Shown here: positions 1-20,000 of the stretch, piece after piece
How positions within the stretch are numbered: position 1 is the first letter of the stretch
Layout: each line of letters starts with the position of its first letter
DNA from: an uncultured virus (IMG/VR IMGVR_UViG_3300008108_000201)
Lineage: Duplodnaviria > Heunggongvirae > Uroviricota > Caudoviricetes
Length of the DNA: 20,000 nucleotides
Direction: 5' to 3' (one strand)
IMG/VR virus record: IMGVR_UViG_3300008108_000201
The notes under the pieces: generated by a model
What the model saw: the letters and a program-made list of their open reading frames with translations, nothing else
What the model was told of the DNA's origin: nothing
Databases searched by the model: none
Made by a program: the position numbers and the translations under genes

Positions 1-8
1 GGAGGATA

Positions 9-317
9 ATGCAATCGAGATATCAAAACATACCAGTAACTAAGTTAGATGTAACCGGAAGCGCTTACTATCAAACTAACGTATATCCGACAATACAGCC
101 AACCGATAGTGATTACTATGTTATTACAACTGTAAACGACAGGCTAGACTTAATTGCTTTTGACTTTTATCAAGATTCAAGTCTTTGGTGGATCATTGCT
201 TCCGCAAATGCATTACCAGGAGATTCAATCTACCCGCCTATAGGTGTTCAGCTGAGAATTCCTACCAACATTCAGACCGTACTAAATAATTATAACTTAG
301 TAAATAATGGCTATTAA
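9..317 (+). CDS. Baseplate wedge / tail X-like protein with LysM-like fold (T4 gp53-like)
   Basis: Motif DRLDLIAFDFYQDSSLWWIIASAN...G.QLRIP is typical of phage LysM/gp53/tail-X proteins; overlaps the start of the hub-like gene; start lies in a TAATG stop/start overlap. Confidence 0.75.
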   Translation: MQSRYQNIPVTKLDVTGSAYYQTNVYPTIQPTDSDYYVITTVNDRLDLIAFDFYQDSSLWWIIASANALPGDSIYPPIGVQLRIPTNIQTVLNNYNLVNNGY

Positions 318-3300
318 GTTATCAAATGTTATTGGTGCCCCGTTTAGTGACGACGTACTAAGACAGATAGCAATCAGAGCACGTCGTAATAGTACTTTAA
401 GTAGGTCTGGGGAAGATGTTTTATTTCTAGCCAATAAAACAGCATGGGCACGTCTTACTTCGTCTGTTAATATAGTTACCTTGACAGAGAATGACAGAAC
501 TTCTTTTTTCTCTAGATTGAATCTAAGTCCTGGTGAATATCCTACCCCTGATTCATTAGCCCGAAATTGGATACTAGAGGCAGGAACATCAATACAAAAT
601 GGTAACGGTATTACGATAAGACAAGGAATAGGAGCAAACGGAGCATACGGCCTCGGAGGTACAGACGAGTTAGGATACAGACCTATGCCCGGTTTAGTAT
701 CGGTGCAAATCGAAACTACTGGACGTTTAGGATCCCTCAGGCAAGCGACTATAAACTTTAAGGTCTGGAATATGAACCAGCTTAATATTATTGAAGCTTT
801 ATATTTCCGCCTAGGCTACTCTATGCTACTTGAGTGGGGACATACTCAATACTTCTCTAATAAGGATTCTAACAACAACGATATTCCAGGCGGTATTTTC
901 GTTTCAAACGGCATTTACGGAATCGATAACCCTTTCAGTTCGGGTAGAACAAAAGAAATAATTCAGCAAGATATCGCTAGAAAAGTAAGAAAGACTTCTG
1001 GAAACTACGATGGAATGCTTGGTATTGTTTCTAATTTTAACTGGTCTTTCAATCAAGAAGGAGGTTACGACTGTAATATAAGGTTAATAGGTCTTGGAGC
1101 TATAATGGATTCATTGAGAATAAACCAAGCTTATACCTTACCGCAAGGAGAAATTAAAAAATTCAAAGAAAATCAGAGTGCATTAGAAAGGTTAGCGCAA
1201 AGTAATTTAGCAGCGCAAACTCAAGCTGAGGCAGGCGGTACTGAACAATTTAATTTAGAACCGTTACCTAAAAATCCTGCTGAACTTTTTGCATTAGTAG
1301 CAAAGTATAAAGGTCCTCAAAACCTCACTTATCAGCAATTCATTCAAGATTATTTAGCTATAGGAATAGATAATTTTCAGACCGGTAAATATTTTGATAC
1401 GCAATATGTAATTTTTGATCAATCAAGAACTAATCAAGACTTACAAACTTTAGAAGCAGTTAATCAAAAATTTGGAGGTTTATGGGTACCAAGAGGAAAC
1501 GTATACTACAATTTAAATCCTGCAACTTCTACGTCAGTAACCTTAAATGTAAAGAGTAAAAACGGGAGTTCGATTACAAGTTTCGTAGACGAGTATTTCA
1601 GACTTAATCCAAATCAATTAACAGAAGCATATAAGGAAGGAGCCGTATCGTACGAAGCCCTAGCCCTGCTATTTCAACTCCAAACTAAAGACTACGTTCT
1701 TTCTGGAACTAACGGACAAGTACAGACCGTCCCGTTAGACAGTATTCTCATCAGTACTGAAGCATCTCGTGTGGGCGGTAATGATAAAGTAGAAAACCAA
1801 GGAGATTTAATACTAAGATACAGTATTAGATTAGGTGCTCCTGCAAATAGAGACAAAGAAATTTATTTTAATTTACAAGGCGTAGTTGATAGCCCGGACG
1901 TAAATCGTCCGGTAACTAGAAAAATCGCAATCGAAGCCTTAGATAAATGGATAACCAGTGACGGTACAGCTACAGTATCAGAAGTTGAAGCCCCAGAAAG
2001 CGAGTTAGTGACGATAAAAGGTAGTTTTCAAACACCAGTAACAGTACAAAATACTACTAAAATAATCAACTGGTACTTTGAAACTAATAACCCCGGGTTT
2101 ATATTATCTTCTGCTGAAGCTCAAACACCTCAGCCTGTTATCACCCAGGTTACACAAGAGGCTAACACAGGTGATAATAACGGACAGCTAAATCAACCTG
2201 ACACTCAACAGATCGATTCTGCAGAGAGTTTTCAATCTGCACTGCACGCTATGTTAGCGATTGTACAAGTAGAAAGCCAGATTGAAGCAAAGAATGAATC
2301 GTTAAATAAACCTGTAATTCGAGTAGATATTACAAAAATAACTAACGACTTTTATAAAGGAGGTATTTTTGAAAAAGTACTTCTCACTACACAGAGTAAT
2401 CAGATACAGAGTAATCAATTTGATATAACTCAGTACGCACTAAGAGGCTTCAATAGCGATTTTATCGCATACCCTGATGATAAGATCAATAACGGAACAT
2501 CAGCTCAATCAACAATAGCCGCAAATGTTCCTGTTGTAAATTTTGCAGATCTCTGTAAAGCTTATGTTGTAAGATATCCGAAAGTTCGTCCCGACGGGTC
2601 ACTTGATACCGTCCATATTCCGGTGTATATAACGTTTGGATATTTGCTCGCGTTCCTCAACAATATGTGCCTTATTTACGATTCAAAGCAAAAGACTGAT
2701 TCCTTGCAGGAGTCGGTAGGCACTGAAAAACGTCCTTATGTTTACTTAGATTTTAATCCTGAAACTAATTTCTGTTTGAGCTCACCTCAGCAGCTAACTG
2801 TGGATCCTTACACTTGTTTAATTCCCTTTAATTCTACAAGTACCGAGTATAGAGAACTTTTTGCAGAAGGAATAAAGACTGATAATTTTTTTAATCCAGA
2901 GAATCAAAACCGGGTTAGTGCTGCATTAAATAATTTTGGTTTATCTTATAAGTCAATCACCAACGTTTATCAAGGAAAGATAATGAATGTTCTCTTGAAT
3001 ATTGATTATTTATTAGGGCTAATTAAACAGTATGCAGGTGCAGATAAAGAACATGCTGTTAATTTACAGCCGTTTTTAGAAAGAATAACTGTAGATATAA
3101 ACAAGTCTCTTGGTAATATAAACTCATTAAGGGTCGCTTATAGAGACGATGCAAATACGATACAGATAATCGATGATCAGTGGGTACCTAATTTAGACGA
3201 AGAGAAATCACTAATAGATAGACCTAAATATCTAGATAGTCTAAACCAATCAAAAGATCCGATTTTATCCGGACAGCTGCCAGTGTTCGAAGCCCCGAGT

Positions 3301-4569
3301 CTCGGATTAGATCAACCAAACGGAACTTTTAGTATAGCTAGAGAATTTCAATTTAAAACTACACTGTCTACTAAACTAGCAAGTACTATTGCTATTTCTG
3401 CTCAAGCTGCTACCGGTTCTGTAAACGCTACAGACCATTCTTCTTACAGTTGGCTTAATAAAAATTATCAAGACAGGTATAAACCTTACGTACAGGATCC
3501 TCCAAACAAGAACAAAGGTACAAATAGTAACACAGCCGGAAACGTAGGTAATGTTAACGAGACATCTAACGATCAAAAAGCAGCAGATACTTTTAACACC
3601 CATGTGGCGAGTATATATTCAAATCTTCAATTAACTGAAGAGAGGATCGATATGGCCAAGAATTACTACATAGAGAGAATGTCAAAAGTAAAGTCTACGA
3701 GTAGTACAACTACAGCAGCCCCTTTCATCCCAGCCGATCTAGAAATAACTATCGACGGTATCAGCGGTATAATAATGACTAATGCGTTTACCATCCCCGA
3801 AAGTAGATTACCATTGTCGTTAAGAGCGGAAGACGGGTATACAAAGGTGGGTTTTATTATAACCGGGTTATCACATACTGTCGAAAATAATCAGTGGCTG
3901 ACTAGGATTAAGGGGCAAATGATAAAACTAAGAGAGGATTCACTATTAAGAAATCGAATATTTACTTTCAATAGAAATCAGAGCGAATTTGCACCCCCAG
4001 CCGGTACAGCTGCATCTACTACTATCACAAATACACCTTGGAGTGCTGCATTTATTAGTTACGTCATGCGCCAGGCCGGAGTGTCATTTCCTTCGAATGC
4101 AAGTCATGCTGGATATGCGCAATCGTTGAGAACTAATAGCAGGGGATTCGAGATCTTAGATCCTGCTAGAACACAAGTTAAGGTAGGGGATATAGTAGTA
4201 AAGAATAGAAGAAATACTCAAGGAGTTTCAAATACCTTAACTTTCAACACTAATCCCTGGGACGGAGCAACTCACGGTGATATTGTAGTAAGTGTAAATA
4301 ATAATATTATAGCAGCTATAGGAGGCAACGTAAGTAGTACGGTATTCAAATCTAACATTCCCTTAACGAACGGACTATTAGCCACAGGTACAAGTGCTGC
4401 TCCAAACTTTTTCGTTATTTTGAGACCTCCTGCTAGCTTCGTACAGGCAATAGTAGATGTAGCTAATAGAGAGTACGAATTATGGACATCGCAAAGATGG
4501 GTTGAGTCGACAGTTGCTGCGATTCCAACTTTGCGGCTTTACTACAATACTGTTAATATATTCATATAA
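307..4569 (+). CDS. Large baseplate hub-like virion protein with C-terminal DUF2272 (CHAP-like) putative peptidoglycan hydrolase domain
   Basis: 1420 aa; N-terminal RPMPG..SV.I...GSLR.ATINF...LLEWGH and GNYDGMLG.VSNF.WS blocks; late LEITIDGISGI...F.ITGLSHT...W.T.I.G block resembling hub proteins; C-terminal PWSAAFISYVM, GDIV, HGDIVV, IGGNV. Confidence 0.65.
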   Translation: MAIKLSNVIGAPFSDDVLRQIAIRARRNSTLSRSGEDVLFLANKTAWARLTSSVNIVTLTENDRTSFFSRLNLSPGEYPTPDSLARNWILEAGTSIQNGNGITIRQGIGANGAYGLGGTDELGYRPMPGLVSVQIETTGRLGSLRQATINFKVWNMNQLNIIEALYFRLGYSMLLEWGHTQYFSNKDSNNNDIPGGIFVSNGIYGIDNPFSSGRTKEIIQQDIARKVRKTSGNYDGMLGIVSNFNWSFNQEGGYDCNIRLIGLGAIMDSLRINQAYTLPQGEIKKFKENQSALERLAQSNLAAQTQAEAGGTEQFNLEPLPKNPAELFALVAKYKGPQNLTYQQFIQDYLAIGIDNFQTGKYFDTQYVIFDQSRTNQDLQTLEAVNQKFGGLWVPRGNVYYNLNPATSTSVTLNVKSKNGSSITSFVDEYFRLNPNQLTEAYKEGAVSYEALALLFQLQTKDYVLSGTNGQVQTVPLDSILISTEASRVGGNDKVENQGDLILRYSIRLGAPANRDKEIYFNLQGVVDSPDVNRPVTRKIAIEALDKWITSDGTATVSEVEAPESELVTIKGSFQTPVTVQNTTKIINWYFETNNPGFILSSAEAQTPQPVITQVTQEANTGDNNGQLNQPDTQQIDSAESFQSALHAMLAIVQVESQIEAKNESLNKPVIRVDITKITNDFYKGGIFEKVLLTTQSNQIQSNQFDITQYALRGFNSDFIAYPDDKINNGTSAQSTIAANVPVVNFADLCKAYVVRYPKVRPDGSLDTVHIPVYITFGYLLAFLNNMCLIYDSKQKTDSLQESVGTEKRPYVYLDFNPETNFCLSSPQQLTVDPYTCLIPFNSTSTEYRELFAEGIKTDNFFNPENQNRVSAALNNFGLSYKSITNVYQGKIMNVLLNIDYLLGLIKQYAGADKEHAVNLQPFLERITVDINKSLGNINSLRVAYRDDANTIQIIDDQWVPNLDEEKSLIDRPKYLDSLNQSKDPILSGQLPVFEAPSLGLDQPNGTFSIAREFQFKTTLSTKLASTIAISAQAATGSVNATDHSSYSWLNKNYQDRYKPYVQDPPNKNKGTNSNTAGNVGNVNETSNDQKAADTFNTHVASIYSNLQLTEERIDMAKNYYIERMSKVKSTSSTTTAAPFIPADLEITIDGISGIIMTNAFTIPESRLPLSLRAEDGYTKVGFIITGLSHTVENNQWLTRIKGQMIKLREDSLLRNRIFTFNRNQSEFAPPAGTAASTTITNTPWSAAFISYVMRQAGVSFPSNASHAGYAQSLRTNSRGFEILDPARTQVKVGDIVVKNRRNTQGVSNTLTFNTNPWDGATHGDIVVSVNNNIIAAIGGNVSSTVFKSNIPLTNGLLATGTSAAPNFFVILRPPASFVQAIVDVANREYELWTSQRWVESTVAAIPTLRLYYNTVNIFI

Positions 4570-4571
4570 GT

Positions 4572-5240
4572 ATGGCATTGAGATACTATCCATCAGCAGC
4601 TATAAACGAGAATAAGTACACTTCTGGTAATGAATACTTATTGCCTGATAAAAAACCCTACACCGGAAGATACTATACAATTTATGACGGAAGCTCGTTT
4701 ACCGGAGTCAACCCTGTATTAGGCACAAACATCCCTTTAACTCCTGTAGTAGAAAGAGAGTCTACAGATGCTTCCTTATTAATTTCAGGACGCCCCCTGT
4801 TACCCGGGCAAGTCCCTAGTATAGTTGAACCTTACGCGTTATCAAGAGTACAAAACAGCCAAGGAGGAAGATTAAGGCTAACAGAGTTAGTCCCCTTCTT
4901 CCCTTCTCCGACAGAAGAAGATTATGCTAGAGGTTACTTCACTAGATACTTTGCAAAAACTGTCAGTGGACCGGGGTATGTATTTGAAATATCAAAAATA
5001 GATTGGACTAAGATCCAGAATGGAGATATCGAAGTGGAAAATATTTTGGGCTATGAGAGTATAGATATGCTATGGCAACTAACAGGTCCTTTAAACGATA
5101 CGAGAATTTCTCAATATCAGATTAAAGGCGGTGTAGCAACTACTAACAAACGTGTCACAGAAAGTAAAAGTAGAGTGTTTACGGGATTGCTAGAATTTAT
5201 CGGAGGCGATTATATTAAGTTTGCAAGGATCACTCCTTAG
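4572..5240 (+). CDS. Hypothetical phage protein, probably virion-associated
   Basis: 222-aa ORF starting 2 nt after the hub-like gene; YYP/YTSG.E and P.PTEEDY.RGYF.RYF blocks; no catalytic motif recognised. Confidence 0.55.
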   Translation: MALRYYPSAAINENKYTSGNEYLLPDKKPYTGRYYTIYDGSSFTGVNPVLGTNIPLTPVVERESTDASLLISGRPLLPGQVPSIVEPYALSRVQNSQGGRLRLTELVPFFPSPTEEDYARGYFTRYFAKTVSGPGYVFEISKIDWTKIQNGDIEVENILGYESIDMLWQLTGPLNDTRISQYQIKGGVATTNKRVTESKSRVFTGLLEFIGGDYIKFARITP

Positions 5241-5241
5241 A

Positions 5242-5273
5242 GTTGGTTGAACCTGTAGAATGTCTTATTTTAA
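5242..5273 (+). promoter_or_regulatory. Bacteroidota sigma70-type promoter (GTTG-N20-TATTTTAA) upstream of the polymerase
   Basis: GTTG 5242-5245, TA at 5266; same spacing as six other copies. Confidence 0.6.
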
Positions 5274-5295
5274 ATAAAGGTTATAAATAAATGTT

Positions 5296-6591
5296 ATGTA
5301 TTACATAGTTGAGACTAAAGAACAGCTTGCAAAGTTACCTAAAACGGATAAATGCTTTGTTGATTTAGTTGCACTTTCCGAAGAATCACATCCTCTTCTT
5401 ACTGTCCCTTCCGCACTCTATTACAACGACTTCGAAAAAGGGTATATTATACCAATTAATCACTCAGAAGGATTTTCTCTAAGTCTAGACGATATACAGA
5501 ATTTTCTGTTTGAGATCGACAAAGTTTACCTGCTAGATAAAAAATGGCATTCCTACTTTCTCTATTTGCCGCAAGCCGTAGACCTATACTTCAATATTCT
5601 AGATAAAGATGGAGAAATCAAAGATATTCAATGCTACACACCTGTTCATCTAGACTTCTATAATAAGTTCAAGTACTCAGAAGAAGTAAATACTCTAATA
5701 CCAATATCTAAGCATTACGAAAAGTGTGAATGTATGTTTAACGCGGTAAAAGACTATGCCGGAAGGGAAAGTAATGTAGAATGGCAAAATGAGTATATAA
5801 AAGCGTATAAATGGGTAGAAGAACAGGGTCTGACTGTAAATGAAAGGGTTTTCGATAAGTTTTTTGAGCCTACATGGAAGGCTAGATCTGTGAAAGATAA
5901 CCGAATCTACACAAGCTATAACCTTTACAACATAACCTCTAGGCCTACCAATGCATTTAATGGAATTAACTTTTTAGCCTTCAATAAAGAGAACGGATCT
6001 AAGACGGCTTTTGTACCTCAAAACGATGTTCTTGTAGAGTTTGATTTTGATGGGTACCATTTGAGATTGATTGCAAATATGTTAAACGTATCCCTACCTT
6101 CTGATGAATCTATTCACGTTATTTTAGGTAGACAGTATTTTGGAAAGGAAGAATTAAGTTCGGAAGAATATCAAGAATCTAAAAAAATAACTTTCCGGCA
6201 GCTCTACAACGGGATTGAAGAAAAATATAAGCATATAGAATTATTTGATAAGGTTAACTGGCTACTCGAGGCAGGATGGGCTGAATATAAAAGGAAAGGC
6301 TTTCTTGAATTACCAAACAAGCGAAAAATAAAGATAGAAAACGCCAATCCGCAGAAGCTTTTTAATTACTATGTTCAATGTCTAGAGACCGTAAACAATG
6401 TAAAAAAGTTAATTGATTTACGCGAGTTATTTAAAGGGAAAAAGAGTAAAGTCATCCTGGTAGTATACGATTCAATTCTTATTGATTATTCAACTGAAGA
6501 CGGAAAAGGATTTTTAAAGCAGATCAAAGATGTTTTGGAAAAGGACAGATATAGGGTGAAAGCACAAAAAGGCGATAACTACAACTTTTAG
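5296..6591 (+). CDS. polA: Divergent, short family-A DNA polymerase-like protein
   Basis: TSRPTN (TGRLSS-like), motif A EFDFDGYHLRLIA, motif B YQESKKITFRQLYNG, NYYVQ (N..IQ-like), motif C LVVYDSILID; only 431 aa. Confidence 0.8.
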   Translation: MYYIVETKEQLAKLPKTDKCFVDLVALSEESHPLLTVPSALYYNDFEKGYIIPINHSEGFSLSLDDIQNFLFEIDKVYLLDKKWHSYFLYLPQAVDLYFNILDKDGEIKDIQCYTPVHLDFYNKFKYSEEVNTLIPISKHYEKCECMFNAVKDYAGRESNVEWQNEYIKAYKWVEEQGLTVNERVFDKFFEPTWKARSVKDNRIYTSYNLYNITSRPTNAFNGINFLAFNKENGSKTAFVPQNDVLVEFDFDGYHLRLIANMLNVSLPSDESIHVILGRQYFGKEELSSEEYQESKKITFRQLYNGIEEKYKHIELFDKVNWLLEAGWAEYKRKGFLELPNKRKIKIENANPQKLFNYYVQCLETVNNVKKLIDLRELFKGKKSKVILVVYDSILIDYSTEDGKGFLKQIKDVLEKDRYRVKAQKGDNYNF

Positions 6592-6604
6592 AAGAAATTA
6601 TAGA

Positions 6605-6613
6605 TATTTATTA
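6605..6613 (+). promoter_or_regulatory. TATTTATTA motif, candidate phage late promoter
   Basis: Identical 9-mer in three short intergenic gaps (6605, 11802, 14011). Confidence 0.45.
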
Positions 6614-7032
6614 TGGCATACATTGAACTAACGCAAGACCAATTGAAGAATAAGTTATTTTGCACATTTTCTCCTAAAGACCGGCTGGATGACACCCTTA
6701 ACTTGATACAGGGGGAATACTCTATCATGTACGGTAAGATTTTTGTGTTAGAGTCAATCGATTCAGAAGAGCTTCTCTGTACTTATAATATTGAGATTGA
6801 AGGTAGTACTACAAGAGTATTACCGAATACCATCCTACTACATAGAAAAAAAGAGACAAACACTCTTTACACTATTAATAGCCTTAATCTGCTTATTAAA
6901 ACACTTAATGAAGGAGTTCTCGATACTTCCTTCCGGATTAATTGGCACGATTACAAGAACACAGTCCTCCTCTCGCAAGGAGATGAGCTTAAGAAGCTTT
7001 CCACAAAAATTCACAAAATAGTCAACATATAA
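6613..7032 (+). CDS. Hypothetical phage protein (alternative start TTG at 6643)
   Basis: 139-aa ORF filling the gap between polymerase and SSB; NKLFCTF and HRKKETNTLYTINSLN blocks. Confidence 0.7.
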   Translation: MAYIELTQDQLKNKLFCTFSPKDRLDDTLNLIQGEYSIMYGKIFVLESIDSEELLCTYNIEIEGSTTRVLPNTILLHRKKETNTLYTINSLNLLIKTLNEGVLDTSFRINWHDYKNTVLLSQGDELKKLSTKIHKIVNI

Positions 7033-7064
7033 GTTGATAATTTGTAAATTACTCCTTACATTCT
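7033..7064 (+). promoter_or_regulatory. Bacteroidota sigma70-type promoter (GTTG-N20-TACATT) upstream of SSB
   Basis: GTTG 7033-7036, TA at 7057. Confidence 0.6.
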
Positions 7065-7101
7065 TTTATTAACGTAATTTTTAAACTAAAAACTATAAGT
7101 T

Positions 7102-7908
7102 ATGGGTATGGATTTAGGCGCAATCAAGTCTAAACTAAGTGCCTTGCAAAGCCAAAAGCAAGGCGGTCAAAAGAGAGATATGTCTCTCATTCTCTGGAAA
7201 CCTACAGTAGGTAAGCATTCTGTGCGTATTGTACCTGCGTTGTGGGACAAGGCAAATCCTTTTAAGGAGATTTTAGTTCACTACGGTATCGGTAACCGTA
7301 CTATGATTTCTCTCGTTAATTTCGGGGAGAAAGATCCAATCGTTGAGTTCGCCAAGCAGCTTGCATCAAGCGGGGACAAGGAAAATTGGATGATGTCTCG
7401 TAAGCTCGAACCAAAAATGCGCGTTTTCACACCTGTGATTGTTCGCGGGGAAGAAGAGAAGGGTGTTCGCCTTTGGGAATTCGGTAAGCAGATTTACGCT
7501 GAACTTTTAAGTCTTGCTGATGATCCGGATATCGGAGATTATACCGATGTTATTCAGGGTCGCGATATCACTATCGAAACTACTGGACCTGAAACTAACG
7601 GTACTTCCTTTAATCAATCCAAGGTACGTGTTCGTACCAAAACTACTCCTTTGTCCGAAGATGCAGCCGAGGTACAAAAGTGGTTAAATAATCAACCAGA
7701 TGTATTTTCTATCTTTAAGAAGTACCCTTACGACGAAATGAAAGAAGCACTTCTTGGCTGGTTGAATCCAGAAGAGACTACTGACGAGCCTGCTCCTGCT
7801 ACACCTAAACAAGAAGCTGCACCAGTTGAAAAGCCTGCTTCTCTTTCCCTAAATACTCCGAAGGCTAAACCAAGCATTGACGAGGAATTTGATGACCTAT
7901 TTAAGTAA
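7102..7908 (+). CDS. Single-stranded DNA-binding protein, T4 gp32-like
   Basis: WKP..GK..VRIVP, LWEFGKQIY..L, D.TD...GRDI.I blocks; Pro/Ala linker and acidic-aromatic tail IDEEFDDLFK; next to the recombinase. Confidence 0.8.
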   Translation: MGMDLGAIKSKLSALQSQKQGGQKRDMSLILWKPTVGKHSVRIVPALWDKANPFKEILVHYGIGNRTMISLVNFGEKDPIVEFAKQLASSGDKENWMMSRKLEPKMRVFTPVIVRGEEEKGVRLWEFGKQIYAELLSLADDPDIGDYTDVIQGRDITIETTGPETNGTSFNQSKVRVRTKTTPLSEDAAEVQKWLNNQPDVFSIFKKYPYDEMKEALLGWLNPEETTDEPAPATPKQEAAPVEKPASLSLNTPKAKPSIDEEFDDLFK

Positions 7909-7915
7909 TTAATTT

Positions 7916-8992
7916 ATGGCTAAACTAGCTAAAGCCTCGTTAAACGAAAGTGTAGCGGGAGCTGTCAAGGGTACTTTTAACTTAGAGAAGTTTATTCAAT
8001 CAAAAAACCTCTCAAGTACTTCGATAAAAATGAAAGAGCAGACTTGGATTCCTTTATCTAAGGCCTTTCAAGATTGCCTATCTATTCCAGGCATTCCAGT
8101 AGGACATATCACGCTACTTCGCGGACATTCTGATACCGGTAAGACTACTGCTCTCCTCGAGGCTGCAGTTAGCGCACAGAAGATCGGTTTTTTACCTGTA
8201 TTCATTATTACTGAGATGAAGTGGAATTGGGAACACGCCAAGCAAATGGGACTCGTGTTCGAAGAAGTACCTAACGAAGAAGGCGAGGTTGCTGACTACA
8301 AAGGATTTTTTATCTATGTAGATAGAGAAAGACTTAATACTATTGAGGATGTAGCAGCATTTATCGCCGATCTTCTCGACGAACAGAAAAAAGGTAATCT
8401 TCCCTACAACCTATTATTCCTTTGGGATTCTGTAGGATCTATTCCTTGCCGTCTATCTGTTGAGTCAAACAAGAACAATAACGAGTGGAACGCAGGCGCA
8501 ATGTCTCAACAGTTTGGTAACTTTATCAACCAGAAGATTGTTTTGTCCCGTAAGCAAAGTCAACCTTATACTAATACTATGCTTGCTGTAAATAAAATCT
8601 GGGTAGCTAAAGCAGAGAACATTATGGCCCAGCCTAAGATGAAGAACAAGGGCGGTGATACTATGTACTTCGATGCTTCCTTAATTATTACTTTCGGAAA
8701 TGTAACTAATTCCGGAACTAATAAGATTAAAGCAACTAAGAATGGAAAGGATGTAGAGTTTGCAAAGCGTACTAAGGTTAGCTGCGATAAGAATCACGTT
8801 AACGATGTTACATCGACCGGACGGGTTATTATGACTGCACACGGGTTTATCGATGATACTAAGCAAGCAATCGATGCTTATAAGAAACAATACTCTAAAG
8901 ACTGGTTAAAAACTCTCGGCTCAGTCGATTTTGATGTAGTAATTGAAACCGATGAAGACAACAAAGATGTATTTGATCCTACCGAGGAATAG
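7916..8992 (+). CDS. recA: RecA/UvsX-like recombinase
   Basis: Walker A GHSDTGKT, FIITE, Walker B LFLWDSVG, KGG..MYFDAS, KNHV; adjacent to SSB. Confidence 0.85.
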   Translation: MAKLAKASLNESVAGAVKGTFNLEKFIQSKNLSSTSIKMKEQTWIPLSKAFQDCLSIPGIPVGHITLLRGHSDTGKTTALLEAAVSAQKIGFLPVFIITEMKWNWEHAKQMGLVFEEVPNEEGEVADYKGFFIYVDRERLNTIEDVAAFIADLLDEQKKGNLPYNLLFLWDSVGSIPCRLSVESNKNNNEWNAGAMSQQFGNFINQKIVLSRKQSQPYTNTMLAVNKIWVAKAENIMAQPKMKNKGGDTMYFDASLIITFGNVTNSGTNKIKATKNGKDVEFAKRTKVSCDKNHVNDVTSTGRVIMTAHGFIDDTKQAIDAYKKQYSKDWLKTLGSVDFDVVIETDEDNKDVFDPTEE

Positions 8993-9002
8993 TATATCTT
9001 TA
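8972..9002 (+). promoter_or_regulatory. Bacteroidota sigma70-type promoter (TTTG-N19-TATCTTTA) for denV
   Basis: TTTG 8972-8975 in the last recA codons, TATCTTTA 8995-9002; closest match to the TTTG/TAnnTTTG consensus. Confidence 0.6.
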
Positions 9003-9007
9003 AGAGT

Positions 9008-9445
9008 ATGACGAGAATTAACATAGGTATTCCACCTAAGGAGTTAACTAATAAGCATTTAATTGCTGAACATAGAGAGTTAAAGCGCATACCAAACGTT
9101 GTAGCAAAGGGTAAATATAATCTCAAGAGCGTTCCTCAAGAGTTTACCCTGGGTAAAGGTCATGTATCATTTTTTTACGACAAGCTAGGATATTTAAAAG
9201 AGAGATACATTGACCTCTACAACGAATGTATATTTAGGGGATTTCAAGTACAGAGTTATTTAGCGTCATGGGACGGTGTACCGCAAGAGTTAATGAATAG
9301 TTATACTCCAACAGATAAGGATATTTGTATAATCCGTGAAAGGATAGCTGAAAGATTGGCTAATCCGATTGCAAAACAAAAAAAGAATGGATTACAGAAA
9401 GATGTTCGAGCAGATGGAGAAACAAGAGCCGGTAGACTTACATAA
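9008..9445 (+). CDS. denV: Pyrimidine dimer DNA glycosylase / endonuclease V
   Basis: MTRIN start (catalytic Thr2), HLIAEHRELKRI (Glu23-equivalent) and FTLGKGHVSFFYDKLGYL..RY match T4 DenV. Confidence 0.92.
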   Translation: MTRINIGIPPKELTNKHLIAEHRELKRIPNVVAKGKYNLKSVPQEFTLGKGHVSFFYDKLGYLKERYIDLYNECIFRGFQVQSYLASWDGVPQELMNSYTPTDKDICIIRERIAERLANPIAKQKKNGLQKDVRADGETRAGRLT

Positions 9446-10403
9446 GAATAGTAGAGTTTTAATTGTCGATTCGCTAAATACCTTCTTACGCAGTTTTACA
9501 GCAATTAGTCACATAAATCCAAGCGGGGCGCACATTGGAGGTCTAGGCGGCTTTCTTAAATCTATAGGAGCAGCTATAAGACAGTTACAGCCTACTAGGG
9601 TTATTCTAGTCTTTGACGGCCAAGGAGGATCTACAAATAAAAGATACCTCTACCCCGAGTATAAAGCAAATCGGCATATAACTAAAATCTCAAACTGGGA
9701 TGCATTCGACAACCAAGAAGAAGAATCTGAATCAATAACTGCACAAATTGTACGTCTAGTTGATTATCTCAAGTGTCTCCCTGTTGATTTAGTTATTATA
9801 GATAAAATAGAAGCCGACGACGTTATAGGGTATCTTGCAGGGCAATTTACCGAGAAGGTATTTGTATTATCAACCGATCAAGACTATTTACAGCTTGTTA
9901 ACGACAACGTTTTCGTTTTTTCTCCAATCAAGAAAATCATTTACGATCCCGCAACAGTTATCGAGGAGTACGGAATACCTGCCCATAATTTTCTAACCCA
10001 TAAAGTTATAGTAGGTGATAAGGGAGATAACGTACCTGGTGTTAGAGGTATTGCAGCTAAAACCTTAATCAAATTATTTCCTGCTATTACGTCGAGTGAG
10101 GAATTTACTTTAGAGAAACTACTAAATGAATGCGTAGGGAAGGATAAAAAGTATGCCGATGTTTATAATTTTCGCAATCAGTTAGAGATCAATAGGAAAT
10201 TAATGGATATTCAAAATCCAAACATTCCTGAAACGGATAAAGAGGTATTAAATCATATTATAGCCAATCACAATAACGAGTTTAATCCTGAGAGCTTCGT
10301 TAAGCTATACAACGAAGACCAGTTAGGTAAGACAATGCCAAGTCCACATTTATGGTTGAGTGAAATATTTTCAAAATTAGCTAAGTTCGAGTTGAAAAAA
10401 TAA
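9387..10403 (+). CDS. 5'-3' exonuclease / flap endonuclease (Pol I N-terminal domain or T4 RNase H-like)
   Basis: LIVDSLN, VFDG, YPEYKANR, EADDVI, STDQDYLQ, GDKGDNVPGVRGIAAKT (H3TH); ATG at 9387 preferred over TTG at 9369. Confidence 0.9.
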   Translation: MDYRKMFEQMEKQEPVDLHKNSRVLIVDSLNTFLRSFTAISHINPSGAHIGGLGGFLKSIGAAIRQLQPTRVILVFDGQGGSTNKRYLYPEYKANRHITKISNWDAFDNQEEESESITAQIVRLVDYLKCLPVDLVIIDKIEADDVIGYLAGQFTEKVFVLSTDQDYLQLVNDNVFVFSPIKKIIYDPATVIEEYGIPAHNFLTHKVIVGDKGDNVPGVRGIAAKTLIKLFPAITSSEEFTLEKLLNECVGKDKKYADVYNFRNQLEINRKLMDIQNPNIPETDKEVLNHIIANHNNEFNPESFVKLYNEDQLGKTMPSPHLWLSEIFSKLAKFELKK

Positions 10404-10422
10404 AGAAAGGTTCTTATATTAT
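10391..10422 (+). promoter_or_regulatory. Bacteroidota sigma70-type promoter (GTTG-N20-TATATT) for the helicase
   Basis: GTTG 10391-10394, TA at 10415. Confidence 0.6.
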
Positions 10423-10425
10423 CAT

Positions 10426-11799
10426 ATGGGAGTATTAAATCAGTTACAGCAGTATGGAGTAAGCTTTCAAATAAAAGTTTTATCAAGCCTACTTAAGCAT
10501 AGAGAATTTTTACAAAGTATTTATGATATACTAGAAGAAGATTACTTTGATAATCCAGCACATAAATGGATTGTTGAAGAGATACTGAAGTACCACTACA
10601 AATACCATACTACACCTACCCTCGACGTACTCCAAGTAGAGGTGAAGAAAATTGAAAACGAGGTATTAAAAGTATCGGTAATTGAGCAGTTAAAAGAAGC
10701 CTATAAAGCATCTAACGAAGATAGAGACTTTGTTGAGCAGGAGTTTTCTAACTTCTGTAAAAATCAGCAATTAAAGAAAGCGTTACTATCTTCTGTCGAG
10801 CTACTTGAAAAAGGTCAGTACGATGATATTCGTTACCTAATTGATACTGCACTAAAAGCAGGCCAAGATAAAAATATCGGTCACGAGTATGAAAAGGATG
10901 CCGAGACTCGTTATAGAATGGAAGAAAGAGCTCCACAGCCTACACCTTGGGAACATATTAACGAACTACTGCAAGGAGGTTTAGGTTCAGGTGATTTAGG
11001 TATTATCTTCGGGAATCCAGGCGGCGGTAAGAGCTGGATGCTCGTTGCATTAGGTGCAATGATTGTATCAGGCGGCGGTACTGTAGCTCATTACACCCTT
11101 GAACTATCAGAAACGTATATGGGTAAGAGATACGATTCTATTTTTACCGGTATTAGAATTCAAGATCTAGGTAAGCATAGAAAAGAGGTAGATGAAGCAG
11201 TGAGTAAATTACCTGGTAAGCTTATTATCAAAGAATTTTCAATGGGTAAAGCATCTATATCAACTATTGAGAGTCATATACAGAAGATTACCGATCTCGG
11301 ACATAGACCAGATCTTATTATTATCGACTATGTTGATCTTCTTAAATCTAAGAGAAAATCTATTGACAGAAAAGATGAGATAGATGATATTTATGTCTCC
11401 ACCAAGGCCCTGGCCCGTGATCTCAAGATACCAATTTGGACTGTATCACAGGTAAATAGAGCAGGTGCAAAGGACGATGTTATCGAAGGAGATAAAGCAG
11501 CCGGATCTTACAATAAGATTATGATTGCTGACTTTGCGATGTCGTTGTCTAGAAAGAGGTTAGATAAAGTTAACGGTACTGGTAGAGCACATATTATGAA
11601 AAACCGTTATGGCGGTGATGGTATGACTTACCCTGTGAAAATCAATACCGAAAACGGTAATATTGAAATAACAGCACGCGAAATGGGTGAGGATGAATTC
11701 GTTCAAGAAGGAGCTCCGATACCCGGAAAGCCGGTAACTGGTTTCAGTGCAGAAGAGAAAAATTTTCTACAACAAAGGTTTTTTGAATTAGGGAAATAA
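10426..11799 (+). CDS. dnaB: Replicative DNA helicase, DnaB/T4 gp41-like (SF4)
   Basis: Walker A GNPGGGKS, YTLEL, IIIDYVDL, WTVSQVNR, KNRYG. Confidence 0.9.
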   Translation: MGVLNQLQQYGVSFQIKVLSSLLKHREFLQSIYDILEEDYFDNPAHKWIVEEILKYHYKYHTTPTLDVLQVEVKKIENEVLKVSVIEQLKEAYKASNEDRDFVEQEFSNFCKNQQLKKALLSSVELLEKGQYDDIRYLIDTALKAGQDKNIGHEYEKDAETRYRMEERAPQPTPWEHINELLQGGLGSGDLGIIFGNPGGGKSWMLVALGAMIVSGGGTVAHYTLELSETYMGKRYDSIFTGIRIQDLGKHRKEVDEAVSKLPGKLIIKEFSMGKASISTIESHIQKITDLGHRPDLIIIDYVDLLKSKRKSIDRKDEIDDIYVSTKALARDLKIPIWTVSQVNRAGAKDDVIEGDKAAGSYNKIMIADFAMSLSRKRLDKVNGTGRAHIMKNRYGGDGMTYPVKINTENGNIEITAREMGEDEFVQEGAPIPGKPVTGFSAEEKNFLQQRFFELGK

Positions 11800-11801
11800 G
11801 C

Positions 11802-11810
11802 TATTTATTA
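11802..11810 (+). promoter_or_regulatory. TATTTATTA motif, candidate phage late promoter
   Basis: Intergenic, 18 nt before ATG 11829. Confidence 0.45.
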
Positions 11811-11828
11811 CTACAAAAGTTATCAGAT

Positions 11829-12047
11829 ATGAGCATAGCGGAATTATACGTCGAAAAAAGAACTCCATTTGCACCTCCGGTGAATCAATCTACTTACGAG
11901 CAGTTCGTATTTAATATGGAGAGCAATGGTACTAACGACCTAGTTGAAAGAGACATGGTTGACCCTACTTTCCGCCCCCCGCAAGCTTCAGATAGCTATC
12001 TAGCCCAAAAATTCCAAAGCGGGCTAAATTCGAATTTAAGCCAGTAA
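11829..12047 (+). CDS. Small hypothetical protein (72 aa)
   Basis: ATG-start ORF on the coding strand filling the helicase-nrdJ gap, preceded by TATTTATTA. Confidence 0.55.
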   Translation: MSIAELYVEKRTPFAPPVNQSTYEQFVFNMESNGTNDLVERDMVDPTFRPPQASDSYLAQKFQSGLNSNLSQ

Positions 12048-12096
12048 TTGAGTAATTTGTTATGATCTCAACGGCATCGTAAGATCGCCGAACAAA
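12048..12096 (+). promoter_or_regulatory. Putative structured RNA leader (GNRA hairpin within a possible pseudoknot) upstream of nrdJ
   Basis: CGGC-ATC-[GTAA]-GAT-C-GCCG hairpin 12072-12090; TTTGTT 12056-12061 / AACAAA 12091-12096; TTGAG 12048-12052 / CTCAA 12067-12071. Confidence 0.4.
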
Positions 12097-12133
12097 AAAC
12101 CTATCTTTAAACTATTAAAAAACATTAAGAGAC

Positions 12134-13990
12134 ATGGACATCTCCCAGAGCATCCTAAGTGATATTACAGTGTATATGAAATACGCAAAATTCAACCCAG
12201 ACTTAAATAGAAGAGAATCTTGGGATGAGTTAGTTGATAGAAATAAAGAAATGCACATAAAGAAATTCCCTCATTTAAAAGATGAGATTGAGGATGCTTA
12301 TACGTTTGTCTATGATAAAAAAGCTTTACCTTCTATGCGTTCTATGCAGTTTGCCGGTAAGCCCATTGAGATTAGTCCTAACCGTATATATAATTGCGCT
12401 TACTTACCTATAGACGATTGGAGAGCTTTCGGTGAGACTATGTTCTTGTTACTTGGAGGAACTGGGGTAGGTTATTCAGTGCAGAAACACCACGTTGATC
12501 AATTACCTGAAATCAGAAAACCTGATCCAAAGAAAAATCGTCGTTTTCTCATCGGGGATAGTATTGAAGGATGGGCCGATGCGGTAAAGGTACTCGTACG
12601 CTCTTATTTTGAAGGAGGATCCACTCCAGTATTTGATTTTTCAGATATTCGTCCTAAAGGTGCTCAACTAATTACTTCAGGCGGTAAAGCACCCGGCCCC
12701 CAGCCCCTTAAGGAGTGTTTACTAAAGATTCAAGGAGTATTAGATAGTAAGGAAAACAACGATAAATTAAAACCAATTGAGGTTCACGACATTGTATGTC
12801 ATATTGCAGATGCAGTATTAACCGGAGGTATTCGTAGGGCTGCTTTAATTAGCCTATTTAGCGCCGATGACGAAGATATGATTGCTGCTAAGTCGGGTCC
12901 ATGGTGGGAACGTAATCCTCAAAGAGGTAGAGCTAATAACTCTGCCGTTCTACTTCGCAGCAAGGCAACAGAGGAGTTCTTTATGAATCTCTGGGAGAAA
13001 ATTAAAGCATCAGGTGCAGGCGAACCAGGTATCTATTTCAATAATGATAAAGACTGGGGAACTAATCCATGCTGTGAAATCGCATTACGTCCTTATCAGT
13101 TCTGTAACCTGTGCGAGGTAAACGTATCAGACGTTGACGATCAAGAAGACTTAAATCAAAGAGTTAAGGCAGCTACATTTATCGGTACCTTGCAAGCATC
13201 GTATACCAACTTCCACTACCTACGCCCTGTATGGCAACGTACTACCGAAAAGGATGCCTTAATCGGCGTGGGTATGACAGGTATCGGATCAGGTGCAGCT
13301 CAAAAACTAGATCTCAAGCAAGCAGCCCAAATTGTGAAGGAGGAGAATGAAAGAGTAGCTAAGCTAATCGGTATTAATCCTGCAGCAAGATGTACTACTA
13401 TTAAACCATCTGGTACTTCATCTCTGACTTTAGGTACATCAAGCGGTATTCATGCATGGCATAACGATTATTACATCCGCAGAATCCGGGTAGGTAAGAA
13501 CGAAGCAATCTATACTCATTTATCGATTCATCATCCTGAACTTGTTGAAGACGAATACTTCCGTCCACACGATACTGCTGTTATTTCAGTACCGCAGAAA
13601 GCACCAGAAGGATCTATTTTACGTCACGAATCTGCTTTACAGCTTCTAGAAAGAGTGAAGTTCTTTTATCAGAATTGGATCAAACCTGGACATAGAACAG
13701 GTCAAAACACTCACAATATATCAGCTACAGTTTCTATTAAAGATGCAGAATGGGAAGAAGTAGGTAAGTGGATGTGGGAAAATCGTAAGTTCTACAACGG
13801 ACTTTCTGTACTTCCTTTTTCAGAACACACCTATAAACAAGCTCCTTTTGAGGATTGTACTGAAGAGCAATATGAAGAACTCATGAAAAGTCTTACTAAT
13901 GTAGACCTCTCACAAGTAGTTGAATTTGTTGATAGTACGAATTTAATGGGAGAAGTAGCTTGTGCTGGTGGAGCTTGCGAAGTAGTTTAG
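12134..13990 (+). CDS. nrdJ: Class II (adenosylcobalamin-dependent) ribonucleotide reductase
   Basis: PSMR, NCAY, GGTGVGYS, GGIRRAA, active-site TNPCCEI, CNL.EVN, IKPSGT, C-terminal redox pair CAGGAC; no ATP cone, no intein, no adjacent beta subunit. Confidence 0.92.
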   Translation: MDISQSILSDITVYMKYAKFNPDLNRRESWDELVDRNKEMHIKKFPHLKDEIEDAYTFVYDKKALPSMRSMQFAGKPIEISPNRIYNCAYLPIDDWRAFGETMFLLLGGTGVGYSVQKHHVDQLPEIRKPDPKKNRRFLIGDSIEGWADAVKVLVRSYFEGGSTPVFDFSDIRPKGAQLITSGGKAPGPQPLKECLLKIQGVLDSKENNDKLKPIEVHDIVCHIADAVLTGGIRRAALISLFSADDEDMIAAKSGPWWERNPQRGRANNSAVLLRSKATEEFFMNLWEKIKASGAGEPGIYFNNDKDWGTNPCCEIALRPYQFCNLCEVNVSDVDDQEDLNQRVKAATFIGTLQASYTNFHYLRPVWQRTTEKDALIGVGMTGIGSGAAQKLDLKQAAQIVKEENERVAKLIGINPAARCTTIKPSGTSSLTLGTSSGIHAWHNDYYIRRIRVGKNEAIYTHLSIHHPELVEDEYFRPHDTAVISVPQKAPEGSILRHESALQLLERVKFFYQNWIKPGHRTGQNTHNISATVSIKDAEWEEVGKWMWENRKFYNGLSVLPFSEHTYKQAPFEDCTEEQYEELMKSLTNVDLSQVVEFVDSTNLMGEVACAGGACEVV

Positions 13991-14010
13991 TTGCTTTCCA
14001 TAGTTGCTGA

Positions 14011-14019
14011 TATTTATTA
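14011..14019 (+). promoter_or_regulatory. TATTTATTA motif, candidate phage late promoter
   Basis: Between the nrdJ stop and GTG 14022. Confidence 0.45.
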
Positions 14020-14021
14020 AC

Positions 14022-14312
14022 GTGAATTTACTAGATTTATTCCGGAAAAGTAGATTAAGGACTCCTACCGCAAACGGTAACAGGCCGTCCACTACTTATG
14101 AAGATAGTGTTGTAAAAGCTCGCAATGTACGATTTCCTCCAAATATATCTCCAGGAGCGAATTTTGATCAATATGTGAGATATGAAGAGACAGGTGCCGT
14201 ACCAGGATCGCCAGCTCCGGTTCAAGTAACGTATTACATGGTTGCAGAGAATGATGATTTTCTAATAACTGAAAACGATAATAATTTAATAATTGATCAA
14301 GAAATTGTTTAA
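14022..14312 (+). CDS. Small hypothetical protein, probably virion/fibre-associated
   Basis: GTG start at 14022 (in frame with listed ORF 14004); C-terminal MVAENDDFLITENDNNLII resembles the L.TE repeats that often accompany phage fibre genes. Confidence 0.55.
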   Translation: MNLLDLFRKSRLRTPTANGNRPSTTYEDSVVKARNVRFPPNISPGANFDQYVRYEETGAVPGSPAPVQVTYYMVAENDDFLITENDNNLIIDQEIV

Positions 14313-14316
14313 TTAA

Positions 14317-16275
<1,959 letters not shown>

Positions 16276-16289
16276 TTTAAATAGACGTT

Positions 16290-16754
16290 ATGAGTGTATT
16301 TCGATCAACTAAGCTATTTGACGGGTATAGTTGTGTATTCCGTCAATGGAAAGCAGAAGGCACACATTGCCGATTTCTTCACGGGTACGGAGTATCATTT
16401 AGAGTATGGTTTGAAGGTGACTTAGACCATCGTAATTGGGTCTGGGACTTTGGAGGTATGAAACGTGCTAAAGGTACTATTGACGGTATGAATCCTAAAG
16501 CCTGGATGGATTATATGTTTGACCATACAACTGTTGTAGCAGAAGATGATCCGTACCGCTCTTATTTTCATAATATGTACGAAGAAGGGATAGTTCAACT
16601 AAGAGTACTTCCTGCAGTCGGAGCTGAACAGTTTGCTAAATTCATTTTCGAAAAATTAAATACATTCGTTCAGGAGGAAACTGAAGGTAGAGTTAAGGTA
16701 GTAAGAGTTGAATTTATGGAAAATAACAAAAACTCAGCTACGTATGAAGAGTAA
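16290..16754 (+). CDS. queD: 6-carboxy-5,6,7,8-tetrahydropterin synthase (QueD/PTPS family)
   Basis: HCRFLHGY, WVWDFG, FDHT, GAEQFA and E...NSA.Y motifs; queE nearby. Confidence 0.9.
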   Translation: MSVFRSTKLFDGYSCVFRQWKAEGTHCRFLHGYGVSFRVWFEGDLDHRNWVWDFGGMKRAKGTIDGMNPKAWMDYMFDHTTVVAEDDPYRSYFHNMYEEGIVQLRVLPAVGAEQFAKFIFEKLNTFVQEETEGRVKVVRVEFMENNKNSATYEE

Positions 16755-17004
16755 GAAAAAAGCTCAACGCAAAAAGCTTATTGAACAGCAACCTCCTCCG
16801 TACAGTGAAGGACATTGGGAAGAAGCTATCTTAGAGAATAATAGCTACTATGATATTGATATCCTAAACAAAGCTAACGCACCTATCTTCCGTAAAATAG
16901 AAGAATGGGAAAAGAAGTATGAAGACGCTTCTAGCTGGTTAGGTAAATGGTACTGCCAGACCCAGATAGATAAGTGGAAAAAGAAACTACACCACTACAA
17001 ATAA
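16744..17004 (+). CDS. Hypothetical protein (86 aa)
   Basis: ATG at 16744 overlapping the queD stop, in frame with listed ORF 16708. Confidence 0.55.
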   Translation: MKSKKKAQRKKLIEQQPPPYSEGHWEEAILENNSYYDIDILNKANAPIFRKIEEWEKKYEDASSWLGKWYCQTQIDKWKKKLHHYK

Positions 17005-17009
17005 AAAAT

Positions 17010-17135
17010 ATGTTTGAATCAGTTATGCACGCCCTCGGTCTTTGCGGAGACCAGCACCCAACTATTTTAGGTATTTTGTTGGAATATCCACAAATTAATC
17101 ATATATTCAATTACATAAAAACATGGAGGTTATAA
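17010..17135 (+). CDS. Unlisted 41-aa small protein MFESVMHALGLCGDQHPTILGILLEYPQINHIFNYIKTWRL
   Basis: Translated by hand; fills the gap between the stop at 17004 and the ATG at 17139; A-rich leader; H..GLCG..HP motif. Confidence 0.65.
   Translation: MFESVMHALGLCGDQHPTILGILLEYPQINHIFNYIKTWRL
17078..17109 (+). promoter_or_regulatory. Bacteroidota sigma70-type promoter (GTTG-N20-TATATT) upstream of the 17139 ORF and queE
   Basis: GTTG 17078-17081, TA at 17102. Confidence 0.55.
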
Positions 17136-17138
17136 CCT

Positions 17139-17354
17139 ATGAAGTGCATTAAAAACATCAAGACTGGTGATATCCAGCGCGTAGACGATCGTCAAGCCGA
17201 TGCTAAGGTCGGGAGTACTTGGAAGTTTATTCCTAAGTCTGAATGGAAGGCAGCTACGCGTAAACCTAAACCCGAGGTATTAGAGGCTGTTGAAGAAACT
17301 ATTTCTGAAAAACAATTAAAGCGTAAAAAGAATGTCAAAGATAGATCCAAATAA
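17139..17354 (+). CDS. Small basic hypothetical protein (71 aa)
   Basis: ATG ORF with GGAGG upstream; I.RV.D..A...V...WKF.PKSEWK block; overlaps the queE start. Confidence 0.65.
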   Translation: MKCIKNIKTGDIQRVDDRQADAKVGSTWKFIPKSEWKAATRKPKPEVLEAVEETISEKQLKRKKNVKDRSK

Positions 17355-18165
17355 GTTATTAATTAGTAGCGATTTTTATTCGGTCCAAGGCGAAGGTATA
17401 AGCAGCGGAGTACCCTCTTATTTCGTCCGCCTAGGTATCTGTAACCTAACGTGCGGTATGTCTCGTAGGTTTGCTAATGAACTAGCAAAAGAGCAGAAGT
17501 TAGAAGATGGGGAAATATTTGAGGGGGACCTAGTTAAAGAAGGTAAAGCCACTTGGACTTGTGACAGTACAAGCCAATGGTTATGGAGAGGTGAAGATAA
17601 AGAATTTCAATATCTAATTGATAGATGGAAAGAGCAAGGCATTTACGAAGATATCAAAAACGGTGACATCCATATTATTTGGACTGGTGGTGAACCAACA
17701 ATTAAAGGGCATCAAGAGGCTATTGTTAATTTCTTTAAATATTGGAATTTAAATGGAGATTACAGCTGGCAAGTTTATAATGAAATTGAAACTAATGGTA
17801 CTGTAGTAATTGAAGATGATTTATTTAGTTACTTAAACCAAATCAACTGCTCACCTAAATTAGCTAACTCAGGTATGTCAGTTAAACAACGTATTGTACC
17901 CGATGCTATTAAACGTATAATGCAACATGGAAACTATCAATTTAAGTTTGTTATCTCGACTGAAGAAGATGTACAGGAATTATTCCGCGACTTTGTCGTA
18001 CCATTTAGCATACCTCTTAAAAATGTAGTGTGTATGCCTGGCTTAGATGATCAAGATGATTTCCACGAGCGCACTAACTTTGTTTTAGAAATGGCAAAAA
18101 AATATAAATTCCGTGGATTGACTCGTTTACATATTTCAGCTTGGAATAAAACATTAAATGTATAG
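17332..18165 (+). CDS. queE: 7-carboxy-7-deazaguanine synthase (radical SAM)
   Basis: FYSVQGEG, FVRLG.CNLTC...WTCDS, TGGEP, IETNGT, CSPKL, FKFV, RLH...W. Confidence 0.9.
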   Translation: MSKIDPNKLLISSDFYSVQGEGISSGVPSYFVRLGICNLTCGMSRRFANELAKEQKLEDGEIFEGDLVKEGKATWTCDSTSQWLWRGEDKEFQYLIDRWKEQGIYEDIKNGDIHIIWTGGEPTIKGHQEAIVNFFKYWNLNGDYSWQVYNEIETNGTVVIEDDLFSYLNQINCSPKLANSGMSVKQRIVPDAIKRIMQHGNYQFKFVISTEEDVQELFRDFVVPFSIPLKNVVCMPGLDDQDDFHERTNFVLEMAKKYKFRGLTRLHISAWNKTLNV

Positions 18166-18166
18166 T

Positions 18167-18394
18167 ATGCCTACTTACAAAATTAAAGGTGAAAGAACTC
18201 TTGTAGAGGCTTGGACCTATTTGGTAAGAGCTAAGGATGAAGATGAGGCGTTAGAAATGGTGCAAGATTGCCCTGACGGTGAATGTGAAGGTATCGTACG
18301 CCTTCAAGACGATCAATGCTATCAAGACGAGACTGAGTTTGAGGTGATTGAAAAAGTAAAAGAACCTAAAACCAAGAAAAAACGTAAATCATGA
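18167..18394 (+). CDS. Small hypothetical protein
   Basis: ATG 1 nt after the queE stop (alternative start 18158); V.A.DEDEA.E motif; ATGA overlap with the next gene. Confidence 0.6.
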   Translation: MPTYKIKGERTLVEAWTYLVRAKDEDEALEMVQDCPDGECEGIVRLQDDQCYQDETEFEVIEKVKEPKTKKKRKS

Positions 18395-18747
18395 GTACAG
18401 AAAAATCAATCTGGACCTGCAAGTTTTGCGGTAAGGATACTTCTGAGGTTGAGTACGATTACCTCTCAGGGTATGATCACCTGGGCTGTGCATTACAGAA
18501 TGATATGAAATCTGATGAAATGGATTGCTGCGTTTTATGTGGGGTACAGACTCCATATGCAAAATCCGTACATATCGATTATAGACGCGGGTATATTGAA
18601 GGAGCTGGACAGCTATGTCAGTCATGCTACGATCGAGGTACTGAACGCAGACAGATTCTTATACCTGCAGAAATAATTTATAATACCCCTAACGATTCTG
18701 AATTAGGTGCTAAGGTAAGAAAATTATATTGGGAGGTTACAAACTAG
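18391..18747 (+). CDS. Cys-rich, probable zinc-finger protein
   Basis: CKFC...HLGC and CVLC...GYIEGAGQLCQSC pairs. Confidence 0.65.
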   Translation: MSTEKSIWTCKFCGKDTSEVEYDYLSGYDHLGCALQNDMKSDEMDCCVLCGVQTPYAKSVHIDYRRGYIEGAGQLCQSCYDRGTERRQILIPAEIIYNTPNDSELGAKVRKLYWEVTN

Positions 18748-18749
18748 AC

Positions 18750-19616
18750 ATGGAAGTACTTGTTACAGGAGGATGCGGGTTTATAGGTTATGCTTTAACT
18801 AAAGAATTGTTACTTAGAGGATATAATGTTGATGTTATTGATAATTTAAGTATTGGCGACGAAGCAAAAATACCTGAAGGATGTAATTTTTTAGGTGGGG
18901 ATATCAGAGGTATGGGTAATATAGACGATAGACCGTATGATATAATATTTCATCTTGCAGCTTTGAGTAGAATACAACCATCTTTCAAAAGCCCATATAC
19001 AACATTTTCAGTTAATTTAGATGGAACTAAAGAAGTTGTTAGGTATGCGAAAAGAAACAAATCAAAATTAATATATTCAGGATCATCGTCTCGTCATCAC
19101 AATCCAATATTATCACCATATGCAATGACTAAACATATGGGAGAGGAATGGATTAAAATGGAAAGAGAAGTATTTGGATTGAATGCTGAAATAGTTAGAT
19201 TCTATAATGTATACGGACCAGGTGAATTAGTAGATTCAGATATGGCAGCAGTTATTGGAGTATGGAGAGCGCAAATTAGAAAGAATTATCCTATAACAAT
19301 TACAGGCGATGGAGAACAGCGCCGTGATTTTACTTATGTAGATGATATTATAAATGGATTGATTAGAATAGCTGAATCAAACGAAAAGCATGAAGATGCC
19401 TGGGAACTTGGTACAGGTAAAAATTATTCGATTAATGAGGTAGCAGATATGTTTATTAAAAAGTTTAGATGTGTGAAAGTCTACATGTCTGAGCAAAAAG
19501 GAAACTACCGCGAAACAATCAGAGTTAACAACGATGCTGTTGAGAGACTAGGATGGCAACCTAAAGATCGTTTGAAAGAATACATAAATTCGTTATATGA
19601 AAAAGACAACCGCTGA
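18750..19616 (+). CDS. NAD-dependent NDP-sugar epimerase/dehydratase (extended SDR)
   Basis: VLVTGGCGFIG, HLAA, GSSS, YAMTK (YxxxK), RFYNVYGP, GDGEQRRDFTYVDD; ATG 18750 follows the previous stop. Confidence 0.9.
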   Translation: MEVLVTGGCGFIGYALTKELLLRGYNVDVIDNLSIGDEAKIPEGCNFLGGDIRGMGNIDDRPYDIIFHLAALSRIQPSFKSPYTTFSVNLDGTKEVVRYAKRNKSKLIYSGSSSRHHNPILSPYAMTKHMGEEWIKMEREVFGLNAEIVRFYNVYGPGELVDSDMAAVIGVWRAQIRKNYPITITGDGEQRRDFTYVDDIINGLIRIAESNEKHEDAWELGTGKNYSINEVADMFIKKFRCVKVYMSEQKGNYRETIRVNNDAVERLGWQPKDRLKEYINSLYEKDNR

Positions 19617-19854
19617 AAACTTCTACGAAGCAATCAAGCACGTTGGAGCAGGGAGCCTGTATTATTTAACTCGCAAAAAAGATTCCGAAACGGAATTTAT
19701 TTTTGAGCCCTTGGTTATTGATACTAAGGACAGGGAGCTTACTATTAAAATTCTGCAAAGGGCTATGGAACGTTCTGATTTTATAGCCTTTCCTGGAACA
19801 CCAGAAGCTTATGAATTTATGCGCGGAAATGTTGAAGATGTGACTGAAAAGTAA
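19597..19854 (+). CDS. Hypothetical protein (85 aa)
   Basis: ATG ORF overlapping the epimerase stop on the coding strand. Confidence 0.55.
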   Translation: MKKTTAENFYEAIKHVGAGSLYYLTRKKDSETEFIFEPLVIDTKDRELTIKILQRAMERSDFIAFPGTPEAYEFMRGNVEDVTEK

Positions 19855-19862
19855 TATATTAA
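19831..19862 (+). promoter_or_regulatory. Bacteroidota sigma70-type promoter (GTTG-N20-TATATT)
   Basis: GTTG 19831-19834, TA at 19855. Confidence 0.55.
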
Positions 19863-19865
19863 GTA

Positions 19866-20000
19866 ATGACAATAACATTAACACAAGAACATCTTTATAT
19901 AGGTGTAATAGTCCTCTTGATTATTTTACAGGTAGTTCAATGGGTAACTATAAAAAAACTACAGAACGAATGTGATAGAATTTGGGAACAGTTAGGTACT
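19866..20000 (+). CDS. Partial (3'-truncated) protein with an N-terminal transmembrane helix
   Basis: MTITLTQEHLYIGVIVLLIILQVVQWVTIKKLQNECDRIWEQLGT..., open to the window end. Confidence 0.6.
   Translation, partial: MTITLTQEHLYIGVIVLLIILQVVQWVTIKKLQNECDRIWEQLGT

Follow-up and report, generated by a model that had tools for sequence, protein, structure and literature searches.

The open reading frame at positions 5296–6591 (+ strand) of the window—the whole 20,000-nucleotide stretch of viral DNA analyzed here—encodes a 431-aa family A polymerase of the divPolA1 type; nothing contradicts this membership. The best explanation for this protein, which we hold to be somewhat probable, is a miniaturized Klenow-like enzyme that is accessory, distributive, and non-proofreading, and that would act with the other proteins of its replication module on short stretches of DNA. 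Few enzymes are understood as well as the family A polymerases, in which the thumb, the Arg of the RxxxK motif, and the steric-gate Glu pass for near-universal features. In divPolA1—a large and environmentally abundant phage family—the catalytic core is under strict selection with all three of these elements replaced.

The divPolA1 Family

divPolA1 was described computationally in 2024 ("DNA polymerase swapping in Caudoviricetes bacteriophages," Virol J, PMC11348598). The main text of this paper presents it as a divergent member of family A whose thumb is truncated, whose 3′–5′ exonuclease domain is dead, and which heads a conserved phage replication module and co-occurs with a "regular" DNA polymerase; 14 genomes of 155 to 190 kb are reported to carry it, and Flavobacterium phage immuto is named among the carriers. 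The window protein has in common with this description the truncated thumb, the inactivated exonuclease domain, the kept catalytic residues of the palm, and the replication genes downstream. A full-text search of the literature for "divPolA1" returned only this paper and its preprint. In the main text, "steric," "ribonucleotide," "motif A," and "processivity" have 0 occurrences each; the alignments of its Figure 5 may show pocket residues. The family itself is already in print, and the additions made here are a larger family, a family-wide signature of the nucleotide pocket, and a linked small protein. Since the computational description is published, the value now lies in biochemistry rather than in the discovery of the family.

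Immuto is also the closest cultured relative; its product gp001, "DNA polymerase family A," shows 36% identity to the window polymerase at 99% coverage (E 2e-77; 4 records). Beyond the 14 genomes of the paper, divPolA1 is found in a cultured cyanophage, Microcystis phage Mel-JY01. The search for homologues returned 2296 sequences at E ≤ 0.001 (90% clusters), and the family comprises 1073 clusters at 50% identity. All family statistics given below refer to 140 diverse relatives, which are 29 to 47% identical to the window protein, except for four closer ones. Against the Pfam model DNA_pol_A (PF00476), the window polymerase scores 25.6 bits, under the cut-off of 34.3 bits, and the immuto copy 42.7 bits; no NCBIfam model matches the window polymerase. 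A single-sequence phmmer search against the PDB gave only an irrelevant flavohemoglobin (E 0.96) and is insufficient for a comparison with Klenow, which was made with the family profile.

Overall Fold, Thumb, and Exonuclease-Like Domain

The AlphaFold2 model of the window polymerase (pLDDT 97, pTM 0.93) finds its best Foldseek match in Klenow (E 1.2e-17). VIA superposes the model on the 580-residue large fragment of Bst Pol I with a Z score of 27.1 and an rmsd of 4.0, aligning 405 of the 431 residues, and the best 50 matches listed are all DNA polymerases I. Residues 1–175 align to the Pol I exonuclease domain, and the modeled chain retains the whole Pol I large-fragment architecture of exonuclease-like domain, palm, and fingers. 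Next to this overall fold, the protein shares with E. coli Klenow and the Bst large fragment the catalytic Asp pair and the equivalents of K758, F762, Y766, R668, N845, and Q849—here and below in the usual literature numbering of Pol I, which is consistent with the chain index plus 323 in the profile alignment. However, it is ~150 to 175 residues shorter, the thumb helices are gone, and divPolA1 has His, Tyr, Tyr, and Ser/Ala at the positions of E710, R754, H881, and E883. The large fragments of Bst and Taq are without proofreading as well.

The initial annotation had called the polymerase nearly thumbless because only 18 aa separate EQGLTVN (5821–5841) from DNRIYTSYN (from 5896). This spacing is exact, and the remnant at the thumb site, ERVFDKFFEPTWKARSVK (5842–5895, + strand), stands out by spacing, profile alignment, and DSSP alike. 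Aligning the family profile to Klenow matches chain residues 201–233 and 314–583 and skips ~80 residues in between; the stretch from the Gly of ERNG to the Tyr of HTSY comprises 114 residues in Klenow and 29 in the window protein. In all 140 relatives, the linker at this site measures 11 to 31 residues. DSSP assigns just one 7-residue helix (183–189) to the thumb site of the superposed model. The two-helix thumb is lost, and with it the canonical antiparallel arrangement of its helices. Klenow with a truncated thumb tip is active, but its processivity and fidelity are lost (Minnick 1996, as cited in PMC10061031), and a low processivity of the window protein would reasonably follow from the loss of its thumb.

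The N-terminal exonuclease-like domain (~aa 1–175; 5296–5820, + strand) is predicted to be catalytically dead from both the model alignment and the family alignment. The conserved acidic pair of ExoI, whose DxE had not been discernible in the single sequence either, is absent: position 23 is mixed, position 25 is Ile in 107/140 relatives, and the ExoI-equivalent positions are non-acidic across the family, with ExoII and ExoIII assessed by eye from sequence only. According to the main text of PMC11348598, all three catalytic Asp residues of the exonuclease are replaced in divPolA1. Conserved within the domain are H32, H56, E58, K83, D96, N132, P136, K139, and E142. This conservation led us to consider a new active site in the domain, which was set aside; the stretches "IPxxH" and "xD-hydrophobic" match, by eye, structural, non-catalytic motifs of the Pol I exonuclease domain.

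Replication Module and Second DNA Polymerase

The polymerase is the first gene of a module on the + strand and is followed by a small conserved protein (6613–7032), a gp32-like single-strand DNA-binding protein (SSB; 7102–7908; Pfam gp32 E 1.7e-10, phrog_1192 E 1.1e-21), a UvsX/RecA-like recombinase (7916–8992; phrog_97 E 5.3e-16, Pfam RecA 26 bits, just below the cut-off), a flap endonuclease/5′–3′ exonuclease (9369–10403; Pfam 5_3_exonuc_N E 1.7e-31), and a DnaB-like replicative helicase (10426–11799; phrog_19 E 5.7e-77, Pfam DnaB_C E 8.6e-21). SSB, RecA, flap nuclease, and helicase had all been named from the bare sequence, and the Pfam and PHROG matches find all four. This gene order is common to the window, immuto, and Mel-JY01. 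In contrast to Pol I, the 5′ nuclease is hence a separate gene here, four genes downstream of the polymerase. The window is a fragment of a tailed phage with baseplate and tail genes, and its relatives are phages of Flavobacterium and Microcystis.

That the polymerase is not an ordinary replicase, as the initial annotation had judged, agrees with the search for another replicase, which was made in relatives of the window's phage. Elsewhere in its genome, immuto encodes another PolA, a canonical exo+ enzyme of 777 aa that has the exonuclease domain and scores 193 bits against Pfam DNA_pol_A, and four of the five long contigs of the window's lineage bear one of 769 aa (200 to 202 bits). Mel-JY01 has a PolB in place of the canonical PolA, and in the fifth contig (G003, 57% complete) a search for PolA, PolB, and PolC found none. 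In the lineage's regular PolA, DYASLEPR and an RxxxK O-helix are retained; compared pairwise, this PolA and the window protein show no similarity (E 1.0). Because the relatives carry a regular polymerase, divPolA1 is probably accessory and not the sole replicase. Moreover, the regular polymerase changes its family while divPolA1 and the module stay, which points to a separate, non-redundant task.

divPolA1 would accordingly be pictured as a second, accessory, template-dependent DNA polymerase—distributive and without proofreading—that may act together with the neighboring SSB, recombinase, flap nuclease, and helicase on short stretches, leaving bulk synthesis to the regular polymerase. Most likely, it might fill gaps and mature Okazaki fragments together with the flap nuclease, as if Pol I had been split into separate genes, or else extend the recombination intermediates that the recombinase and the SSB produce. 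In T4 and T7, Okazaki fragments mature without the help of a second polymerase. We counted this precedent against an accessory role, together with the lost R754 and E883 equivalents, the contig in which no PolA, PolB, or PolC was found, and the reading of the authors of PMC11348598, whose text takes the conserved context to mean that divPolA1 itself is in replication and calls the role of the "regular" polymerase less obvious.

Along these lines, divPolA1 could instead be the true replicase of the module and owe its processivity to the DnaB helicase, the SSB, or the small protein acting in trans, with the regular polymerase reserved for repair or another task. T7 polymerase, for one, borrows thioredoxin for processivity; and divPolA1 heads a strictly conserved replication module and has a small protein tightly linked to it. 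The regular polymerase, in turn, has chaperonin and nucleotide-metabolism genes as its neighbors and is exchanged for one of another family (A, B, or C), as seen in our own data and the main text of PMC11348598. We nevertheless consider a true replicase fairly unlikely: proofreading, thumb, and the R754 equivalent would all be missing from the enzyme that copies genomes of 155 to 190 kb (sizes from the same paper), and the lineage's regular PolA has intact exonuclease and polymerase domains, at 200 to 202 bits. Knowing the function of divPolA1 would reveal what a thumbless Pol I is used for, and why phages with a family A and phages with a family B replicase both keep it.

The Linked Small Protein

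The gene directly after the polymerase (6613–7032, + strand) encodes a conserved protein of 139 aa. Of 95 viral-contig loci, 91 have a homologue of it downstream of the polymerase, and the remaining four end ≤372 nt past the polymerase match; the small protein accompanies the polymerase at every locus with enough downstream DNA. It has 3894 homologues, is found in immuto (56% identity) and Mel-JY01 (E 2e-36), and is more conserved than the polymerase. Pfam, PHROG, and NCBIfam hold no match for it, and its profile finds nothing better than E 0.12 in the PDB. The AlphaFold2 model is poor—pLDDT 59.6, with residues 78–127 below 50—and α/β in its confident part. VIA compared this model with 48,161 chains and gave a best Z score of 5.2, for ACT, RRM, and Rep-like ferredoxin folds, which is at noise level; BFVD returned only an uncharacterised homologue, and the best hits in the ESM Atlas (score 0.82) were unnamed viral clusters. 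Predictions of a complex of polymerase and small protein, from alignments of 140 and 44 rows, scored 0.00 in a run without controls and speak neither for nor against binding.

It is conceivable, if unlikely, that divPolA1 and the small protein form a two-subunit enzyme, in which the small protein replaces the thumb or holds the single-stranded template and which has a property beyond Pol I. Such an enzyme might start synthesis without a primer at intermediates of recombination or replication, or its uncharged His/Tyr/Ser pocket might admit an unusual nucleotide substrate. If true, this would be a widespread second route from a family A polymerase to a priming or specialized enzyme, taken by aquatic myoviruses independently of CCPol-MP.

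CCPol of SCCmec elements belongs to family A, has a shortened thumb, and lacks a functional exonuclease; for de novo priming it requires the small protein of an adjacent gene, and a helicase is encoded downstream (main texts of PMC7581432 and PMC10061031). divPolA1 has in common with CCPol-MP and the PolA-SSB primases described there the shortened thumb, the lack of editing, the adjoining small partner gene, and a helicase nearby. Hence, it might be a PolA-derived primase, or an enzyme starting primers in the manner of CCPol-MP, with its small neighbor holding the single-stranded template. We regard this as decidedly unlikely, despite the resemblance in gene order—small conserved protein after the polymerase, helicase downstream. 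The exonuclease-like domain of divPolA1 is complete, whereas it is cut in CCPol; CCPol keeps the E710 and F762 equivalents, whereas divPolA1 has His for the gate Glu; and the partner of CCPol has an OB fold, whereas the low-confidence model of the small protein (pLDDT 59.6) appears α/β rather than an OB barrel in its confident part. Such pairs are reported, in the text of PMC10061031, only from genomic islands of Bacillota; this setting of integrative islands with serine recombinases is not that of the window, a tailed-phage fragment. The initial annotation had also seen no primase in the window, and indeed there is none among its Pfam and PHROG matches; this absence is owed to the 20-kb frame, as the relatives immuto and, alone among the five lineage contigs, G003 (48% identity) carry a DnaG-like primase gene elsewhere in their genomes, which likewise speaks against a primase role for divPolA1.

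Catalytic Motifs and the Nucleotide Pocket

All motif coordinates of the initial annotation are exact, and the replacements that it had read by eye against Pol I recur in the profile alignment. The beta-hairpin Arg lies in TSRPTN (5935–5952, + strand), which aligns to TGRLSS of Klenow with R216 at the R668 position. Motif A, DFDGYHLR (6043–6066, +), bears the catalytic D250 (140/140 relatives) and is paired with DYSQIELR, placing H255 at the position of Glu710, the steric gate; this His is found in 138/140 relatives, with Gln in the other 2, and the adjacent Y254 in 115/140. Motif B, the O-helix YQESKKITFRQLY (6169–6207, +), has K296, F300, and Y304 at the K758, F762, and Y766 positions (140, 134, and 138 of 140 relatives, respectively) and Y292 at the position of R754, where the family shows Tyr in 102, Ile in 12, and Arg in 10 of 140. 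The N845 and Q849 equivalents in NYYVQ (6364–6378, +) are N357 (116/140) and Q361 (140/140), and E364 is likewise present in 140/140. In motif C, VYDS (6463–6474, +), the Y-D-S aligned opposite H-D-E comprises Y391 (137/140), the catalytic D392 (140/140), and position 393, which is Ser in 107, Ala in 32, Gly in 1, and Glu in 0 relatives.

The signature of His gate, Tyr for R754, and Y-D-S/A is family-wide, and the motif changes are hence no chance features of one sequence. R216, D250, K296, Q361, E364, and D392 are invariant in all 140 relatives, which supports the earlier impression of an enzyme that looks active rather than decayed. PMC2579912 lists four features common to canonical family A DNA polymerases. 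The window polymerase has the beta-hairpin Arg and the two palm Asp residues, all invariant; the canonical RxxxK of the fingers is incomplete, its Lys being invariant and its Arg position being Tyr in the window protein and Arg in just 10/140. The Klenow mutant literature implies that Klenow would be crippled if it lost R754 and E883. Since the equivalents of both are lost here, the pocket must either have another way of working or take a substrate other than a standard dNTP. The function of divPolA1 would therefore also reveal whether this pocket has a useful tolerance for substrates.

The lost gate Glu and a motif C resembling the IHDS of T7 RNA polymerase could be taken to indicate ribonucleotide incorporation or even an RNA polymerase, and both features run through the family, with H255 in 138/140 and Ser/Ala for the Glu of motif C in 139/140. 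We find this very improbable. His is no small residue—as it is as bulky as Glu, the gate is altered rather than opened—and the F762 and Y766 equivalents are kept. T7 RNA polymerase, on the contrary, has Gly at the steric-gate position and keeps the R754 equivalent that divPolA1 has lost. In addition, DNA polymerases I account for all of the best 50 structural matches listed, and 431 aa leave no room for a promoter-binding domain; nothing in this analysis of sequences and models supports an acceptance of ribonucleotides. An RNA polymerase role is raised in the text of PMC11348598 for divPolA2 of the barbaviruses, the other divergent family, which has in common with divPolA1 the divergent family A sequence, the lack of a standard thumb, and a regular polymerase alongside. 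divPolA2 differs, however: its N-terminal globular domain is unrelated, it lacks the exonuclease domain, its gene context varies, and in structure it matches RNA polymerases.

Of equally slight probability is an adaptation to copying or inserting modified nucleotides, such as 7-deazaguanine derivatives. Pfam and PHROG matches place the 7-deazaguanine genes QueD and QueE 10 kb downstream in the window, immuto carries QueC, QueD, QueE, FolE, QueF, and the DpdA transglycosylase, and the rebuilt nucleotide pocket is under strong selection; none of this supports such an adaptation directly. In the 7-deazaguanine literature, DpdA inserts the base after replication. Because it exchanges the base in finished DNA, no special polymerase is needed for insertion; and 7-deaza changes face the major groove, where ordinary polymerases tolerate them.

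It is barely plausible, and disfavored, that the protein is what remains of a duplicated polymerase, in decay or without catalysis: the sub-threshold Pfam score (25.6 vs. 34.3 bits) and the loss of the thumb, the exonuclease acids, and the R754 and E883 equivalents would suit it, but six catalytic or substrate-binding residues are invariant among 140 relatives that are mostly 29 to 47% identical, the replacement residues are themselves conserved (H255 in 138/140, Y391 in 137/140), and the protein length is held at 412 to 463 aa throughout.

Loss of the thumb

The 431-residue product of the ORF at 5296-6591 is strongly diverged: it scores 25.6 bits against Pfam DNA_pol_A, below the cut-off of 34.3, and a PDB search with it as a single sequence returned nothing relevant. 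A profile built from 140 diverse relatives (alignment A1) matches Klenow with an E value of 4e-11, in the very register that the initial annotation had guessed—whose coordinates and motifs for this ORF were all exact on re-check. The hairpin Arg motif reads TgRPsN in the window family versus TGRLSS in Klenow, motif A DydaYHlR versus DYSQIELR, motif B/O-helix yeesKkitFkqlYG versus RRSAKAINFGLIYG, and motif C YDSfLiD versus HDELVFE; nYliQ stands at the place of NAPMQ. This match falls into two pieces (Klenow chain 201-233 and 314-583) and leaves about 80 Klenow residues unmatched (Pol I 558-637, numbered as Klenow chain index +323), within which the thumb lies. From the Gly of ERNG to the Tyr of HTSY, Klenow counts 114 residues, the window protein 29 and each of the 140 relatives 11-31—bearing out the thumb loss first read by eye.

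At the thumb position, the AlphaFold2 model (pLDDT 97.0, pTM 0.93) has just a seven-residue helix (183-189) and a loop. By eye, the long model helices 137-154 and 161-177 that come before it match, in order, the last exonuclease helix and the pre-ERNG helix of Klenow; hence, a thumb could not be accommodated in another register. Foldseek finds Klenow as best match (E 1.2e-17, TMq 0.75). To the Bst large fragment (580 residues), 405 of the 431 model residues can be aligned (Z 27.1, rmsd 4.0), and therefore the N-terminal ~175 residues form the exonuclease-like domain. As the initial annotation had supposed, the ExoI motif is missing: the equivalent positions are non-acidic across the family, position 25 being Ile in 107/140.

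A conserved residue signature

Residues were counted over the same 140 relatives, the majority of which share 29-47% identity with the window protein. R216, D250, K296, Q361, E364, and D392 are invariant, and F300 (134/140), Y304 (138/140), and Y391 of motif C (137/140) nearly so. The altered steric gate proposed at first sight holds for the family, as position 255 (equivalent to E710) is His in 138 and Gln in two relatives. Its neighbor 254 is Tyr (115/140) or Phe (21/140), position 292 (R754 equivalent) Tyr (102), Ile (12), or Arg (10), and position 393 (E883 equivalent) Ser (107), Ala (32), or Gly (1), never Glu. The signature is also carried by the polymerases of Flavobacterium phage immuto, the closest cultured relative (DFDGYHLR, YAKAKQINFHAIYG, TYDAF), and of Microcystis phage Mel-JY01 (DYDAFHIK, YSDMKKLIFKNIYG, LYDAF). 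Judged by these counts, the motif changes are a conserved signature rather than decay. Four features are common to the family A superfamily—a two-helix thumb, the hairpin Arg, two palm Asp, and RxxxK (TV-Pol paper, PMC2579912); the window family retains two of these, and two are altered.

A large and easily overlooked family

The text of PMC11348598 (Virol J 2024; preprint 10.1101/2024.04.26.591309) names divPolA1 and describes it for 14 phages of 155-190 kb, immuto and its relatives. There, the palm retains the catalytic residues, the thumb is truncated, all three catalytic Asp of the exonuclease domain are replaced, a replication gene set is conserved downstream, and a "regular" polymerase, which belongs to family A, B, or C, is encoded at another place of each genome. 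Immuto gp001 and the window protein align at 36% identity (99% of the latter's length, E 2e-77), and the immuto replication module has the same gene order; the window protein is a divPolA1 member, new to a family already described computationally. The terms steric gate, ribonucleotides, motif A, and processivity each occur zero times in the main text of PMC11348598, whose Figure 5 alignments may show the residues. In the full-text library searched, "divPolA1" occurs solely in this paper and its preprint, so that no biochemical study was found there.

As far as homology searches tell, the family is far larger than the 14 published genomes: 2296 homologues at E<=0.001 in 90% clusters, 1073 in 50% clusters (491 at E<=1e-30), and 552 IMG/VR stretches coding for close relatives. 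The Mel-JY01 copy (PP395634.1, L106 6710-7936) is labelled "hypothetical protein" and is not detected by Pfam DNA_pol_A at E<=0.01, so divPolA1 is easily overlooked in annotation.

Gene neighborhood

The window is a tailed-phage fragment with a G+C content of about 34-42% and every larger ORF on the + strand. The structural genes 5' of the polymerase are a baseplate-wedge-like ORF (9-317), a gene for a 1420-aa protein with a C-terminal DUF2272 domain (307-4569; E 2e-18), which lies between the baseplate-like genes and the replication module, and a 222-aa ORF. divPolA1 is the first gene of a replication/recombination run that continues with a 139-aa protein (6613-7032), a gp32-like SSB (7102-7908), a UvsX/RecA-like recombinase (7916-8992), a denV-type pyrimidine-dimer glycosylase (9008-9445), a flap nuclease (9369-10403), a DnaB helicase (10426-11799), and a class II (B12-type) ribonucleotide reductase (12134-13990). 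The denV gene is absent from immuto at the equivalent place; its 77-nt overlap with the flap nuclease supposes the first TTG as nuclease start, and the true start is probably a later ATG. At the place of the reductase, immuto has class I NrdA/NrdB genes; the enzyme appears swapped at one fixed spot of the module.

The 139-aa protein is linked to the polymerase: a homologue lies downstream in 91 of 95 viral-contig loci, and the remaining four stop <=372 nt past the polymerase match. The two genes abut in the window's lineage, immuto, and Mel-JY01; distant loci bear an 84-101-aa form 1-2.3 kb downstream. By pairwise identity, it is conserved more strongly than the polymerase (immuto, 56% for the small protein versus 36%; locus L040, 74% versus 68%), and its alignment has 17 invariant columns, including C17, C56, and H77-R78-K79. 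Its homologues number 3894; searches of Pfam, PHROGs, NCBIfam, and PDB sequences gave no match. Maybe, the protein binds the polymerase.

Regular polymerase and primase

A scan of 22 window ORFs revealed no primase, as noted initially, and no second polymerase. What lies outside the window was read from relatives. The complete immuto genome (160 kb) codes for a second, 777-aa PolA that has a polymerase domain (193 bits) and an exonuclease domain (42 bits), and four of five long IMG/VR contigs of the lineage (divPolA1 68-83% identical to the window's) bear a canonical PolA (open frame 770-791 codons, 201-204 bits). Two examined further are each 769 aa long, with an exonuclease domain, ExoI D-T-E-T, motif A DYASLEPR, and an RxxxK O-helix. 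The regular PolAs of L087 and L088 in the lineage have Leu at the Klenow F762 equivalent (RQTAKGYALGVPYG). No PolA, PolB, or PolC match was obtained for the fifth contig, G003 (57% complete). In the complete 190-kb genome of Mel-JY01, the divPolA1 module is present, Pfam detects no PolA, and an 855-codon open frame matches PolB (121.6 bits). For the primase, the picture is mixed: DnaG-like genes, 48% identical to each other, occur in immuto and G003, and none is seen in the other four contigs. The two polymerases of the lineage lack detectable pairwise similarity (E 1.0) and are, hence, not recent duplicates.

Possible role of divPolA1

divPolA1 combines an intact two-metal core with a rebuilt, uncharged pocket, lacks proofreading and thumb, has a conserved place at the head of a replication/recombination module, and coexists in relatives with a regular proofreading polymerase of varying family. 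We infer, with slightly more than even confidence, that the enzyme is an accessory DNA polymerase which works distributively on short stretches. Lower processivity and DNA affinity are expected from thumb loss (Minnick 1996 on Klenow, as cited in the text of PMC10061031). The regular polymerase may be of family A or B (C too, in the text of PMC11348598), which argues for a task of divPolA1 distinct from the replicase's. With a flap nuclease as neighbor, the enzyme could be one part of a Pol I divided over separate genes that matures Okazaki fragments or fills gaps; the recombinase and SSB hint at the extension of recombination intermediates.

The text of PMC11348598 leans to a replication role, and divPolA1 might be the true replicase with processivity provided by proteins in trans. 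We consider this rather unlikely. A primer-starting enzyme similar to CCPol-MP is less probable still. A ribonucleotide user is very improbable. A His takes up as much space as a Glu, and other polymerase families commonly have aromatic gates; hence, His255 alters the gate and does not remove it. A modified-nucleotide specialist is no likelier than a ribonucleotide user. An inactive relic is scarcely credible, as the invariant residues and the conserved replacements speak for an active rather than a decayed enzyme, in line with the initial annotation—whose observations are confirmed throughout and whose interpretation is partly supported.

Further genes of the window

A 581-aa protein (14317-16062), rich in Gly, Ala, Ser, and Asn with many repeats of a ~17-residue unit around NSNF-x-G-x-x-AG, has no match in Pfam or PHROGs and is probably a fibre. 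QueD-like (16290-16754; phrog_2389, E 7e-39) and QueE-like (17332-18165; phrog_2076, E 6e-39) genes point to putative 7-deazaguanine synthesis, for which immuto carries a fuller set with QueC, FolE, QueF, and DpdA.
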